From a phage, in sequence record PX418922.1: a stretch of 64,000 bases of DNA. One strand, 5' to 3'. Of the stretch, positions 1 to 64,000 are shown piece after piece. A program made the position numbers and the translations under genes. The notes under the pieces are model-generated. The model saw only the letters and a program-made list of their open reading frames with translations. It searched no databases and had not been told where the DNA came from. How positions within the stretch are numbered: position 1 is the stretch's first letter; each line of letters opens with the position of its first letter.

Positions 1-285
1 ATGTATTATTCACAAAATGAAGCAGCAAACATTAAACTGGCAGTTGGCGATCTTATTGTGTCACCTAACTACCATTGGGATAACACAGATTTGGTTGAAG
101 TAGTAACTCATGTTGGGTTTGAGGGTGTTGTGCTCTACACATTAGGTGGAGGTGTTGTTGGGGAAATGGAACGTTATACAACAACGAAGAAACTGGTAAG
201 CTCTTATCGCATGTTTTTACACCAAGGTTCGGAAGAGTATACAGCTTTCTTGTTGAAATTAGATGCAGATCGGGAGAAGGCATGA
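1..285 (+). CDS. hypothetical protein (94 aa)
   Basis: ATG at window position 1, 94-aa ORF; next gene overlaps by ATGA; upstream context not visible. Confidence 0.45.
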   Translation: MYYSQNEAANIKLAVGDLIVSPNYHWDNTDLVEVVTHVGFEGVVLYTLGGGVVGEMERYTTTKKLVSSYRMFLHQGSEEYTAFLLKLDADREKA

Positions 286-641
286 TGAAAATTGTACACG
301 ATGAAATTCAAATAGAAGAAAGTGACCTGATGGATTTGGATGCAGCTTTGGGGAAGGTAATCTATGCAGGAATTAAAGCCTTCCGTGAGAAGGCAAACAA
401 TAGCACGTTTGTCATGATCCCCACTAAACTGATGCGTGTTTTGTATCCAAATAGAAGTGCGCCGTATACAGATGAAGAAGAGGAGACAGGTAGAAGAGAG
501 TGGTTAAATATTTTAGAAAAGATGGAGAATGCTTTTATTGATAGTGGTAATCCAGAAATCGTGTATGCTGAAGATCAAAGGAAGGCACGGTTAGAGGGCC
601 GTCTTTTATTCGCTAGTTATTTTGATAATCTTTGGAGCTAA
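282..641 (+). CDS. hypothetical protein (119 aa)
   Basis: RBS GGGAGAAGG upstream; ATGA overlap with previous ORF. Confidence 0.55.
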   Translation: MMKIVHDEIQIEESDLMDLDAALGKVIYAGIKAFREKANNSTFVMIPTKLMRVLYPNRSAPYTDEEEETGRREWLNILEKMENAFIDSGNPEIVYAEDQRKARLEGRLLFASYFDNLWS

Positions 642-643
642 AT

Positions 644-820
644 ATGTCTGAATTCTTCACAATGGCTTTCTTAGGGATCTATCTGATTATTAGTGCTGTT
701 GGCTTAATCATGTCTCTAATAGAGGAAATGGGAATTAAGTGGAATTGTGCATTCGGTATAGCTCTTATGCTCACTCCGGTTTGGATCTACATCTGCAAAG
801 CAGTTGAACTAATTGGTTAA
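644..820 (+). CDS. small membrane protein (58 aa)
   Basis: RBS GGAG before ATG 644; hydrophobic segments FLGIYLIISAVGLI / FGIALMLTPVWIYI. Confidence 0.5.
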   Translation: MSEFFTMAFLGIYLIISAVGLIMSLIEEMGIKWNCAFGIALMLTPVWIYICKAVELIG

Positions 821-831
821 TAGGGGGTAAT

Positions 832-1083
832 ATGATTCAGTTTCAAAAAGGTCAAAAGATGACGGTATACGACGCAAAAGATATGGAATTTGCACTTGAA
901 CTTCTCGAAGATGCAGGTTTTGTGTGGATCAACGGCGGAGAGAAGCCTACGGCTTGGCTTCCACATGAAAAAGTAGTCAACCACACCTTTCCTGACAGTA
1001 TCAACTGGCATTCTGATGGTAAGATTTGCCGTGGAAGTTACCCAACAGGTGTCGAGTGGACCATTAAATTAGGAGGGCTTTAA
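832..1083 (+). CDS. hypothetical protein (83 aa)
   Basis: RBS AGGGGG 6 nt before ATG. Confidence 0.55.
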   Translation: MIQFQKGQKMTVYDAKDMEFALELLEDAGFVWINGGEKPTAWLPHEKVVNHTFPDSINWHSDGKICRGSYPTGVEWTIKLGGL

Positions 1084-1084
1084 T

Positions 1085-1423
1085 ATGTTTAGTAAAGAGA
1101 TGAGAGACGTAATTGCCACTCTGGTAGTTGATCATGGTGTTGAAGTTGAGCGTCACGTTTGGAAAGATGAGCCTCCTTTCTTTGATTTGGCATCACGGGC
1201 TAAAAGTCACATGTATCTCCTTGAAGATGATAAGGATTTTATTCTGCGTATGCGTTATGATCGAGAGTTTAGAATTCCTCTTGACACAGATCCTGATGAT
1301 GTAGTATTGTGGTTGGCAGAGCATTTCGCATTTAACGCTCTACATGGAAGAAGTTTTGGTAATGAACGTTGGGATACCATTTGTCGTAAACATAATATTG
1401 AACCAGAATACGGGAGTATGTAA
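1085..1423 (+). CDS. hypothetical protein (112 aa)
   Basis: RBS GGAGGG before ATG; tight spacing with neighbours. Confidence 0.55.
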   Translation: MFSKEMRDVIATLVVDHGVEVERHVWKDEPPFFDLASRAKSHMYLLEDDKDFILRMRYDREFRIPLDTDPDDVVLWLAEHFAFNALHGRSFGNERWDTICRKHNIEPEYGSM

Positions 1424-1674
1424 TGTTAAGCATCAAACCTAAAATGATTACTGAAGATCAAAAAGATTACATTTATAAATGTGGTCGGGTGTGGAAAGAA
1501 TACACTAAAGGTAATGAAGTTATTGTAGTTACGGAACATGCTATTTCTTTATCAGATCTTTTTGGTGATTATTTGCAAGTCATTAAAATTGGTATTGACA
1601 GAGGTTTGGTGCAGGTGTTAACATTATCCCAAGTTGAAGCAGAACACTTAGACAAAATCATTGTCGAGTTCTAA
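1423..1674 (+). CDS. hypothetical protein (83 aa)
   Basis: ATG overlaps upstream stop (ATGTAATG); RBS GGGAG. Confidence 0.5.
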   Translation: MLSIKPKMITEDQKDYIYKCGRVWKEYTKGNEVIVVTEHAISLSDLFGDYLQVIKIGIDRGLVQVLTLSQVEAEHLDKIIVEF

Positions 1675-1686
1675 GAGGAGAAAGAA

Positions 1687-1852
1687 TATGATCTCTTTAG
1701 AATCAATAGCTTTTAAGAAAGGGTATACCGCAGGGTTCAAGTTTGGTATGTTTAATAAAGTAAATCCATACTGTCCAATGACACACAAAAAGGAATTTGA
1801 AGAATGGGAAGATGGATTTTCTAAAGGCTACCAGGCAAAGGGTTGGTTGTAA
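1687..1852 (+). CDS. hypothetical protein (54 aa)
   Basis: RBS GAGGAG before ATG 1687; preferred over the overlapping start at 1661. Confidence 0.5.
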
Positions 1853-1861
1853 GGAGAGAAT

Positions 1862-2026
1862 ATGATTTTAAACTTCATCATCAACTTGTGTTTGACATTG
1901 GGACTACTCTGTGCAATAGTATCCCCTCTGATTGGTGAATATTTTTCTGAACTGGCGATGTTTATAGTTCTTGGTGCGGCTGTTGCTAACATGTTTGTCG
2001 CTGCGATTTGTATGTTGTGGGAATAG
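1862..2026 (+). CDS. small hydrophobic protein (54 aa)
   Basis: RBS AAGGAGAG before ATG 1862; predicted TM-rich; below ORF-track length cutoff. Confidence 0.4.
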   Translation: MILNFIINLCLTLGLLCAIVSPLIGEYFSELAMFIVLGAAVANMFVAAICMLWE

Positions 2027-2037
2027 GAGGGAAGTTT

Positions 2038-2394
2038 ATGAAAAAATTAATCTTAGCCACATTGCTGGCTACCGTAAGCTTCACCACTTACGCTCAAAAA
2101 TTTGTAGCAGTTAAAACAGATATTGGTAAAGATGTTGTGATCACAGGCAACAAGTTTTACTATACACCTGGAAATGGTGTTCTAGAAGAGTGTAAAGATG
2201 TTGAGGCATATACAGGAAAAGAAGATAACACGGAACGTCCTTTTTATTCGATTATAGCCACTTGCAAAAATGAAATAGTAGCTATTAAACAATATAAAGA
2301 TGCCCCTGGAGGAGAATACTTATTAGTCAAGAATATTAAGAGTGAAAAAACTGCAAAGTTTACAGTAATTATTTTAAAAGGAGAAACGTTCTAA
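2038..2394 (+). CDS. secreted or lipoprotein-like protein (118 aa)
   Basis: RBS GGAGGG; N-terminal signal peptide MKKLILATLLATVSFTTYA. Confidence 0.55.
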   Translation: MKKLILATLLATVSFTTYAQKFVAVKTDIGKDVVITGNKFYYTPGNGVLEECKDVEAYTGKEDNTERPFYSIIATCKNEIVAIKQYKDAPGGEYLLVKNIKSEKTAKFTVIILKGETF

Positions 2395-3533
2395 TGAAAT
2401 ACACTATTTTTGGAGATGTGGCTGTTGTAAATAAGGAATATGGTGTTGAAGCTAATAAACTTCCTGCTGGAGTTTGGGTTGTCAACTGCGATCCGCACGG
2501 TAACTACTCTTTAGTGCGTGGCGAAAGTTTCTCTCTTCCGAACACTCTTTATGGGGAAACTAAAGACCGCGCCGCACATGTTATTAAAACATTTGCTCGT
2601 CGTAGTAAAGAAGGTAAAAATACTGGGGTGTTACTGACAGGCACAAAAGGCAGTGGTAAGACGATGTTAGCTAAACTAATTAGCATGTCCCTAATGTCCA
2701 CAGAAGGTTTAGGTATTCCAACCATTTTGGTTACACAGCCTTACACAGATGCTGGCTTCTTAGAATTTATGAGTAAAATTACAGATCGTGCTGTTGTTTT
2801 ATTTGACGAATTTGATAAAGTGTACGCTAAGAAAGAAGATCAGGAAGCACTGTTGACCTTGTTGGATGGAACAGGAAGTGGGAATAAACTTTACATCCTA
2901 ACTAAAAATAGTGGTTATATCTCGGAATATTTTGTAAACCGTCCTAGTCGTATCTATTACAGTTTCAATTACGATAAACTGTCTAGTGAAACTATGTTAG
3001 ATTACTTGGATAAGAACTTGGTAAATAAAAAACACGTAGATAACTTCCAACGTTTATGGGATGTTAGCACAGAGTTGTCTTTCGATGTTATTCAAGGTAT
3101 TGTAGAAGAATTGAATTTCTATCCAAAAATGACTTTTAAAGAATGTCTTGAAATGATGGGTATTTCTTTAGGCAACGATGCTAAATGGAATGTGGCTTCT
3201 ATCGTAGCTAATGGCAAAACTCTGAAGGTGAATTGGATCAATAACTGGCACGACTTCACCCCTACTAAGTTTTTGTCGGGTGCTTGTTCCCTGAACATCT
3301 ATCTGCAAAGCTTGAAAGATGATGAAGTGGAAGCAATGGAAACCAACAGTTATGTTATCCTGGATGAAGATGGTGATCCACATATTGATCTATGTGCAAC
3401 TGCTGATGGTCTAACTTGTGATCTGATTGAAGGTGGTAAGATCCTGGTGATGAGCACTACACCAGGAAACACTCTGCGAGTGGTGCTGGAGCCTGTAACA
3501 CAACGTTCCACCACATTAGGTAGCGTGTTCTAA
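2394..3533 (+). CDS. P-loop NTPase (AAA-like ATPase)
   Basis: Walker A GTKGSGKT and Walker B VVLFDEFD motifs; RBS AAGGAG; 379 aa. Confidence 0.6.
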   Translation: MKYTIFGDVAVVNKEYGVEANKLPAGVWVVNCDPHGNYSLVRGESFSLPNTLYGETKDRAAHVIKTFARRSKEGKNTGVLLTGTKGSGKTMLAKLISMSLMSTEGLGIPTILVTQPYTDAGFLEFMSKITDRAVVLFDEFDKVYAKKEDQEALLTLLDGTGSGNKLYILTKNSGYISEYFVNRPSRIYYSFNYDKLSSETMLDYLDKNLVNKKHVDNFQRLWDVSTELSFDVIQGIVEELNFYPKMTFKECLEMMGISLGNDAKWNVASIVANGKTLKVNWINNWHDFTPTKFLSGACSLNIYLQSLKDDEVEAMETNSYVILDEDGDPHIDLCATADGLTCDLIEGGKILVMSTTPGNTLRVVLEPVTQRSTTLGSVF

Positions 3534-3549
3534 TAAGTTGAGATTTATT

Positions 3550-3573
3550 AAACCCGCTTCGGCGGGTTTTCTC
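3550..3573 (+). terminator. rho-independent terminator (CUUCGG tetraloop hairpin)
   Basis: AAACCCGC-TTCG-GCGGGTTT stem-loop followed by T-rich run. Confidence 0.6.
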
Positions 3574-3608
3574 TTGTATGGATATCAGATTAATAAGAGG
3601 AGCAACAG

Positions 3609-4595
3609 ATGGCAGCACCAAAATCATGGGAACAATATAAAGAAGAGTGTCAACCAATAGCAGAGAGTAAGCAAATCCAAATCTTAGGATGGACGGGAGA
3701 ATGGAAAGGGGTTAATACAAAACTTGATTTGTTGTGTCATTGTGGTTATAAATGGGATACTACAAGTATTAACAATTTTAAACGTGGTAGTGGTTGTCCT
3801 TTATGTGGATATGAGAATACAAGGAAGGCACAAACAATATCCGACGATCAACATATTGCAGATTTCTTTTCTACAGGGAAGTTTAAGGAAGGCACTATTT
3901 TCACCAATACGGGGGAACGTAAAGGGTGTGATCCAGTATGGATGATTCAGTGTCCTGTTTGTTCTCATGATGAATATGTTAAAGCTGGACTATGTGATGG
4001 TAAGTTTTATATGACGCGTGGCAATCTTAAATATGGATACTTACCCTGCCGTTGCTCTGCATCTTATAGGTATACAGCGGAACAGATTACGTATAAAGTA
4101 AGAAAGAAAATAGAAAAGAAAGGGTATGTTTGGATAGGATGGATTACCAAACCATCTTCTATAGGTAAGTTTAAATATATATGTAAGAGTCATGGGGAAC
4201 AAAAAGGAACTGCAAACAACCTTTTAAACATAGGACAAGGTTGTCCGCAGTGTGCTAACAAAAATCAACAACAAGCCTACATTAATTATATTTACGATGA
4301 GCAAGATATTATCTGTGCACTGAAGTTTGGTATTGCTAATAATAGTAATCGCCGTATGAAAGAACAAAATAGTCATAATGTGTTCACTATGAAACAACAC
4401 CAAGTGTGGCACTTCCCTACTGTTAAGCAATGCCAAAACGCAGAGAAATATTGCAAGAAGGTGTTAAACACGGAAGCAGTGAGCAAATATTCTATGCAAG
4501 ATGGCTACACAGAAACAGTGGAGCTATCTTGCATGGCATCCGTACAGAATATTTATAAACTTTATGGTGGAACATTACAGGAGGAAACATGTTAG
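3609..4595 (+). CDS. Cys-rich protein, paralogue of 20297-21277
   Basis: RBS GAGGAG; shares ILGWTGEWKG, QQAYIN..ALKFGIA and DGYTET blocks with 20297-21277; several CxxC pairs. Confidence 0.55.
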   Translation: MAAPKSWEQYKEECQPIAESKQIQILGWTGEWKGVNTKLDLLCHCGYKWDTTSINNFKRGSGCPLCGYENTRKAQTISDDQHIADFFSTGKFKEGTIFTNTGERKGCDPVWMIQCPVCSHDEYVKAGLCDGKFYMTRGNLKYGYLPCRCSASYRYTAEQITYKVRKKIEKKGYVWIGWITKPSSIGKFKYICKSHGEQKGTANNLLNIGQGCPQCANKNQQQAYINYIYDEQDIICALKFGIANNSNRRMKEQNSHNVFTMKQHQVWHFPTVKQCQNAEKYCKKVLNTEAVSKYSMQDGYTETVELSCMASVQNIYKLYGGTLQEETC

Positions 4596-4954
4596 TTGAC
4601 GTTCAAATTATGCGCAACGAAAGAATGGACTTCTTTGAAGCAGTAGAGAAACATCTGATCAGATGGGACTATGAATTTGTTCCTGCTGGATGTGGACCAG
4701 TAGAGCATTTAGCGGAAGACGACGATGTATACATGATCATTCGTCAAGTGTACCAGACAGACCAGTGTGAAGAAACGCCCGAACTGATTTTGTTTGAGTG
4801 TAAAGATCTTGCAAAATATTTTGACTATGGCGGAAAAGAGGGTCATAATCTCTCCAGATACAATAAACGTCTACTTATCTTAGACTACATGCGGAACAAC
4901 AAACACAAACTCATCGACGCAGACGCAGTTTATGGCTACTGGTGGATGGATTAA
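4589..4954 (+). CDS. hypothetical protein (121 aa)
   Basis: RBS AGGAGG before ATG. Confidence 0.5.
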   Translation: MLVDVQIMRNERMDFFEAVEKHLIRWDYEFVPAGCGPVEHLAEDDDVYMIIRQVYQTDQCEETPELILFECKDLAKYFDYGGKEGHNLSRYNKRLLILDYMRNNKHKLIDADAVYGYWWMD

Positions 4955-4967
4955 CAAAGGAGAAACT

Positions 4968-5156
4968 ATGGCACGTTTAGCAGATAACCCTGTATTCTAC
5001 CCCGTTCTTGATCTTTATGATGAATTGACATATGTTGTGGAGCGGTATAATTACAATGAAGACCTCTTGGAGACAAACCTTAAAGTAGTTCTGATGAAAG
5101 CCTATCAGCAAGGGCAACGTGAAATTTTGGAGAGTATGAAAAATGCGAATAACTGA
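4968..5156 (+). CDS. hypothetical protein (62 aa)
   Basis: RBS AAGGAG before ATG 4968. Confidence 0.45.
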   Translation: MARLADNPVFYPVLDLYDELTYVVERYNYNEDLLETNLKVVLMKAYQQGQREILESMKNANN

Positions 5157-5685
5157 TGATTATGTATTCTTCTTTTCACATAAAGATGTTTTTAGTAATT
5201 GGTATATTGCACCCTTTACAGAAACCGAACCAGGTTACAATCAGACATTTAATTGTGTCGAACAATACATGATGTGGCGTAAAGCTTTGCTTTTTAATGA
5301 CCACAACACTGCACAGGCTATTCTGACTCATAGTTTGATACGGAAAGATGAGAAGATCCAAGCTTATTACAAACGTATGGGTAAGGCAGTGTCGGATTTT
5401 GATAACAACGTATGGGAAGAGAACCGTGAGCGTATTGTTATGCGAGGTTTATGCTTGAAATATGTACAGAATCCAGATTTGTATGCAGACTTACACCTTT
5501 ACCAATACAAAACGTTTGTTGAAGCAAGCCCCTACGATAAGGTTTACGGAATTGGAATGGGGATGTATGAACCAGGGGTGCTAAACCCTGCCACCTGGAA
5601 AGGGCAGAATCTTTTAGGTAAATATCATAATAAACTGATCGAAATACTTTTCCCAGACAAAATACCGCAAAGACGATATTTGTGA
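5143..5685 (+). CDS. NADAR (YbiA-like) domain protein
   Basis: Motifs FFFS..FSNW, E.YMMWRKALLF, EASPYDKVYGIGMG..GQNLLGK resemble the YbiA/DUF1768 N-glycosidase family. Confidence 0.5.
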   Translation: MRITDDYVFFFSHKDVFSNWYIAPFTETEPGYNQTFNCVEQYMMWRKALLFNDHNTAQAILTHSLIRKDEKIQAYYKRMGKAVSDFDNNVWEENRERIVMRGLCLKYVQNPDLYADLHLYQYKTFVEASPYDKVYGIGMGMYEPGVLNPATWKGQNLLGKYHNKLIEILFPDKIPQRRYL

Positions 5686-5911
5686 TATTTTAACTTTTTT
5701 CATTTTTAGAACAAAGGTGTCACTTTGTAGCACAGAAATAAGGCTCCTACAGCACCGTAGAGAGCCTGTTATTTTGTCCTATACAAACCCTTGTCTTTTT
5801 CAGTTTGCATCACTAGGATTCGATCTAAGTAGGTTCCTGAAGGTCTACCAATAAGATTAAAGGTTATCTCAAATTACCACTACCTGTTATCTCAAAAATT
5901 CCTCAAATTAT

Positions 5912-6112
5912 TTAAACTTTTTAAGAATTTACAAAAGTGAAAGTTGAAAACCAAAATTTAAAGTTTAGGAAAATTATCTTAAAATGTCAGATACAAAACA
6001 AAACTCAAAAGTCAAGGAAAATTTTAAAAATTTTGCGCGCCCACAGTATTTAAAGTTTTTTTGCTTTTACAAAAATGAAAGTACAAAAGCAAAATTTAAA
6101 GTTTACAAAAAT
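5912..6112. repeat. tandem imperfect direct repeats (~46-bp core, ~136-bp period) in AT-rich non-coding tract
   Basis: TACAAAAGTGAAAGTTGAAAACCAAAATTTAAAGTTTAGGAAAATT (5930-5975) vs TACAAAAATGAAAGTACAAAAGCAAAATTTAAAGTTTACAAAAATT (6066-6111); TTTAAAGTTT recurs. Confidence 0.6.
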
Positions 6113-6119
6113 TTATGCA

Positions 6120-6240
6120 GATGGGAATGAGAAGAGTTCTCATGTGGAAATGCAAATGATAATGATTCGCATTTAGGTTTATAAATGAGATTGATTCTTA
6201 TTTAATAAAGTAAATGATAATCATTCTCATTTAGAGAATG
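6120..6240. promoter_or_regulatory. cluster of palindromic operator-like sites (half-site TTCTCAT/ATGAGAA), Fur-box-like
   Basis: ATGAGAAGAGTTCTCAT (6127-6143); AATGATAATGATTCGCAT (6155-6172); TAAATGATAATCATTCTCAT (6211-6230) followed by GAGAATG. Confidence 0.45.
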
Positions 6241-6459
6241 ACGCGCAGGGGCGGTGTTTGTCTCGCGCTCCCGTGTCCCCTCGCCATGTACTAAGAATAA
6301 CAGATCCAGCCAGGAAAGCAAGCGATTATTTTATCTTTACATTTCTTTACAAATATATAGCGCCCAGCCTACCGGCGATCAACCTTCCAACCAGTGCCCC
6401 TGGTATGTTAGCCCCGCCTTTACGCCGTGGGGTGGCGCTTCCTCTTCTGTATGTAAAAC

Positions 6460-6488
6460 AGTATAAGCCCTATCCCTGGGCTTGTCAA
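6460..6488 (-). promoter_or_regulatory. sigma70-like promoter on minus strand (TTGACA-N17-TATACT)
   Basis: On minus strand TTGACA (plus 6483-6488), 17-nt spacer, TATACT (plus 6460-6465); drives GC-rich transcript toward ~6250. Confidence 0.35.
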
Positions 6489-6490
6489 GA

Positions 6491-6757
6491 TTATTTTTTG
6501 TTTTCTTGCCAGGTCAGGACACCTAGCCAAAAATGAATATCACCTTTTCCCCAATGTGGTATATTGCTTTCTTTCCCACCTTCACGCGCCCAGGTAAAAC
6601 CGCCCGTGTAACTTTGTAATTGATAACTATCCTCGACCTTATAATCTGATAGGTTGAGAACGGTTTCAACCTTTAAGCCCGTTGCGCTTGCTACCTGGTG
6701 CACCGTGCCGCCTTGCCAGCCCAATGAGTGCATAAGATGTAATGTAGTATTTGTCAT
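6491..6757 (-). CDS. hypothetical protein (88 aa)
   Basis: Minus-strand ORF in the GC-rich block; RBS AAGGG and GC hairpin upstream; divergent from the plus-strand array. Confidence 0.4.
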   Translation of the reverse strand: MTNTTLHLMHSLGWQGGTVHQVASATGLKVETVLNLSDYKVEDSYQLQSYTGGFTWAREGGKESNIPHWGKGDIHFWLGVLTWQENKK

Positions 6758-6866
6758 GGTGTCGCCCTTTCTTTGTTGTGCGCCCTGGTTGGCGCGGTAG
6801 AAAGATGATAGCCCTTTCCTTTATATATAGCAAGCAAAAAGAAAATAAAAAAGATTGAAAAAGTGG

Positions 6867-6923
6867 TTGACGTTCGCCAGGTGGCGGCATAATATTTACC
6901 ACGTAGCGCGGCAATGGTGCCGC
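6867..6923 (+). promoter_or_regulatory. early promoter unit 1 with 5' hairpin
   Basis: TTGACG-N17-TAATAT; TTACCACGTAG start region; hairpin GCGGCA-ATGG-TGCCGC 6908-6923. Confidence 0.6.
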
Positions 6924-6944
6924 TCACTATTTGGAGTTAAGATC

Positions 6945-7142
6945 ATGGCAACATTGCACATTGTGGCGAAAGCTGGACAAATCAACGTAATAGTAAACGG
7001 TTTTACTGAGTTCAGTCATCCCCAGGATGATCATGAAACGGTTTTATCTTTCATTGATTCCCTGTTAGAAATGGGAGTCATTACAGAAGACCAGCACGCT
7101 ACAAAATGCAAGCGCGTTAATCAAATTGCAGGGATAGAATAA
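6945..7142 (+). CDS. hypothetical early protein (65 aa)
   Basis: ATG 6945 after RBS GGAG downstream of unit 1. Confidence 0.5.
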   Translation: MATLHIVAKAGQINVIVNGFTEFSHPQDDHETVLSFIDSLLEMGVITEDQHATKCKRVNQIAGIE

Positions 7143-7148
7143 AAAGTA

Positions 7149-7203
7149 TTGACAACAAACAACAACCTGATAAGATGTATCACATAGGGGCGACAAGCGC
7201 CCC
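7149..7203 (+). promoter_or_regulatory. early promoter unit 2 with 5' hairpin
   Basis: TTGACA-N16-TAAGAT; GTATCACATAGGG; hairpin GGGGCG-ACAAG-CGCCCC 7187-7203. Confidence 0.6.
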
Positions 7204-7227
7204 GCCTAACAGAAGAGAGAAATCATC

Positions 7228-7500
7228 ATGGCATCATATAGCGCAACAATGATCGTAACTGGCACCACTGGTAAACCTATGAGCGGTGGCGGATCTTTCG
7301 CTAATATTAATATTGACGGGCGCTTATCCCTGGACGCAGCGATCACCGTGGCGCGGGAAACATTTAAGAAAGAATGTAAATTCAATAAACAAGATTATCT
7401 CGGTTTCGCTATTGAAAAAACCGCGCGCTTTGTTGATTATAAAAGCCCGAAAATGGTTGATACTACACTGAAAGCGCAAGATGTAGCCTTTTTGCTTTAA
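7228..7500 (+). CDS. hypothetical early protein (90 aa)
   Basis: RBS AGAGAGAAATCATC-ATG; follows unit 2. Confidence 0.55.
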   Translation: MASYSATMIVTGTTGKPMSGGGSFANINIDGRLSLDAAITVARETFKKECKFNKQDYLGFAIEKTARFVDYKSPKMVDTTLKAQDVAFLL

Positions 7501-7503
7501 GGC

Positions 7504-7559
7504 TTGACATTAACGAATAATTTGTTAATATGTTACATAAAGCGGGAATAGTTCCCGCT
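7504..7559 (+). promoter_or_regulatory. early promoter unit 3 with 5' hairpin
   Basis: TTGACA-N16-TAATAT; hairpin AGCGGGAA-TAG-TTCCCGCT 7541-7559. Confidence 0.55.
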
Positions 7560-7576
7560 ATTTGTAAGGTGGTAGA

Positions 7577-7834
7577 ATGTTTTACATCAAATTAAAAGGT
7601 CACGTGATCGCGTTCAAAGATAACGCTTTTTACAGATTAGCAAAATATGCGTTAATACATCCCCACTATGTTTATATAAGGGGGCGTGATGAAATAAATA
7701 TTTTTGATCAAACAACATGCGAAAACATCGAGATCCGCAAGGTTGGCGTACGTGATTATCGTACATCTTTCTACCCTTGCAAGGATTCAGCAAGTCTTTT
7801 TAAAGTATGCCAATTGTTGAAAAAAGGTGGTTAA
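7577..7834 (+). CDS. hypothetical early protein (85 aa)
   Basis: RBS AAGGTGG before ATG. Confidence 0.55.
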   Translation: MFYIKLKGHVIAFKDNAFYRLAKYALIHPHYVYIRGRDEINIFDQTTCENIEIRKVGVRDYRTSFYPCKDSASLFKVCQLLKKGG

Positions 7835-7835
7835 T

Positions 7836-8393
7836 ATGGGCCGCGAATATGTGATCCAGTCTTGGGTAAAACATGAAGCAGATGATCCGCGCATCATTCC
7901 CGATCATCTTATCGATGAATCCACGGGATATAGCGGTGAGCAAATAGGTAACAGATTAGCACGTAGTAACGGCAACGTAAAAGCGCGTTATGTGCGCCCT
8001 GGCTGGCTGGCAAATGGTAACGCTGATTTATCCAGTGCGGAAGATGCGAGCGACGGCGCGAAAGATAATCCTTTGTACAAAATTGATCCGGCTTTTCGTG
8101 TCCTGGATGAATACCCCAGCAAGATAGCGGCGCTCGATCAGGCCCTGGAAAGTAAGCGCATCACCTGGACCGCTTACAACATGGCAAAAAACGTACTTGA
8201 TGGTAAATTGATTCAAGCTGAAAGAAAATTAGCCAAAATTGCAGCCATAACCCAGGAGGAAGACGAGGAGACAACGGAAGAGGAAGAGTACGAAGAGATC
8301 CCGCCGTTGTTGTGTGTTGATGCTTTCCCTGATTATCAGCCGACAGAGGAAGAAAAAAGGATCGCACTAGAAAACTTTGAAAATAGTCTTTGA
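7836..8393 (+). CDS. hypothetical protein with acidic C-terminal region (185 aa)
   Basis: RBS AAAGGTGG before ATG 7836; acidic tract EEDEETTEEEEYEE. Confidence 0.55.
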   Translation: MGREYVIQSWVKHEADDPRIIPDHLIDESTGYSGEQIGNRLARSNGNVKARYVRPGWLANGNADLSSAEDASDGAKDNPLYKIDPAFRVLDEYPSKIAALDQALESKRITWTAYNMAKNVLDGKLIQAERKLAKIAAITQEEDEETTEEEEYEEIPPLLCVDAFPDYQPTEEEKRIALENFENSL

Positions 8394-8446
8394 CATATCG
8401 CCGCCACTGGCATAATATTTACCACGTAGGGCGGCAATGGTGCCGC
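8390..8446 (+). promoter_or_regulatory. early promoter unit 4 with 5' hairpin
   Basis: TTGACA-N17-TAATAT; TTACCACGTAGGG; hairpin GCGGCA-ATGG-TGCCGC 8431-8446. Confidence 0.6.
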
Positions 8447-8475
8447 TCATAGTGAAATTATGCAAGAGGTTTGCA

Positions 8476-8571
8476 ATGATTAATAAAGAAAATAGCTTGA
8501 CGGTTGGAACGATTAACGCTATCATTCTTGCCGTTCCATTTTGGATTGTATTAGCGGCTATTATTTTCTAA
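8476..8571 (+). CDS. small membrane peptide (31 aa)
   Basis: RBS AAGAGG; hydrophobic INAIILAVPFWIVLAAIIF; sits between unit 4 and unit 5. Confidence 0.4.
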   Translation: MINKENSLTVGTINAIILAVPFWIVLAAIIF

Positions 8572-8580
8572 AAAATATTC

Positions 8581-8641
8581 TTGACAACGTTTTTTAATCT
8601 GATAAGATGTATCACATAGGGCGGCGGAATACTTCCCCGCC
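8581..8641 (+). promoter_or_regulatory. early promoter unit 5 with 5' hairpin
   Basis: TTGACA-N16-TAAGAT; GTATCACATAGGG; hairpin GGCGGCGGAA-TACT-TCCCCGCC 8619-8641. Confidence 0.6.
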
Positions 8642-8662
8642 AAAACAAAAAAGGGTAACACA

Positions 8663-9025
8663 ATGAGCAAGCAAATCAATACTATCATGTTTAATCTGGT
8701 ATCTTTCCGCGATGATATGAAAAATTTACCACGTGAAACGGTTGATATTCATGTTTCAGCTTATCGCGCCCTTATTGATATGTTACCGCTAAAACGTGAT
8801 CAACATGCCGCTAATATGATGCTTAATGCTATGCTTAAAAAGATGATTCAAACGGATCTCACCCTGGCGTATGAGTATCAAGGGCGCTTATATGCAACTT
8901 ACAACAAGGCGGTACCTGGTCTGGGAAGTACCGAAGAGTTGCACGGCTTAAACCTGGATCAAAACACTTGGGATAGTATGCGCCGCGTTATGGTATGGGC
9001 CGAAAGCGGTAAAATTTACGAATAA
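8663..9025 (+). CDS. hypothetical early protein (120 aa)
   Basis: RBS AAAAGGG before ATG. Confidence 0.55.
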   Translation: MSKQINTIMFNLVSFRDDMKNLPRETVDIHVSAYRALIDMLPLKRDQHAANMMLNAMLKKMIQTDLTLAYEYQGRLYATYNKAVPGLGSTEELHGLNLDQNTWDSMRRVMVWAESGKIYE

Positions 9026-9031
9026 AAACGG

Positions 9032-9091
9032 TTGACATTGTTTAAAATTCTAGTATAGTTTACCACATAGGGCGGGAAGTGGTTTCCCGCC
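9032..9091 (+). promoter_or_regulatory. early promoter unit 6 with 5' hairpin
   Basis: TTGACA-N16-TATAGT; TTACCACATAGGG; hairpin GGCGGGAA-GTGGT-TTCCCGCC 9071-9091. Confidence 0.6.
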
Positions 9092-9113
9092 AACAATGAA
9101 AAAGGTTATCATC

Positions 9114-9479
9114 ATGGCTATTAATATTAATGTTTCCGCTTATGCTACCCTGGCTAACACGGCTAAAATTGAATTATCCAGCATTGAGGCGGTGCATATT
9201 AGCGCCCGTCGCTGGTTTCAACGGTCCTACGGTAACACATATTTTTCTTTAATGGTTGACGTTGAGATCGGCGGTAAACTGATCGAGGTGGTTAACGTTC
9301 CGTTTCAATATGGCTATGGTGATCATTTTGATACCGTCGCCCTAGAAGAGTTTAGCAAGGTTATCAACCTGGAAGGTAAAGAGTTTTCAAATTATGCCTA
9401 CCTTTCCCGTTTTTGCCGTGACAATGGGATCACTGTATACAGTCATGCGAGCGATGTAAAACGTAAAAAAGATTTATAA
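9114..9479 (+). CDS. hypothetical early protein (121 aa)
   Basis: ATG 9114 preceded by conserved AAAAAGGT..ATC context; alternative in-frame ATG at 9096. Confidence 0.5.
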   Translation: MAININVSAYATLANTAKIELSSIEAVHISARRWFQRSYGNTYFSLMVDVEIGGKLIEVVNVPFQYGYGDHFDTVALEEFSKVINLEGKEFSNYAYLSRFCRDNGITVYSHASDVKRKKDL

Positions 9480-9485
9480 AAAGCA

Positions 9486-9545
9486 TTGACAGCACGAATA
9501 AAAAGAGTAAACTGTATTACATAGAGAGCGGGAACACTTCCCGCC
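9486..9545 (+). promoter_or_regulatory. early promoter unit 7 with 5' hairpin
   Basis: TTGACA-N16-TAAACT; GTATTACATAGAG; hairpin GCGGGAA-CAC-TTCCCGC 9528-9544. Confidence 0.6.
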
Positions 9546-9568
9546 TCACTGAAAAAGAGAGAAAAATC

Positions 9569-9808
9569 ATGGCTAAATCTAAAATGTACAACGGTCACAA
9601 AAACAAAACTCATTGGAATGTAAGCCTTTGGATTAATAACGATGAATCGTTATACCGGTTGGCCCAAGATTTTATTAACGCTAATGCTAATCGTAATGAT
9701 GCGGCGCGGGATATGATGCTTTTTCTGGAACAAACTGGACAAGATAAAACGCCAGACGGTTTCAAATATAGCACTACTGCGATCCGTGCCGCGATGGTTG
9801 GAATGTAA
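9569..9808 (+). CDS. hypothetical early protein (79 aa)
   Basis: RBS AAGAGAGAAAAATC-ATG. Confidence 0.55.
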   Translation: MAKSKMYNGHKNKTHWNVSLWINNDESLYRLAQDFINANANRNDAARDMMLFLEQTGQDKTPDGFKYSTTAIRAAMVGM

Positions 9809-9817
9809 TAAAAACAG

Positions 9818-9877
9818 TTGACAACGTTTAAAATTAGTGTAAGATGTATCACATAGGGCGGGAAGTGGTTTCCCGCC
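9818..9877 (+). promoter_or_regulatory. early promoter unit 8 with 5' hairpin
   Basis: TTGACA-N16-TAAGAT; GTATCACATAGGG; hairpin GGCGGGAA-GTGGT-TTCCCGCC 9857-9877 (identical to unit 6). Confidence 0.6.
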
Positions 9878-9898
9878 AAAACAAAGAGATTAAAGATT

Positions 9899-10126
9899 AT
9901 GGCTATCAATATTGTTCGCGTATCCGGCACCGTTGGCACTTCCCAGGTTATTGCAGTTGTAACAAACAAAAAGATTAATGATGTATGTGAGATCTTGAAT
10001 AAGTGGGCTATTGCTAATTTTGGGGAATATGCAAGCGTCGAGTACATCGAATCCTACCAGGTGCCAACCATCAGCCTAACCGATCTCAACGTTGATCGCC
10101 TGTTATGCCTGGATGAATTGATCTGA
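9899..10126 (+). CDS. hypothetical early protein (75 aa)
   Basis: RBS AAAGAGA..ATT-ATG after unit 8. Confidence 0.55.
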   Translation: MAINIVRVSGTVGTSQVIAVVTNKKINDVCEILNKWAIANFGEYASVEYIESYQVPTISLTDLNVDRLLCLDELI

Positions 10127-10135
10127 AAAAGATTG

Positions 10136-10191
10136 TTGACACCGGAAAGAAAAAGAGTAAACTGTATTACGTAGGGCGGCAATGGTGCCGC
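10136..10191 (+). promoter_or_regulatory. early promoter unit 9 with 5' hairpin
   Basis: TTGACA-N16-TAAACT; GTATTACGTAGGG; hairpin GCGGCA-ATGG-TGCCGC 10176-10191. Confidence 0.6.
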
Positions 10192-10216
10192 TCACAACAA
10201 AAGAGAGATTATTACG

Positions 10217-10429
10217 ATGGCTAATATCCGCACACTGTTAAAAAATGCAAGTCAAGTTTTATTTTCAGATGACGAGTATTTCAATAAAGACATTACAGGC
10301 GTGAAGAATATCAAAGATGTAAAAAGTGTTATGGGTATATATTGCAATGTTAAACGTGTTGGAACGTTCGGTGATAAAGTATTGTACCAATCAGGTGATT
10401 ACAATTTTACTTTGACGATTATTTCATAA
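10217..10429 (+). CDS. hypothetical early protein (70 aa)
   Basis: RBS AAGAGAGA before ATG. Confidence 0.55.
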   Translation: MANIRTLLKNASQVLFSDDEYFNKDITGVKNIKDVKSVMGIYCNVKRVGTFGDKVLYQSGDYNFTLTIIS

Positions 10430-10434
10430 AACGC

Positions 10435-10496
10435 TTGCAATACTGCAAAAATAAAGTAAACTGTATTACATCAAGGCGGCGGAATGGTCCACCGCC
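10435..10496 (+). promoter_or_regulatory. early promoter unit 10 with 5' hairpin
   Basis: TTGCAA-N16-TAAACT; GTATTACATCAAGG; hairpin GGCGGCGGA-ATGG-TCCACCGCC 10475-10496. Confidence 0.55.
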
Positions 10497-10520
10497 TAAC
10501 AAAGAGAAGAGGAAAATATC

Positions 10521-10688
10521 ATGATCACTTTCGCTACCCGTGAAGCCGCTCGCAACGTTGCACGTAAAGTTAACGCCGCCAACCTGGGCGCTACTTTTAA
10601 AGCGCCTGTAAAAGATGAATCAGGAAAATGGATCTTCCCTGGTCTGCGTCACGCTGATAAGCTAGGCACTTTAAGCCTTAAAAAATAA
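10521..10688 (+). CDS. small basic protein (55 aa)
   Basis: RBS AGAGGAAAATATC-ATG; first 16 nt of coding sequence identical to the next ORF (ATGATCACTTTCGCTA). Confidence 0.45.
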   Translation: MITFATREAARNVARKVNAANLGATFKAPVKDESGKWIFPGLRHADKLGTLSLKK

Positions 10689-10691
10689 TCG

Positions 10692-10729
10692 TTGACTTTT
10701 CGTTATAGCGCCCATTATAAGGCGCTATA
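10692..10729 (+). promoter_or_regulatory. early promoter unit 11 (variant hairpin)
   Basis: TTGACT-N17-TTATAA; 9-bp inverted repeat TATAGCGCC..GGCGCTATA 10705-10729 overlaps the -10 region. Confidence 0.45.
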
Positions 10730-10762
10730 GAGAAGAGAAACCACTACTAACAAGGAAACATC

Positions 10763-10984
10763 ATGATCACTTTCGCTATTGTCGCCGTTGTCGCTGGTCA
10801 GGTTTACGTAAACGATACATTCACCACAGAAGACAAGGCCGCAGGAGACATAACCGCCGTTTACAATGAGTGCAAGGCAGTAGAAAGGATGTTAGCGCCT
10901 TGTATGTTAATGAGTGAACGCCAGGACGGGATAACAGTGTTTACTAACATTGAAACAGGGTACCAAATGGTAGTAACAAAATAA
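10763..10984 (+). CDS. hypothetical early protein (73 aa)
   Basis: RBS-like AAGGAAA; N-terminus MITFA shared with previous small ORF. Confidence 0.5.
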   Translation: MITFAIVAVVAGQVYVNDTFTTEDKAAGDITAVYNECKAVERMLAPCMLMSERQDGITVFTNIETGYQMVVTK

Positions 10985-10987
10985 AGC

Positions 10988-11044
10988 TTGACACGGATTT
11001 AATTTTCAGTAAACTGTTACACGTAGGGCGGGAATAGTTCCCGC
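10988..11044 (+). promoter_or_regulatory. early promoter unit 12 with 5' hairpin
   Basis: TTGACA-N16-TAAACT; GTTACACGTAGGG; hairpin GGCGGGAA-TAG-TTCCCGC 11027-11044. Confidence 0.6.
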
Positions 11045-11062
11045 TAAAAAGAGAGAAAGACC

Positions 11063-11416
11063 ATGAAAGCACAAAATGCAATTAAAGAGTACATCCTTGC
11101 CGCTATCGATTTTAATGATTACGGTATTACAACCGAAAAAGAGAAGATCGCGGAATTGATGCGCCGTTTTAATTCCGAGTACTGGTACCCTGATAATCAA
11201 TCACGTTTTAATTATAGTATTGTTAAAGCACTTGCATCATGGTTACAAGGCTTGCCATCAGATATTAATATAGCTTTCGAATATTGGGAAATTGATCGTT
11301 TGTTAACATCCTGGGGATACATTAAAGAGAATAGCAGCGATGATAAAATCCAACGAGAAAGGGAAAATTATTGGCTTTATATTGCAGGCGTGATCCTTGC
11401 TTGCTCTTATGAATGA
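11063..11416 (+). CDS. hypothetical early protein (117 aa)
   Basis: RBS AAGAGAGAAAGACC-ATG. Confidence 0.55.
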   Translation: MKAQNAIKEYILAAIDFNDYGITTEKEKIAELMRRFNSEYWYPDNQSRFNYSIVKALASWLQGLPSDINIAFEYWEIDRLLTSWGYIKENSSDDKIQRERENYWLYIAGVILACSYE

Positions 11417-11422
11417 TAAACC

Positions 11423-11476
11423 TTGACAATTTTACAAAACAGTTTAAATTAATAATATAGCGGCAATGGTGCCGCT
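11423..11476 (+). promoter_or_regulatory. early promoter unit 13 with 5' hairpin (spacing atypical)
   Basis: TTGACA then TAAATT or TAATAT; hairpin GCGGCA-ATGG-TGCCGC 11460-11475 lies closer to -10 than in other units. Confidence 0.4.
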
Positions 11477-11495
11477 CATATAAAGAGGAAACAAA

Positions 11496-11642
11496 ATGAA
11501 TACATCTAATCGCGCAGAAAAAATTCAATCTTCCAAGATCCGCAAGGCCTGGAATGAGGAAGTGATCCGCAAAGGCGACAAGCGCAATAAAACAAAGCGC
11601 GGGAAGAGTGACAAATATAATTGGATGGATTTAGAGGATTAA
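11496..11642 (+). CDS. small basic protein (48 aa)
   Basis: RBS AAGAGGAAACAAA-ATG; Lys/Arg-rich; followed by terminator. Confidence 0.45.
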   Translation: MNTSNRAEKIQSSKIRKAWNEEVIRKGDKRNKTKRGKSDKYNWMDLED

Positions 11643-11650
11643 CATAACAA

Positions 11651-11676
11651 GGGCGCACCAAGCGCCCTTTCTTTTT
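11651..11676 (+). terminator. rho-independent terminator
   Basis: GGGCGCACCAAGCGCCC hairpin followed by TTTCTTTTT. Confidence 0.65.
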
Positions 11677-11697
11677 ACATGTAGAGGATAAACAAAA

Positions 11698-11883
11698 ATG
11701 ACTTTAAACGAGCTTAAAACAGCCTATAACGCAACATTAAAAATAGCCGTGCGTTACCGTGACGAATACGGTTTTATTGCGCAGGGCGTGATCCTGGGCT
11801 TTTCTGACGATGGTTTGATCTATGTTGATGCACATCACAACAAGGTTAAACCGGAAAACGTTATCAGTATAAAATATCTTTAA
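11698..11883 (+). CDS. hypothetical protein (61 aa)
   Basis: RBS GAGGATAAACAAAA-ATG. Confidence 0.5.
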   Translation: MTLNELKTAYNATLKIAVRYRDEYGFIAQGVILGFSDDGLIYVDAHHNKVKPENVISIKYL

Positions 11884-11889
11884 AAGTGG

Positions 11890-11946
11890 TTGACACCATA
11901 ACCGGACCTGTTAAACTGTATTACATCAGGCGGGGAATAGTTCCCC
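11890..11946 (+). promoter_or_regulatory. early promoter unit 14 with 5' hairpin
   Basis: TTGACA-N16-TAAACT; GTATTACATCAGG; hairpin GGGGAA-TAG-TTCCCC 11929-11946. Confidence 0.55.
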
Positions 11947-11969
11947 AACCATACAAAAAGGTAAATATT

Positions 11970-12176
11970 ATGATCACCGCAAAACAAGAAAAAATCATTA
12001 TCGACGTTGCAGCCGTTGCCGCTATTGCTATTATTGGATCTTATTATGATACCCGTTTCCCGTCGGCTATGCATGAGATCGCCGCCGTTGCATCAGTTGG
12101 CGTGCTGTTTTACGTTGGTAAACGCTATTTATCACCAATGATTAACAAGCTGACACCGTGGAAAAATAAAGGTTGA
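11970..12176 (+). CDS. small membrane protein (68 aa)
   Basis: ATG 11970 preceded by AAAAAGGTAAATATT; hydrophobic IIIDVAAVAAIAIIGSYY. Confidence 0.5.
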   Translation: MITAKQEKIIIDVAAVAAIAIIGSYYDTRFPSAMHEIAAVASVGVLFYVGKRYLSPMINKLTPWKNKG

Positions 12177-12230
12177 TCCTGTTTTATATTGTGTTATAGT
12201 TATCGTGTAGGGCGGCAATGGTGCCGCGCC
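12173..12230 (+). promoter_or_regulatory. early promoter unit 15 with 5' hairpin
   Basis: TTGATC-N16-TATAGT; TATCGTGTAGGG; hairpin GCGGCA-ATGG-TGCCGC 12212-12227. Confidence 0.5.
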
Positions 12231-12247
12231 CCTTTGAGGATGCAATC

Positions 12248-12532
12248 ATGAGTAAAGCTAACACCGTGCTAATGTTTTCCCTGATTAATGATCCCGCTTA
12301 CTTGTCCAACATGACGCAGGAGGGTAACACATTAACGGCAACATTCACCAATAAGCTTGACCGAGTGATCATCATCTCACTGAAAACAGTTAGTAAAGGC
12401 TTTTACTCGTTAGCTTATCATTGGATCACTGATACCGATGAGACAAGCCAGGACTATAGCGCCCCTTTCCCTGAATCAATGGCACGGGAGATCATCGCCG
12501 CCGTTGTAAATGATGGTTTGTTTACTGCATAA
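12248..12532 (+). CDS. hypothetical early protein (94 aa)
   Basis: RBS GAGGATGCAATC-ATG. Confidence 0.5.
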   Translation: MSKANTVLMFSLINDPAYLSNMTQEGNTLTATFTNKLDRVIIISLKTVSKGFYSLAYHWITDTDETSQDYSAPFPESMAREIIAAVVNDGLFTA

Positions 12533-12549
12533 ATAATTTAGAAAAAGGC

Positions 12550-12606
12550 TTGCAATCATTTTGAGATAGTGTATATTTAATTCATAGGGCGGCGGGAATA
12601 GTTCCC
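12550..12606 (+). promoter_or_regulatory. early promoter unit 16 with 5' hairpin
   Basis: TTGCAA-N16-TATATT; TTCATAGGG; hairpin GGGAA-TAG-TTCCC 12587-12606. Confidence 0.5.
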
Positions 12607-12629
12607 AAAGCAAACGAGAGGATTACACG

Positions 12630-12749
12630 ATGAGCAAGTACACAGTAGAATACACGGTAGAGAATCCGGCAGTATCCGAAGGTAAAAAGATGACATTTGC
12701 CATCAGTATAATCGCTTTCGTTGTCACTATCTTATCAATCATCTTATAA
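12630..12749 (+). CDS. small membrane peptide (39 aa)
   Basis: RBS GAGAGGATTACACG-ATG; hydrophobic C-terminus AISIIAFVVTILSIIL. Confidence 0.4.
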   Translation: MSKYTVEYTVENPAVSEGKKMTFAISIIAFVVTILSIIL

Positions 12750-12759
12750 GGTACACACC

Positions 12760-12921
12760 ATGAAAATAACAGACATTATCAAAGAGATCGCCCTTGCCGC
12801 TGGCGTTGAAGTCGAGGAAGTGATCGCGCTCAATCTTACAGAAAACGATCTGCGCAACTATGAAGCGGAAAGCGTGAAAGCAAGCGGCGCGGTCCTGGTA
12901 TATGATCCGGCTAACAAGTAA
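12760..12921 (+). CDS. hypothetical small protein (53 aa)
   Basis: ATG 12760 with weak AAGG RBS. Confidence 0.4.
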   Translation: MKITDIIKEIALAAGVEVEEVIALNLTENDLRNYEAESVKASGAVLVYDPANK

Positions 12922-12930
12922 GGGGGTAAC

Positions 12931-13041
12931 ATGAATCCGAAAGATATGCAAGCATGGAAAGGGTACGACGATCTAAGCGCCTTGCGCAATAAGTCAAGCC
13001 GTAACTTTAGACGGTTGGAAGCAAAGAAAAAGAAAAAATAG
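12931..13041 (+). CDS. small basic peptide (36 aa)
   Basis: RBS AAGGGGG before ATG 12931; Lys-rich C-terminus. Confidence 0.35.
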   Translation: MNPKDMQAWKGYDDLSALRNKSSRNFRRLEAKKKKK

Positions 13042-13042
13042 T

Positions 13043-13098
13043 TTGACAAGTCCGCCTAGTCTGATAATATGTATCTTGTAGGGCGGCAATGGTGCCGC
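13043..13098 (+). promoter_or_regulatory. early promoter unit 17 with 5' hairpin
   Basis: TTGACA-N16-TAATAT; GTATCTTGTAGGG; hairpin GCGGCA-ATGG-TGCCGC 13083-13098. Confidence 0.6.
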
Positions 13099-13119
13099 TC
13101 ACAAGAAGAGAGAAAAATC

Positions 13120-13404
13120 ATGAAAATTACAAAAAGCCTAACTAATTATGCAGCACGTCGCGGATTATGTTTAACCGTTGAAAACTTAGGGAAAGAAGAC
13201 TTTTTGTGTTTTTGGGAGCTTGAGAATGATTGCGAGTGGATGTTTTCTTATTCTATCTGCGAAGATCAAAACGGTTGTTTGTTAACCTGGCGCGGTAATA
13301 TCTATTTACCGGAAGAAATTAAAGAAGAGTTACCAGGTACGATCATGACAGAGAGACAGCTTAAGGAAGTGATCAATTTTGTAGGGCAAAACATTAAAAA
13401 ATAA
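13120..13404 (+). CDS. hypothetical early protein (94 aa)
   Basis: RBS AGAAGAGAGAAAAATC-ATG. Confidence 0.55.
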   Translation: MKITKSLTNYAARRGLCLTVENLGKEDFLCFWELENDCEWMFSYSICEDQNGCLLTWRGNIYLPEEIKEELPGTIMTERQLKEVINFVGQNIKK

Positions 13405-13405
13405 T

Positions 13406-13466
13406 TTGACAGCAGGCAAACAACGTAGTAAAGTTTACCACATAGGGCGGCGGAATGGTCCACCGC
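13406..13466 (+). promoter_or_regulatory. early promoter unit 18 with 5' hairpin
   Basis: TTGACA-N17-TAAAGT; TTACCACATAGGG; hairpin GGCGGCGGA-ATGG-TCCACCGC 13446-13466. Confidence 0.55.
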
Positions 13467-13489
13467 TCACAACAGAAGAGAAACAAATC

Positions 13490-13660
13490 ATGATCCCGAC
13501 TATGTTTTATGTATCGCGCAAAGGTCACAATATTTTTTGGTCTGAAGATTTAAATGAAGCTATGACGTTTGCCCGTGATCGTGTTGCTATCGGTGGCGTT
13601 AACATCACCGTAACCGATGAAAATGGCATTGAATACTATAACGGCGACGATGAAGAATAA
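13490..13660 (+). CDS. hypothetical early protein (56 aa)
   Basis: RBS AGAAGAGAAACAAATC-ATG. Confidence 0.5.
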   Translation: MIPTMFYVSRKGHNIFWSEDLNEAMTFARDRVAIGGVNITVTDENGIEYYNGDDEE

Positions 13661-13667
13661 TTAATGA

Positions 13668-13688
13668 GGCGGGGGAGTATTCCCCGCC
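13668..13688 (+). promoter_or_regulatory. 5' UTR hairpin without a clear -35/-10
   Basis: GGCGGGGGA-GTAT-TCCCCGCC stem-loop 20 nt before RBS of 13708 gene; promoter hexamers not convincing. Confidence 0.35.
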
Positions 13689-13707
13689 GTCAATAAAGAG
13701 GTAAATC

Positions 13708-13977
13708 ATGAAAATATCATTAGACGTTGCAATCAAGGCCATCGAATCCGGTTACACCCTGGTAAAAGATGATAAGGCTAAAACCGTGCACCACGTTAAC
13801 AAAGAAACAGGCGAAAGCATGATCACATATAAAGCCGCCTACTTTCTCCAATCAGTAGCAGATCCGCGCGTACAACGCCAGGTTACAGCGGCTATTGCTA
13901 AAAAATTATGTGCTTTACAGGGCACAAGTTTTAACGAGATCGCCCCGTGTTTTGACTGGTCGAGCTTGAAAAAATAG
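13708..13977 (+). CDS. hypothetical early protein (89 aa)
   Basis: RBS AAAGAGGTAAATC-ATG. Confidence 0.55.
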   Translation: MKISLDVAIKAIESGYTLVKDDKAKTVHHVNKETGESMITYKAAYFLQSVADPRVQRQVTAAIAKKLCALQGTSFNEIAPCFDWSSLKK

Positions 13978-13978
13978 T

Positions 13979-14040
13979 TTGACAACAATTATAAATCGGG
14001 TAGAATGTATTTCGTAGGGCGGGGCAATGGTGCAACGCCT
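13979..14040 (+). promoter_or_regulatory. early promoter unit 20 (degenerate hairpin)
   Basis: TTGACA-N16-TAGAAT; GTATTTCGTAGGG; weaker stem GGCG...CGCC 14018-14040. Confidence 0.5.
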
Positions 14041-14058
14041 ACTAATGAGGGTAAAATC

Positions 14059-14163
14059 ATGTTAGAGAAAATTTTCACGGTTGTAGTAGTGGGCCTGGTG
14101 TTATCGGTTGGAGTGGTTGCAACTATGGCTAACATGATCCTATCTTCCCACGGTATTGGATAA
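14059..14163 (+). CDS. small membrane peptide (34 aa)
   Basis: RBS GAGGGTAAAATC-ATG; hydrophobic FTVVVVGLVLSVGVVATMANMIL. Confidence 0.4.
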   Translation: MLEKIFTVVVVGLVLSVGVVATMANMILSSHGIG

Positions 14164-14173
14164 GGTGAATCAA

Positions 14174-14389
14174 ATGATCACGAATAAGACAGGTAAAACA
14201 GAATTTTTACGCGCCTTGCAGATCGGCAAGCCTGAGATCTGGCATTGCACTAAATCCGCGCATAATGAAATGAAAGATTTTACCGCTACTTTACAACGTG
14301 TTAAAATATCTATCACACAGAAAAAAGCCTTGTTAGTAGTAGAAAACGAGATCCCGCAAACTATTATTATTGTCGAGCGTACAGCATGA
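14174..14389 (+). CDS. hypothetical protein (71 aa)
   Basis: RBS AAGGTG before ATG 14174; alternative TTG start at 14156. Confidence 0.5.
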   Translation: MITNKTGKTEFLRALQIGKPEIWHCTKSAHNEMKDFTATLQRVKISITQKKALLVVENEIPQTIIIVERTA

Positions 14390-14772
14390 AAACAGAAATC
14401 ATTATTGAAATCATCAACGGTTATAAAGAAGCCTTTATTTTTGCTGAATCAGCAAGGGATCATGAAGGTAATTTTATTGATAACTTAGACGATTATGATT
14501 TTTCTCCTAGCGTGGATCAACGGATCGCCCAGGATGTAACAGCCTTTATTAATGCTAATCTTGCCGCTATCTCTGAGGCAATGAGCGACGGCGCAACAGC
14601 CAACCAGATCGGGAATGATTTACATTTTACCCGTAACGGTCACGGCGTAGGCTTTTGGGATCGCCCTGAAATATACACCACTAACACGGCGAACCGCCTA
14701 ACCAATGCAGCTAAGTTTATGCCGAACGTGTCGGCTTACATTGGTGAAGATAATTTGATTTATATTGAATAA
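14386..14772 (+). CDS. hypothetical protein (128 aa)
   Basis: ATGA overlap with upstream ORF. Confidence 0.55.
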   Translation: MKTEIIIEIINGYKEAFIFAESARDHEGNFIDNLDDYDFSPSVDQRIAQDVTAFINANLAAISEAMSDGATANQIGNDLHFTRNGHGVGFWDRPEIYTTNTANRLTNAAKFMPNVSAYIGEDNLIYIE

Positions 14773-14778
14773 AAAGTA

Positions 14779-14837
14779 TTGACACCGATCCCCAATATGG
14801 TACTATTTACCACGTAGGCGGGAAATGGTTTCCCGCC
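14779..14837 (+). promoter_or_regulatory. early promoter unit 21 with 5' hairpin
   Basis: TTGACA-N16-TACTAT; TTACCACGTAGG; hairpin GGCGGGAAA-TGG-TTTCCCGCC 14817-14837. Confidence 0.6.
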
Positions 14838-14860
14838 AGGTAATCAAAAAGGTAAATACT

Positions 14861-15250
14861 ATGCGCAACCTGGTTTCTGTTTCTAACGTTGAAAAATTTC
14901 AATCTTTACAGGGTATCGTTAACAACGTAGCGCCTTTTTTAGTCAACGGCTTGATTGCAAAGATGAAAAATAAACATCATGCGGCATGGTCTGCTTACTG
15001 CTTTGATAATGATGAAAAAGCGGCTGAAATGATGTTAAATATGCTGTTAGACAGTGTAGAATCATCTTTACCGGAAAACATCGCAGAAGAGATCACCTAT
15101 CGTTATAATATGGCGATCACTTACCAGGAGGTTGCGCAATTTAATATGATGGACGATGACGAACAACAGGATCAGGAAATGTTTTGGGAGTATGCTGATC
15201 GTCAATCGGCTTTTGATGAAAAATTAGCGATGTATTATAACGAATATTAA
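14861..15250 (+). CDS. hypothetical early protein (129 aa)
   Basis: ATG 14861 preceded by AAAAAGGTAAATACT. Confidence 0.55.
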   Translation: MRNLVSVSNVEKFQSLQGIVNNVAPFLVNGLIAKMKNKHHAAWSAYCFDNDEKAAEMMLNMLLDSVESSLPENIAEEITYRYNMAITYQEVAQFNMMDDDEQQDQEMFWEYADRQSAFDEKLAMYYNEY

Positions 15251-15266
15251 TACACGGTAAAAGAAA

Positions 15267-15290
15267 GGGGCGCACTAAGCGCCCTTTTTT
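15267..15290 (+). terminator. rho-independent terminator
   Basis: GGGGCGCACTAAGCGCCC hairpin followed by TTTTTT. Confidence 0.7.
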
Positions 15291-15635
15291 GTATTCTTTT
15301 TTCACGATGGAAACAACACGTAAAGAATAGGCGTAAAGGTGGCGTAAAACCATCTAAAACCGACTGTAACCGCTTAAACAAGGTAGGAATGATTAATCAC
15401 CTTGCCAGGATGAAAAAGCCGTTATAAAGCTATCTAGAGCGTTTAAAGCACATAGGAAATAATTTGCTTTTTATCTTGCCTTTTACCCTGCTTTTGATTA
15501 TTATTATGGAACGGGCGGCACCTGGAGACAGGGGAAGATAATCACCGGAAGATCCCGCTATATATTGATAGCTAATACCTATTAAACAACAAAACATCAA
15601 AGGAATAAACTATCAAATCTTTACAATTCTACCTA

Positions 15636-15670
15636 TTGACACCGGATCGCCCTTATACTAAGATGTATCA
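15636..15670 (+). promoter_or_regulatory. early promoter unit 22 (no GC hairpin)
   Basis: TTGACA-N17-TAAGAT; GTATCACGTAGGG conserved start region but downstream hairpin absent. Confidence 0.5.
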
Positions 15671-15710
15671 CGTAGGGCAAATGATTTTAAACGGTAAACG
15701 AGGAATCACC

Positions 15711-16094
15711 ATGAGCAATATCATCAACCTGGCAGCGACTGTAAACGGTAAAGACTTTAACGGCGCTGTAGACCGTGATCCTATGTGGTACTTGTCAGTG
15801 TTTAAAGGCGATCTGGTTGAAGTTAGAACAACCGAAGGGTATAGCGATGATTATAAATGCGAGATTCATTTACATAATTGGTACACGGGTAAAACTTATG
15901 CGCTGAATCACGCGTTTATCGGAAAAATCGAATATCGTGAGATGATCGACGAAGAAACGGGGCAAGATTTTAGCGAAAACGTTTATATTCGTTCCGAGAC
16001 ATTAGCCGAACGTTTGATCGAGAAAATGAAAGCAAAAAATAAAATTAATTTATCTCATTGGATTGATATAACAAACGATCCAGCTTATCAGTAA
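15711..16094 (+). CDS. hypothetical early protein (127 aa)
   Basis: RBS CGAGGAATCACC-ATG. Confidence 0.55.
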   Translation: MSNIINLAATVNGKDFNGAVDRDPMWYLSVFKGDLVEVRTTEGYSDDYKCEIHLHNWYTGKTYALNHAFIGKIEYREMIDEETGQDFSENVYIRSETLAERLIEKMKAKNKINLSHWIDITNDPAYQ

Positions 16095-16110
16095 ATAACA
16101 TTTCATACCA

Positions 16111-16136
16111 GGGCGCACAAAGCGCCCTTTCTTTTT
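16111..16136 (+). terminator. rho-independent terminator
   Basis: GGGCGCACAAAGCGCCC hairpin followed by TTTCTTTTT. Confidence 0.7.
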
Positions 16137-16139
16137 GCC

Positions 16140-17150
16140 CGAACAATGTTGATAGATTCCGCCTATGGAAAACCGACACAGAACAAAACTGAATAAATAG
16201 CGGTATCAAGCTAATCAACCATTAAATGAATAACCATACCTCCCAGGGTAACAGGCTGTTAGAGAGCCATTTAAAGCGGTTAAAATCGATCAACAACCAA
16301 CAACAAACCATCAAAAACACCCTTTTACCTCCTTTCTAGTGCAATGATAACCATTATCATCTATCCATGTTTATCTATACAATATAAGTGCATAATTATA
16401 ATGTTGATAATAGTTCGCAACAACTAACCAACAAACAACATAAAACAATAAGCAAACTAATCATAATCAAAGGAATAATAGCAAGATGATTGATAACAAC
16501 AAACAATCAAACCATGATGAATACTAAGCAAGATAACGATAACACGACAAAACAACCAACTAACGAACAATAACAAACGAAACCATTAAAATAATAACTA
16601 TTGCCATAATAGTGACTAAATGAAATCATTACAAAACGAATCATTCACAGAGTCATCATTAGCACGCTATGCCGGACACATAGCGAGCTAATAATAAGCC
16701 AACTACACCCCAACAATCATAACCATCGGTGATGGTTATTTCTTGTTACTGCGTAGCTTGCAATAATTGCAAGCGTAATGACGCTTACACTTATTGCGCT
16801 GGCTTATTATTAGCATTATATGTAATTACCAAGATCATAACATTAGCGCAATAACAATAATCATTGTGGTAATTACGTAAGGAAACAATTAGCATGGCAA
16901 TAATTATGGGGCAATGGGAGGATGATTATCATCATTCCGATACATTGCACACTATGCACATAATAGAATAAAAAGCAATAATTTTGGGGGCGAAATGTTA
17001 CCGCCACAGGCGGGAATGTTGAGCACTAAGAAAAGAGATAAACCTTAATCATGGGGGCGTAAATATCCGCAGGATTGCCAACGGCGATCCGGTAGGATGT
17101 TGAGCATCTTCTCTTAAACGTAAATAAAATCAGAAAATTCTTGATTTATT
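16140..17150. other. A+C-rich, G-poor non-coding tract with palindromes (candidate origin, regulatory region or ncRNA)
   Basis: About 1 kb without credible ORF; runs of CAACAA/AACAAA; palindromes CTTGCAATAATTGCAAG (~16757), GATGATTATCATC (~16920), AGCGT-AATG-ACGCT (~16774). Confidence 0.45.
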
Positions 17151-17174
17151 TTAGTTTTTATGTTAATAAACGTT

Positions 17175-17379
17175 TAAATAATAATCATTCTCATATAAAT
17201 AATAGTCTGCTTGTCATGAGCGGGATTAGTTGACAATGTTCCGTCATATGATGAAGTTGCCAACCTATTGATAAATAAGTGTTTGTGTGATTTATAATCA
17301 AGTGGCCCACCTTGTCGCTACGTTGGCATAAGCCTTGCATAAGTCATTGAATACGAATGATAATTATTCTCATTCGCAT
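17175..17379. promoter_or_regulatory. second cluster of Fur-box-like / TTCTCAT palindromic sites
   Basis: TAAATAATAATCATTCTCAT (17175-17194) is 19/20 identical to 6211-6230; AATGATAATTATTCTCATTCGCAT (17356-17379) matches 6155-6172. Confidence 0.45.
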
Positions 17380-17493
17380 GATATTTGGGAATTGTCGCTG
17401 CGTGGACCTGACGGCCCGAAAATTCGCGTTAAGCACTTCTTACGTATGCGCCATGATTTTTGCCATATGATATTGATTCTATTAGATATTCTT

Positions 17494-17678
17494 GCCATGA
17501 TTGCCATGAAACAGGGTGTCCCGAAATAATCTTTCCCCGTAGATATTTTGGGTTACTTTTTATACAAGAGTGGGGTGTCAAAAATAATCGGTATATATGG
17601 GATAATTGATAGGAATCCCCTATGATAATTCGATTGTAATTCCCTGAGATTGATCGTATGATGTTGGTGATTGATGAT
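17494..17678. repeat. direct repeats ATGATTGCCATGAAA (two copies ~170 bp apart) and GGTGTC..AAATAATC
   Basis: Copies at ~17494-17508 and ~17664-17678; GGTGTCCCGAAATAATC (~17515) vs GGTGTCAAAAATAATC (~17573). Confidence 0.35.
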
Positions 17679-17715
17679 TGCCATGAAAGATGGCTAACGA
17701 TGAGAGGAGATTATC

Positions 17716-18090
17716 ATGCAAGAGAGTAAAAATATTCCGTTGAGCAGTGCAGCATTGCTTCGCTTCTATAAAGCATGGATTGCCAACTATCCTGCAATGA
17801 ATCGCACAACGAGTGGCTTATGTGGTTGTCTGGTGGATTATGTAGATGATTTTGTTGGTGAGACAACTAGAGAAGAAGATAGAAGATGGCGGGATAGTTT
17901 GTTGGACCGTTTGAAATATGAAATGAGGAGACAATTTACATGTGCAGGGCTGGACTATAATCTTCCGTTCAATGCAGATTGCATGGATTACCTTTCAGAG
18001 TGTATAAACTTGGCGTGTCATACCAACACGTTACGTCTTCAGTGGGTGAAAGACAGAATTGAAGATGCAAATAATGTTTGCATTGAATAA
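17716..18090 (+). CDS. GLCxCL-family small protein (124 aa), paralogue set member 1
   Basis: RBS GAGGAG; motifs FYKAW..YP, GLCGCL, C-terminal LRLQWVKDR shared with 22323, 28117, 29422 ORFs. Confidence 0.6.
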   Translation: MQESKNIPLSSAALLRFYKAWIANYPAMNRTTSGLCGCLVDYVDDFVGETTREEDRRWRDSLLDRLKYEMRRQFTCAGLDYNLPFNADCMDYLSECINLACHTNTLRLQWVKDRIEDANNVCIE

Positions 18091-18149
18091 AAATGTCTGT
18101 ATAGTGGTTTGCATACCGCGCATAACAGATAGCCAATGAGGAGATTGAA

Positions 18150-18359
18150 ATGTCAAATATGAAAACTGTATCCTTGTATTTAGCTAACACTGATCGTGTG
18201 CACACCCTTGCTAACGCAAGTCGTGTACTCGTGCAGTTCCGAAACTTTAAGCCGTCCGTTGTGACAGGCAGTGAAACGTGTGTTATCGATTTCATTAACG
18301 AATACTTCCGAGGGAATCCGGTTGGTCGTTACTTTATTAAGGGTTTGAAGGATGCATAG
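18150..18359 (+). CDS. hypothetical protein (69 aa)
   Basis: RBS GAGGAG before ATG. Confidence 0.55.
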   Translation: MSNMKTVSLYLANTDRVHTLANASRVLVQFRNFKPSVVTGSETCVIDFINEYFRGNPVGRYFIKGLKDA

Positions 18360-18360
18360 T

Positions 18361-18582
18361 ATGAAACGCATGAAAATTCGTATTGAGAATGATGGTGGTT
18401 ATAAAGGATTGGCACATGCAAAATTTCCACTTGTGTTGGAAGCTACGGTGGAATACAGTGGGCTTGCTCATGTGCGATTCTCGAAGATGATGGAAGTGCA
18501 GGAATGGTTTTGGGACGAGATAGATGCACGAGAAGGAGAAGATTATGTTTTCTTTCCTCACGAATATAACATTGTTTATTAA
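18361..18582 (+). CDS. hypothetical protein (73 aa), paralogue of 23033-23254
   Basis: Shared block EWFWDE..EGEDYVFF with 23033 ORF; alternative ATG at 18352. Confidence 0.5.
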   Translation: MKRMKIRIENDGGYKGLAHAKFPLVLEATVEYSGLAHVRFSKMMEVQEWFWDEIDAREGEDYVFFPHEYNIVY

Positions 18583-18594
18583 AGGTTGTGTGCA

Positions 18595-18834
18595 ATGATC
18601 ACACCACAACAGAATGAAGCAGCAATGGATCTTCTTGATAGTTTGTATTTCGATAATTGGTACTCTGAATGTGAATGGATGAATATGCAAACTCTGAAAG
18701 AGAAGACAAAAGCGTTGATTACAGTAGATCAATTTCTTGCAGAGACGGAAAGAATGAATTATGATATGGCATCTCGCGCACGACGCGTTTCCATTTTCAA
18801 TAAAATGTTAGCATTATGGGGAGGTAGAAAATGA
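18595..18834 (+). CDS. hypothetical protein (79 aa)
   Basis: ATG 18595 after AAAGG; in-frame GTG at 18586 possible. Confidence 0.5.
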   Translation: MITPQQNEAAMDLLDSLYFDNWYSECEWMNMQTLKEKTKALITVDQFLAETERMNYDMASRARRVSIFNKMLALWGGRK

Positions 18835-19292
18835 GACAACCATCTATACTGGAAGCGCATGTGCAATGTGTTGTAGATTATGTCAAAGAACACTCAAGTT
18901 TGTTGAATGTAACCTGTGCAGTGCAAAATGATGTAGGTATTGTCTGTGTGCAACATATCTTATCTGAAACTCGTTATGAAGTATTTCGTGCCACGTTGTT
19001 TGGATGTGATCGAGTGCATGTAAACTTCCTGGACTCCAATTATCGTTATGCTTTAGAAAATATTGATGATTATCTTCCTTGCTCTCCGACAGGATATGTA
19101 ATGGTAACAGCAAACGAAGTAACACCGAGCAACAGTGAACAGGAAGCTTTGTTACGGAAGAAAATACGCCAACTGCAAGTGTTGAATGAACTGAAAGAAG
19201 AGATTGAAAAAGAACTGAAAGAAGATTTTGGTATGCTTCCAAAAGACGCTTTGAAATGGTATGATGAGTTAGGAGGAGAGAACAATGTTTAA
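18831..19292 (+). CDS. hypothetical protein (153 aa)
   Basis: RBS GGAGG; ATGA overlap with upstream ORF. Confidence 0.55.
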   Translation: MRQPSILEAHVQCVVDYVKEHSSLLNVTCAVQNDVGIVCVQHILSETRYEVFRATLFGCDRVHVNFLDSNYRYALENIDDYLPCSPTGYVMVTANEVTPSNSEQEALLRKKIRQLQVLNELKEEIEKELKEDFGMLPKDALKWYDELGGENNV

Positions 19293-19743
19293 AGAAGGTC
19301 ATGTCTACCGTTTCCAGGATGAGGATTATATGCGATTATATTCTACCTTTGATAACAGTATTGCTGCTATCATTGGAGAGAATTTTTTCGAGGTGTTGAG
19401 CACTGATGCAAATGGTAATATCTTGTCAATGGTTGTAATAGGTATGAGAGACGGTATTATCACTGCTGGTGATGGGGATCGTTACATAATCAATTCTGCT
19501 CATATAGATTATTTTGTTGACGGTGGTGTTCGTGGTGGTCGTGGAAAACCCCAAGAAGAACCTGTTGATACAACAAAAGAAGAGTGGTATGTTGTAATGA
19601 CTGATGACACCTGTATTTCTGGATTTGAAAGTTATGAAGAAGCTTTGAAAGAAGCAGCAGAGCATAAAATGGCTAATCCTACAGAAGAGGTTGAAGTTTA
19701 TAAACGTTTGGTTGTTGCTACCATCGGCGTATCTTTTGTTTAA
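19285..19743 (+). CDS. hypothetical protein (152 aa)
   Basis: RBS AGGAGGAG; overlaps upstream stop. Confidence 0.55.
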   Translation: MFKEGHVYRFQDEDYMRLYSTFDNSIAAIIGENFFEVLSTDANGNILSMVVIGMRDGIITAGDGDRYIINSAHIDYFVDGGVRGGRGKPQEEPVDTTKEEWYVVMTDDTCISGFESYEEALKEAAEHKMANPTEEVEVYKRLVVATIGVSFV

Positions 19744-19755
19744 AAGGGGAATGTT

Positions 19756-20193
19756 ATGTTTAAAGTTAATGCTGTTTACTGTTTCAAAAGTAAAGCTGCC
19801 TGTGAAGCTTTCTCTATGATCTCTGATGAAAATTTCAAAATGGCAGCTTTGATTGAAGGGTCTTGTTTCCGCGTCGAGGATGTTAGTGAATCAGGGTCTG
19901 TTTGCTCATTGACTTTATTGGACAGCGGGGATATTATTGAAGCTGGACAGTATCCGTTCAGGAGTTGGGAGATATTGTTAGCTCGCGGAGAGCGTAACTT
20001 TTTTATGTGCGTGTCTGCGGGGGAAGTTGTGAAAGAAACTAAGGATGTTTCTGTTTACAATTCTGAATTTATAAGTTATAGTGAGTATCAACATCTGGAA
20101 GGCATTGTTGGTCACTTGTTATCTCTGATTGACATTGAATGTGACCTGCCTGAATCATTGAAAGAAGAGTTGAAAGCATTAGATCTGCTGTAA
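19756..20193 (+). CDS. hypothetical protein (145 aa)
   Basis: RBS AAAGGGG before ATG. Confidence 0.55.
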   Translation: MFKVNAVYCFKSKAACEAFSMISDENFKMAALIEGSCFRVEDVSESGSVCSLTLLDSGDIIEAGQYPFRSWEILLARGERNFFMCVSAGEVVKETKDVSVYNSEFISYSEYQHLEGIVGHLLSLIDIECDLPESLKEELKALDLL

Positions 20194-20296
20194 TGTTTCG
20201 CACAACGGAGACTAAGCATGTCGATTGTTTACCTGGCTGTTTGGTTCCGCTGTGATTTGTTTGTCCTGTCGGGGCATTTTTAGGAGTCTGGAAGTA

Positions 20297-21277
20297 ATGG
20301 CTAAAACTAAAAGTTGGGAAGAACATTTAAAAGATTGTTTAGAGGTTGTAAAACCAGGTGTTAAGATACTAGGATGGTCAGGAGAATGGAAAGGAGCACA
20401 TACCCGTTTGCGGTGCGTGTGTTCTGTTCACGGGGAATGGACTTCCACCACAATACATAAGTTTAAAATGGGGAGAAGTTGTCCAGGTTGTAGGACAGAT
20501 GCTTCAGCCCATGCTAGACACAACGGAGATAAGTTTTGGTTGGATTTGTTGTATAATTTTTGTCAAGAACGAGATTTCTTTTTTGAAGTGCCTCAACCTC
20601 CTATCTACGGTAGGTCTGAAATCAAGATCTGCTGCCCGAAACACGGTACATTTAGAAGTACACTAAGTAATATACAAAAACAAAGATCATGTCCCATGTG
20701 TAAAGTAGATGCAGCCAGAGAGAATAATCTTTTACCTGACCAATATCACGTGGAGAAGTACATGGCGACAGGTTCTTTTCCACAGGGCAGTTTATTTCGT
20801 AGAATAGGTAAAACAAGAAGTTCGAAAGGTTCAGCACAAACATGGGAGTGCTACTGTCCCACATGCAATGAAACACATCTTGCACGTGATAGCAATCTGG
20901 CTCAAGGTAAGCGACCATGTTCTTGTTCAGGGAATAATCAGAAGCAAGCGTACATTAATGTGGTATTTGACAACAACACTCCTATAGCTTTAAAGTTTGG
21001 AATAGCAAGAAACAGTGCACAAAGATTAGCCGCACAAAATAAAAAGAATTTTTTGAAGATGGATTGCTTGGCGGTATATTCTTTCAGAACAGTCAGAGAA
21101 TGTAAAGCTGCGGAACGCGCTTGTAAGAGGATGCTGGTCTGTAGTACAGTAGGTAAGAAAGAAATGGTTGACGGGTATACTGAAACAACATATATTTCTA
21201 ATTACGATACAATTGTGGATATCTATAAGAAGTTTGGAGGTGTGAAGTTGCAAATGATAAAGAAGAGTACCGAGTGA
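20297..21277 (+). CDS. Cys-rich protein, paralogue of 3609-4595
   Basis: RBS AGGAG before ATG 20297; N-terminus MAKTKSWEEHLKDC parallels MAAPKSWEQYKEEC; shared ILGWSGEWKG, KQAYIN..ALKFGIA, DGYTET. Confidence 0.55.
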   Translation: MAKTKSWEEHLKDCLEVVKPGVKILGWSGEWKGAHTRLRCVCSVHGEWTSTTIHKFKMGRSCPGCRTDASAHARHNGDKFWLDLLYNFCQERDFFFEVPQPPIYGRSEIKICCPKHGTFRSTLSNIQKQRSCPMCKVDAARENNLLPDQYHVEKYMATGSFPQGSLFRRIGKTRSSKGSAQTWECYCPTCNETHLARDSNLAQGKRPCSCSGNNQKQAYINVVFDNNTPIALKFGIARNSAQRLAAQNKKNFLKMDCLAVYSFRTVRECKAAERACKRMLVCSTVGKKEMVDGYTETTYISNYDTIVDIYKKFGGVKLQMIKKSTE

Positions 21278-21374
21278 GGCGTACACATATCTATTAAATT
21301 TGGATTGTTTATAAAGAAATGGATCTAAACGGAGCATATGAGTGGATCACTATTGATTGGTCGGAGGTGAAATA

Positions 21375-21584
21375 ATGGTTACTATCACGTTGACAGTTAC
21401 ACAAGAGCAAGCAGAAGAATTACGTGATGCACTGGCATATATGGGACGCGCTTATTATATGCCTCACAAATCTCAAGATGTTTTTGCTACAGCCGTTGAG
21501 AAAGCTTTAAACAAATACCGAGAAACTCATGCCGTTCCTAAAGTATCAGCAGAAGAGTTTGGCACTTGGCACGAAGTTCACTGA
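21375..21584 (+). CDS. hypothetical protein (69 aa)
   Basis: RBS GGAGGTG before ATG 21375. Confidence 0.5.
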   Translation: MVTITLTVTQEQAEELRDALAYMGRAYYMPHKSQDVFATAVEKALNKYRETHAVPKVSAEEFGTWHEVH

Positions 21585-21595
21585 GGAGGTTTCGA

Positions 21596-21849
21596 TGAAA
21601 GGTAACAAGATGAAAGTTAATCAAGTGCCGAGCGCATACACTTTGTGGCTTGCGCGAGCGTTACACCAGACGATCAAAGACCCTAAGAAGCCAATGAAGA
21701 GTGGGAAGAAGTTTATGTCTAAGGGCAAAACAACCTTTGGCTTCACTCGTATGTCTGTTAAGATGAAAAGGCTGGGGGGTACAAGCCAAACTACGCTCGT
21801 TACCCTTCTGAATACAACTGGTTTGATTAAAGAGGAGAACAAAACATGA
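21596..21849 (+). CDS. small basic protein (84 aa)
   Basis: RBS GAGGAGG before ATG 21596; Lys-rich, possible nucleic-acid binding. Confidence 0.5.
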
Positions 21850-22130
21850 AAACATCTATTCGCGTAAAACATGATCCAAACAGCAGTTACCCATATGTGT
21901 ATGTTGAACGTCATGAAGGGGACTATTACACCATAAAACGTAAAGTCCCAACTGATACAGGGTTTAACTTTGATGTTATTGCACTGGATGATCAAGGTGT
22001 TGATAATCTGGTAAATGCATTACTCGCATTGAAGGAAGTACGACATGAAAATCAGACTAAAGGTAAAGTGGCTTTCGATTCTTGTGATCGTTTAGCCGAA
22101 GAGATTGCCGAATGGCGTGATACTCACTAA
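21846..22130 (+). CDS. hypothetical protein (94 aa)
   Basis: RBS AGAGGAG; ATGA overlap. Confidence 0.55.
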   Translation: MKTSIRVKHDPNSSYPYVYVERHEGDYYTIKRKVPTDTGFNFDVIALDDQGVDNLVNALLALKEVRHENQTKGKVAFDSCDRLAEEIAEWRDTH

Positions 22131-22145
22131 AACAGGAGAAAGATT

Positions 22146-22322
22146 ATGGCTACTTTTCAACAACTGAAAGATGTTTCACGTTTAGTAAGAAAAATCCGAG
22201 AAGCAGACGCTGCTGTGCGGAATGCATTAACGCCAGCAGAGCGTGAAGATCTTGAAGAGGAGGTGAAAACAGCCGAGAATGCTTTTGCTGCGTATCTTTC
22301 AACACTGTATACAGGAGGTTAA
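22146..22322 (+). CDS. hypothetical small protein (58 aa)
   Basis: RBS ACAGGAG before ATG 22146; fills gap between neighbours. Confidence 0.45.
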   Translation: MATFQQLKDVSRLVRKIREADAAVRNALTPAEREDLEEEVKTAENAFAAYLSTLYTGG

Positions 22323-22637
22323 ATGTCAGAAGAACTTAAAGAATTTTATCAAGCATATCATAACTGGCTGTTAGCTGGTGCTCCAGATAATAATCCTTTC
22401 TGGCATGATAAAGGATTATGTAGTTGCCTCTACCTTTGGACTGGAGGTTATGATGATCTAAATTATGAAATGCAAATGCAATTCCGTGAGGCAGGATTGT
22501 CTGAAGAATACCCGTTTGATGACGGAGACTGGTTTAAATATGATTTTGCACAAAGAAACGGGCTATTGCATTTGAATGCTGCCCGTATAAAATGGGTAAA
22601 AGACCATGCTACACAGGAGGATGTGCAATGCCAATAG
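22323..22637 (+). CDS. GLCxCL-family small protein (104 aa), member 2
   Basis: RBS AGGAGG; FYQAYHNWLLAGAP, GLCSCL, ARIKWVKDH motifs. Confidence 0.6.
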   Translation: MSEELKEFYQAYHNWLLAGAPDNNPFWHDKGLCSCLYLWTGGYDDLNYEMQMQFREAGLSEEYPFDDGDWFKYDFAQRNGLLHLNAARIKWVKDHATQEDVQCQ

Positions 22638-22828
22638 TGTTTAGTTTCTTAGTAATTGTTATGGTTGTTCTTTTCGCGGCATGGCTTTGGGATTTTGACC
22701 CAGGAGCAGCGCAGCAAAGAGCTACAGACTGGAAAGAACAATGTATTGTGCTCAAACATGAACGAAATGCGGAGAAATTTCTTGACCTAGAGTGTGATCG
22801 CCTTGTAAGATACAAGCAAGATAAATAA
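22628..22828 (+). CDS. small membrane protein (66 aa)
   Basis: RBS GGAGG before ATG 22628; hydrophobic PIVFSFLVIVMVVLFAAWLW. Confidence 0.45.
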   Translation: MPIVFSFLVIVMVVLFAAWLWDFDPGAAQQRATDWKEQCIVLKHERNAEKFLDLECDRLVRYKQDK

Positions 22829-22842
22829 CCTTGAGGTGCAAA

Positions 22843-23031
22843 ATGGTAATTGAGATTAAACTTGAATATGCTGGGGCTGTTGCTCTGATCGCACAAATGC
22901 TTGGAGCAAAGATTGAAGAAGTGTATATCAATGCCTGGAGCGTAGAGATTGATGTTCCTATGGACAACATTGCTAATCGCTTGCTGGTGGCAGAGTGTGA
23001 ACGCACCAACATAATCTACAAAGGAGCATAA
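22843..23031 (+). CDS. hypothetical protein (62 aa)
   Basis: RBS GAGGTG before ATG 22843. Confidence 0.5.
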   Translation: MVIEIKLEYAGAVALIAQMLGAKIEEVYINAWSVEIDVPMDNIANRLLVAECERTNIIYKGA

Positions 23032-23032
23032 T

Positions 23033-23254
23033 ATGAAAATTAGAGTTTGTGATGTATTGGGTTATGTTGGTTTTGAGAATGTTCAGATTCCTTTTGTTGT
23101 TGAAGCACATCTTGTTAGCGACGATATGACAACATTCTTTGTTACGATAGAAGAAATGTCCAAAGTTGAGGGATGGGAGTGGTTTGAAGAAGATGTTTGG
23201 GAAGGTTGTGATTACGTATTTTTCTCTGACGAAGTGAATGTTCTTGCGGAGTAG
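23033..23254 (+). CDS. hypothetical protein (73 aa), paralogue of 18361-18582
   Basis: RBS AAGGAG; shared WEWFEED.WEGCDYVFF block. Confidence 0.5.
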   Translation: MKIRVCDVLGYVGFENVQIPFVVEAHLVSDDMTTFFVTIEEMSKVEGWEWFEEDVWEGCDYVFFSDEVNVLAE

Positions 23255-23256
23255 GT

Positions 23257-23463
23257 ATGTCTTGTTTTACAAAAGCAGTGTCCATATGTAAGAAACAGTA
23301 TGAAAGTGATTACGGAATATTTAATATTCCAGCAGATCATACAAAGTATTGTTCATGTGGTGGCAGAATGAAGAAAACAGTGATTTATGCGGATAGTGGA
23401 GACGAACTTGTTCCGGTTATGGTTTGCAAAGCTTGTCATTCTGTTAAAACATTAAAAGCGTAA
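23257..23463 (+). CDS. Cys-containing small protein (68 aa)
   Basis: RBS GGAG; Cys pairs CSCGG and CKACH suggest a zinc-binding fold. Confidence 0.5.
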   Translation: MSCFTKAVSICKKQYESDYGIFNIPADHTKYCSCGGRMKKTVIYADSGDELVPVMVCKACHSVKTLKA

Positions 23464-23558
23464 GGAGTCGGGACACCCGACGATTGGAGCTAAAAATTTT
23501 GCGTACAACCCTTTCCGCCCAACAGGGGCGCGTCGGGTAAATAAAGAGGAGAGTTTAT

Positions 23559-23957
23559 ATGAAAAAGATCATCGTAGGTTTATTGTTACTCATTGCATCA
23601 CTCGGAACAGCAAATGCGTCTCAAGTTTATGAGTGTGTGTCAGATGTGGTTGTTAAAAATCTGAAAGGTGAAGTGATTTCTGGTCCTAAGAAAATGGCTT
23701 CTGTTGTCATTAATAAAGATAACTCCTTTATCCTTAAAAATTCAGGTGGTGCTTTGATGAGTGGCATTCTGCAATACACAGGAGAAAAAAGTAAAGATGG
23801 TAGTGCTATGTATGGTTCACAACAGTTTATTGGCACTACTGAAGTTGTGATGATGCGCACAGAGTATCGAGACACTTTAGCTTGGTTTGCATTTCTAAAA
23901 AATGATAAAACAATAACAAATGTTCTTACTCTAGAAGCCGATTGTACGCAACGATAA
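23559..23957 (+). CDS. secreted protein (132 aa)
   Basis: RBS GAGGAG; signal peptide MKKIIVGLLLLIASLGTANA. Confidence 0.55.
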   Translation: MKKIIVGLLLLIASLGTANASQVYECVSDVVVKNLKGEVISGPKKMASVVINKDNSFILKNSGGALMSGILQYTGEKSKDGSAMYGSQQFIGTTEVVMMRTEYRDTLAWFAFLKNDKTITNVLTLEADCTQR

Positions 23958-23967
23958 GGGGGTATTT

Positions 23968-24423
23968 ATGACTAAAGTGCGACATTACGCTGTAAACTGC
24001 AACGATGCTTGGCGTTTGTGTCCTGATGATCCGACAGAAGGCACATTTGTAAGATATGAGGATTATAAAGAATTATCGGATGCTGTAATCGCATTGTTAA
24101 CTGATATCCGTTCACGTTATCCAGGACAAGATTTCACTTGCCCTCACATCAAACTTCTTGCTTGCCTGGTAGAAGGTGAGAAAGAAGTGGAAGATGGCTT
24201 CAAGCGTGTAGAGTATCAAGGTGAAACTTTAGATGTTCCTGAATTTGTTAATTATATTGCAACAGATTCGAGTGGCGAGCGTTATGGTTACACTCATAAA
24301 CCGGAGATTCCAGATTTCGCTTATGCGTGGCGTATTCCTTATGAAGTTTTTAATGTTGCAGATTGCTGGTATTTAGGAGAAGGAAACAACCTTAATTGGC
24401 GTGATTCCTTGGTTCAGGTTTAA
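23968..24423 (+). CDS. hypothetical protein (151 aa)
   Basis: RBS AAGGGGG before ATG. Confidence 0.55.
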   Translation: MTKVRHYAVNCNDAWRLCPDDPTEGTFVRYEDYKELSDAVIALLTDIRSRYPGQDFTCPHIKLLACLVEGEKEVEDGFKRVEYQGETLDVPEFVNYIATDSSGERYGYTHKPEIPDFAYAWRIPYEVFNVADCWYLGEGNNLNWRDSLVQV

Positions 24424-24427
24424 CAAT

Positions 24428-24691
24428 ATGAAAGAGACATTGCCAGCAGCATACCGTTTGAATGATGAACGTATTTGGGAGTGGACCGACGTTTCTTGTT
24501 TTTACCCTGAAATAGTTCAATATTGGCGAGCAAAAGGGTGTGTTGTAGTTATCAACCCATGTGGACCAGTGGATGAAGATTGCTTGTATCTCGATGGAAA
24601 GTGGCACAGTTATTGTCGCTGGCCTTTTGAGTGGATGTGTAAAGAAGATCTCCCAGAGGGTTGGGAGTATCCAAAAGCAAATAGGAGATAA
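24428..24691 (+). CDS. hypothetical Cys/Trp-rich protein (87 aa)
   Basis: ATG 24428 just after upstream stop; alternative GTG at 24401. Confidence 0.45.
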   Translation: MKETLPAAYRLNDERIWEWTDVSCFYPEIVQYWRAKGCVVVINPCGPVDEDCLYLDGKWHSYCRWPFEWMCKEDLPEGWEYPKANRR

Positions 24692-24692
24692 T

Positions 24693-25055
24693 ATGTCTAA
24701 AGATTTTGTTGAAATGTTTGTCAAAGATGAAGAAACTGGTTTAGGCACAGGTTTCATTTGTGAAGAAACCTTTAAACGTGAACAAGAAAAAGCTATTCTT
24801 ATGCGAAACTATGATCACGCATTAGAACAATGGAAAAATGCAGAACAAAAATGCAAAAACCTTTATGCAGAAAATAGAAAACTACAAGATCAAATGGAGT
24901 TGTTAGCTATCAGTTTACGATCTCTCATTTTGGCTGTAGAAGATGGTTTTAAAAATCCAGATGGTTTTCCTGTGAGCGATATTGAACATGATTTGTATCT
25001 TGCTCGTGGTGCTTACTTCTATGTTAAACAGAAGTCTGTAGAAGGAGAGAAGTGA
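24693..25055 (+). CDS. hypothetical protein (120 aa)
   Basis: RBS AGGAG before ATG 24693. Confidence 0.5.
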   Translation: MSKDFVEMFVKDEETGLGTGFICEETFKREQEKAILMRNYDHALEQWKNAEQKCKNLYAENRKLQDQMELLAISLRSLILAVEDGFKNPDGFPVSDIEHDLYLARGAYFYVKQKSVEGEK

Positions 25056-25252
25056 TGGAAGAAAAACTGGAACGTATTATCGAGTTAGCCATGTCTATTG
25101 GCTACGACGATTGTTTTCTCCAAACTATTGGAGAAATAGAGAACGATTACGACTCTTGGGTGAAAGAGTTGGAAGAACTTAAAACTTCCTTGATTGCTGA
25201 CTTTGCTGAAGCAGAGGATAAAGCAGATCGTTACAACTATCTGTGTCGATAA
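25052..25252 (+). CDS. hypothetical protein (66 aa)
   Basis: RBS AAGGAGAG; ATGA overlap. Confidence 0.5.
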   Translation: MMEEKLERIIELAMSIGYDDCFLQTIGEIENDYDSWVKELEELKTSLIADFAEAEDKADRYNYLCR

Positions 25253-25255
25253 AGC

Positions 25256-25283
25256 TTGACACACGCTTCCTGTATGGTATGCT
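25256..25283 (+). promoter_or_regulatory. sigma70-like promoter
   Basis: TTGACA 25256-25261, 16-nt spacer, TATGCT; TTACCACATCAAG start region resembles array units but no GC hairpin. Confidence 0.45.
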
Positions 25284-25312
25284 TACCACATCAAGACAAT
25301 AAGGAGAGAAAA

Positions 25313-25657
25313 ATGACTAAACTTTTGTGCGTATCATCTTCCGTTCCATATTTCACTGTTGGTAAGCAATACCCTGTGACAAATACGGACGAGGATGTAG
25401 ATTACTACTGGATCAATAGTGATGACGGAACAGATTGTGTTATTGAGTTGAGAATGCGCTGCGCCACTTTTGAGGTGGTAACTGAAAACGTGATGCGTCT
25501 TTTCGAGATCCGATATACAAAAGATAACGGCAGTATTAAAACTTATCAGATCCCAGCCCTTTCTATCTACGACGCATGTGTACGTTTGGGTCAGATTTAC
25601 GGGGACGATAAATACTACCGTGACGATGTGTCCATTCATGTGGTAGAGGTGGTGTAA
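25313..25657 (+). CDS. hypothetical protein (114 aa)
   Basis: RBS AAGGAGAG before ATG 25313. Confidence 0.55.
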   Translation: MTKLLCVSSSVPYFTVGKQYPVTNTDEDVDYYWINSDDGTDCVIELRMRCATFEVVTENVMRLFEIRYTKDNGSIKTYQIPALSIYDACVRLGQIYGDDKYYRDDVSIHVVEVV

Positions 25658-25658
25658 T

Positions 25659-25931
25659 ATGAATAAAGATCGGTTTCTTTCTTTAGTCGCGGAAGCTCCT
25701 TTTGATGTTCTTGGGGTGAGATTATGGAAAGACAGAAACTATGGGTTAGATGTTCAAACATACTCTCTTTGGTTGGTTGGGGAGCACAGCTTAGATGAAA
25801 GCTTGTGCATGGGTAGGGATTCTCGTTCCCTCTGTTTAAAGTTCAGAAGCTTAGAACGCGCAAACAAAGAGCAAGAAAAACTAACGAGGTGGCTAAATGA
25901 AAACAAGCGCAAGGTTGATGGAGTTTTATAA
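25659..25931 (+). CDS. hypothetical protein (90 aa)
   Basis: RBS GAGGTGG before ATG. Confidence 0.55.
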   Translation: MNKDRFLSLVAEAPFDVLGVRLWKDRNYGLDVQTYSLWLVGEHSLDESLCMGRDSRSLCLKFRSLERANKEQEKLTRWLNENKRKVDGVL

Positions 25932-26101
25932 AATTTATCTAGCATGGATTGATGTTGGTGCTCCTGATGGTAAACCTTTTCGGCGGGATTGACTTTGGGT
26001 CATTGTTTGGCAAACATTGAAGATGTTGTGATCCAAAGGGTTGTTTTAGAGAAAGAGGCTATTTGAGAGAAGACGGCACAATACTTAAATATAAAGATTA
26101 A
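25918..26101 (+). pseudogene. decayed GLCxCL-family gene remnant
   Basis: MEFYKIYLAWIDVGAPDGKPFRRD* matches family N-terminus; downstream frame-shifted ILKYKD* matches C-terminal (I/L)KWVKD; ~184 nt vs ~320-375 nt for intact members. Confidence 0.45.
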
Positions 26102-26118
26102 CCACAAAGGAGATAGAT

Positions 26119-26418
26119 ATGCAAGTTGAAGACCTGATTAAAATTTTGAATGAAGCTAAAGAGAAAGGTGCTATCAAGGACTGGAAACGTGAAACAAGTG
26201 AAGACCTATCTCATTGTTGCCGAGAGTTTTACATCGAAGGTATTGCTGACGATCATTATACTATCGAATGGTATATCAACTTAATGACCCTTAAGCACGG
26301 TTCATTTGAGATTTGGTTTGATGACATTGATGTAAATGGTTTTCATCCTGGCTATAAAATCGCTATGCAGTTATCTTATCGTAGAGAAGTTGTAGCACAT
26401 TTGGGTTTACATAACTAA
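26119..26418 (+). CDS. hypothetical protein (99 aa)
   Basis: RBS AAGGAG before ATG. Confidence 0.55.
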   Translation: MQVEDLIKILNEAKEKGAIKDWKRETSEDLSHCCREFYIEGIADDHYTIEWYINLMTLKHGSFEIWFDDIDVNGFHPGYKIAMQLSYRREVVAHLGLHN

Positions 26419-26428
26419 GGAGAAAAGA

Positions 26429-26752
26429 ATGCAAGCAGTTGTTAACGAAGCTATTATGAACTTATCCTTCTTGTTAGCTGGTTTAGGAGGTGTTCTCATA
26501 GGTTTGGCTCTTATCTGGTGTATTCGTCGATTAATCGGGTACCGACAAAAAGGTGTTTCATGTTTTGTATCTTACAATTTTACAACTGCTTACAGCAATG
26601 AAGTTGGATCTGGTAATGCTCAAGCATTTTTACCAACATATCCTCCTACGGTGGAAGATATTCGAAACTTGGAAGTACAACTTATGGGACTAGGTGATAA
26701 CTATACATCTCTAGTTATTCAAAATATTTTTCGACTAAAACAGGGGGCGTGA
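26429..26752 (+). CDS. membrane protein (107 aa)
   Basis: RBS AAGGAG; N-terminal TM segment LSFLLAGLGGVLIGLALIWCI. Confidence 0.55.
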   Translation: MQAVVNEAIMNLSFLLAGLGGVLIGLALIWCIRRLIGYRQKGVSCFVSYNFTTAYSNEVGSGNAQAFLPTYPPTVEDIRNLEVQLMGLGDNYTSLVIQNIFRLKQGA

Positions 26753-26965
26753 ATGAAGGTACATTACCCTCATCCATTTGATCCTAAAAACAAAGCCGTA
26801 ATTCTTCGTCAGTGGCAACGGGTTTGTCGTACTAAATGTCCAATCAATAGCCCACACAATGTAGACAAGGACTATCTTGGGACATTTGTTGAATACACTT
26901 ACATAGACAAAAACAAGCGTAAACAGCATGTCGAGGAATACTGCTTAAGAGTAGAATGGCTGTAA
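26753..26965 (+). CDS. hypothetical protein (70 aa)
   Basis: RBS GGGGG; ATG overlaps upstream stop. Confidence 0.5.
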   Translation: MKVHYPHPFDPKNKAVILRQWQRVCRTKCPINSPHNVDKDYLGTFVEYTYIDKNKRKQHVEEYCLRVEWL

Positions 26966-26977
26966 ATAATAAATACC

Positions 26978-27006
26978 TTGACAAGTGTTTATTCGTTTTG
27001 TAAAGT
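26978..27006 (+). promoter_or_regulatory. sigma70-like promoter for recombinase gene
   Basis: TTGACA 26978-26983, 17-nt spacer, TAAAGT 27001-27006. Confidence 0.5.
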
Positions 27007-27035
27007 GAGAATACAGCAATGGTTTAGGAGTGGTT

Positions 27036-27707
27036 ATGAAAAAGTTTGTTGTTTACAGTCGTCTTTCTAAACAGAAAAAAGGTGAGGCACAATATGGTAT
27101 GGAGAGCCAAGAGAATGATATCCGTTACTTCTTAGACTCTGTGCCTGATGCGGAAGTTATTGGTCAATTTTCTGAATACTATTCGGGTAAGGGCGATTGG
27201 AAGCAACGTAAGGAACTGGTTAAAGCGGTTGAAATGTGTAAAGCTACCGGAGCAACTTTATTGGTAGCTAAAGTTGACCGCTTGGGTCGTAACAACGCCT
27301 CCGTAGCAACTCTTCTAGAAATGATCGATGTTAAGATAGCCATTATGCCAGACGCAGATAAAATGGTTATACAGCTTCTGTCTGTTCTGGCTGAACAAGA
27401 AGTTAGAGGTATTGCTGATCGTATTAAAAAGGGTCTTGCTGTAGCAAAAAGCAAAGGTGTTTTATTAGGCAGTGCTAATCCTAAAACTGCCGCTGCACGT
27501 AGAAAAGGAAAAATGGAATACAACTCTGTTAAAGCAGACGCTTTTGCAGAGACATTCCGTGAACGCTTGGAGATCCTTAGAGATTTAAATACACCTTACA
27601 AAACTATTGCTGAAAAATTCAATAGTAAGAAAATAGCAACAGCACGTGGTGGTAAATGGGATGCTAAAACTGTTTCTCGTTTGTGTGCCAGACTGAACAT
27701 TAAATAG
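27036..27707 (+). CDS. serine recombinase (resolvase/invertase family)
   Basis: N-terminal VYSRLSKQ (catalytic Ser context), LLVAKVDRLGRN motif, C-terminal basic HTH-like region; RBS AGGAG. Confidence 0.65.
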   Translation: MKKFVVYSRLSKQKKGEAQYGMESQENDIRYFLDSVPDAEVIGQFSEYYSGKGDWKQRKELVKAVEMCKATGATLLVAKVDRLGRNNASVATLLEMIDVKIAIMPDADKMVIQLLSVLAEQEVRGIADRIKKGLAVAKSKGVLLGSANPKTAAARRKGKMEYNSVKADAFAETFRERLEILRDLNTPYKTIAEKFNSKKIATARGGKWDAKTVSRLCARLNIK

Positions 27708-27715
27708 GAGAGGAT

Positions 27716-28138
27716 ATGAAACAAGAAAATGAATCTGTAGATCACTTAATCATGCTGTCAGCCCTTTTTGCCGGATGGGACGTATTTTTTGAAAATTTGT
27801 TCAATTCTGCTACAGATGGTTCCGATTTTATGCGCCAGTTTAAACGACGAACTGTTGAGGACTATGCTTTCTATTCAGGTCGGATTGAAAAAGGTTACGA
27901 AGATACAAATACAACACTCACCATTAAAGTTTTAGATGTGATGTTTAGTGTTATAGATGCTATCGACGAAAGTCTTCCGATCCTAGACAATTGTAATACG
28001 AAAGCCTATGTTTACAAAATAGCTCGTGCTTATGTGTCTGCAAACAGTTGTCTTCTTTCCACCCAGATTGCCGTGAACAATCTTGCCAACTTGTTTGATG
28101 AAGGAGAAACTTTTTATGACAATCGATTTGAAGTGTAA
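27716..28138 (+). CDS. hypothetical protein (140 aa)
   Basis: RBS AGGAGAGG before ATG. Confidence 0.55.
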   Translation: MKQENESVDHLIMLSALFAGWDVFFENLFNSATDGSDFMRQFKRRTVEDYAFYSGRIEKGYEDTNTTLTIKVLDVMFSVIDAIDESLPILDNCNTKAYVYKIARAYVSANSCLLSTQIAVNNLANLFDEGETFYDNRFEV

Positions 28139-28481
28139 GAGGATTCTTTTAGATTTCTATAATAATTGGTTAGAACACCTCCGGCTCTTTCCAAGAGAAA
28201 GTGGTTACGCTGATGTTGGCTTATGCCGAGGTCTACGTATGTATATAAGTGGTGAATTTCGGGCCGAGCATTCTTTAGCATATTCTGTTTATGGTATGCA
28301 ATTAGCCAGTTTTGAAAACGCTGGCTTAGATACAACTTTCCCATTTAACACAGCAAAATCTTTTGAGCAAGAGTGTAAGGAAAAACGTTGCATGTTTAAT
28401 GAAAAACGTGTACAGTGGGTTAAGGATCGAGTTAAACAACTGGAACAAGAGTTGGATTTCTTCTATGATGAGGCAGAATAA
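28117..28481 (+). CDS. GLCxCL-family small protein (121 aa), member 3
   Basis: RBS GGAGAAA; FYNNWLEHL, GLCRGL, KRVQWVKDR motifs. Confidence 0.55.
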
Positions 28482-28753
28482 TGGATAGACAAACCTTAAA
28501 AACAATGGCAGATGCCACTAATTCCCCGTACTTTGAAAAAGTAAGTAAATTGGTAGCTAAAGCCGCAGAGGAAGGATATTATAACATAAACATCCATAAC
28601 CCAAGTCTTATACTAGAAATGCCAAGTGATAAGAAGATACAAGAGAGTATCTGTGAAGGTATTGTTAGTTACTGGCGCGAGCGTGGGTGTGGTGCAAACA
28701 TGGCTTTAGACAGTGCAAACATTGTAAGATATATAAATATTTCTTGGGGGTGA
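28481..28753 (+). CDS. hypothetical protein (90 aa)
   Basis: Start overlaps upstream stop (TAATG). Confidence 0.5.
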   Translation: MDRQTLKTMADATNSPYFEKVSKLVAKAAEEGYYNINIHNPSLILEMPSDKKIQESICEGIVSYWRERGCGANMALDSANIVRYINISWG

Positions 28754-28794
28754 TTTTATGATTCAATGCACTCATATCCAAATTACTTGGAGAG

Positions 28795-29370
28795 ATGAAC
28801 TTTACCATTTTGGGACAATTTACTGTAGGGGAAACATACCCTGTCATTAAACATAATCCTAACATCGCAAACTTTGATAGGATGGTTCTTGTTGAGGACG
28901 ATCTGGGTCAAACTTATTCTTTAGATCTAAAATATCCGTTTTCTTACGGCTACGATTGGATCGTTACTTTTGAAGACGTGGAGGAAAATAAAACAATGAA
29001 CGAAAAAAATTCTTGGTATTATCGTTGTGAACTGCCGCCAGTAGGTGAAAAGGTTATCTTTGTTCCTGATTTGGAAAGATATTCTTGGGACAGTTCTTAT
29101 TCTATTCCTAAAGAAGGCACCGAAGTTGAAGTTATTGCACATCGCACAACTTCGCATGGTAACGATGTAGCAGTTGTTTTCTGGGATGATGAAGGTGCTG
29201 CTTGTGCAGGTGGCTTTGTTGCAGGTAATTTTGAACCCCTGCCAGATCCTTTGAAGGAGGCAATTTTAGGCGTAGCTTCTTTTGGACTCTCTTACACATC
29301 TGCACAAGAGATCGTAGAAGGTATTTTAAACGGTACCGTTCCAAACGAAATTTTTAAACAGATTAAATAA
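28795..29370 (+). CDS. hypothetical protein (191 aa)
   Basis: RBS GGAGAG before ATG. Confidence 0.55.
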   Translation: MNFTILGQFTVGETYPVIKHNPNIANFDRMVLVEDDLGQTYSLDLKYPFSYGYDWIVTFEDVEENKTMNEKNSWYYRCELPPVGEKVIFVPDLERYSWDSSYSIPKEGTEVEVIAHRTTSHGNDVAVVFWDDEGAACAGGFVAGNFEPLPDPLKEAILGVASFGLSYTSAQEIVEGILNGTVPNEIFKQIK

Positions 29371-29375
29371 TAGTT

Positions 29376-29400
29376 GCACCCCGTTCTGCGGGGTGTTATT
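29376..29400 (+). terminator. rho-independent terminator
   Basis: GCACCCCG-TTCT-GCGGGGTG hairpin then TTATT. Confidence 0.6.
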
Positions 29401-29421
29401 GTATATGTAAAGGAGGCGCTA

Positions 29422-29760
29422 ATGTATTACACTGAAGACTACATATTGTATAACTTTTTTAAAGGTTGGTTGAAATGGGCGGAACAAGCTCCTGTCGGAG
29501 ATTGTGTTTTTCCTTGGGATTCTCGTCAAGGCTTGTGTCGTTGTTTGGAAGATTGGCTTATAACCACAAACTACAATTCAGAAACTAAGAAATCTACATC
29601 AAACAGATTAAAAATGTTGTTTGAAGAAGATGGTTTAGATCCAATTTATCCTTTCGGTGAGGAAAGTTTCCACAATGGTCTTTTCCTTGGCACTCAACAT
29701 TATGATAAAGATCGTGTAGATTGGGTAAAAGAAAAGGTAGCACAGTATGAATGGGGTTAA
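29422..29760 (+). CDS. GLCxCL-family small protein (112 aa), member 4
   Basis: RBS AAGGAGG before ATG 29422; FFKGWLKWAEQAP, GLCRCL, DRVDWVKEK motifs. Confidence 0.6.
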   Translation: MYYTEDYILYNFFKGWLKWAEQAPVGDCVFPWDSRQGLCRCLEDWLITTNYNSETKKSTSNRLKMLFEEDGLDPIYPFGEESFHNGLFLGTQHYDKDRVDWVKEKVAQYEWG

Positions 29761-29950
29761 GAATTATCACCGCTGGTTAGAAAGCTATCTTAAGAAATGT
29801 GAACTTGGTGTTCCAGGTTATACTTACGACACGGACGAGATCCTTGATGAAATGGAAGTTTGGTTTAAAGAGCCTCGTGAACTATTGGAAAACATTCTAA
29901 TGGCTTGGGATGGTACGGCACAAAGCATTGAAGGAGGTAGAAATGAGTAA
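29747..29950 (+). CDS. hypothetical protein (67 aa)
   Basis: Overlaps upstream gene end; weak RBS. Confidence 0.45.
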   Translation: MNGVKNYHRWLESYLKKCELGVPGYTYDTDEILDEMEVWFKEPRELLENILMAWDGTAQSIEGGRNE

Positions 29951-30077
29951 GAAATTGTTTAATATTCGTGAGAATCGTGATGGATCGTTCTCTGTAGTCA
30001 ATGAGTTTAATGTTTCGGTTGGGACTTTTATTACTAAACGTCAAGCAGAACAAGTAAGAGATACTTTAAACAAGTAA
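29943..30077 (+). CDS. hypothetical small protein (44 aa)
   Basis: RBS AAGGAGG before ATG 29943; below ORF-track cutoff. Confidence 0.4.
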   Translation: MSKKLFNIRENRDGSFSVVNEFNVSVGTFITKRQAEQVRDTLNK

Positions 30078-30094
30078 ATTTTTAAGGGGGACTT

Positions 30095-30514
30095 ATGTTA
30101 GGTAAGATCAAAGCTTTTTTCAAACGTATTGTTGAAGGAAGTCCAACAGAAGGTGCATTAGGAAGATCTCTAACAGGAGAACCGCTTGCCATAATTTCTA
30201 TCAGTCGGTATGGTGGATATTCAATTAAACAAACACCTTTAGGTATAGAAGGTAGTATGCTTTCTTGGACAATATCTCAAGTTGGTGATAACAGGCTTGC
30301 AGCTATAGCATTGCTTCGTGGGGAGTATGACTATTGTTTATCAGCGCCTTGTAAAAAGCATCTCATAGAGCACATTAGAGATAGAGTAGAAAGAGAAGGC
30401 GGATACTTCTTCGAAACTAAGAGAAACGAACAAGGAACTCTTGACTTCACTAAGGTTTACTGGGACAATCATACTCGTCAAACTGTTGAACAACTTCTGG
30501 AGGAAAGATGTTAA
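30095..30514 (+). CDS. hypothetical protein (139 aa)
   Basis: RBS AAGGGGG before ATG. Confidence 0.55.
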   Translation: MLGKIKAFFKRIVEGSPTEGALGRSLTGEPLAIISISRYGGYSIKQTPLGIEGSMLSWTISQVGDNRLAAIALLRGEYDYCLSAPCKKHLIEHIRDRVEREGGYFFETKRNEQGTLDFTKVYWDNHTRQTVEQLLEERC

Positions 30515-30717
30515 AAGCTTTTGCTGTATACTCTACTGTAGGATTCTTTTATTGGATTATAGTTGTTGTTGGATGTTGGTTGGGTTCTTCTGTTGTGATG
30601 GGAGAATGGTTAACATACAATGTATTTGAATGGAATGTAGTTTGTAGATCATTACTTGTTATATGGACTGCTATTGTTTGTTGGATAACTGTTAGTCTAA
30701 CATTAGATCTATATTGA
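30508..30717 (+). CDS. membrane protein (69 aa)
   Basis: RBS GGAGG; two hydrophobic segments. Confidence 0.5.
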   Translation: MLKAFAVYSTVGFFYWIIVVVGCWLGSSVVMGEWLTYNVFEWNVVCRSLLVIWTAIVCWITVSLTLDLY

Positions 30718-31010
30718 TTAATAGATGGTAGATAGATGATCATAGTTTATCTACCTTCACTTACGTTTCATACCTCACTATCGTGAGTAACATGAAACAT
30801 TATTATATAGAAATCTACTACTCGCTATCGCTCGTAAACATATGTTTAGGGTACCATATTTTTTTGAAAAAGTCAATGCTGATTCACCTATCAATTATCT
30901 GTTTAAGATAAATCTTACCTATCAATCTAACTCTTAACTAGTATTGCACCTATAGTAAGACTATTCCTATAGTTATTAACCCTCTTCTTCTGTAGAATGT
31001 AATTAGATCC

Positions 31011-31040
31011 TTGACAAACTCACAAAGCTTGTGTTACATT
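31011..31040 (+). promoter_or_regulatory. sigma70-like promoter
   Basis: TTGACA 31011-31016, 17-nt spacer, TTACAT/TACATT; follows 300-bp non-coding gap. Confidence 0.4.
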
Positions 31041-31077
31041 GTGTCTCACAAGTGAATAATACCGAACAGGAGGAAGA

Positions 31078-31293
31078 ATGAGTTCCAATTTTCTATACAA
31101 AGCAAAAGATTCACGAGATGGAGAGAACCATTGGTGGTTGATCACAGAAGATGGTGTTATCATCCTACCGTGGGACGGAGAGACGAAAGTTCAAATACTA
31201 GAGAAAGTAAAAGGTGTTAGTTTTAATGTTAATCATGATATAACAACTTTCAAAGCTTTTGCTATGAATCCTAGTCTTGTTGCTGAATGGTAA
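31078..31293 (+). CDS. hypothetical protein (71 aa)
   Basis: RBS AGGAGG before ATG; C-terminus ..LVAEW. Confidence 0.55.
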   Translation: MSSNFLYKAKDSRDGENHWWLITEDGVIILPWDGETKVQILEKVKGVSFNVNHDITTFKAFAMNPSLVAEW

Positions 31294-31305
31294 TCCAGGA
31301 GAAGA

Positions 31306-31525
31306 TATGACTAAAATGTATGCAGCCGTTGATAAGCTGGATGGGTCTGATTCTGTTTTTATTTTGAATAAAATGGGTGTCTTAGTTTATGCCCGAACTT
31401 CTCAAAACATAGAGCACCAAGTGGAAGCAGCACAAATTTTAGAGCAAATAACCCCTCCATACCTATACTCAAATGTTGAGCGTTTTAACGATGCACTTGG
31501 TTTGACGTTAATAGCGGAATGGTAA
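31306..31525 (+). CDS. hypothetical protein (72 aa)
   Basis: RBS AGGAGAAG before ATG 31306; C-terminus ..LIAEW similar to previous ORF. Confidence 0.5.
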
Positions 31526-31725
31526 TAATGGCGAAAATGTTGAAAATTGATAATGTCGTAACAATCACTACGTCCATACCTTGTCCTCCTATGCCTTGCC
31601 CCTATTGTGGTGGTGCAGGATATGTTATGGCGGATGTAGGTCAAATTTACGAGTGTAACCCGTGCAAAACCACAGGTTATATCCAAATAGAATCAGAGGA
31701 GAAACACTATGAGCCAAAACGCTAA
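31519..31725 (+). CDS. zinc-ribbon small protein (68 aa)
   Basis: CPYCGG..CNPCK Cys pairs; start ATG 31519 or 31528. Confidence 0.5.
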   Translation: MVIMAKMLKIDNVVTITTSIPCPPMPCPYCGGAGYVMADVGQIYECNPCKTTGYIQIESEEKHYEPKR

Positions 31726-32158
31726 AGAAAAAGAAGTAATCACGGTAATCCGTCAGATGGAAGGTGCCGAAAACAATGCTTTTGTTACTAAGATTCTTCT
31801 TAATATCTTTGAAGATGTTATTTTAAACAATCCTGGTCATAAAGATTATCAGTATGATGTTATGATGGGTGCTTTGCTTGAGATTAACAAAAACACTTTT
31901 GCTGAATATGAGCAACACATGCTTTTACCAGAGGAAGATCAGGATTATTTGTTATCTGGTGCTTTAAGTGCACAAGAAAATTTCTACCACGTTCTTAATA
32001 TGGCTTATGCAGATGAACTTGCTGTCTCCCTTGAAGAGCGGATTCAAATGGTTCGTGACGTAATGAATGAACAAATCCAAGAAGTTGAGGATCTGGTGGC
32101 AGAGCCTTTAGCAGAAATTCGTGCAGCTATTGAAAAACAAAAAGGAACTCAATCATGA
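31709..32158 (+). CDS. hypothetical protein (149 aa)
   Basis: RBS GAGGAG before ATG. Confidence 0.55.
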   Translation: MSQNAKEKEVITVIRQMEGAENNAFVTKILLNIFEDVILNNPGHKDYQYDVMMGALLEINKNTFAEYEQHMLLPEEDQDYLLSGALSAQENFYHVLNMAYADELAVSLEERIQMVRDVMNEQIQEVEDLVAEPLAEIRAAIEKQKGTQS

Positions 32159-32322
32159 TGCAAGTAGGTGATGTGGTTTGCCTTAAAGGTGCAAACAAAC
32201 AAATGACAGTAATAGAAAGTTATGGTGAATCTTGTAAAGTAACTTGGTTCGATGAAAACGGGGAATTGCAACACGCCATATTCGATCAAAAAGCTTTGAG
32301 GAAGGTTGAAGAAAAAGAATGA
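32155..32322 (+). CDS. hypothetical small protein (55 aa)
   Basis: RBS AAAGGA; ATGA overlap with upstream gene; below ORF-track cutoff. Confidence 0.4.
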   Translation: MMQVGDVVCLKGANKQMTVIESYGESCKVTWFDENGELQHAIFDQKALRKVEEKE

Positions 32323-32582
32323 GCCATCCGTCAATATTTTTCTGTTTTGTAGATCTTGAAAACGAGTCTTTAATCGTTGATAGTGAGGGTTACTTCACTT
32401 ATTGGGAATCCGAGCACGAAACTATAAGTGTAGTGAAAGAAATTATGCAAACCAATCCAAACCTACCAGCACATAAGTACGGTATTGCAAAAGTGTTTGT
32501 TACTAAAACAGAGTACACAAAAGAGCGAAGCACTTTGTACCATAATATTGAAGTGATTCACTATTTCAAAGATGTTATTTAG
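32319..32582 (+). CDS. hypothetical protein (87 aa)
   Basis: ATGA overlap with upstream ORF. Confidence 0.5.
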   Translation: MSHPSIFFCFVDLENESLIVDSEGYFTYWESEHETISVVKEIMQTNPNLPAHKYGIAKVFVTKTEYTKERSTLYHNIEVIHYFKDVI

Positions 32583-32590
32583 GAGGTTAT

Positions 32591-33199
32591 ATGGAAGAGA
32601 AGATTTGGGATGGTAAAGATCCTTTAGAAGTTGGACACGTAGCACGTGTCAAAAAATCTACTACAGGTCCTGGTTTTTCTGGTTTGTATCATATACCAGA
32701 AGAAGGTCAGCACGTTACAATTTTGGCTCGTGACAAACAAAACGGAGCAACGCCTGTGTGGATTGTTCGCTGGTATGACAAAGATCTTAACATTTGCTTG
32801 TCACCTATTATGGCTCATTTGCTGGAAGCCCCTTGCTCTGAAGAAGCTCTAATTTTTGTTTCGGCTTTTCAGAAAGCCACAGGTTTAACATTAGATGCAA
32901 AAGATGTGCAAAAAGCATTTGACATTATTCAGGAAGACAACGATACTACATCTAACGACGAACTGGTTGAAGTTACAATCTTATCTTCAGCAGATATCCG
33001 AGAGATTGATAATTGTGATTTTCCAATCACATTTAAAATGTCGCAGAAAGACATGCAGTCATCTGGAAGTTGTTTTGGTATACCTCGTTGGTTTTTTGAT
33101 TCTATCAAAAATTCTACTACAGAGGGATCAGACTATGATCAAGATGACATGCTTTGGTTCTTAAAAAACCGAGAGATTGTTCTCTCACCACTTAAATAA
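32591..33199 (+). CDS. hypothetical protein (202 aa)
   Basis: RBS AGGAGG before ATG. Confidence 0.55.
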   Translation: MEEKIWDGKDPLEVGHVARVKKSTTGPGFSGLYHIPEEGQHVTILARDKQNGATPVWIVRWYDKDLNICLSPIMAHLLEAPCSEEALIFVSAFQKATGLTLDAKDVQKAFDIIQEDNDTTSNDELVEVTILSSADIREIDNCDFPITFKMSQKDMQSSGSCFGIPRWFFDSIKNSTTEGSDYDQDDMLWFLKNREIVLSPLK

Positions 33200-33362
33200 G
33201 GAGAAATAATGGTTTCATTTATCGTAGGTGTAGTTGTAGGCTATCTGATTAACAAATATCAAGACGTTATCACGGCAAAAGTAAAAGACATTTTAGACTC
33301 ATCTAAATAATCTATCAAAGCTGCATCTTCAATAGGTGCAGCCTTTTAAAAGGAGATATGGC

Positions 33363-33536
33363 ATGACTAAACGCACTGATTTTAAATGTATGCATTGTGG
33401 GAAATCTTTTGGGGATCATCAAGCTCGCACATTCAACTGTCCACGTAAAGGTCGCGGAAATTTTAAAGGTTTTAATCCCGCACATGTTTATTCTCCAGAT
33501 TACGATAAGCCAGAAGAAGAAAAATTTGTTATTTAA
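33363..33536 (+). CDS. zinc-finger small protein (57 aa)
   Basis: RBS AAGGAG before ATG 33363; CMHCG..CPRKG Cys pairs. Confidence 0.5.
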   Translation: MTKRTDFKCMHCGKSFGDHQARTFNCPRKGRGNFKGFNPAHVYSPDYDKPEEEKFVI

Positions 33537-33548
33537 TAAGGAGGTCAT

Positions 33549-33830
33549 ATGGAACTCGTTCAAGAATTGTATAATGCTTTAGGAGCAAAAGGAAAAGATT
33601 GGCCCGAACATGCGCTTATTGCTATAAGAGACTCCGATGGTGAGATTAAGTTTTCAAGCGTAAGTAAAGAGCACATCGTAGAAACAAAACTGGGTATTTA
33701 CATGCGTGGAACTTATTGCTTATTCAACACCAGAATGGTAGAAGCTCCTGTTATTGAAAATGGGACAAAAGATTGCCCCACAATCGTAACAAAAGCTGAA
33801 TATGAGAAGTTTTTCTACGCTAAGGCTTGA
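33549..33830 (+). CDS. hypothetical protein (93 aa)
   Basis: RBS AAGGAGG before ATG. Confidence 0.55.
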   Translation: MELVQELYNALGAKGKDWPEHALIAIRDSDGEIKFSSVSKEHIVETKLGIYMRGTYCLFNTRMVEAPVIENGTKDCPTIVTKAEYEKFFYAKA

Positions 33831-33874
33831 CACAGGAACAATACTATAGGATAGTAATCCTATCGTAGCAATAG

Positions 33875-33897
33875 AACCCGCTTCGGCGGGTTTTTTC
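33875..33897 (+). terminator. rho-independent terminator (CUUCGG hairpin)
   Basis: AACCCGC-TTCG-GCGGGTT followed by TTTTTT. Confidence 0.7.
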
Positions 33898-33921
33898 ATA
33901 TCTGTAGCAATAGGAGGTCGT

Positions 33922-34152
33922 GTGTTAAATAAAATCGAAGAAGGTTGTATGGCATTTTTGGTAGATAACCCGTTTCCCTTTATGGTTAAGGTCCATGTAG
34001 GAGAGTATTTAGGTTATGACGAATGGGATTGTATTATCAATAGTGAAATGCACCACTACCAACCAACAATACTTAAGACGGATCAAATGGCGCGTATTAC
34101 AGTAGAGGATGAATTGATCATTGAGTTATACGAGAGAGCACTACACAAGTAA
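33922..34152 (+). CDS. hypothetical protein (76 aa)
   Basis: GTG start 33922 with RBS AGGAGG 5 nt upstream. Confidence 0.45.
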   Translation: MLNKIEEGCMAFLVDNPFPFMVKVHVGEYLGYDEWDCIINSEMHHYQPTILKTDQMARITVEDELIIELYERALHK

Positions 34153-34193
34153 GCTAGAACCCACCTAAATCGAACAGAGACGCTCTAAAATAG

Positions 34194-34224
34194 AAAAGGC
34201 ACCCACTTGGGTGCCTTTGTTTTA
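34194..34224. terminator. bidirectional terminator at convergence of plus and minus gene blocks
   Basis: AAAAGGCACCC-ACTT-GGGTGCCTTT with A-run upstream and T-run downstream. Confidence 0.65.
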
Positions 34225-34494
34225 TTCTTCGTTAGATTGCGTTTCAGACGCGTTAAATTCGGTTTCAGTACAACTTGCTAGGTAACTTATATTTTGCATC
34301 ACTACAACTACAGGTGTTTGAAGTTTATCTTCTAGCCCAGCAGCCACTTGAGCCAAAGCATTATCAATATTCGATTTCCTAACACCTGTTCCATGTCCTG
34401 TTGCCAAGTAAAGATTACCTTCCCCTTTTTGTGTAGCATTGGCAAAGTAGTAAACGTAATGTGCAAGGTAGTAATCACGGATTTCTTCAGTCAT
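34222..34494 (-). CDS. hypothetical protein (90 aa)
   Basis: Minus-strand ORF; RBS AGGAG upstream. Confidence 0.5.
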   Translation of the reverse strand: MTEEIRDYYLAHYVYYFANATQKGEGNLYLATGHGTGVRKSNIDNALAQVAAGLEDKLQTPVVVVMQNISYLASCTETEFNASETQSNEE

Positions 34495-34514
34495 TTTATT
34501 CTCCTAATAAGAAA

Positions 34515-34528
34515 GGGGCCGAAGCCCC
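34515..34528 (-). terminator. GGGGCUUCGGCCCC tetraloop hairpin (terminator/attenuator)
   Basis: Minus-strand GGGGC-TTCG-GCCCC followed by TTTCTT, between Sir2 gene and next RBS. Confidence 0.5.
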
Positions 34529-34537
34529 TTGAGTGGT

Positions 34538-35338
34538 TTATTTGTTTAAGTGGTCTTCGACCATTTTAATAAAACCTTCATTGCTGAAGGCTGTTGCAGC
34601 TTTTTCTCGGTAAACAAAAACTCCACGATCTTCATAGAGAAGTGTTTCTTCGTAATTAACTTCAGGGTTAACTACAACCATTTTTGTCCCGATGTTAAGA
34701 GCAGGAAAAAGCTCCCAGTTAAAATTGATAACTTGATTAGAGCAACCCACTACAATCACCATATCTTGAGCCGTCAAGCCGTCTAAGATGTGGTACATAT
34801 CGTTATACAATGGGGCAGTCTCCCCAAAGAACACTACATTAGGCTTCACATACTTGTAATCATCTACATCGATAGCAGCATAGCCAACATCTTTGATGAT
34901 TCTATTGTCTACGATCACTTCAGGCAGGAAGCCGTGAACATGTAGAACATCTTCATGAACAACACCCGCTTGTTCCAGAAGATCATCTACGTTTGTCGTG
35001 ATGTTGATAACACGATCACAGCCGTACTCTTGAAACCATTCCGCGATCTGGTAATGCGCAGCGTTAGGAGTTACACTATCCATCTCTACGCGACGTTTAT
35101 TGTAGAAGTCATGAGTTTTACGGTAGAGGTTGTATCCCTCTGCATCTAATCCGCCAACAGCCCCAGGAACACACTGTTCTTGTTGGTATCCAGCACGGAA
35201 GTTGAAAATGTCACACACTTCAGAAAGGTCGTATTCATCCCACAAAGCTTTCCCACTATCTGTATCAGTGCGGAAAGTACGTACACCGCTATCGGCGCTT
35301 AAGCCAGCGCCGCTGATCACTATTAATCGTCTTGGCAT
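34538..35338 (-). CDS. Sir2-family NAD-dependent protein (sirtuin-like)
   Basis: GAGLSADSGVRTFR NAD-binding motif, TTNVDDL, catalytic-type HVHG, VVFFGE; no CxxC zinc ribbon seen. Confidence 0.6.
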   Translation of the reverse strand: MPRRLIVISGAGLSADSGVRTFRTDTDSGKALWDEYDLSEVCDIFNFRAGYQQEQCVPGAVGGLDAEGYNLYRKTHDFYNKRRVEMDSVTPNAAHYQIAEWFQEYGCDRVINITTNVDDLLEQAGVVHEDVLHVHGFLPEVIVDNRIIKDVGYAAIDVDDYKYVKPNVVFFGETAPLYNDMYHILDGLTAQDMVIVVGCSNQVINFNWELFPALNIGTKMVVVNPEVNYEETLLYEDRGVFVYREKAATAFSNEGFIKMVEDHLNK

Positions 35339-35835
35339 TCTTCCTCCTCATAATCATCATAATCTTCATCATCCAAATCGTACACTTCGTCTTGAGAATA
35401 ACTCACTTCAAAGTAAATATCAAACTCTGCAAACAAACGTAGAATGTTGGACATGCTGTAATAGTTATCATAAGCTTCCTCTGCTTCATAGTAGAGGCGT
35501 AGCAAACGTTCAGCTTCTTCGTCTTCTACCCATTTATGATCAACATAAACAGAAGCGGCATAAATATTGTAGGCTTGTTCTCGACTATCAGCAAGATTTC
35601 GGCTTAACAGTTCAGGGAAGTCTTTACCATTTACATTTAGTCTTCCGCATAACCACAAAGCAATATCATGCCAATCTGCATCCTCTCCGCTGAAGCAGCT
35701 TGCGACTTCGCCAAACTTGGCATCCCCTAAGTCTCCGCTAATAGTGATCATGGTTGAACTATTGTAACCACAAGTTTCGCAATTTGAACAACTGTTGTGC
35801 ACATGAATTTCTACTTGAAACATATTTCCTCCCAT
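35323..35835 (-). CDS. hypothetical protein with acidic C-terminus (170 aa)
   Basis: Minus-strand ORF overlapping Sir2 start; C-terminal DLDDEDYDDYEEEE. Confidence 0.5.
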   Translation of the reverse strand: MGGNMFQVEIHVHNSCSNCETCGYNSSTMITISGDLGDAKFGEVASCFSGEDADWHDIALWLCGRLNVNGKDFPELLSRNLADSREQAYNIYAASVYVDHKWVEDEEAERLLRLYYEAEEAYDNYYSMSNILRLFAEFDIYFEVSYSQDEVYDLDDEDYDDYEEEECQDD

Positions 35836-35881
35836 AAAAGAAAAGCCCCCTGAAACAGGAGGCTTTGTTCAGATTCTGACA

Positions 35882-36532
35882 CTATACCAGACTTTGTAGG
35901 TATTTGTCAAGGGCTTCTTGATCACCTTGACAAACATAGCAACGGAAGTCTTGAGCCGAAGGTTGTTTATTCTCATCCCAGTCCCACATTATATTACCTT
36001 TGTAACGTGAACCAGGGAAGTCGAAAAATGCTGTATGGGTGATGTGGTGTGGACCGCCCCAAACCTCTGTAAAGGTGAACTGCGGATACGCTACCTTCAC
36101 CGCCTCCATAAACCAAGCTTTACGAATCAAAGCATTGTTGATAAAATGCGCGTGACGTTCCATTTCTTCCCAGTTCTTCCACACGCTTTTCTCGTCAAGG
36201 GAAAATACAAGATCCTCTTCAATATACAAGCCATCTTCGCATTCGTCAAAATCTGCCTCAAGACCTCCTACAGGTTCGTCGAGTCTAACACCATCAAAAG
36301 CAGAATATACCCACCAACCATCTTCCAGTAAGGCTTTGATAGGGACGAAGCCTTTATCAGCATATTGATCGAATTGTTTCACACGGTGGCTTGTGCAGTC
36401 TTCAAACTCACATTCTAAACGATATGCACCTTTTCGACGAGCCTCAAGACCGTGTGTACTGAAAATAACAACACTTCCTTCACCATCATTACGATCTACT
36501 TGATAAGCAACTACTGGTTTTGAATTTGACAT
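35882..36532 (-). CDS. hypothetical protein (216 aa)
   Basis: Minus-strand ORF. Confidence 0.5.
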   Translation of the reverse strand: MSNSKPVVAYQVDRNDGEGSVVIFSTHGLEARRKGAYRLECEFEDCTSHRVKQFDQYADKGFVPIKALLEDGWWVYSAFDGVRLDEPVGGLEADFDECEDGLYIEEDLVFSLDEKSVWKNWEEMERHAHFINNALIRKAWFMEAVKVAYPQFTFTEVWGGPHHITHTAFFDFPGSRYKGNIMWDWDENKQPSAQDFRCYVCQGDQEALDKYLQSLV

Positions 36533-37215
36533 TATTTCTCCTTATCTAGAAGATTGTTAGACAAAAACACGGCACGAGCAAAACCACGTGCGGTTAGGGA
36601 TCTAAGTTGTTTTGTTTTTGCACTAGCTCCACCTAAGCTTTTCCAACCCCAGAAGCAGCCTATATGATCTACTGGTTTCTTCACTGGTTGAACAAAACCA
36701 TTGCCGTGCCAAATACAAGTTTTCTTTGTATACCCATCACGGGTAGGCATTTTAGGATGAAAGCTTCCTTCCTCTTCAAACAAATACCCACCATATTCAT
36801 AAGGATTAAAGTAAAAATCGGGTTTACGCCATAAGGTTGAAAGTTTACCTACTGGGTTCTCAATCATCCAAGGAACATTATATTTGTTACCCAAAGCTTC
36901 CACTACACGAATATTAGCTAAAGCTTCATCTAATTCCTCTGTGCTACGTTCGTGTTTGCTACCACTACCTGCTAACATAGTACAAGGTGGAAATCCAAAA
37001 ATAATATCGGGTTTAGGTATCCCATGATCTTCAGGGTTGAATGTAGAATCTATCCAGGCATTCACATAGGTTATGTTTGGGTGCTCCATCCTAACCTCGT
37101 ATTTACCGTGATCCCCTTCATCAGCGTTTACACAAAAACACTTGTGACCTGCTTCGGCATAACGTAACACCATGATCCCAGATCCGTCAAACATAGACAA
37201 AACTGTTTTACTCAT
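36532..37215 (-). CDS. DNA (cytosine-5)-methyltransferase-like protein
   Basis: Motif I LSMFDGSG, motif IV FGFPPC, motif VI-like ENPVG; start ATG 37215 with RBS GGAGGGG; short for the family (227 aa). Confidence 0.5.
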   Translation of the reverse strand: MSKTVLSMFDGSGIMVLRYAEAGHKCFCVNADEGDHGKYEVRMEHPNITYVNAWIDSTFNPEDHGIPKPDIIFGFPPCTMLAGSGSKHERSTEELDEALANIRVVEALGNKYNVPWMIENPVGKLSTLWRKPDFYFNPYEYGGYLFEEEGSFHPKMPTRDGYTKKTCIWHGNGFVQPVKKPVDHIGCFWGWKSLGGASAKTKQLRSLTARGFARAVFLSNNLLDKEK

Positions 37216-37621
37216 TACCCCTCCATTCAAGACAAGCCATAACTTTACGCCAATCACTTTCTGTAAGAAAAATCTCGTTTGCTTTCTTCCACAAATCTAA
37301 ATCGTGAAGGGTTGGAATACGATATGTTAGTTCACAGAATCTATGCTCTTCTTCTGTAATATAACCAAAATGCAGAGCCACATCGTGAAACCAACACCAA
37401 CCATGCATCTCTCGAACAACATGGTCATGCTGAGACATTGTTTTATGCCGTAAACCTAACCAACAAGGAACAGATACTTTAGTAGTCTTTAATCTGTGAT
37501 CAACAGTATTAGAGTATTCAATAATAGCTGTCAGTTTCAATCGTGCTTTTTCTAAATCCTCATGGGTCACTTTGAAATAACTTTCTGAAAGATATCCACA
37601 CATATTAATAACCTCCTTCAA
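37208..37621 (-). CDS. hypothetical protein (137 aa)
   Basis: Minus-strand ORF with several His/Cys/Trp. Confidence 0.5.
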   Translation of the reverse strand: MKEVINMCGYLSESYFKVTHEDLEKARLKLTAIIEYSNTVDHRLKTTKVSVPCWLGLRHKTMSQHDHVVREMHGWCWFHDVALHFGYITEEEHRFCELTYRIPTLHDLDLWKKANEIFLTESDWRKVMACLEWRGNE

Positions 37622-38546
37622 AAGGCTTTACTACATGTTGATTAGCTTTAAAACGTTCAACATAGTCGTTTTCACCCATGTTTTCATATAGTTTAGTAAC
37701 AACATAAAAGTTTTCCCAAGCATATTCCCTAAACCAACCACTAGTGATGGAGGTGCAGACTTTTGATAAAGCCATTATAAAACTTTGCTTAGGGGTTGGA
37801 CCTCCGATCTCTTCACCGAAAGGAATTTGTGAACGTTCCAAAGCCAAAACACACGCTTCTTCATAAACACCTAACAGGCGCACATGTTTTGGTTGAGCAA
37901 AAAACTTTTCTTTGCTGGTCATAACTTCACTTCCATCTTTCATATAAGATTTATATGCTGGAGCATCCATTAACGCGATTGCTTCATGGATAGAATCATG
38001 ATCATAAACATACGGAACCTCGTCACCTTTAAAGAACTCTTTACTTTTTACGTTTAAGTTCGGATGAGAGTAAGTGTATGTTTCTTTCTCACGCAACTCA
38101 TAAATACTCTTAAGATTTTCTGGGATCTTTGCGCCCAGTGACCGCATGAAATGAATATCTTTCATAGTTTTAAAGAAGTGAGGACTATCCTTTTTAAAAC
38201 GATGACTCATTTTAAGAAGGTAGAGCACATCTAAAGGAGCAACAACATGTCCAGCGTAAGTTCGACGAACATCATCAGAATCTTCACAATAACTAATCAA
38301 AGCTTCTGTGCTATCTCCTTGAGAAGCAATATCGTATTCCAAATGTGCACCAGCTATCATTTTGACATGGCCTTTGTTCCCTTTACGTTCTACAAGTTCA
38401 ACAAACTCGTCTTGAGAGAACATTTTTGATAATTCTTCCCACTCTTGTTCTGTACACAGGTAATCTAAATCTACACAAGGGCGATACAAGTCTTTTCCCA
38501 TGTCCATAGCATGAATTTGTAATGCACGGCTACCAATTAACACCAT
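37605..38546 (-). CDS. hypothetical protein, possible nucleotidyltransferase-fold (313 aa)
   Basis: N-terminal IGSRAL...VDLDYL resembles GS..DxD NTase signature with longer spacing; RBS GAGGAG. Confidence 0.4.
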   Translation of the reverse strand: MVLIGSRALQIHAMDMGKDLYRPCVDLDYLCTEQEWEELSKMFSQDEFVELVERKGNKGHVKMIAGAHLEYDIASQGDSTEALISYCEDSDDVRRTYAGHVVAPLDVLYLLKMSHRFKKDSPHFFKTMKDIHFMRSLGAKIPENLKSIYELREKETYTYSHPNLNVKSKEFFKGDEVPYVYDHDSIHEAIALMDAPAYKSYMKDGSEVMTSKEKFFAQPKHVRLLGVYEEACVLALERSQIPFGEEIGGPTPKQSFIMALSKVCTSITSGWFREYAWENFYVVTKLYENMGENDYVERFKANQHVVKPFEGGY

Positions 38547-38576
38547 AATATTTCTCCTCTATTGGTTGATAGGTTA

Positions 38577-38605
38577 AGTTTATCAAGCTTCCAGATTCCT
38601 GTCAA
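38577..38605 (-). promoter_or_regulatory. sigma70-like promoter on minus strand
   Basis: Minus-strand TTGACA-N17-TAAACT immediately after terminator hairpin. Confidence 0.5.
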
Positions 38606-38627
38606 TAAAAAACCCGCCGAAGCGGGT
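38606..38627 (-). terminator. rho-independent terminator (CUUCGG hairpin), minus strand
   Basis: Minus-strand AACCCGC-TTCG-GCGGGTT followed by TTTTTT. Confidence 0.65.
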
Positions 38628-38636
38628 TATTATTTA

Positions 38637-38909
38637 CTAACACATTGAGGAAGAAGAGATCCAAACACCTCTTGTGGTTAAACCATTTTCATCCAACTCT
38701 ACACCATAATCTTCACAAATGAAATCAATATAGTGATCTGCGGCTGGCGTTCCTGTAGGGTAATAAGTTTCTCCGTTACCGTAGTCACCTATCCAAGCTT
38801 GTTCCTGAAACTGTTCACAAAGTTCTTCAATTTCCTTACGAAACTTTCCTTGTGCTTGTTCCATCTCTTTAACTTTCTTTTTTATCAGCAGTTCGCCTTC
38901 AGACTCCAC
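38637..38909 (-). CDS. small acidic protein with C-terminal W-x-SSS-x-C motif (paralogue 1)
   Basis: GTG start with RBS AAGGAGAG; C-terminus GVWISSSSMC. Confidence 0.5.
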   Translation of the reverse strand: MESEGELLIKKKVKEMEQAQGKFRKEIEELCEQFQEQAWIGDYGNGETYYPTGTPAADHYIDFICEDYGVELDENGLTTRGVWISSSSMC

Positions 38910-38918
38910 AATCTCTCC

Positions 38919-39137
38919 TTAACAGCTACTACTGTGCCAAACGCCTTGAGAATTAACAACGAAACCATCATCACCTTCACCATAACAAGAAGAGGATTGC
39001 CAATCTTCAAAACAGATTGCGTCATCTTCTAAACTAAGACCAAAACCAGCATCTTCAGCTTCTTTTGTAAGTTCGTCCACCAAAGCCATAATAGCTTGGG
39101 CTTTTTCAGTTAATTCTTCAACATTACGATAACTCAT
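38919..39137 (-). CDS. small acidic protein with C-terminal W-x-SSS-C motif (paralogue 2)
   Basis: ATG 39137 with RBS GAGGAG; shared VEEL..A..L..E block; C-terminus GVWHSSSC. Confidence 0.5.
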   Translation of the reverse strand: MSYRNVEELTEKAQAIMALVDELTKEAEDAGFGLSLEDDAICFEDWQSSSCYGEGDDGFVVNSQGVWHSSSC

Positions 39138-39451
39138 TAGTATTTCTCCTCTGGTTGGAAAACGGAACGACAAGCCCACATACTAGCTTCTTTTAAATGT
39201 TTAATAGCACAACGGATTTGATCAATACGTTCGTATGCAAGATCTAATTCTTTTTCTGTGCCGTCAAAAGACCCATGATATGCTTCACAATACTCTTCCT
39301 CTAAAGCTTTGAAGATTAAACCTAAACGCTCTTCTGCATCTTTAATAGCGTTAACCTTGCCAATCTTATCGTCAGTATGCGCCTTATAACCTTTGATATC
39401 TTCGATTCCCACTTTACCTCCTATTAACAACTTAAAGAAGATGGATGCCAA
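39137..39451 (-). CDS. hypothetical protein (104 aa)
   Basis: Minus-strand ORF overlapping neighbours by 1 nt. Confidence 0.5.
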   Translation of the reverse strand: MASIFFKLLIGGKVGIEDIKGYKAHTDDKIGKVNAIKDAEERLGLIFKALEEEYCEAYHGSFDGTEKELDLAYERIDQIRCAIKHLKEASMWACRSVFQPEEKY

Positions 39452-39621
39452 TTTGTTCCAGTATTCTCATTTTCATCTTCTGGATCATAATAGCCACCCA
39501 TCCCATATTCAGGGGAGAAACGGAAACCTTTACCAGTCTCATCTGCTAACTGCTCTGCTTCCGCTAAAGCCTCATAAGCTGCTTTTACGGCTTCTTCTAC
39601 TGTTTTAAACTTGGTCGTCAT
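39424..39621 (-). CDS. small acidic protein with C-terminal W-x-SS-x-SC motif (paralogue 3)
   Basis: RBS AGGAGAGGAG; VEEAVKAAYEALAEAE block; C-terminus NWHPSSLSC. Confidence 0.5.
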   Translation of the reverse strand: MTTKFKTVEEAVKAAYEALAEAEQLADETGKGFRFSPEYGMGGYYDPEDENENTGTNWHPSSLSC

Positions 39622-39895
39622 AAAATTTCTCCTCTCCTAAAGACATGTTGACATGAAATGCACGATATGTAAATTCGTTGTCCGTTGTGTTTGAATAAAA
39701 CTCAAATTGAACAACACCGTCTTGAGAAGACAGATACATGCCAATTTGAACTGTTCCTTCTGGTACCAGGTAAGCATACTCTGGACGTAGTGTTACATTG
39801 TAAAAATAAAGTTCCCCAACACCCATTTCATCCCAAGCTTCCCAAGCGGTAACGAAGTTACTTTCAAAACTTGTTACTGATCTGAACTCTGCCAT
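39605..39895 (-). CDS. hypothetical protein (96 aa)
   Basis: Minus-strand ORF. Confidence 0.5.
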   Translation of the reverse strand: MAEFRSVTSFESNFVTAWEAWDEMGVGELYFYNVTLRPEYAYLVPEGTVQIGMYLSSQDGVVQFEFYSNTTDNEFTYRAFHVNMSLGEEKFYDDQV

Positions 39896-40386
39896 AAAAC
39901 CTCCTCAATCTTGTAGTTTGACTCCATCTCCAATACATTTCCACGAACGTCTCTCCGAAGAAAGGCATAAGCTTTATTAGGTATTGTAGACTCATATTTA
40001 ACCATATCTGGCACAGCAAAAGATACTACTACTCCTGCTGGGCTTCTGTCAAGAGCCTTATTAATATTTCTAAGGATATCGTTAGCCAAGATTTCTGCCA
40101 ATTCTCCAAGAACGGTTTCGGTTATATCTTTATATCCCATTAAGTATTTGTTGATATCTTTCATCTCTGTATTGTTCAGAGTATAATCCAAAGGATAGAA
40201 ATTCAAAGCGGAGTCACTTTTATGTGTCCACATGAAATGCACCCGATCCGAGCAGAATCGTAACCCTCTTTGAAGAATATCTTCTACAACAGGCAGAATT
40301 TCTTTTGTCACATCATTAACCATGTTGTAATCTAAGATTTCTGCCAAGTTTGTTCTTTGTTCACCACGTTTACGTTTAGGAATCAC
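39874..40386 (-). CDS. hypothetical protein (170 aa)
   Basis: Minus-strand ORF. Confidence 0.5.
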   Translation of the reverse strand: MIPKRKRGEQRTNLAEILDYNMVNDVTKEILPVVEDILQRGLRFCSDRVHFMWTHKSDSALNFYPLDYTLNNTEMKDINKYLMGYKDITETVLGELAEILANDILRNINKALDRSPAGVVVSFAVPDMVKYESTIPNKAYAFLRRDVRGNVLEMESNYKIEEVLWQSSDQ

Positions 40387-40957
40387 TTGTTATTGCCCTC
40401 ATTACCAAAGGTCGTAGAAAATCGTAAATCTCTTGTTTTGTTTTCCCACGAATGTTTAAACAAGGAACATTATTGGCTTTAGCTATCTTCCAAGCCGTAG
40501 CTGTTCCACCTTTTGCATCTCCATGTTTATCAGTATTAGCACAAGCCAACAAGAAACATGATGGAGCAGGATTCTCCAAATCTCTACCTAACACTTGATG
40601 CACATTACGTTGGTGCAATTTTCTAGCACCCTGCTTAAGCTTTTCATAGGCTGGGTGAACATCTTTGATCCATTGCACAGAGATAGCATAGTTCATTGTA
40701 TCTGGTTTTGCAAGAACAATAACATCCCCTGGAATCTGATTACCTTTGAAATTTTCCCAAGGAACATAAATCTCCTTGTTAGTAGGATTTTCAGACTCTT
40801 GGACACCTGTTTCAAAAGCAGAATCACTACCCTCTGCCTTCCCAGACCTTAATTTAAACCCAAGGTTTGAAAGCCATTTCCCTATGCCTACCATCAAAGC
40901 CCACTCTTCTTCGGATATGTCTCTACTTCCAACTCCCGTATAGAACAGTTCTGCCAT
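40376..40957 (-). CDS. DprA/Smf-like (SLOG-type Rossmann) protein
   Basis: TGVGSR...SGKAEGSDSAFETGV and ..RNVHQVLG.. resemble the DprA Rossmann core; ATG 40957 with RBS GAGGTGA. Confidence 0.4.
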   Translation of the reverse strand: MAELFYTGVGSRDISEEEWALMVGIGKWLSNLGFKLRSGKAEGSDSAFETGVQESENPTNKEIYVPWENFKGNQIPGDVIVLAKPDTMNYAISVQWIKDVHPAYEKLKQGARKLHQRNVHQVLGRDLENPAPSCFLLACANTDKHGDAKGGTATAWKIAKANNVPCLNIRGKTKQEIYDFLRPLVMRAITSDS

Positions 40958-40964
40958 AATCACC

Positions 40965-41273
40965 TCAACAAGTAATTTCAAAAGGTGTATACGGTTCCGT
41001 ATTTCTCATGATCCAAGGACTGCTAGGATTGCTCGGATCATAAGGACCAAAAGGTTTTATGGTCGGTTGTGTTTCTTTCTTCTGAATCTCTTCAAAAATA
41101 CGACGAAGTTCAGAATATTCTTGATCCACCATAAGATTCGGTGCATCTGATTCTACAGCTTGCAGGTTATCTTCCTTAAGAACAATCTCACGAACAAGAT
41201 TAACATCTTCTGTTTCTAAGATAACTTCTTTACGGATATTACCTACACTTTGAATAATTGTAATCTTATACAT
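40965..41273 (-). CDS. hypothetical protein (102 aa)
   Basis: Minus-strand ORF. Confidence 0.5.
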   Translation of the reverse strand: MYKITIIQSVGNIRKEVILETEDVNLVREIVLKEDNLQAVESDAPNLMVDQEYSELRRIFEEIQKKETQPTIKPFGPYDPSNPSSPWIMRNTEPYTPFEITC

Positions 41274-42016
41274 TAATCCTCCTCAAGAGTTGAATAAAAT
41301 TGAAGACCACCGTCCATATCGAAATAAGCAAATGTTAAGTTATTATTGAACACAGATCCAGTATCCATATAAACACGATTCGCATTGATAATAGGTGTTT
41401 TTACATAAGAGTGTCCATGAAACACATAATCCACACCCATCACAACAGGAAGTTTCATTCCCTCTTTAGCACAGTCTACCATATCTCTGTCCCACATAAG
41501 TGCTTCAGCAAAACGGTTTTCCTGTGTTTTTGTCATCTTCGAAATGTATTCTGGAATATCTGTTACAGGGAGATATTCCAAAGAAGATGGATACCCACCA
41601 TGAATAAACGCAAGTTTCATGCCTCTGTAGTTAACAATGAGAACAACAGGTAAATCTTCTGTCATCATTGTTAAGGCTGTAGCTCCTTCTTCACCACATT
41701 CTTCAAAGACCGTATATCCTCCATTTTGATACCAACACTCGTAGTAGCTACGATCTCCTTCCAGCATACCTTTAATCATCATGTCTTCATGATTGCCACG
41801 AATAGCGTAGCGATTGTGTTTACGAGTAAATTCTAAAACACAACGAAAGTTTTGCTTTCCACGGTCAGTAAGATCTCCTAGAGATACAACCACATCTGTA
41901 TCTCGGATACCTAACTTTGCCTTTCCTTTTTCATACAAATTATAACAACCGTGTAGATCTCCAATTATAAAAAGATCTTGATCGCTTTTAACAGTAATTT
42001 CTCTGTGTATGATCAC
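41273..42016 (-). CDS. Ser/Thr protein phosphatase (calcineurin-like metallophosphatase)
   Basis: GDLHG, GDLTDRG, GNHE metallophosphatase motifs. Confidence 0.8.
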   Translation of the reverse strand: MIIHREITVKSDQDLFIIGDLHGCYNLYEKGKAKLGIRDTDVVVSLGDLTDRGKQNFRCVLEFTRKHNRYAIRGNHEDMMIKGMLEGDRSYYECWYQNGGYTVFEECGEEGATALTMMTEDLPVVLIVNYRGMKLAFIHGGYPSSLEYLPVTDIPEYISKMTKTQENRFAEALMWDRDMVDCAKEGMKLPVVMGVDYVFHGHSYVKTPIINANRVYMDTGSVFNNNLTFAYFDMDGGLQFYSTLEED

Positions 42017-42342
42017 TTATCCTCCTCAAAATCTAAGAAAATAAAAATATTCACCTTTCCTTCAATCTCTTGTTCTAAAACAAGATCGGCAAATTCTGCA
42101 TAAGCTTTCTCTTCAACTTTTTCAATATGTTCTGCGGCATCTTTAAAAGGCGTATCCCCATCCACCTTTACTAATAAGAAAAGAGATCGCATTTCGACGT
42201 TTTTACTGTTACGAGGAAGGAAATCTACAGCTTCAACAATTCTCCAACCCAAATAGCCAGGGGTTTTATGAATCTCCCCTAAATACTTTTCTAAGATTTT
42301 ACGACCCTCGTCGATAAGGGCTTGTTCTGTAGTAATTTCCAT
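42013..42342 (-). CDS. hypothetical protein (109 aa)
   Basis: ATGA overlap with downstream phosphatase gene. Confidence 0.5.
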   Translation of the reverse strand: MEITTEQALIDEGRKILEKYLGEIHKTPGYLGWRIVEAVDFLPRNSKNVEMRSLFLLVKVDGDTPFKDAAEHIEKVEEKAYAEFADLVLEQEIEGKVNIFIFLDFEEDK

Positions 42343-42352
42343 TCCTTCCTCC

Positions 42353-42925
42353 TCAAATTATTAACGAAACCGCATGACTAAATCTTGGTTCAGATATAAC
42401 CTCTGCTACAGTCACATATGTATCGTGCAGCCAAAAAGATTCTACTCTACAAACACAAATACCGTTGATAATGAAATCTACACAGGCTTTATTATTTTCG
42501 CACACTTGTTGACTATAAACAACCCCTAAAGAGTCATAAAGTGATCTCACTGTTGCTACCATTTCATCTGTTTCGTCTTCCTGTGAAACAAAGAAAACGA
42601 ATACAGACAAGTTATTAGCGAAAGTATTGCTATTCTCTACTTCAACCGACTTACAAGGTAAAAAGGAGTAATATTTACCGTTAGGTATCAATTTCGCCTC
42701 AACCTGGTTAAGTATGCTTTGAGATGGTTTTGTTACATAAAAAAGATTTTCTGTTGGGTTTTCAACATTGCTCCTTACTATGCAACGAGTGGGGTTCGAA
42801 GGATCAAAAACATGATCGAAATCGACACACACAGGTAAGTTAACAACTTTAAACTTTTTGCTAAGAATGCTTACTGCTGTAAAAATCAAACCAGCATTTA
42901 TTTTGCCAGTGAAAGTTGAACGCAT
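42353..42925 (-). CDS. hypothetical protein (190 aa)
   Basis: ATG 42925 with RBS GAGGAG; in-frame upstream ATG at 42943 also possible. Confidence 0.5.
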   Translation of the reverse strand: MRSTFTGKINAGLIFTAVSILSKKFKVVNLPVCVDFDHVFDPSNPTRCIVRSNVENPTENLFYVTKPSQSILNQVEAKLIPNGKYYSFLPCKSVEVENSNTFANNLSVFVFFVSQEDETDEMVATVRSLYDSLGVVYSQQVCENNKACVDFIINGICVCRVESFWLHDTYVTVAEVISEPRFSHAVSLII

Positions 42926-42939
42926 AACTACTCCTCGGA

Positions 42940-43134
42940 TCATTCTACCAAAGAGAATTCCGCCTCTTCCAGGTAGATTACAGACCTTGTTGCATGATAT
43001 TTAACGCTCCAGAAATTACCTTCGCGCCGTAAAAGTATCTCATTCACATCAAGATTGCTTAGAAAAACCATATAACTTAAAGCTTGTTGACGCGTTGAGA
43101 ATTGTTTCTCTAAAAGTTCTTCTCCGCTCTGCAT
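42940..43134 (-). CDS. hypothetical protein (64 aa)
   Basis: Minus-strand ORF. Confidence 0.45.
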   Translation of the reverse strand: MQSGEELLEKQFSTRQQALSYMVFLSNLDVNEILLRREGNFWSVKYHATRSVIYLEEAEFSLVE

Positions 43135-43180
43135 AATCCCTCCTTAAAGATACTCCCTCCGAAAAGGGAGTATAAGTATA

Positions 43181-43384
43181 TCACGTAGTTGTTATGTTGT
43201 CTTCTTGGATACTAGAATCCACTTCTGCAAACATATCTTCTGCACTGTAATTATTTCCAGTCCAGCGTGATAAAAGGATAGCACCAATCTCTTTTGCATG
43301 AGATTCGGACTCCGCATAAACGTTAGTCCCAGTGTCACCTTTTTTCTTTTCATGTGCATAAATGCAGTAATAATTGTAAGCCAT
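43181..43384 (-). CDS. hypothetical protein (67 aa)
   Basis: Minus-strand ORF. Confidence 0.45.
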   Translation of the reverse strand: MAYNYYCIYAHEKKKGDTGTNVYAESESHAKEIGAILLSRWTGNNYSAEDMFAEVDSSIQEDNITTT

Positions 43385-43620
43385 TAATCTTCCCAGTCAT
43401 TGCCCTCGGTAGAGTGAACTAAAGCTCGCACGATACCACCGTAATCTACTGCCTGATTTGCAGCATGTTCGGCATAAACTTCAATGGCTTTTTTGAAGAA
43501 AAGAGCAGTAGCTGCTTCAATATTATCCATTTCGCCATCTACGTCAGTAGAAAGTGAAAGGTTGAGGCTTTCATCTACTTCATCAAAATCAATAGCCACT
43601 GTCATAATTAGTTTACCCAT
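43384..43620 (-). CDS. hypothetical acidic protein (78 aa)
   Basis: Minus-strand ORF; overlaps downstream start by 1 nt. Confidence 0.5.
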   Translation of the reverse strand: MGKLIMTVAIDFDEVDESLNLSLSTDVDGEMDNIEAATALFFKKAIEVYAEHAANQAVDYGGIVRALVHSTEGNDWED

Positions 43621-43632
43621 AGTTCACACTCC

Positions 43633-44142
43633 TTAAACAAAATAAAATGGTTGAGAGAGGCCCAAACGATTCTTTGGGTCGTATACATACCAAGCGTATG
43701 CTGTCTTATCTGTTCCACCTGCAACAAACGAAGGCCGTTCTGAAAGGACTATAAGGTTTGTTGGTGGATTCTTTTGATGGAACTCTCGTCGTTTCTTTGA
43801 CTCCAAGAAGCCCAACCGAAGAAGATAAATACAAACATCCGCCTCTTTTAAGCTCTTTTCCAAGAACTCCATTGCCAACTTAAATGGAGGATTTGTGATT
43901 ATAATGTCGGGACGATTTTCCCATTCATGACTAAAATAATCTTTACCTTCTTCAAGTTCGCAATATTCTGAACCTTCAGGAAAATGGCGATAAATCGCTT
44001 CAGCTTCACCTCTGCAAGGTTCTGCAAAAACCCAACCTTCTTCCTTTAGATTTTTGAAATCTATAACACTAAACAAACTATTGATTGCTTTTTGCGGTGT
44101 CGGATAATAATCGCTCGTTGGGCGATCATAATCTAATGCCAT
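43633..44142 (-). CDS. DNA N6-adenine methyltransferase (small phage Dam-like)
   Basis: Catalytic DIIITNPPF (NPPF) motif and N-terminal YYPTPQKAINSL. Confidence 0.7.
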   Translation of the reverse strand: MALDYDRPTSDYYPTPQKAINSLFSVIDFKNLKEEGWVFAEPCRGEAEAIYRHFPEGSEYCELEEGKDYFSHEWENRPDIIITNPPFKLAMEFLEKSLKEADVCIYLLRLGFLESKKRREFHQKNPPTNLIVLSERPSFVAGGTDKTAYAWYVYDPKNRLGLSQPFYFV

Positions 44143-44560
44143 CTAAAATCTCCTCTTTTGTAATATTATCCAACTCTTTAAAGGATGAAATCTCGTTTAA
44201 TAATCCTATTTGATCAGCCTCTAGAGGATAAGTGTTTTTATCTGTTTTTCTAGACAGAATATCTTCAACAAACTTATCAATAGCCAAAGAAGAATCATAA
44301 AATTTTAAAAGTTGGTAATCCATAGGAGATATTTTGTCATCTCTTAGAAATATTTCTAACATGTTTTCAGGAGTATCGTGGTTTAGTTTATGTTCACCAA
44401 AAATATTAACTTCGTAAACATCTTTGCCAAACCAACGTTTTTTCTTTTCAACAGTATAGGTTTTTGCCACCAGACCATCTAAACAGTTTCTTGCCCTCTT
44501 ACATGTTTGACGGTAAGAGTGGATAGCGCCTTCAACAAACTTAGCAGGAACTTGTAACAT
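44126..44560 (-). CDS. hypothetical protein (144 aa)
   Basis: RBS AGGAG before ATG 44560. Confidence 0.5.
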   Translation of the reverse strand: MLQVPAKFVEGAIHSYRQTCKRARNCLDGLVAKTYTVEKKKRWFGKDVYEVNIFGEHKLNHDTPENMLEIFLRDDKISPMDYQLLKFYDSSLAIDKFVEDILSRKTDKNTYPLEADQIGLLNEISSFKELDNITKEEILDGIRL

Positions 44561-44584
44561 TATTAATCTCCTATGTTTAAGAAA

Positions 44585-44600
44585 TGCCCCCGAAGGGGCA
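44585..44600 (-). terminator. CUUCGG-type hairpin terminator, minus strand
   Basis: Minus-strand TGCCCC-TTCG-GGGGCA followed by TTTCTT. Confidence 0.55.
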
Positions 44601-44605
44601 GTTTG

Positions 44606-45298
44606 TTAAATAGCGGTTCCTTCGAAATCCGCCACATTTACGAGATTAATATTTTCAGATTTAGAAGTCAAGTTGTTTTCTGCAACAGATTTTTCTTCAG
44701 TATCCGCCTCGTTACCTGCCACGTTACGAGGTTCTTCTTCACCGTAGGGATTACCGAATTTCAAAAGATTGATCAATTCTTCTTTGGAGAAGTTTTCTAA
44801 ATCATCGTCTGTTAATTCAATAATCTCGTCTTGTTCTTCAATAAATGTTTCACCACCAGAAAAAGCATCTCGCTTTTTAGCTACTTCCATAGCCTGTTCT
44901 GGTGTTGCCCCTGCATCAAGAGCAGCTAAAGCAAAGTCTGACCCACTTCCTACCGCATAATATTCTTCATCAATCGGATATGCACGTGTTGGGTTGTTAC
45001 CTTCGTGCAGGAAAATACGTCCGTCTGGATGAACAACAAGTGCAATAAACTCTTCATCTTCTTTATCTGGATCAGAGTGAATCATCAAACCAGGGACAGC
45101 ATCACGTGCTGCTTCGCACTGTAGATTTTGTTCAAACCATTGAAAGAAAGAAAGCACGGAGGTCAGACGACCAGCACCACCTACAAGGTAATCTCCAATT
45201 TTTCGGACCTTTTTGAAATTAATAGAATCTACACGTCCACCAAAAGTTACCTTACCATCACTCAAAATCTTATTTTTGGTTGCAATAATTGTCGTCAC
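44606..45298 (-). CDS. HslV-like Ntn-hydrolase peptidase with acidic C-terminal extension
   Basis: N-terminal MTTIIATKN (Thr nucleophile after Met), GG..D motif, YAVGSGSDFALAALDAG resemble HslV/ClpQ; ~50-aa acidic tail. Confidence 0.7.
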   Translation of the reverse strand: MTTIIATKNKILSDGKVTFGGRVDSINFKKVRKIGDYLVGGAGRLTSVLSFFQWFEQNLQCEAARDAVPGLMIHSDPDKEDEEFIALVVHPDGRIFLHEGNNPTRAYPIDEEYYAVGSGSDFALAALDAGATPEQAMEVAKKRDAFSGGETFIEEQDEIIELTDDDLENFSKEELINLLKFGNPYGEEEPRNVAGNEADTEEKSVAENNLTSKSENINLVNVADFEGTAI

Positions 45299-45801
45299 TA
45301 TTCTTCCTCCTCTGTTAATGTTTTAAGAACCGCTTTCCCACCATTCACATATTTGCAGATGTATTCTATCGCACGTAGTGTCTCTTTGTCAACAAAAATT
45401 TGATCAGACGTTGCGAGCGGGTTATTAAGAAGATCACTGCAATCACGAACAAGCAGTGCTTTCTTATTAAACAAATTACTTAAGAACAGTAACTTCGCCT
45501 CTTCTTCTGTTATGTGCAGAAGGCTAGGATCGGAGCCAGCTATTCCTATTATACAATCAAACAAGCTTTCTTTACTATCAGAAAGTTCTTGAAAATGGTT
45601 TAAAAGCCAATCTTCTCCTAGACACCAACATTTAAACATTTCCAGTTTATCTCGGAGGGTCATATTCTCTAAAGTAAGAGCAATCTCTTTTTCAATATGG
45701 TTTACACAAATTTGACGAAATTCGTTAGGTTTTACGAGTCCCGTTTGATAGCACTCATCTATACCGCTTCTTCCGATAGCTATTGTTGCTACACCCATCA
45801 A
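45298..45801 (-). CDS. hypothetical protein (167 aa)
   Basis: Minus-strand ORF immediately upstream of HslV-like gene. Confidence 0.5.
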   Translation of the reverse strand: MMGVATIAIGRSGIDECYQTGLVKPNEFRQICVNHIEKEIALTLENMTLRDKLEMFKCWCLGEDWLLNHFQELSDSKESLFDCIIGIAGSDPSLLHITEEEAKLLFLSNLFNKKALLVRDCSDLLNNPLATSDQIFVDKETLRAIEYICKYVNGGKAVLKTLTEEEE

Positions 45802-45833
45802 TCCTCCTTATAAATGGCTTCCCTGCCATGTTA

Positions 45834-46592
45834 TTAAATAAACACTTCAGTAATCAGTTTAGACAAACGTCCACGTTTATTATCGTCCGTTGTCAGTTCA
45901 ACGTATCCAATAAAATCTACAATTGGCTCACGAACACCTTCTTCATTTTCTGGATATAAAAGTTCCAAAATTTGATGCAGACCATTGCTACGTTTTTTAA
46001 TTGCATATGTCTGGCGAACATCGCCTAATACAATAACATGCGTATTAATACCTGCACGTTCAATAAGAAGTTTAAGTGTTTCTGTTGACATAAGTTGTGC
46101 TTCGTCAATAATGACGATTGTATTATCCAGGGTGGCCCCCAACAAATAGTTAGGAATATTCAATTCGATCTTACCTGATCCAATATCGTTTTCCAATTTG
46201 TTGGCTGTCATGAATTGCTGGAAAATACGTTTTGTAGATTCATAGTGTGCTGCTAGTTTATCTGTTTTATCCCCAGACAAGAAACCAATCTGGTCATCTC
46301 CGACTTCAGTAGGGTTCTTGATAAAAAGTAGTTTACGGAAGTCTCCTGAACGAAGCATCTGCAAAGCTTTCCATAAAGCAACAGAGGTTTTACCAGTCCC
46401 TGCCGGAGCATTTACAACAGTCAGATCATTCCAGATCATGCTTTGAACAATCTTATTTTGGTCCCCTTCAGGCATAAATTCATCTAAACGGTAATCGTCA
46501 TTACCTACCGCTTTTGCTGCATAACGGCTTTCAATCTTTGCTGAATTAGCCAATTTCTGCCGTTGTGTTTTAGCTGCGGTTTTATTTCCCAT
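45834..46592 (-). CDS. phoH: PhoH-like ATPase
   Basis: Walker A GTGKTSVA, Walker B IVIIDEAQ; start ATG 46592 with RBS AAGGAG (ORF-track start 46643 lies in terminator). Confidence 0.8.
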   Translation of the reverse strand: MGNKTAAKTQRQKLANSAKIESRYAAKAVGNDDYRLDEFMPEGDQNKIVQSMIWNDLTVVNAPAGTGKTSVALWKALQMLRSGDFRKLLFIKNPTEVGDDQIGFLSGDKTDKLAAHYESTKRIFQQFMTANKLENDIGSGKIELNIPNYLLGATLDNTIVIIDEAQLMSTETLKLLIERAGINTHVIVLGDVRQTYAIKKRSNGLHQILELLYPENEEGVREPIVDFIGYVELTTDDNKRGRLSKLITEVFI

Positions 46593-46609
46593 AGTAGCAC
46601 TCCTTTTAG

Positions 46610-46627
46610 AAGGGGCCGAAGCCCCTT
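46610..46627 (-). terminator. GGGGCUUCGGCCCC hairpin terminator, minus strand
   Basis: Minus-strand AAGGGGC-TTCG-GCCCCTT right after lysozyme stop. Confidence 0.55.
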
Positions 46628-46629
46628 TA

Positions 46630-47130
46630 TTAGTTGTAAGCATCTAAAGTTCCAGAAGTCAGAACTTTAATTACTCGTTCAGCACGGTTTGGCGTCTGGC
46701 TATACCATCGGCTTTTACGCATGTTTTTACCTGCTTGAGTATAATATGCATTGCTGATTAAAGTCAAGCTATTTTGAAACCCTTCAGCACCTTTTAACCC
46801 CAACTGGAAAACCATGTTGATTATTCCCAATTTACGAGTATCACTAACCTTATCATAGATTGGTGATAAGATAGCACTGTTTTTTATGTCTCTCTTCACT
46901 TTTGCAACATCGTCAGCAAAGATTTGACGGGCTTCTTTTTCTGTGATAACTCCATTAGTCTTACGACCAAGAAGATTATCTAAGATTTGAATAGCCTTTG
47001 CTTTATCTTTTATTTTAGTCAGAAGGTGTCCTATGCCGACTGTCCAATAACCAAGATGGTCTTGATAAACAGTAAGCTTCAGTCCTTCATCGACTCGTAG
47101 CATATCAAACTCATCTACTACTTTAGCCAT
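46630..47130 (-). CDS. e: T4-type lysozyme (endolysin, muramidase)
   Basis: Strong similarity to T4 lysozyme: MLRVDEGLKL..Y.D..GYWTVGIGHLLTK, catalytic Glu/Asp context, INMVFQLG, KSRWYSQTPNRAERVI. Confidence 0.85.
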   Translation of the reverse strand: MAKVVDEFDMLRVDEGLKLTVYQDHLGYWTVGIGHLLTKIKDKAKAIQILDNLLGRKTNGVITEKEARQIFADDVAKVKRDIKNSAILSPIYDKVSDTRKLGIINMVFQLGLKGAEGFQNSLTLISNAYYTQAGKNMRKSRWYSQTPNRAERVIKVLTSGTLDAYN

Positions 47131-47137
47131 TTACTTC

Positions 47138-47287
47138 CTATTCGTCGTCTCCTACTCCGTGATCCAACTCGTTAAACAACAGATGTTCTGGAGAAGTTTC
47201 ACGTTTTGGTTTCGTTTTCTTTATGTTGGACTTCAGCTCATTTGCCAAAGCACGAGAAAAGATCTTACGTTTCTGTTTACTTTTCAT
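47138..47287 (-). CDS. small basic protein (49 aa)
   Basis: ATG 47287 with RBS GGAG; Lys/Arg-rich; below ORF-track cutoff. Confidence 0.4.
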   Translation of the reverse strand: MKSKQKRKIFSRALANELKSNIKKTKPKRETSPEHLLFNELDHGVGDDE

Positions 47288-47292
47288 AATTG

Positions 47293-47553
47293 TTACTCCG
47301 CAATTTGAGCCATGAGATCACGCAGTTCGGTAAAACCGCCTACGTATGTTACCTCCCCGTTCACTTCAGACAGAATTTGTGGAAATGTGCGTGGAGGAAC
47401 TCCGGTAAGATCAACAACTGTTTTAGTCATTGATTCTAAATCATAGTCTTGATCAAGACTTAAATATTCAAACTGTTTATTGCGCATGGTTAATAGTTGT
47501 TTTGACATTTCACAAAATTGACAGTTAGGTTTACCAAAAATTACAAATTCCAT
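47293..47553 (-). CDS. glutaredoxin/NrdH-like redoxin
   Basis: CQFC active-site motif in GKPNCQFCE context, thioredoxin-fold size (86 aa); RBS AAGGAG. Confidence 0.75.
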   Translation of the reverse strand: MEFVIFGKPNCQFCEMSKQLLTMRNKQFEYLSLDQDYDLESMTKTVVDLTGVPPRTFPQILSEVNGEVTYVGGFTELRDLMAQIAE

Positions 47554-48395
47554 TACCTCTCCTTATTAAGTAATACTGCTAAAGACTGTTCAATACCTTT
47601 ATTTAAATCTGATTTTGTAAGATAGTGACTGGTTACTAGTTGTGACTTCACCGGACGTGCTGCTGGAGCATTATAGGTTGAAGCTGATACCGCCGATATC
47701 TTAACAGGTTCTGGCATCTGTGTCAAGATCTTTTCCGCAAACTCCGCCCAAGAAATAAGATGGCTTCCTGCAAAATGGTAAGTCTTAACAGACCTTGACC
47801 AACCTGTTTTTAATACTTCAAAAATAGCTTCTGCTAAATCTGGAGCATATGTTGGACAAGAGAACTGATCAGCAACAATAATAAAATCACGTTGTCCATC
47901 ATTATAGCGAGACAACATGGTTTTTAGAAAGTTATTTCCAAATTCGCTATATACCGAGGCTGTTCGAATAATATATGCATTTGGGTTAACTCCTCGCACC
48001 ATTTTTTCACCAAGTTCTTTCGTATACCCATAATTGTTTATTGGGTTAGGTGTAGTATCTTCAAAAATAGGATGAGAATAATTAAAAATATAGTCTGTAG
48101 AAATATGCACAAAATCAATTTTAAGTTTGCTGCACACTGCCGCAATATTTGCAGGTCCATACGCATTAACAGCCAAAGCAGTAGCAAAATCATGTTCTGC
48201 TTTATCTACAGCCGTATAAGCGGCGCAATTAATAACACCATCTACATAATCTTCAATAATAGCGTTTCGCACAGCTTCAAAATTTGTAATATCTACACGT
48301 TCTTTAGGATAAATTAAAGATACATTTGAAGGAGCCACTTTACGTAAAGCTTGTCCCAGTTGTCCATTACCGCCCAATACCAGATATGTTAGCAT
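47553..48395 (-). CDS. rmlD: dTDP-4-dehydrorhamnose reductase
   Basis: N-terminal LVLGGNGQLGQAL Rossmann motif and overall RmlD-like sequence; last gene of rmlBACD block. Confidence 0.8.
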   Translation of the reverse strand: MLTYLVLGGNGQLGQALRKVAPSNVSLIYPKERVDITNFEAVRNAIIEDYVDGVINCAAYTAVDKAEHDFATALAVNAYGPANIAAVCSKLKIDFVHISTDYIFNYSHPIFEDTTPNPINNYGYTKELGEKMVRGVNPNAYIIRTASVYSEFGNNFLKTMLSRYNDGQRDFIIVADQFSCPTYAPDLAEAIFEVLKTGWSRSVKTYHFAGSHLISWAEFAEKILTQMPEPVKISAVSASTYNAPAARPVKSQLVTSHYLTKSDLNKGIEQSLAVLLNKER

Positions 48396-48955
48396 ACACC
48401 CTCGCTACGTAACTGTTGAAAAGATTTAGCCATTGCATCTTTTGTTGATAGGATAGGTTTAAAACCTTCGTCAAAAATCATATCGAAGCCCCAATCGATC
48501 CCTATATCAGGATCATCCCAACGTAAACTTTGTTCACTAGAAGGGTCGTATGGAGTTGTGCATTTGTATTCAAAGATAGCATCCATACTCAAAACTATAA
48601 AACCATGAGCCAAACCAGGCGGAAGCCAAAACTGCGTATGGTGTCGTGCACGAAGAACAACACCGTCCCAAGCACCGTAAGTTGGACTATCTTTACGTAA
48701 ATCTACAGCGAAATCCAATACTTCCCCACTTACACAACGAACTAGCTTACCTTGCGGGTTATTTGTTTGAAAGTGCATTCCTCGCAAAACACCGAAGTTT
48801 GATTTAGACATGTTATCTTGAACGAAAGTTTGTCTACCAATAATATCTTCGTATTTTTGTTCATTATATGTTTCTAGAAAGAAACCACGATCATCTTTAT
48901 AAACGTCTGGTTTGATAATTACCGCACCTTCAATTTTTGTTTTTTCTACTTTCAT
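48389..48955 (-). CDS. rmlC: dTDP-4-dehydrorhamnose 3,5-epimerase
   Basis: RmlC-like DDRGFF..E and RGMHFQ motifs; ATG 48955 with RBS GGAGAG overlapping rmlA stop (ATGA). Confidence 0.8.
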
Positions 48956-49830
48956 TTTCTCTCCGCTAATTTGAGTAGGTATTGCCCGTACTCTGTTTTC
49001 TTCAGTGAGTTTCCATGATACACCAAAGTCTCTAAAGAAATCCACCCTTTTTTGAAAGCAATTTCTTCCAGGCACGCAATCTTCAATCCTTGACGGTTCT
49101 CAATAGTCTGCACGAATTGACCAGCTTCCATCAGACTGGCGTGTGTTCCTGTGTCAAGCCAAGTAAATCCTCGTCCGAGAACTTCCACTTGTAACTTCCT
49201 GTCTTCTAGGTAGCTGCGATTGATATCAGTGATCTCCAGTTCTCCACGCGCGGAAGGGGTTACTTCTAATGCACGTTGAATAACAGAGTTATCATAGAAA
49301 TACAAACCTGTGACAGCATAATCTGATTTAGGATTTTCAGGTTTCTCTTCAATAGAAATAGCTTGACGATTACTCCCAAATTCAACCACACCGAATCGTT
49401 CAGGATCTTTCACCAAATACCCGAAGATACAAGCTCCACCCCAAACATCTACCATCTCACTAGCGTTAATCAGTAGTTTACCAAAGCTTTGTCCGAAGAA
49501 TAGGTTGTCACCTAAAATAAGAGCAACAGAGTCTTCTCCGATAAAATCTTTACCGATGATGAAAGCGTCAGCAAGACCTCGTGGCTCGGATTGGATTGCG
49601 TAAGTGAGTTTTATCCCAAACATAGATCCATCTCCGAGAAGATACTCAAAGTCTTCCTGATCGCCTGGTGTGGTGATGATTAAGATATCCTTAATATCAG
49701 CCAACATCAATACCGATAAAGGGTAGTAGATCATGGGTTTGTCATACACAGGGAGCAATTGCTTGCTCACACTGCGTGTTACCGGATGAAGGCGGGTTCC
49801 ACTTCCTCCCGCCAAAATAATACCTTTCAT
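48952..49830 (-). CDS. rmlA: glucose-1-phosphate thymidylyltransferase
   Basis: N-terminal [18 protein letters not shown] nucleotidyltransferase motif; RmlA-like throughout. Confidence 0.85.
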
Positions 49831-49838
49831 AACCCTCC

Positions 49839-50831
49839 TTAAATCTTCTCACTCCACCATTGAGGGTTGTTTAAGTACCATTCAATCGTTGAGTAGAGAT
49901 CTTGTTCAAATGTAGAGTTTGCACTCCAACCCAGTTCAGACTCTATTTTAGAAGGATTGATTTCATAACGCAAGTCATGTCCTTTACGATCTTCAACAAA
50001 AGTTATCAAGTTGGAAGAAGGGTAGGTTCCTGCTTCTGGATGTACAGCATCCATGTAGTCACAAACCATATAGATGATCTCCATATTGGTTTTGGGATTA
50101 CGTGTTCCAACATTATACGTTTGACCTGGTTCTCCACCTGTTGCCACTTGAAGAATAGCTCGCGCATGATCCTCAACAAAAAGCCAGTCTCGCACCTGAT
50201 CGCCTTTACCATACACCGGAATCTCTTTATTCGTCAAGATATTTGTGATGATTTTTGGGATCAGCTTTTCTGGATGTTGATAAGGTCCAAAGTTATTGGA
50301 GCAGTTGGTTATCACAACAGGTAAATCGTAGGTACGGTACCAAGCTTTCACAAGATGGTCAGATGCCGCCTTAGACGCACTGTATGGGCTTGAAGGGGCA
50401 TAAGCTGTCTCTTCGGTAAAAGGAACGCCAGAGTCTGCCATATCGCCGTACACTTCGTCTGTGGAGACGTGTACGAACATCTTCAGTTTATTTTTTGGGA
50501 GGAGCCTTGCAGCTTCCAATAAATTGTATGTACCAATAATATTGGAGTCAATGAAAACTCGTGGATTCTTGATAGAATTATCCACATGACTCTCTGCCGC
50601 TAAGTGAATGATGAAATCGGGATTGCACTCTACTACTAAACTTTTGACCTGGGTTTCGTTTGCCAAATCTGTTATGCTTAGTTTAACGTGAGTGATATCG
50701 CCTACATTCTCAATATCTGCTGCATAGCCCATCTTATCAACGACAAAAACTTCGTTATTAGGATCTTGACAAAGAGAGCGCACCACGGCACTCCCAATAA
50801 AACCAAGACCACCTGTTACCAGATAGCGCAT
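49839..50831 (-). CDS. rmlB: dTDP-glucose 4,6-dehydratase
   Basis: N-terminal [16 protein letters not shown]-binding motif; SDR catalytic YSASK. Confidence 0.85.
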
Positions 50832-50840
50832 CAGTTCTCC

Positions 50841-51167
50841 TTACCAGACATGTTGAGAAATAATAGTTTCCGTTTTAATGTTATATTTTTCAAGTAGCTT
50901 TGCATAGGCTTCTTTTGCATTCTCATTCAATTGCTCAAGATCTACAGCTATGCTTCCCTCTCCGCCTTCTAAATCAAGGCCATATATGCAATAAGACTCA
51001 TCCGCATCGTAGAAAGGAGAGATGCGGCTTAAGTCCAGACCTTCTTGTAAGAACCAGTTAAAATCTCCATCAAATTCTTCTTCAATTCTAGGATCTTCTC
51101 CTACAGCCTCTTCCCATTTATTAAAAGGTGCACCCTGTAACATACGCCATGCAATATCAACTCCCAC
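50841..51167 (-). CDS. hypothetical acidic protein (108 aa)
   Basis: GTG start; minus-strand ORF. Confidence 0.45.
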   Translation of the reverse strand: MGVDIAWRMLQGAPFNKWEEAVGEDPRIEEEFDGDFNWFLQEGLDLSRISPFYDADESYCIYGLDLEGGEGSIAVDLEQLNENAKEAYAKLLEKYNIKTETIISQHVW

Positions 51168-51303
51168 TATCTTCCTCCTCTTCTTTTTCTTCTGTATGAA
51201 CGAAACCTAAGCCGTTACAATTCCAACAAGGAATAAATTGTTCCATACTAACAATAAAATTCCCAGTGCCGCCGCAGATAGGACAAATACTTACATCATC
51301 CAT
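51166..51303 (-). CDS. zinc-ribbon small protein (45 aa)
   Basis: ATG 51303 with RBS GGAG; CPICGGTG..CWNCNG; acidic tail; below ORF-track cutoff. Confidence 0.4.
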
Positions 51304-51305
51304 TA

Positions 51306-51512
51306 TTAAAGCTCCTTAATCTTTTCTAACATCTGTTCTAACTCATTCTCTGTTAACAGAATTTCTGTGATACCATCATAAGTTTCTACCATCAGAGTAA
51401 AACATTTTTCCCCATCTGAACACACAAAAGCGCCACCTTCATCTTCTGTTAAGTCAGAATTAATATCTACATCACCAAAATCAATCATCTTTTTCTCCTT
51501 TGATAATTTCAA
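51306..51512 (-). CDS. hypothetical acidic protein (68 aa)
   Basis: Minus-strand ORF. Confidence 0.45.
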   Translation of the reverse strand: MKLSKEKKMIDFGDVDINSDLTEDEGGAFVCSDGEKCFTLMVETYDGITEILLTENELEQMLEKIKEL

Positions 51513-51699
51513 ACTTGGCTACACCATTAACTATAATGTGACCACAAGACATAACTCCTAGCCAAGGATCGCCGTTTTTCTTCAGGCGTTTACCGAATAC
51601 ATCACAAAAACCATTCTTCATTTCGGAGGCTTCATAAGAAGCCCCTTTATCAAAAACGTCTTTGAATGTGTCGATTATACCAACACATCTCAAAATCAT
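51481..51699 (-). CDS. hypothetical protein (72 aa)
   Basis: Minus-strand ORF abutting nrdB stop. Confidence 0.45.
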   Translation of the reverse strand: MILRCVGIIDTFKDVFDKGASYEASEMKNGFCDVFGKRLKKNGDPWLGVMSCGHIIVNGVAKFEIIKGEKDD

Positions 51700-52784
51700 T
51701 AGAAGTCAAGCTCCTCATCATCAGAGAGATCTTTGTTAGCTGAATTCAATTTGTAATTAGTTAACTGAATCTCTTGGGCTGCTGACTGAATCAAATCAGG
51801 ATTCAACCATTTTTCCATCCAAGCTAAAGGACTATGTTTAGGTGCTTTAAACTTGGCTTTCATTTTCAATCGACGATAAATAGGAGCAGCATTGAAATAA
51901 ACCCACTGTTTAGACAATTCGGCGTTAAGACCTACAATAAAACGACCTTCACTAAACAGGTAGTCACACCACTGTTCCTCTTGTTCAACAACAGTGTCGA
52001 GGATCAAAGTCAACTCTTCAATATTATCTTCGTAAATTTTACGCCAAATTGGGTCATGCATCAATGCATCAATTACAGCATAATCCATCTTAACATGCAA
52101 GATTTCATCTAGCATAATTTTCTGGATCAGTTTACAAGCCCCAACAAACAGTTGTTGTTCTGCCATAGCAAAAGTAGCAGAGAAGGAAGATATAAACTGA
52201 ATACCTTCTAATCCAATCAGGGCTACCATCCCTTTAAGAATCAGCAATCGAAGTTCATCGTTAGCTTCAATCAATCCTAGAGCATACTTATGACCAGCTT
52301 CTTCCAACTGACCCATGATATCAGCAATGATACCCATACGATTGAAAATTTTATCATTAATCATAATCTGATTGATGACTTCAATTGGATCTGGAGTACA
52401 TTGACGGATTATTTCAGAATACGTTAACGCATGGAGAACTTCCATTTCACTCTGCTTCATCATCATAGCACAGGCTTCATTGTTACTCAAGAATGGAGAG
52501 AACAAAGTGATGATTGATTTTGCAAGAGAATCATTTTCCCATTGGAACGATAAGTTTTTAATCATAACATCATAGTTGTTTTTAGAACAAGCTACGAAAT
52601 CTTTACGTGTCTGATCCAGATTAACTTCGTTTTCATCCCAATCTTGTGCTTTTTGAAGTTTGTAGAGTTTGTGCATTTCTGGATAAGTTACGTTAACAGA
52701 ATCAAAGATCCCTAATTGCTCCCCCAAAAATACTGGATATTTTCCTGTTTTGTAAACTTCATTGTGTAAATTAATTGCTGCCAT
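51699..52784 (-). CDS. nrdB: ribonucleotide reductase class Ia small subunit
   Basis: Ferritin-like di-iron R2 fold; size and position next to nrdA. Confidence 0.8.
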   Translation of the reverse strand: MAAINLHNEVYKTGKYPVFLGEQLGIFDSVNVTYPEMHKLYKLQKAQDWDENEVNLDQTRKDFVACSKNNYDVMIKNLSFQWENDSLAKSIITLFSPFLSNNEACAMMMKQSEMEVLHALTYSEIIRQCTPDPIEVINQIMINDKIFNRMGIIADIMGQLEEAGHKYALGLIEANDELRLLILKGMVALIGLEGIQFISSFSATFAMAEQQLFVGACKLIQKIMLDEILHVKMDYAVIDALMHDPIWRKIYEDNIEELTLILDTVVEQEEQWCDYLFSEGRFIVGLNAELSKQWVYFNAAPIYRRLKMKAKFKAPKHSPLAWMEKWLNPDLIQSAAQEIQLTNYKLNSANKDLSDDEELDF

Positions 52785-52805
52785 TTAAAATTCTCCTCAA
52801 TAAAA

Positions 52806-52821
52806 GGGGGCCGAAGCCCCT
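52806..52821 (-). terminator. GGGGCUUCGGCCCC hairpin between HEG and nrdB
   Basis: Minus-strand GGGGC-TTCG-GCCCCC followed by TTTTATT, then RBS of nrdB. Confidence 0.5.
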
Positions 52822-52827
52822 TTATAT

Positions 52828-53484
52828 TTAGCCTCGAAATACTGTTTTTGTTTCCGCCAGGTGCCAATAGAAATCAGCTTTGTTTACAAGAGTGTTGTAC
52901 ACCTCTGGATAAAAATGTTCTTCCTCTTTGTAACGATCTGCTGTTTCCCTGATTGACTTAGCTTTATCCTTTAGCCAATCGAAGTGTGCCTCTTCCTCTG
53001 TAGAGAAGTAGCCTAAATGCTTTCCTTTACTCCCAGAAGCTTTGGCATAAATCTTACCATCTTTCCTAACATGTGCTCCTAGTAAGTATTTTCTTTCATA
53101 CCTCTTAGCATAACTTAAGAGTGTATTTATATAAGGAGGAACAAACCTACAATATTCAGGACAATAAACAGTATTTCCTTCAAGAACAAGATCTTTATCT
53201 AAAACAAAGCCTTCCACATTGTGTTCTTGATACCAGTTATCAAAGTTTGAAAAGGTGAACCAAGCATCACACACAGTAACATCTTTATAACCTGGTCTAA
53301 TGTTTTCCATACGATATGCACGATTAAACATGCCTTTCCAAGCTGCATAGGAAGGGTCTATGAATGTATTAACCCTTTTCCCATTGATAACACCACCTTC
53401 CCACAATCTACGTTCAACATCCACAATCAAGGGGATTTCTCCCCTCTCTGTGAGAACGGTAACTTTACGTTTACCCTTCTTCAT
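52828..53484 (-). mobile_element. HNH homing endonuclease with AP2-like DNA-binding domain, inserted between nrdA and nrdB
   Basis: N-terminal phage HNH-type block (YAAWKGMFNRAY..VTVCDAWF.FSNF) and C-terminal KHLGYFSTEEEAHFDWL AP2-like motif; location mirrors T4 mobE. Confidence 0.6.
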
Positions 53485-53495
53485 CTGTTCTCCTA

Positions 53496-55739
53496 CTACA
53501 TTTTACAGGCACTACACCCTTCGTCTTCAGAATCTTCTTGTGCTAAAGAATCTGCTGATTTTGTTCTACTGTTAAGGTAATACAATGACTTACCACCCAG
53601 TCTAGCAAAATTCAGAATAAACTGCATCTCAGCTTTCACTGATAAACGTCCACCTACCAATTTAGAATAATCTAGCCAAGAATCACAAGAAATTCCTTGG
53701 TCCGTAAACTTGGTAAAGATACCATACATTTCTGCAAGGTCTTTAGCCGGAGTATCCCAGGCGGATTGGTAGAACATTTTCAGTTTTTCGTAGTCTGGAA
53801 CAATAAATAATACGCTACCTTTCTGACTTTGTTTATACATAATGGTATCACGAACAGGGTACAGAGAGTTAGTAGTATTGCTTACCAAACTGCTGGACTC
53901 ATTAGGTGCAATAGCAGCCAAGACACTGTTACGGATACCACCTTGTTCAATGATTTCAGCACGTAAGCCTTCCCAGTCCATTTTAAGATCAAAATTACCG
54001 ATACTATCTACTGTTTTAGCATAAGTGTCAATTGGTAGCCAACCTTGAGGCCATTTGGTCTTATCGATCCATTCTGCATTACCTTTTTCCTTAGCCAGAC
54101 GCAGAGAGGCTTTTGCCAACCAAAAGTAATGACGTTCTGCAAGTTCATGCATTAATTTTTTAGCATAAGCATCTGAATAATTTACAAAATTACTTGCCAA
54201 ATAATGCGCTAAGTTTGTAATACCTACACCAATAGATCTACGTGCTTTAGCAGTTATTTCGTTATGTTTAAATGGATAATCCATTGTTTCAATAACGTTG
54301 TCAATTGTCAATACAGTGTAGTATGCAACATCCTCATATTCTTCAGGTAAGACACGACCAGCGACAATAGAAGATAAGAAGCATAAAGCCAATTCTTGAT
54401 CTTCTGTATTCTCACCAGTAAAGAGATCCGGCATACTGTGGAAAGCTTTAGTTGGTAAGAAGATCTCTTGACACAGGTTTGATTGATACACCGTATCCAG
54501 GAAAGGTGTATGGTTGTTAACGTTGTCAGCAAAGAACATGTAAATACGTCCTGTTTCTGCACGTTGAACAATAATCTCTGTCAGAAGATCACGAGCCTTA
54601 ACAAATTTTTTCTTAATGCGACGACGGCTTACTTTGTCATAAACTGCATCAAACTCTTCTTCACTTTTATACAAGGCTTCATAAAGTTCAGGAGCATCAT
54701 CACAACTAACTAACATCCAGTCTTCGTTTTTTGCTGCTCGACGCAAGAACGAACGGTTAACAACAATAGAATAATCTAGTTTGTCTACTCGTTTATCTAT
54801 AGGTGTTGTTGGATTCTTCAGTCGAATCAGATCGTCGAAGTCTGGTTCAAGTATGGTAAAGGTAACTGTAGCACTACCTCCACGGCTTGCTTGCTTCGAA
54901 GCTCCAACACTATCTTCCATCCATTTCAGATACGGAAGAAGACCACCATGAATAATACGATTATTCTTAACACCTTGACCTGTGGCACGAGTTTGAAGAT
55001 TAACACCAATACCTGCGTTATTCAACGTATACTCATGAGCTAAGTAATTAGCAATGGCTAAAGATTCTGCCGTATCGTCTGCACGGAATAAACAACAAGA
55101 CGCACTTCCTTTGATTGGAGTTCGTAGAGTTGTCAGATACGGCGATGGCAGATTAATCTTAAGATCGCTAACATAAGTATAAAGTTTTTTAATATCTTCT
55201 ATACGGCGTTCTTTTGGTTGGATCTCCATAACCTTCATTGCGATACCAATGAAAAGAAACTGTGGAGACTCATGCACCACATCGTTTACTGCATCTCGAA
55301 TAAGATATTTATCTACCATCTGACGTAAAACAGAATAACCATAAGTTAGATTTTTATTATGCTTTACAATCTTACCTATTTCTTTGATCTCTTCATCAGT
55401 ATAATCCATTTTAGCCCAATGTCCACGTTCTACCATATCATGATAAAAGGTATTCAGTGAAGGGATGCTGTGGTATCCCCCATGAGCCTGTTTGTAAATC
55501 ATACCCAGAAGAAGTCTTCCTGCCATATCACTGTAAGCTTGTGTTTTCTTGTCAATACACGCTGCAATCATTGCTTTATGCAGATCACGCGTAGACACAC
55601 CGTCATAACACCGCTTCACAGCTTCTAATTCAATTTCAGACCAGTTTAGTTTACCTGCTGCAAATTCAGACCACTTGCGAAGTTTTTCTGGATTAAACTC
55701 CTCTGTCTTACCGTTAGATTTAGTTACAAAACGAATCAA
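53496..55739 (-). CDS. nrdA: ribonucleotide reductase class Ia large subunit
   Basis: N-terminal ATP-cone; active-site NLCQEI and ESSS motifs; C-terminal CSACKM redox cysteines; 747 aa. Confidence 0.9.
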   Translation of the reverse strand: MIRFVTKSNGKTEEFNPEKLRKWSEFAAGKLNWSEIELEAVKRCYDGVSTRDLHKAMIAACIDKKTQAYSDMAGRLLLGMIYKQAHGGYHSIPSLNTFYHDMVERGHWAKMDYTDEEIKEIGKIVKHNKNLTYGYSVLRQMVDKYLIRDAVNDVVHESPQFLFIGIAMKVMEIQPKERRIEDIKKLYTYVSDLKINLPSPYLTTLRTPIKGSASCCLFRADDTAESLAIANYLAHEYTLNNAGIGVNLQTRATGQGVKNNRIIHGGLLPYLKWMEDSVGASKQASRGGSATVTFTILEPDFDDLIRLKNPTTPIDKRVDKLDYSIVVNRSFLRRAAKNEDWMLVSCDDAPELYEALYKSEEEFDAVYDKVSRRRIKKKFVKARDLLTEIIVQRAETGRIYMFFADNVNNHTPFLDTVYQSNLCQEIFLPTKAFHSMPDLFTGENTEDQELALCFLSSIVAGRVLPEEYEDVAYYTVLTIDNVIETMDYPFKHNEITAKARRSIGVGITNLAHYLASNFVNYSDAYAKKLMHELAERHYFWLAKASLRLAKEKGNAEWIDKTKWPQGWLPIDTYAKTVDSIGNFDLKMDWEGLRAEIIEQGGIRNSVLAAIAPNESSSLVSNTTNSLYPVRDTIMYKQSQKGSVLFIVPDYEKLKMFYQSAWDTPAKDLAEMYGIFTKFTDQGISCDSWLDYSKLVGGRLSVKAEMQFILNFARLGGKSLYYLNSRTKSADSLAQEDSEDEGCSACKM

Positions 55740-55755
55740 CTTCTCCTCCCTATTA

Positions 55756-55998
55756 TTAATGCATATTCAAAACATCTACATCATAACCGAACTTCATTTC
55801 ATTAAAAAGTCCATTAGCATATAGAAAACCTTCAAAATGAGTTATGTCATCAAACCCTTTTGCTTTTGCTCGACGGTCTGCTTCTTGTCTTTTAGGAGAT
55901 AAACGTTTTGAAGTGTCTAGAATTACAGTTACATTACAACCAACAGTTTCATCAAAATAGACTTCGATTTCACAGCCTTCATATTTATTATCAGTCAT
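55756..55998 (-). CDS. hypothetical protein (80 aa)
   Basis: ATG 55998 with RBS GAGAGGGA. Confidence 0.45.
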   Translation of the reverse strand: MTDNKYEGCEIEVYFDETVGCNVTVILDTSKRLSPKRQEADRRAKAKGFDDITHFEGFLYANGLFNEMKFGYDVDVLNMH

Positions 55999-56006
55999 TG
56001 TCCCTC

Positions 56007-56417
56007 TCATTGATTAGTATCATCTGCTTTCGCAGGATCATAAGAGTTACCGAAATCATCCATCTTAATATGTGACGCACCCCAACCTGTAAATTCTTCA
56101 TCACCAAAATGAAAAATATCATTTTCTTGATAGATTCGTTTAAAACCACAATTAGGTGAAACAGGGAAAGTGAAAAGCGTTGTATTTGCAAACACTACTC
56201 GCTTATCGTTATTGCTTCGGATATTCACATTACGCTCAACAGAATAGTGTGAATCTTCAGCCATACCCAGCATTACAAGCGACGCTCTAATAACAGCATT
56301 TTGTTTCTCGTGTGGGATATTGCCATTGTGTTTATTTGATTCTAGTTTCCAGATAGGGGTAGACATTACAGTAGACATGCTTACGGTAGCCCAAGTTGTA
56401 GTATTTACTAATGACAT
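56007..56417 (-). CDS. hypothetical protein (136 aa)
   Basis: ATG 56417 with RBS AAGGAG; preceded by promoter plus 5' hairpin. Confidence 0.5.
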   Translation of the reverse strand: MSLVNTTTWATVSMSTVMSTPIWKLESNKHNGNIPHEKQNAVIRASLVMLGMAEDSHYSVERNVNIRSNNDKRVVFANTTLFTFPVSPNCGFKRIYQENDIFHFGDEEFTGWGASHIKMDDFGNSYDPAKADDTNQ

Positions 56418-56438
56418 ATTTTCTCCTTCATTTTGAAT

Positions 56439-56499
56439 GGGAGGACTCACCTCCTCCCAGTATTGTGCTATATTATACTAAAACTAATACTAAAGTCAA
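56439..56499 (-). promoter_or_regulatory. sigma70 promoter with 5' GC hairpin, minus strand
   Basis: Minus-strand TTGACT-N16/17-TATAAT followed by hairpin GGGAGGA-GGTGA-GTCCTCCC and RBS AAGGAG. Confidence 0.55.
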
Positions 56500-56515
56500 T
56501 AACTATTTAAACAGA

Positions 56516-57514
56516 TCACCATTTAGTATGATTTGTTAAAAGTTGACGATGTTGAATCCAGCCTTTGAAATTGCCAGACCAAAACTTACCATTACGATCT
56601 ACATGGGTAATACCTGGTTCCCAAGAGTTAAAATCCCAAGGAGCATTGATAAACAAATCTTCAAAACAGTTCTCTCCATATTGTTCGCATGTTTCTTGAA
56701 TTGGAGTGGCTTGATGTTCAAACGGAGAAGCATGAACCTTGCGCCCAGTCAGCAAGCGACCATAGATATCTAAAGCTTTATCTTTAGTTGCATTTAAACG
56801 ACGATAGCTAACCTGTGCACAACATGAAGCTGAAATAGCTTTGGCTTCTTCCAAAGTAAGCACAACAACTTCTCCAGATTCATCTTGAACGTAGTATCCA
56901 CCAAAAACAAAATGATCGTCACCTTCTGTGCCAATATTATCGTAGAAATGGTCTACATAAGGTGTGTGCCATTGCCCTGGTTTCAGCACTTCTGGTGTAG
57001 ATCCTTCATACTCTTTGTGCATCTCTTTAGCCAAAGCTTCGATAGTAGGATCGGCTTCTTTGTCATCACGTAGCCACCAGAAATTTTCATATTCTGTTGC
57101 TGTCAGAACTGTTTTAATTCGTTGGAAAGGTTCCAGAAGACGGTTTGCAACTTGTTTGTGGTACCCTGCCAAAGAGAATTCTTCTGCAAAACGTGCTGCA
57201 CTAAGCGCGGCAAGATCCCACCACTCTTGAGCAGTATAACCTGCATCAATAAGAGCGTCATGATCAACACCTTTATCCTGCATACCAGGTTGGTTAGCCC
57301 CAAAACGATAAGGACGAGCAGGTTGATTTCGCACCATTTCAATCAGTGTTTTAACAGGTATAGCACGGCTAGAAGCAGCATTACGACTGAACAGGCGGTG
57401 AGTCATCAATTCTGAATGAATAATACGTGGATATTCTAGTTCAAAAGTTACAATCTCTTTTCCGTCTTCAGTGATGGAATGCGCAATAATACTAGCCGAA
57501 ATCTGTTTTGTCAT
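56516..57514 (-). CDS. thyX: ThyX-like protein with variant signature motif (putative flavin-dependent thymidylate synthase)
   Basis: ELMTHRLFSRNAASSRA aligns to ThyX signature LIRHRHFSYSQLSQRY with R to T and Y to A changes; 332 aa, longer than typical ThyX. Confidence 0.5.
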   Translation of the reverse strand: MTKQISASIIAHSITEDGKEIVTFELEYPRIIHSELMTHRLFSRNAASSRAIPVKTLIEMVRNQPARPYRFGANQPGMQDKGVDHDALIDAGYTAQEWWDLAALSAARFAEEFSLAGYHKQVANRLLEPFQRIKTVLTATEYENFWWLRDDKEADPTIEALAKEMHKEYEGSTPEVLKPGQWHTPYVDHFYDNIGTEGDDHFVFGGYYVQDESGEVVVLTLEEAKAISASCCAQVSYRRLNATKDKALDIYGRLLTGRKVHASPFEHQATPIQETCEQYGENCFEDLFINAPWDFNSWEPGITHVDRNGKFWSGNFKGWIQHRQLLTNHTKW

Positions 57515-57523
57515 TTTTTCTCC

Positions 57524-58132
57524 TTAGTTTTTAAAATTGTTCAAAGTGTTAAAAACATCCAAACATGTTAGCCACTGATCTTCTAAACCTGTGATCACAA
57601 CATTTGGTTTTTTCTTTAGTTCTTCTAGATGGTTATCTTTATAAGGCGTATTAAAATATATTTTAACCACTTCATCTGGAAAATATAGTAGGTTATCAGC
57701 CCTGTCATCTATTGCTATATCACAAGGCAATAAGTATTTTTCTTTCGTAGCAAAAAAGCCGTTACCAGATCCTTTGCTAAAATCAATCGTATCTAATGTT
57801 CTTAAAACATGCTTATGTTTAGAACTTAAGTGACCACCTTTTGTCACACTTGCGATCAAAAGATCGCTACCTTTCCTTGAAACATACTTTAAGAAATCTG
57901 GCATACCTGGAACAAAACCCATTGTATCATAGAGATGAGGATTATCCAGAAATCCGTAAGGATCTATATTGAACTCCTCCCTGAAACCAGGAAAGTAGTT
58001 GGTAAGATCATAGTCTGCATTTTTTGTGAATGTGTCTATCTTAACACCAAGTCCACTAATCTTATTCAACCATTCTAACCAAGCAACATCTAATGGAGCC
58101 ACAACTAAATCCCAATCACATACTATCTGCAT
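57524..58132 (-). CDS. HAD-family 5'(3')-deoxyribonucleotidase-like protein
   Basis: N-terminal IVCDWDLV DxD motif typical of 5'-nucleotidases; nucleotide-metabolism neighbourhood. Confidence 0.45.
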   Translation of the reverse strand: MQIVCDWDLVVAPLDVAWLEWLNKISGLGVKIDTFTKNADYDLTNYFPGFREEFNIDPYGFLDNPHLYDTMGFVPGMPDFLKYVSRKGSDLLIASVTKGGHLSSKHKHVLRTLDTIDFSKGSGNGFFATKEKYLLPCDIAIDDRADNLLYFPDEVVKIYFNTPYKDNHLEELKKKPNVVITGLEDQWLTCLDVFNTLNNFKN

Positions 58133-58168
58133 AAAACCTCCTCTCTCTTTTAGTATAGTTATCTTATA

Positions 58169-58744
58169 CTAACTTTCAATTTCCTGCAATAGGATTTTGA
58201 CTATTTGTTTACGGCGTTTTGCTACTGTGCTTTCAGGTTCTATTTTACGCTTCTTCAACCAAGCTTTATCTTTCTTAGCTCTACACAAAGCTATTGCTTC
58301 TTTTTCAGCTTTCGCTTCTTCAAAAGATATACCTTGTTTATCTGCATAAGCAAGAATAGAGTTGCACAATTTACAAACCATGCGCAAATCTTCTTCTTTC
58401 ACATAGATTAAACGGAAAACAAAAAGGGGAATATCCTCAAAACATTGAAGTTGTTTTGCTGCGTGAATATGATCCACTTGGAAGTCTTTCATTCCTCCTC
58501 TGTGTCCACATATTTCGCACTCACAATTCCAAACTTGTTTTGGTTTTCCAGTTTTCTTATCTATCATTACATTGCCGTCTTTATCTACACGATCAACTTT
58601 AAAACGCCTTGCATTGATAACCTTAATTTTATTAGGGTGTCTCATCCATGCTTTTCTAAAGCATCCCCTAAGATAAGTATAAAATTCAGCTTGTGTTTTC
58701 CAGGGTGTTCCTTCACCCCACATTATTTTTGGTTCACCTGCCAA
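58169..58744 (-). mobile_element. HNH endonuclease (probable homing endonuclease)
   Basis: CECEICGH...FQVDHIH...CKLCN HNH zinc-finger nuclease motif; basic C-terminus. Confidence 0.6.
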
Positions 58745-58802
58745 TATTGCTCACCTTTTTAGCTGTATATTCCCCTGGTGGGATATTATGTTTAAAAAAC
58801 AA

Positions 58803-58822
58803 AAGGCGGTCTAACCCCGCCT
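58803..58822 (-). terminator. hairpin terminator, minus strand
   Basis: Minus-strand GGCGG-GGTTAGA-CCGCC followed by TTTTGTTTTTT. Confidence 0.5.
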
Positions 58823-58911
58823 TGCACATTGTTTCTGGAATAGTCAAAGTTAGTAAAAGTTTATCACCTTTTCGGTTGAATATTTTATAAACTTCTCCTG
58901 CTCCATATTGT

Positions 58912-59313
58912 TTAGTATTGCTCGCCACTAATACGTTCCTTAAGTTGTTTAATAGCTTCGATTGCATCTACATAAGAAGAGTTATACATGTGTTTCAGTG
59001 CTACTCGTATTAAAGGATCTTTTGTGAAGAAATCAATAAGAAGCATAGCTTGATCATGTTTAGCTGCATTTGTCATAGATGGATAATTTTCACGAACCAT
59101 ATACGTGTTATTTTGCATAAGGGTTCTTTCTAGTTCAATACAATGAATAGCTTTATCTAGGTTAATCTGACGTTCACCTTTAATACGTGTTGCGTATTTT
59201 GCCAATTTGCAAAAACAAGGTGTGCCACCAACCAAATAAGCTAGTTCAATAGGTTGCATTGTCATTTTTGTGTAGTGATCACCGTCAACCTGATTATCAA
59301 AAGCATTAGACAT
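58912..59313 (-). CDS. hypothetical protein, possible DUF3310-like (133 aa)
   Basis: GDHYTK..QPIE..GG..C..A.KY..R block loosely resembles phage DUF3310; unverified. Confidence 0.4.
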   Translation of the reverse strand: MSNAFDNQVDGDHYTKMTMQPIELAYLVGGTPCFCKLAKYATRIKGERQINLDKAIHCIELERTLMQNNTYMVRENYPSMTNAAKHDQAMLLIDFFTKDPLIRVALKHMYNSSYVDAIEAIKQLKERISGEQY

Positions 59314-59533
59314 AATTTTCCTCCTGAATTCCTACTGCACCTTCTTCTGGGTAGTCTGCATAATAAGCTACCCTACCTTGATAGATAATATCACCATCGT
59401 CATTATAAATTGCTGTATCTTCTTGGATTGTTATTTCAACGTCAAGTAAATCTGGGTCTTTCTCGATGGTATAGTTCAAACCTAACATTTCAAACAGTTC
59501 GAAAATTTCGTTACCTGTTAATGTAATGCTCAT
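59306..59533 (-). CDS. hypothetical protein (75 aa)
   Basis: ATG 59533 with RBS AAGGAGG downstream of promoter. Confidence 0.5.
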   Translation of the reverse strand: MSITLTGNEIFELFEMLGLNYTIEKDPDLLDVEITIQEDTAIYNDDGDIIYQGRVAYYADYPEEGAVGIQEENYV

Positions 59534-59560
59534 ATTTCCTCCTTTTATTGTGGTTAGCAG

Positions 59561-59589
59561 AGTATACACTAATATCAAATTTTTGTCAA
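59561..59589 (-). promoter_or_regulatory. sigma70-like promoter on minus strand
   Basis: Minus-strand TTGACA-N17-TATACT just after terminator hairpin. Confidence 0.55.
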
Positions 59590-59595
59590 TAAAAA

Positions 59596-59612
59596 AGGGA
59601 GCAATAAGCTCC
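59596..59612 (-). terminator. rho-independent terminator, minus strand
   Basis: Minus-strand GGGAGC-TTATT-GCTCCC followed by TTTTTT. Confidence 0.6.
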
Positions 59613-59619
59613 CTGATTA

Positions 59620-60579
59620 TTAGATTCCAATGATAGTTGCTGCTCGTTTATCCTTGGATCTGGTGTTTGCTCTACTACGTGACAAACCTCCACAAGATTC
59701 ACAACGAATGATATCGAAAGAACTTACCGCAGTGTGGTATTGTTTACCAGTAACAACGTGAACGTGATCACTGCCACAACGAGAACAACGGACCTTCTCA
59801 TCTGGGTAATAAGCGGATAAGTTAGGATGCTGTGGAATCCACGGAAGGATTTTCATATACAAATCACGGAGTGAAACAACATCACCATCATTGTAAATCT
59901 GCATACGTTCAAAAGCATCACGATCACCTTCACAACATGCTTTCCATAAAGGGAACCCCTCGTTATCCAGTTTTTCACTTTCTGTTTCGAAATATGCTCC
60001 CATTTCTTTAAGGGAGTTGGAAGGAAGTGCAAATTGTTTCTTAGCTGCCTTCAATGTATCAACAACTACATAATTAGAAGGAGGAGCCATATCGTGATAT
60101 GCAAATCGTTGGTTAATGTATGCACGGTCAAACTTATACCCGTTGTGTGCCACAACTACATCTGCCTCATTCAGAAGGTTCCAAAGATCTTGGCAAAGCT
60201 CCCAATCATCTGTATAATCAATATCAAAAAGAGGATAAGAAGACAAGTTCTTACCTTCCACTTCACCAGTATACAGGTCAGCAGAAGAGTAAGATAACAA
60301 ATAACCCCTACGAATTACTTGATCTGGAGAAATGAAGGCTTTGAATCGACGGAAAGTATATGCAATCTCTGGTGCAGTTTCAACATCAATAATTTTAATA
60401 ACGGGTTGTTTCTTTTTAACTGGCTCTTGTTTACTTGCTCCAAATCGTGCAAGGAAATCGTTCACTGTGCTTTTTCTTGTTGGACTACCTAAAACAATTG
60501 CTGCAATATTACGAGAAGACATACCCTCTGCACTCATACTAAGGATATCTGCTTTCTGCTCTTCTGTTAATCTGCTCAC
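59620..60579 (-). CDS. DEDD-family 3'-5' exonuclease with N-terminal HTH and C-terminal zinc ribbon
   Basis: Exo I IDVETAP, Exo II VAHNGYKFD, Exo III YNDGDVVSLRDLY; N-terminal sigma-region-4-like HTH; C-terminal CSRCG..CESCG. Confidence 0.6.
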   Translation of the reverse strand: MSRLTEEQKADILSMSAEGMSSRNIAAIVLGSPTRKSTVNDFLARFGASKQEPVKKKQPVIKIIDVETAPEIAYTFRRFKAFISPDQVIRRGYLLSYSSADLYTGEVEGKNLSSYPLFDIDYTDDWELCQDLWNLLNEADVVVAHNGYKFDRAYINQRFAYHDMAPPSNYVVVDTLKAAKKQFALPSNSLKEMGAYFETESEKLDNEGFPLWKACCEGDRDAFERMQIYNDGDVVSLRDLYMKILPWIPQHPNLSAYYPDEKVRCSRCGSDHVHVVTGKQYHTAVSSFDIIRCESCGGLSRSRANTRSKDKRAATIIGI

Positions 60580-61682
60580 TCTGCCTCCTGTTGTGAGATG
60601 TATGACTGAAGCATACTCTCAAATGTTGTATCGTCATTATCCCAGCGTTTCATGTATACCAACTGGAAAATTGTTTCTATCCATTCATCTGTTGTCATAT
60701 GGACTTCTTCTCCATCCCAAGAAGTAAAATTAACACCATCTGGGAACCATGAGTAGTAAGTATCTTTAACTGTTTGGAAAAGTTCTGCTTGAGTTTTACA
60801 AGCTGAAAGAAGATTAAAACAAGTAATATCTCCGAACTTAATATCAAAATCTTGATAAGGTCGAATACTATCTGTTTTATCTCCCATTAGCATCTGATAT
60901 GCTAACCAGTAACTGCCCCAACCTTTAACTTCTTTCTTTTTACCTTTATCTACGATCCATATATCGCCAATAGACTCGTCAATAAGAATTATATCTGGAT
61001 TTTTAAATACTCCATCCTCTTTGTAGAAATTAAAAAGGATACTAGGAGTATGTAAACTATCTTTATCTATAGATACTACGATATAAGAAAATTTACCCGT
61101 CCTTTTATAATCTTTATAACCTTGGAAACCATACTTCTCTAACTCATCATCAGCTTCTATTACAGTAACAACATCACCATTGTGGAACTCCACAAGATAA
61201 TCTTTGGTTTCTGAAAGCTGAAGTGGTTTGATATCTAATCGTTCAGATTTATATTCTACAGGCATTTTGAAGGCGTGTCTGAAAGTTTTTCCTACGCCAA
61301 TAACTCCGCAATATTTTTCTAAACGTAGATGTTTTAGAATACCTAAGACTTTTGTTTTAGCTGCTTGGAAGGTGTGTCCGATATCTTCTGGCGGGTATTG
61401 CTTATCAATGATTTCGAACTCTTCCTTTGTGAAGGGACGTTTGTTTTTGGAGGCTCTTTCTGCATTTGTATCTCCTAGCCAACCTCCAATTTTAGTCTTG
61501 CTTTTACCCCAAAACTCTGTCTTATTTTTAAATTCCTTTTGAGCACCTGAAGGGATGTGCTTCGCAATGATTGTTCTTTTCTCTAATGCAGATGCTGCTT
61601 GGAAAGCGATCTGATCATAATCAATTGCAGCTATTGTTTCTTCGTTGACATATAAATGAAGATCTTCAGGTTTAATTAAAAT
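60576..61682 (-). CDS. rnh: T4 RNase H-like 5'-3' exonuclease / flap endonuclease; 5' end uncertain
   Basis: ETIAAIDYDQIAFQAAS, VIEADDEL and MLMGDKTDSIRP match T4 rnh/FEN motifs; only ATG is internal (61265) but frame stays open to 61706 with no ATG/GTG/TTG. Confidence 0.5.
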   Translation of the reverse strand: MLIKPEDLHLYVNEETIAAIDYDQIAFQAASALEKRTIIAKHIPSGAQKEFKNKTEFWGKSKTKIGGWLGDTNAERASKNKRPFTKEEFEIIDKQYPPEDIGHTFQAAKTKVLGILKHLRLEKYCGVIGVGKTFRHAFKMPVEYKSERLDIKPLQLSETKDYLVEFHNGDVVTVIEADDELEKYGFQGYKDYKRTGKFSYIVVSIDKDSLHTPSILFNFYKEDGVFKNPDIILIDESIGDIWIVDKGKKKEVKGWGSYWLAYQMLMGDKTDSIRPYQDFDIKFGDITCFNLLSACKTQAELFQTVKDTYYSWFPDGVNFTSWDGEEVHMTTDEWIETIFQLVYMKRWDNDDTTFESMLQSYISQQEAE

Positions 61683-61706
61683 ATAACCGCTAATATTTCC
61701 CCCTAA

Positions 61707-61916
61707 TTATTCATCGTCATCCTCTGTTGAGAATGTTTTAGTATACGGACATTGACGACTTTTCGGGATTGCTATAACTTCATCTTGGTTAGCGTTAGAA
61801 TAGTAGCAATATTTTGTATTGCCATTAACTTCAGAATCAGACAAGATTAAAGTAATTTGACCTGCTGCTACTGTGAAACTAAAAGCTAAAAGAACGACTG
61901 TCAGAATCTTTTTCAT
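61707..61916 (-). CDS. secreted small protein (69 aa)
   Basis: Signal peptide MKKILTVVLLAFSFTVAAG; acidic C-terminus. Confidence 0.5.
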   Translation of the reverse strand: MKKILTVVLLAFSFTVAAGQITLILSDSEVNGNTKYCYYSNANQDEVIAIPKSRQCPYTKTFSTEDDDE

Positions 61917-61988
61917 AACGCCTCCTAAAAAGCCTACCTCATTAAGTAGGTAGGCATAATATCATAACTAATCCCGCAAGTCAAGAAC

Positions 61989-62867
61989 TTATTTAAGGAT
62001 TGTTGCTTTGGTTAAATCTTCCATCAGACCTCGAATCTCATTGAAGCACAGAAGGACCGAAGCTTCAATACTACCTTCTTCGTCTGCAAAATATTTCGGA
62101 AAACGTAGTTTAGAAAGTTTAAACTCTTTATCCACTACAAAATCTACAACACCGTCATATTCAAGACCGATTGCAACAACATCTTTACCATCTTCTTTTA
62201 GTTCGACAGCTTTAGACTCGTATAGGGATTCTTTACTCCAAACAACAACGCCCTCGCTATCCTCCATTTTGATATAATTTCCGAGAGTAATACGATCTGC
62301 TTCGTGATTCTCCAGCAATTCACCAAAACCTTTTACAATAGCTTCTTCGTGCACACTAAAACCTACCGAAGGGAAAGTCCCAAGAACGGAACGGAGGAAA
62401 GAAGTAATCTCTTCTGCAACCTTTTTACTTCCATTAAGAACATAAAGAAGATTCGTAGTTTTATCCAAGACAATATAGTTAAAGAAATCTTCAGGTTCTG
62501 TTTCAGGCAATAGTGCAAATTCAATATCTTCCTTCATTGCTTTGACTACTTCTTTATCGACATAAAACTCTTTACCTTCGCTCTCCATGTCCTGACGCAT
62601 TTCTTCTAGACGTTCATTCAGAATACGTTTAACTTTCTTTTTATCTACCTTCTTCACAGATTGACCTACATTAAGTAGTTCAAGATCTGAAAACTCTTTT
62701 ACAAATTTAGAGTCATCTTCGAAACGAACAAGACCGATAGTGTGTGACTGGGAGCCTTCTGCTGTTACAAATTCCAGAGGAATATCTGTAATGCTGTTAA
62801 GGGATGCTACAGAAGCATTGTCACCAACAACCATAGGCAGAGCAGATTTAAAAGATTTTACAAACAT
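61989..62867 (-). CDS. hypothetical protein (292 aa)
   Basis: Minus-strand ORF, acidic. Confidence 0.5.
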   Translation of the reverse strand: MFVKSFKSALPMVVGDNASVASLNSITDIPLEFVTAEGSQSHTIGLVRFEDDSKFVKEFSDLELLNVGQSVKKVDKKKVKRILNERLEEMRQDMESEGKEFYVDKEVVKAMKEDIEFALLPETEPEDFFNYIVLDKTTNLLYVLNGSKKVAEEITSFLRSVLGTFPSVGFSVHEEAIVKGFGELLENHEADRITLGNYIKMEDSEGVVVWSKESLYESKAVELKEDGKDVVAIGLEYDGVVDFVVDKEFKLSKLRFPKYFADEEGSIEASVLLCFNEIRGLMEDLTKATILK

Positions 62868-62922
62868 GTTTCCTCCTATTTAATACATCTCACATTACCG
62901 CCCGTAAAGGCGGCTTACAACA

Positions 62923-63648
62923 TTACTTGTTAATAATACCTGCAATATTAGGTTTAATGAAACCTGACCACTTCATGATCTTACCTTTATCATCAAAGAA
63001 CACATACACTTTCTGTTTTTCATTATAAACAGCATGAACACCAGTGTATGCCCCTTCTGGACGATTGGCATTTCGTTCTTCAATTGCAGCGCATTCTTGT
63101 GCAATGGCTGAATCGATATCCGAAGTTTTCCAAGTTTTCAGCAACTGTTGTTTAGTTGGATACTTGGAATCATTACTTTTCAATACCTCTTTAATAACTT
63201 TCTTTTCTGGATATTTTGAACGGATTAGAGTGTCACGAGACATACGCATAATACCAGCAGCCATTAGTGCCATTTGAACTGGCTCTGTAAATGTTTGTTC
63301 CAAAGCATCGAAATCGGTATACACAGTTGGAGTAAAAACATCGCCTACAGCATAGTCCAAGAAATTCATCGTATGTTCTTCACCAAAGAACATGTAAGTC
63401 AGATAACTGGATACTACAAAAATATCCGCTGCTGCATCCAAGAGTTCTACATGATCGTTTACTTTCGCGGCTGTTTCATACTCTTTAAGCTCTTCACGAA
63501 CGAACCCGATTTGGGACATAAATAACTCTTGAGTGAATTCAGGTTGTTCACCACCTCGTGCTTTGGCATTCCAATCAATTACGTGCTTTGCTGCATTTTT
63601 GAAAAATTCAGTATCGAATTTAATATCTTTAAAAAAATTCTCGATCAT
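62923..63648 (-). CDS. hypothetical protein, possible MazG-like NTP pyrophosphohydrolase
   Basis: EELKEYETAAK..D.VELLDAAADIFVVSSYL resembles all-alpha MazG-type motif; unverified. Confidence 0.35.
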   Translation of the reverse strand: MIENFFKDIKFDTEFFKNAAKHVIDWNAKARGGEQPEFTQELFMSQIGFVREELKEYETAAKVNDHVELLDAAADIFVVSSYLTYMFFGEEHTMNFLDYAVGDVFTPTVYTDFDALEQTFTEPVQMALMAAGIMRMSRDTLIRSKYPEKKVIKEVLKSNDSKYPTKQQLLKTWKTSDIDSAIAQECAAIEERNANRPEGAYTGVHAVYNEKQKVYVFFDDKGKIMKWSGFIKPNIAGIINK

Positions 63649-63657
63649 TATAACTCC

Positions 63658-63840
63658 TTATTTAAAATAGCTTTCTAGAAAGTTGCTAATATTTACTACA
63701 GACTCACCCATGTAAATCCCTGCGAAACCGAAAACAAGCATACGTGGAATATTGAAATACCATTTATCTGCCGGAAAAGATGCCAGGATTACAATAGCAA
63801 TTGCTATCAACATCATAAGAATTGTTGCTAAAATTATCAT
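63658..63840 (-). CDS. small membrane protein (60 aa)
   Basis: RBS GGAGG; hydrophobic MIILATILMMLIAIAIVILA. Confidence 0.5.
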   Translation of the reverse strand: MIILATILMMLIAIAIVILASFPADKWYFNIPRMLVFGFAGIYMGESVVNISNFLESYFK

Positions 63841-63893
63841 AAAAATGCCTCCAGGTATTTTTCACAATGATAAGCTAAGAACATTTTTCCTCC

Positions 63894-64000
63894 TTATTCT
63901 GCTGGTTCCCAAGTGCCTGGGATCATTTCTCGAATACGAACACCAACAGGTTTTGTTGGAATACCTTCATCTGAAAATTCTTCATACTCTATTTCAACGA
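63894..64000 (-). CDS. hypothetical protein, 3' end only (N-terminus beyond window)
   Basis: Minus-strand frame open from window edge to TAA at 63894-63896. Confidence 0.4.
   Translation of the reverse strand, partial: VEIEYEEFSDEGIPTKPVGVRIREMIPGTWEPAE

What the first reader, a model, noticed from the sequence alone, without database searches (positions are those of the whole stretch)
60576..61706. RNase H/FEN homologue lacks a canonical start: open frame continues 440 nt upstream of the only ATG
The ORF track reports 60576-61265 starting at an internal Met, but the same frame is open up to the TAA of the upstream gene at 61707-61709. The upstream translation (..ILIKPEDLHLYVNEETIAAIDYDQIAFQAAS..) carries the N-terminal FEN block aligned with T4 RNase H (EGICLIDFSQIALSTAL). 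No ATG, GTG or TTG exists in frame; a GGGGGA RBS-like sequence is followed by in-frame ATT codons. This points to a non-canonical ATT start, a sequencing or assembly error, or a truncated gene.
Basis: partly seen in the sequence, partly recalled or inferred. Interest (0 to 1): 0.5.

Follow-up and report, generated by a model that had tools for sequence, protein, structure and literature searches.

The report
Phage flap-endonuclease gene starting at ATT
A phage DNA-repair/replication nuclease gene really does begin at a weak, non-standard ATT start codon, a feature kept (as ATT, ATC, ATA or CTG) across a whole group of related phages and missed by most genome annotations, which cut off the first 143 amino acids.

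Summary
On the minus strand the frame is open from 61706 to the stop at 60576, with no ATG, GTG or TTG before 61265. The window is a phAPEC8-like Phapecoctavirus. 65 GenBank genomes carry the same region at 95% identity or more, so this is not a sequencing error.

The start is the ATT at 61694-61692, 4 nt after AGGGGG. It aligns with the initiator codon of orthologues that start canonically: ATG in CR3, TTG in rV5-like phages, and TTG directly after an in-frame stop in L096. In 19 related lineages (50-100% protein identity) that codon is always ATT, ATC, ATA or CTG behind a GGAGG-type ribosome-binding site. In one lineage an in-frame TAA sits immediately before it.

Best reading: a 372-aa FEN is translated from a weak near-cognate start, close behind the upstream gene's stop, as in E. 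coli infC. Only the ESCO13 record among those inspected annotates it this way. No experiment confirms the N-terminus. This is a new member of a known kind, of moderate interest.

The parts
60576..61694 (-). Full-length coding sequence of the FEN-family 5'-3' exonuclease: 372 codons plus a TGA stop
61692..61694 (-). ATT (AUU) initiation codon
   Evidence: It aligns with the ATG of CR3, the TTG of rV5-like phages and the TTG of L096. In 19 related lineages the codon here is ATT, ATC, ATA or CTG. In L014/L028 an in-frame TAA directly precedes it.
61698..61704 (-). Shine-Dalgarno sequence AGGGGGA, 4 nt upstream of the ATT
   Evidence: Read directly from the sequence. Relatives have GGAGG followed by 4-5 nt and then ATH or CTG.
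61263..61265 (-). Internal ATG (Met144), used as the start in most database annotations; probably not a start
   Evidence: No Shine-Dalgarno sequence precedes it (AGACACGCCTTCAAA ATG). It lies inside the conserved FEN motif F138-R139...Y148-K149..R152. It is annotated as the start in phAPEC8, iGC_PHA_EC001, ASO2A and KP2025.
61266..61691 (-). The 5' part of the gene (codons 2-143) that most annotations omit
   Evidence: pN is 0.16-0.40 against saturated pS of 0.66-0.90 in 11 comparisons. It holds invariant D25, F55 and R139. On its own it matches phrog_107 at 5e-7.
61707..61916 (-). Upstream small gene: 69 aa with a signal peptide and an acidic tail. Its TAA stop lies 12 nt before the ATT, in the same frame
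   Evidence: ORF listing. The phi92 homologue gp086 carries a SignalP annotation of 1.000. A stop within 0-18 nt of the start is seen in every related locus.
61932..61984 (-). Sigma-70-like promoter (TTGACT-17-TATTAT with a TG extension), followed at once by a GC-rich hairpin and T-run, ahead of the small gene. It probably starts the operon
   Evidence: Consensus scan only: 10 of 12 promoter positions match; the hairpin is at 61955-61932. ASO2A annotates a terminator at this position. Function is inferred.
59620..60579 (-). Downstream gene (DnaQ-like exonuclease with a zinc ribbon). Its GTG start overlaps the FEN TGA stop as GTGA
   Evidence: ORF listing and sequence. Pfam RNase_H_2 PF13482 at 1.2e-9.

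Best explanation
The gene at 60576-61694 (minus strand) encodes a complete 372-residue flap-endonuclease-family 5'-3' exonuclease. The likely function is Okazaki-primer or flap removal during phage replication. Translation starts at the AUU codon at 61694-61692, read by initiator tRNA as a one-mismatch near-cognate. An AGGGGG Shine-Dalgarno sequence sits 4 nt upstream. The start lies 12 nt after the stop of the upstream small gene, so ribosomes finishing that gene may re-initiate there.

What is shown: the reading frame, its conservation and fold, the homology of the ATT to the start codon of orthologues, and the clade-wide restriction of that codon to ATT/ATC/ATA/CTG. What is inferred: that the weak codon is maintained by selection to keep synthesis of the nuclease low, or dependent on IF3 or on coupling. 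This would parallel E. coli infC and pcnB. In E. coli such codons initiate at about 0.02-3% of AUG (bioRxiv 10.1101/063800).
For: (1) Frame: the frame is open with no canonical start for 147 codons, and 0 of 20,000 shuffles stay open.

(2) Not an error: 65 genomes are at least 95% identical over 60400-62000. 54 are identical over the 71 nt around the start. IMG/VR, Logan and ENA contigs show the same architecture.

(3) The 5' part is coding: pN 0.16-0.40 against pS 0.66-0.90. D25, F55 and R139 are invariant. tblastn covers residues 1-376 in distant phages.

(5) Start position: CR3 has ..GAGGAGTGAGTA ATG GGT TAT. rV5-like phages have AGGAGGGTCT TTG. L096 has AGGAGGATAG TTG, so its start is pinned by an in-frame stop. 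L014/L028 have AGGAGGAGTAA ATC GGT TAC, also pinned by a stop. The window has AGGGGGAAAT ATT AGC GGT TAT.

(6) Clade-wide pattern: 19 lineages use ATT (8), ATC (5), ATA (4) or CTG (2), always 4-5 nt after a GGAGG-type site, while the flanking codons vary. On an NJ tree I count about eight codon switches by hand, none to ATG or GTG.

(7) The internal ATG has no Shine-Dalgarno sequence and splits the FR..YK..R motif. The phi92 annotators noted 'No RBS identified; weak Prodigal statistics' at their alternative GTG start.

(8) ESCO13 RefSeq already annotates the ATT-started 372-aa CDS.

(9) The infC precedent of an AUU start 3 nt after the thrS stop, with re-initiation and de novo initiation contributing equally, is in PMC3592434.
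Against: There is no direct evidence of translation: no N-terminal peptide, no ribosome profiling, no protein size. Spacing of 4 nt after GGAGG is at the short end of functional spacings. Lineages L082, L083 and L093 also have an in-frame ATG about 9 codons further downstream, without a Shine-Dalgarno sequence, which could serve there instead. The conserved Ile codon could in principle reflect an Ile residue in a protein that starts still further upstream. That is excluded only where a stop directly precedes it (L014/L028, L096). Selection for weak expression is inferred from the conservation pattern and was not measured. The window protein itself gets no Pfam or PDB hit by sequence, so FEN membership rests on fold, on PHROG and on relatives that hit PF02739.
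Confidence: 0.85

Rival explanations
1. The protein is the 229-residue product started at ATG 61265, as most GenBank records annotate. The 440 nt upstream would be untranslated leader or a decayed remnant.
For: It is the only canonical start in frame. phAPEC8, iGC_PHA_EC001, ASO2A and KP2025 annotate it this way. Felixounavirus tblastn hits cover only residues 151-363.
Against: The upstream 143 codons are under purifying selection while synonymous sites are saturated. The frame stays open in every lineage. The ATG has no Shine-Dalgarno sequence. The truncated protein would lack the first core strand with invariant D25, and F138/R139 of the FEN motif. All other lineages have a different first canonical codon (codon index 9 to 200), so no shared internal start exists.
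Confidence: 0.03
2. Stop-codon readthrough or frameshifting from the upstream in-frame small gene makes a fusion protein, so no separate start is needed.
For: The small ORF and the nuclease are in the same frame, separated by one stop, in the window and in many relatives. A 444-aa 'fusion' protein cluster, P0005, exists in the protein database.
Against: The P0005 DNA has a TAG stop and the locus does not translate to the query, so it is a gene-caller artefact. The stop varies between TAA, TGA and TAG. L015, L016, L014/L028 and L029 have two in-frame stops. In L082, L097 and CR3 the upstream gene is different (a methyltransferase or an HNH endonuclease), and in L082 it is in another frame. A fusion would put a signal peptide on a DNA nuclease. 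The conserved Shine-Dalgarno sequence is unexplained by readthrough. No conserved slippery sequence is present.
Confidence: 0.02
3. A sequencing or assembly error removed an ATG.
For: None beyond the oddity itself.
Against: 65 independently sequenced genomes and many metagenome contigs share the feature. Divergent lineages carry different near-cognate codons at the same place.
Confidence: 0.003
4. Initiation occurs at one of the next in-frame ATT codons (61682 or 61676) rather than at 61694.
For: Both are near-cognate codons in the right frame, 16 and 22 nt from the Shine-Dalgarno sequence.
Against: The spacing is too long for the Shine-Dalgarno sequence. These positions are not near-cognate in L015, L016, L082, L083 or L097 (F/E/T/K/Y codons). 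Only 61694 aligns with the start of the canonical orthologues.
Confidence: 0.05

Closest known systems
E. coli infC (IF3) and pcnB, the two confirmed AUU-initiated E. coli genes
   Same: Both have an AUU start behind a Shine-Dalgarno sequence, giving deliberately inefficient initiation. In infC the AUU lies 3 nt after the upstream gene's stop, and about half of its expression comes from re-initiation (PMC3592434; bioRxiv 10.1101/063800). Here the ATT lies 12 nt after the upstream stop. From memory, infC also keeps a near-cognate start (AUU/AUA/AUC) across distant bacteria.
   Different: This is a phage gene for a DNA nuclease, not a translation factor, so there is no obvious autoregulatory loop. 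IF3 dependence is untested. The codon drifts among all four near-cognates (ATT, ATC, ATA, CTG) within the clade.
Bacterial and phage flap endonucleases / 5'-3' exonucleases (T5 D15 exonuclease, T4 RNase H, E. coli ExoIX, M. smegmatis FenA; Pfam PF02739/PF01367)
   Different: Sequence identity to solved structures is only 12-20%. The window protein has no Pfam or PDB hit by sequence. It is about 70-130 residues longer than those enzymes, with extra elements between the first and second core strands (residues about 39-123). The usual second acidic residue before the FR motif is not evident (GVIGVGKTFR).
Orthologous exonuclease genes of Vequintavirinae and relatives (rV5, CR3, PVP-SE1-like, phiTE)
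   Same: The proteins are 37-47% identical over the full length, lie in a similar replication/recombination gene neighbourhood, and start at the same position.
   Different: They use canonical ATG, GTG or TTG starts and are annotated full-length.
Phage T4 gene 26 internal AUU start (recalled from memory: Nivinskas et al. 1992; not checked here)
   Same: A phage gene product initiated at AUU in E. coli.
   Different: That is an internal start producing a second, shorter product. Here AUU is the only start of the full-length protein.

Membership tests
FEN / 5'-3' exonuclease superfamily (PIN-like nuclease domain plus H3TH) | The FEN fold: a PIN-like alpha/beta core with a helix-3-turn-helix DNA-binding region | tested here: met
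FEN / 5'-3' exonuclease superfamily (PIN-like nuclease domain plus H3TH) | A conserved cluster of about 7-8 carboxylates for two metal sites, plus the FR..YK..R and GDxxD motifs | tested here: met
   Invariant across 39 homologues: D25, R139, Y148, K149, E180, D182, D183, D210, K211, D212, D272, D275. Mapping these onto T5 residues D26/E128/D130/D153/D155/D201/D204 is from memory, not computed. The equivalent of T5 D68 was not identified.
FEN / 5'-3' exonuclease superfamily (PIN-like nuclease domain plus H3TH) | A sequence-profile match to Pfam 5_3_exonuc_N (PF02739) above threshold | tested here: not met
   The window protein has no Pfam hit at E<0.1 other than a spurious one. 9 of 39 family members hit PF02739, best E 1.7e-6. 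A profile search of PDB sequences found nothing. phrog_107 'exonuclease' matches at 1.4e-55. It is a divergent branch, so membership rests on fold and motifs.
FEN / 5'-3' exonuclease superfamily (PIN-like nuclease domain plus H3TH) | Structure-specific 5' flap or 5'-3' exonuclease activity | not testable with these tools
   Needs biochemistry.
Genes initiated at a non-canonical near-cognate codon (infC/pcnB type) | No in-frame ATG/GTG/TTG that could yield the complete conserved protein | tested here: met
   The first canonical codon is codon 148 of the open frame, inside a catalytic motif.
Genes initiated at a non-canonical near-cognate codon (infC/pcnB type) | A near-cognate codon at proper distance from a Shine-Dalgarno sequence, homologous to the start of orthologues | tested here: met
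   AGGGGG + AAAT + ATT. It aligns to the ATG, GTG or TTG starts of CR3, PVP-SE1-like, rV5-like and L096 loci. In-frame stops directly upstream in L014/L028 and L096 pin the position.
Genes initiated at a non-canonical near-cognate codon (infC/pcnB type) | Evolutionary conservation of the weak start | tested here: met
   19 lineages carry ATT, ATC, ATA or CTG. There are about 8 switches on the tree (hand count) and none to ATG or GTG. One nested lineage has TTG.
Genes initiated at a non-canonical near-cognate codon (infC/pcnB type) | Experimental proof of the initiation site (N-terminal sequence, toeprint or start-site profiling) | not testable with these tools
   The paper searches found no report on this start: 'phAPEC8' with 'start codon', 'ATT start codon' with 'phage', and the ESCO5/ESCO13 announcement.
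Genes initiated at a non-canonical near-cognate codon (infC/pcnB type) | IF3-sensitive expression level | not testable with these tools
   Inferred only, from the known discrimination by IF3 against AUU-class codons.

The most novel reading that the evidence does not exclude
The near-cognate start may be a selected regulatory device rather than just a tolerated weak signal. Across the whole Stephanstirmvirinae-like clade, synthesis of the replication flap endonuclease would be tied to IF3 availability and/or to termination-reinitiation from the preceding gene. That would make it a phage counterpart of infC-type control, setting the dose or timing of a potentially genotoxic nuclease. The codon's repeated drift among ATT, ATC, ATA and CTG, with ATG and GTG never fixed although ATG is one mutation away, would be the evolutionary signature of that selection.
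Probability: 0.35. Interest if true: 0.6.

Novelty: new member of a known kind. Interest (0 to 1): 0.42.

Why it matters
Only two E. coli genes, infC and pcnB, have experimentally confirmed non-canonical (AUU) starts (bioRxiv 10.1101/063800). This phage gene offers a natural, deeply conserved third context in the same host's translation system. It comes with a built-in evolutionary series (ATT, ATC, ATA, CTG, and TTG/GTG/ATG in sister groups) suited to testing how start-codon strength is tuned.

There is also a practical consequence. The FEN gene is mis-annotated in most of the roughly 130 GenBank Phapecoctavirus, Justusliebigvirus and related genomes. It is either truncated to 229 aa or started at an internal GTG or TTG, and spurious small ORFs sometimes fill the gap. 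Homology-based and structure-based annotation inherit a protein that lacks part of its catalytic core. Gene callers limited to ATG/GTG/TTG will keep making this error.

Tried and rejected
- **Sequence searches on the window protein.** Pfam and PDB sequence searches with the single sequence and with a 39-member profile gave no FEN hit. The family link came from PHROGs, from relatives and from fold comparison.
- **RNA structure around the start.** None beyond chance (z = 0.30), so there is no evidence for a structure-gated start.
- **tRNA genes in the window.** None. A phage tRNA that decodes AUH as a start was not pursued, because the CTG lineages argue for ordinary initiator-tRNA mismatch pairing.
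- **The 444-aa 'fusion' protein P0005.** This is an artefact: the DNA has a TAG stop.
- **Other long frames without a start in the window** (19890-19426, 23061-22609 and others). These are shadows of genes on the opposite strand.
- **Out-of-frame ATGs in the acidic-tail codons** (gATGacgATGaat). They end after 5-6 codons, and no conserved slippery site exists to join frames. Frameshifting is rejected.
- **Literature searches.** Searches for this start codon in phAPEC8, ESCO13 and phage 'ATT start codon' papers found no discussion. Two searches failed on term format.
- **One bad row in the DNA alignment.** One row (PsgM04F) used wrong coordinates and should be ignored. Its start region is shown correctly.
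Full report
**1. The observation**

On the minus strand the sequence reads ...GAT GAC GAT GAA TAA | TTA GGG GGA AAT ATT AGC GGT TAT ATT TTA ATT AAA CCT... The frame then stays open for 376 codons, down to TGA at 60578-60576. The first in-frame ATG, GTG or TTG is the ATG at 61265-61263. This is why the mechanical ORF list gives only 60576..61265, 229 aa.

None of 20,000 dinucleotide-preserving shuffles of the 441 upstream bases remains stop-free. Given the 5.5% frequency of ATG/GTG/TTG among internal codons of this window's long ORFs, 143 codons without one has P of about 3e-4. No other gene in the window shows such an extension. The runners-up are shadow frames of genes on the opposite strand.

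**2. Where the window comes from, and whether this is an error**

The region 60400-62000 matches 65 GenBank phage records at 95% identity or more. These are the genus Phapecoctavirus (phAPEC8-like, subfamily Stephanstirmvirinae). A 71-nt probe around the putative start is identical in 54 records and differs by 1-2 bases in 11. The same architecture appears in IMG/VR, Logan and ENA metagenome contigs. A sequencing or assembly error is therefore excluded.

Among the Phapecoctavirus-type records inspected, four start the gene at the internal ATG and call a 229-aa protein: phAPEC8, iGC_PHA_EC001, ASO2A and Klebsiella phage KP2025. phAPEC8 also carries a spurious 40-aa ORF in the gap.

Justusliebigvirus records (phi92, ESCO32) start at an internal GTG, giving 344 aa. 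The phi92 annotators themselves noted 'No RBS identified; weak Prodigal statistics'. One genome, ESCO13 (GenBank KX552041, RefSeq NC_047770, YP_009786567.1), annotates a 372-aa CDS beginning exactly at the ATT. The accompanying paper does not comment on this (PMC5374246).

**3. The upstream 143 codons are coding and part of the enzyme**

- tblastn with the whole open frame covers 80% or more of the query in 901 phage records. Coverage is 97-100% in distant phages whose genes are annotated full-length: CR3 371 aa, rV5-like CarlMeissner 379 aa, Pseudomonas Epa17 362 aa.
- Against 11 relatives, synonymous sites in codons 2-143 are saturated (pS 0.66-0.90) while non-synonymous differences are 0.16-0.40. 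The 3' part of the gene shows the same regime.
- In a 39-sequence alignment, invariant residues include D25, F55 and R139 in the 'missing' part. Y148, K149, E180, D182, D183, D210, K211, D212, D272 and D275 are invariant in the rest.
- The internal Met is residue 144. It sits inside the FEN signature F138-R139-x8-Y148-K149-x2-R152.
- The 143-residue piece alone still hits phrog_107 'exonuclease' at 5e-7. The whole protein hits at 1.4e-55.
- An AlphaFold2 model built from the alignment has mean pLDDT 95.1 and pTM 0.88. It has no low-confidence segment, and core strands come from both parts.
- By sequence the window protein is too divergent for Pfam or PDB searches, although 9 of 39 relatives hit PF02739.

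A 229-aa product would lack the first core strand with the invariant Asp and half of a catalytic motif.

**4. Where translation starts**

Orthologues with canonical starts place the initiator codon directly before a G-Y (or S-x-x-Y) motif, a few bases after a strong Shine-Dalgarno (SD) sequence:

| Locus | Sequence at the start |
|---|---|
| CR3 | GAGGAGTGAGTA ATG GGT TAT |
| rV5-like | AGGAGGGTCT TTG AGT AGA GAA TAT |
| PVP-SE1-like | AGAGGGCTA GTG GGA TAT |
| L096 | AGGAGGATAG TTG AGT TTT (the TAG is in frame, so the TTG is the first possible codon) |

The window has AGGGGGAAAT ATT AGC GGT TAT, so the ATT at 61694-61692 occupies that position. I collected the same site from every lineage I could reach with 50-100% protein identity to the window protein:

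| Lineage | Start codon |
|---|---|
| Phapecoctavirus | ATT |
| L088 | ATC |
| L010 / PsgM04F | ATT-ATC |
| L089 | ATT |
| Justusliebigvirus | ATT |
| L013 | ATC |
| L014/L028 | ATC, directly after an in-frame TAA (aggaggagTAA ATC GGT TAC) |
| KP2025 / L085 | ATC |
| L090 | ATT |
| L091 | ATC-ATA |
| L029-type and L092 | ATT |
| L035 | ATT |
| L084 | ATT |
| L082 | ATT |
| L093 | ATA |
| L083 | ATA |
| L015 | ATA |
| L016 | CTG |
| L097 | CTG |

In every case GGAGG (or GGGGG, or GGAGA) lies 4-5 nt upstream, while the codons on either side vary freely.

On a neighbour-joining tree these lineages form one clade. By my hand count there are about eight switches among near-cognate codons, none to ATG or GTG, and one nested lineage (L096, beside the CTG lineages) with TTG. 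ATT, ATC, ATA and CTG are exactly the four one-mismatch near-cognates that support measurable initiation in E. coli.

The later in-frame ATTs (61682, 61676) are too far from the SD and are not conserved as near-cognates. The internal ATG has no SD. L082, L083 and L093 additionally have an SD-less ATG about 9 codons downstream, which leaves some ambiguity for those three only.

**5. Mechanism**

*Shown:* the gene structure, the homology of the ATT to orthologous starts, the SD, and the clade-wide restriction to near-cognate codons.

*Inferred:* initiator tRNA pairs with AUU with one mismatch, giving a formyl-Met N-terminus. Output is low: AUA, AUC, AUU and CUG give 0.02-3% of AUG in reporter assays (bioRxiv 10.1101/063800), or 6-8-fold below AUG in another system (PMC3592434).

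The stop of the upstream gene lies 0-18 nt before the start in all lineages, 12 nt here. This holds even where the upstream gene is a different one, such as a methyltransferase whose TAG lies inside the SD in L082, or an HNH endonuclease in L097. Termination-reinitiation probably contributes, as it does for infC, whose AUU lies 3 nt after the thrS stop (PMC3592434).

A sigma-70-like promoter (61984-61956, 10 of 12 matches with a TG extension) and a hairpin (61955-61932) precede the small gene. The FEN stop overlaps the GTG of the next gene as GTGA. The unit therefore looks like an operon with graded translation signals.

ATG is one mutation away from ATT, ATC, ATA and CTG, yet neither ATG nor GTG is ever seen in the clade. 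I infer selection for weak or conditional expression of the nuclease. This was not measured.

**6. Rivals**

- Internal-ATG product: contradicted by sections 3 and 4.
- Readthrough fusion with the in-frame upstream signal-peptide ORF. The apparent 444-aa fusion cluster P0005 is an artefact, because its DNA has a TAG stop. Several lineages have two in-frame stops, and others have a different upstream gene.
- Frameshift from the out-of-frame ATGs in the GAT-GAx acidic tail: there is no conserved slippery site, and those frames stop within six codons.
- RNA structure gating: none detected (z 0.30).
- Sequencing error: excluded by section 2.

**7. Comparison and novelty**

The thing works like infC and pcnB: an AUU start, an SD, and close coupling to the upstream stop. 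It is a divergent member of the FEN family.

Non-canonical starts are a known kind. This particular ATT start is already present in one RefSeq annotation, though without discussion. What appears new, within the limits of the library searched, is twofold. First, the near-cognate start is conserved across the clade and inter-converts among the four near-cognates. Second, the mis-annotation is widespread.

I rate it a new member of a known kind, of moderate interest. The main uncertainty is the absence of any direct translational evidence.

Noticed in passing
window 61707-61916 (-): The small gene directly upstream of the nuclease encodes a 69-aa protein with a signal peptide, two Cys residues and an acidic tail (..TEDDDE). 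It keeps this position and the same reading frame in most related lineages. phi92 gp086 is annotated with SignalP 1.000. Klebsiella phage KP2025 labels it 'gram-negative pili assembly chaperone', which looks like an over-annotation. Its function is unknown.
   Followed up: partly
L085 (Logan SRR30397360 contig) and protein cluster P0005: A 444-aa protein cluster with 48 member sequences fuses the small ORF to the nuclease. The DNA has a TAG stop between them (DEDDE* EGNIGY..), so the gene caller apparently read TAG as a sense codon. The entry is an artefact in the protein database.
   Followed up: yes
window 61343-61465 (-): A 40-aa ORF in another frame, inside the unannotated 5' part of the nuclease gene, is annotated as a hypothetical protein in phAPEC8 (G377_gp266). 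Other records list 2-3 'hypothetical proteins' in the same gap. These are probably spurious calls filling the hole left by the missed start.
   Followed up: partly
window 61932-61984 (-): A good sigma-70-like promoter (TTGACT-17-TATTAT with a TG extension) is followed immediately by a GC-rich hairpin and T-run, between the RdgC-like gene and the small ORF. The hairpin would be both a terminator for upstream transcription and the 5' end of the new transcript.
   Followed up: no
window 60576-60579 (-); gene 59620-60579: The nuclease stop and the next gene's GTG start overlap as GTGA. The next gene is a DnaQ-like (RNase_H_2, PF13482) exonuclease with C-terminal Cys-x2-Cys zinc-ribbon motifs, annotated 'DNA polymerase exonuclease subunit'.
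   Followed up: no
(GenBank records): Records labelled Campylobacter phage (MG0656xx series), Acinetobacter phage vB_AbaM_ABPW7, Klebsiella phage ZCKP1 and Pseudomonas phage PsgM04F match this region of E. coli Stephanstirmvirinae or rV5-like phages closely. ZCKP1 is identical over the 71-nt probe and ABPW7 is 99.6% identical. PsgM04F and the Campylobacter records match the sister lineages at 71-87% nucleotide identity. The host labels look doubtful and may reflect contamination or mislabelling.
   Followed up: no
L005 (CR3), L097, phiTE, vB_PseuGesM_254 loci: In several distant relatives an HNH homing endonuclease gene sits immediately upstream of, or next to, the FEN gene. This suggests the junction is a recurrent insertion site for mobile endonucleases.
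   Followed up: no
L039/L040, L047, L053 (Vequintavirinae-like IMG/VR loci): Even among relatives with canonical starts, this gene often uses GTG or TTG, or an ATG only 1 nt after GGAGGA. Weak initiation of this nuclease may therefore be a broader trend than the near-cognate clade alone.
   Followed up: partly
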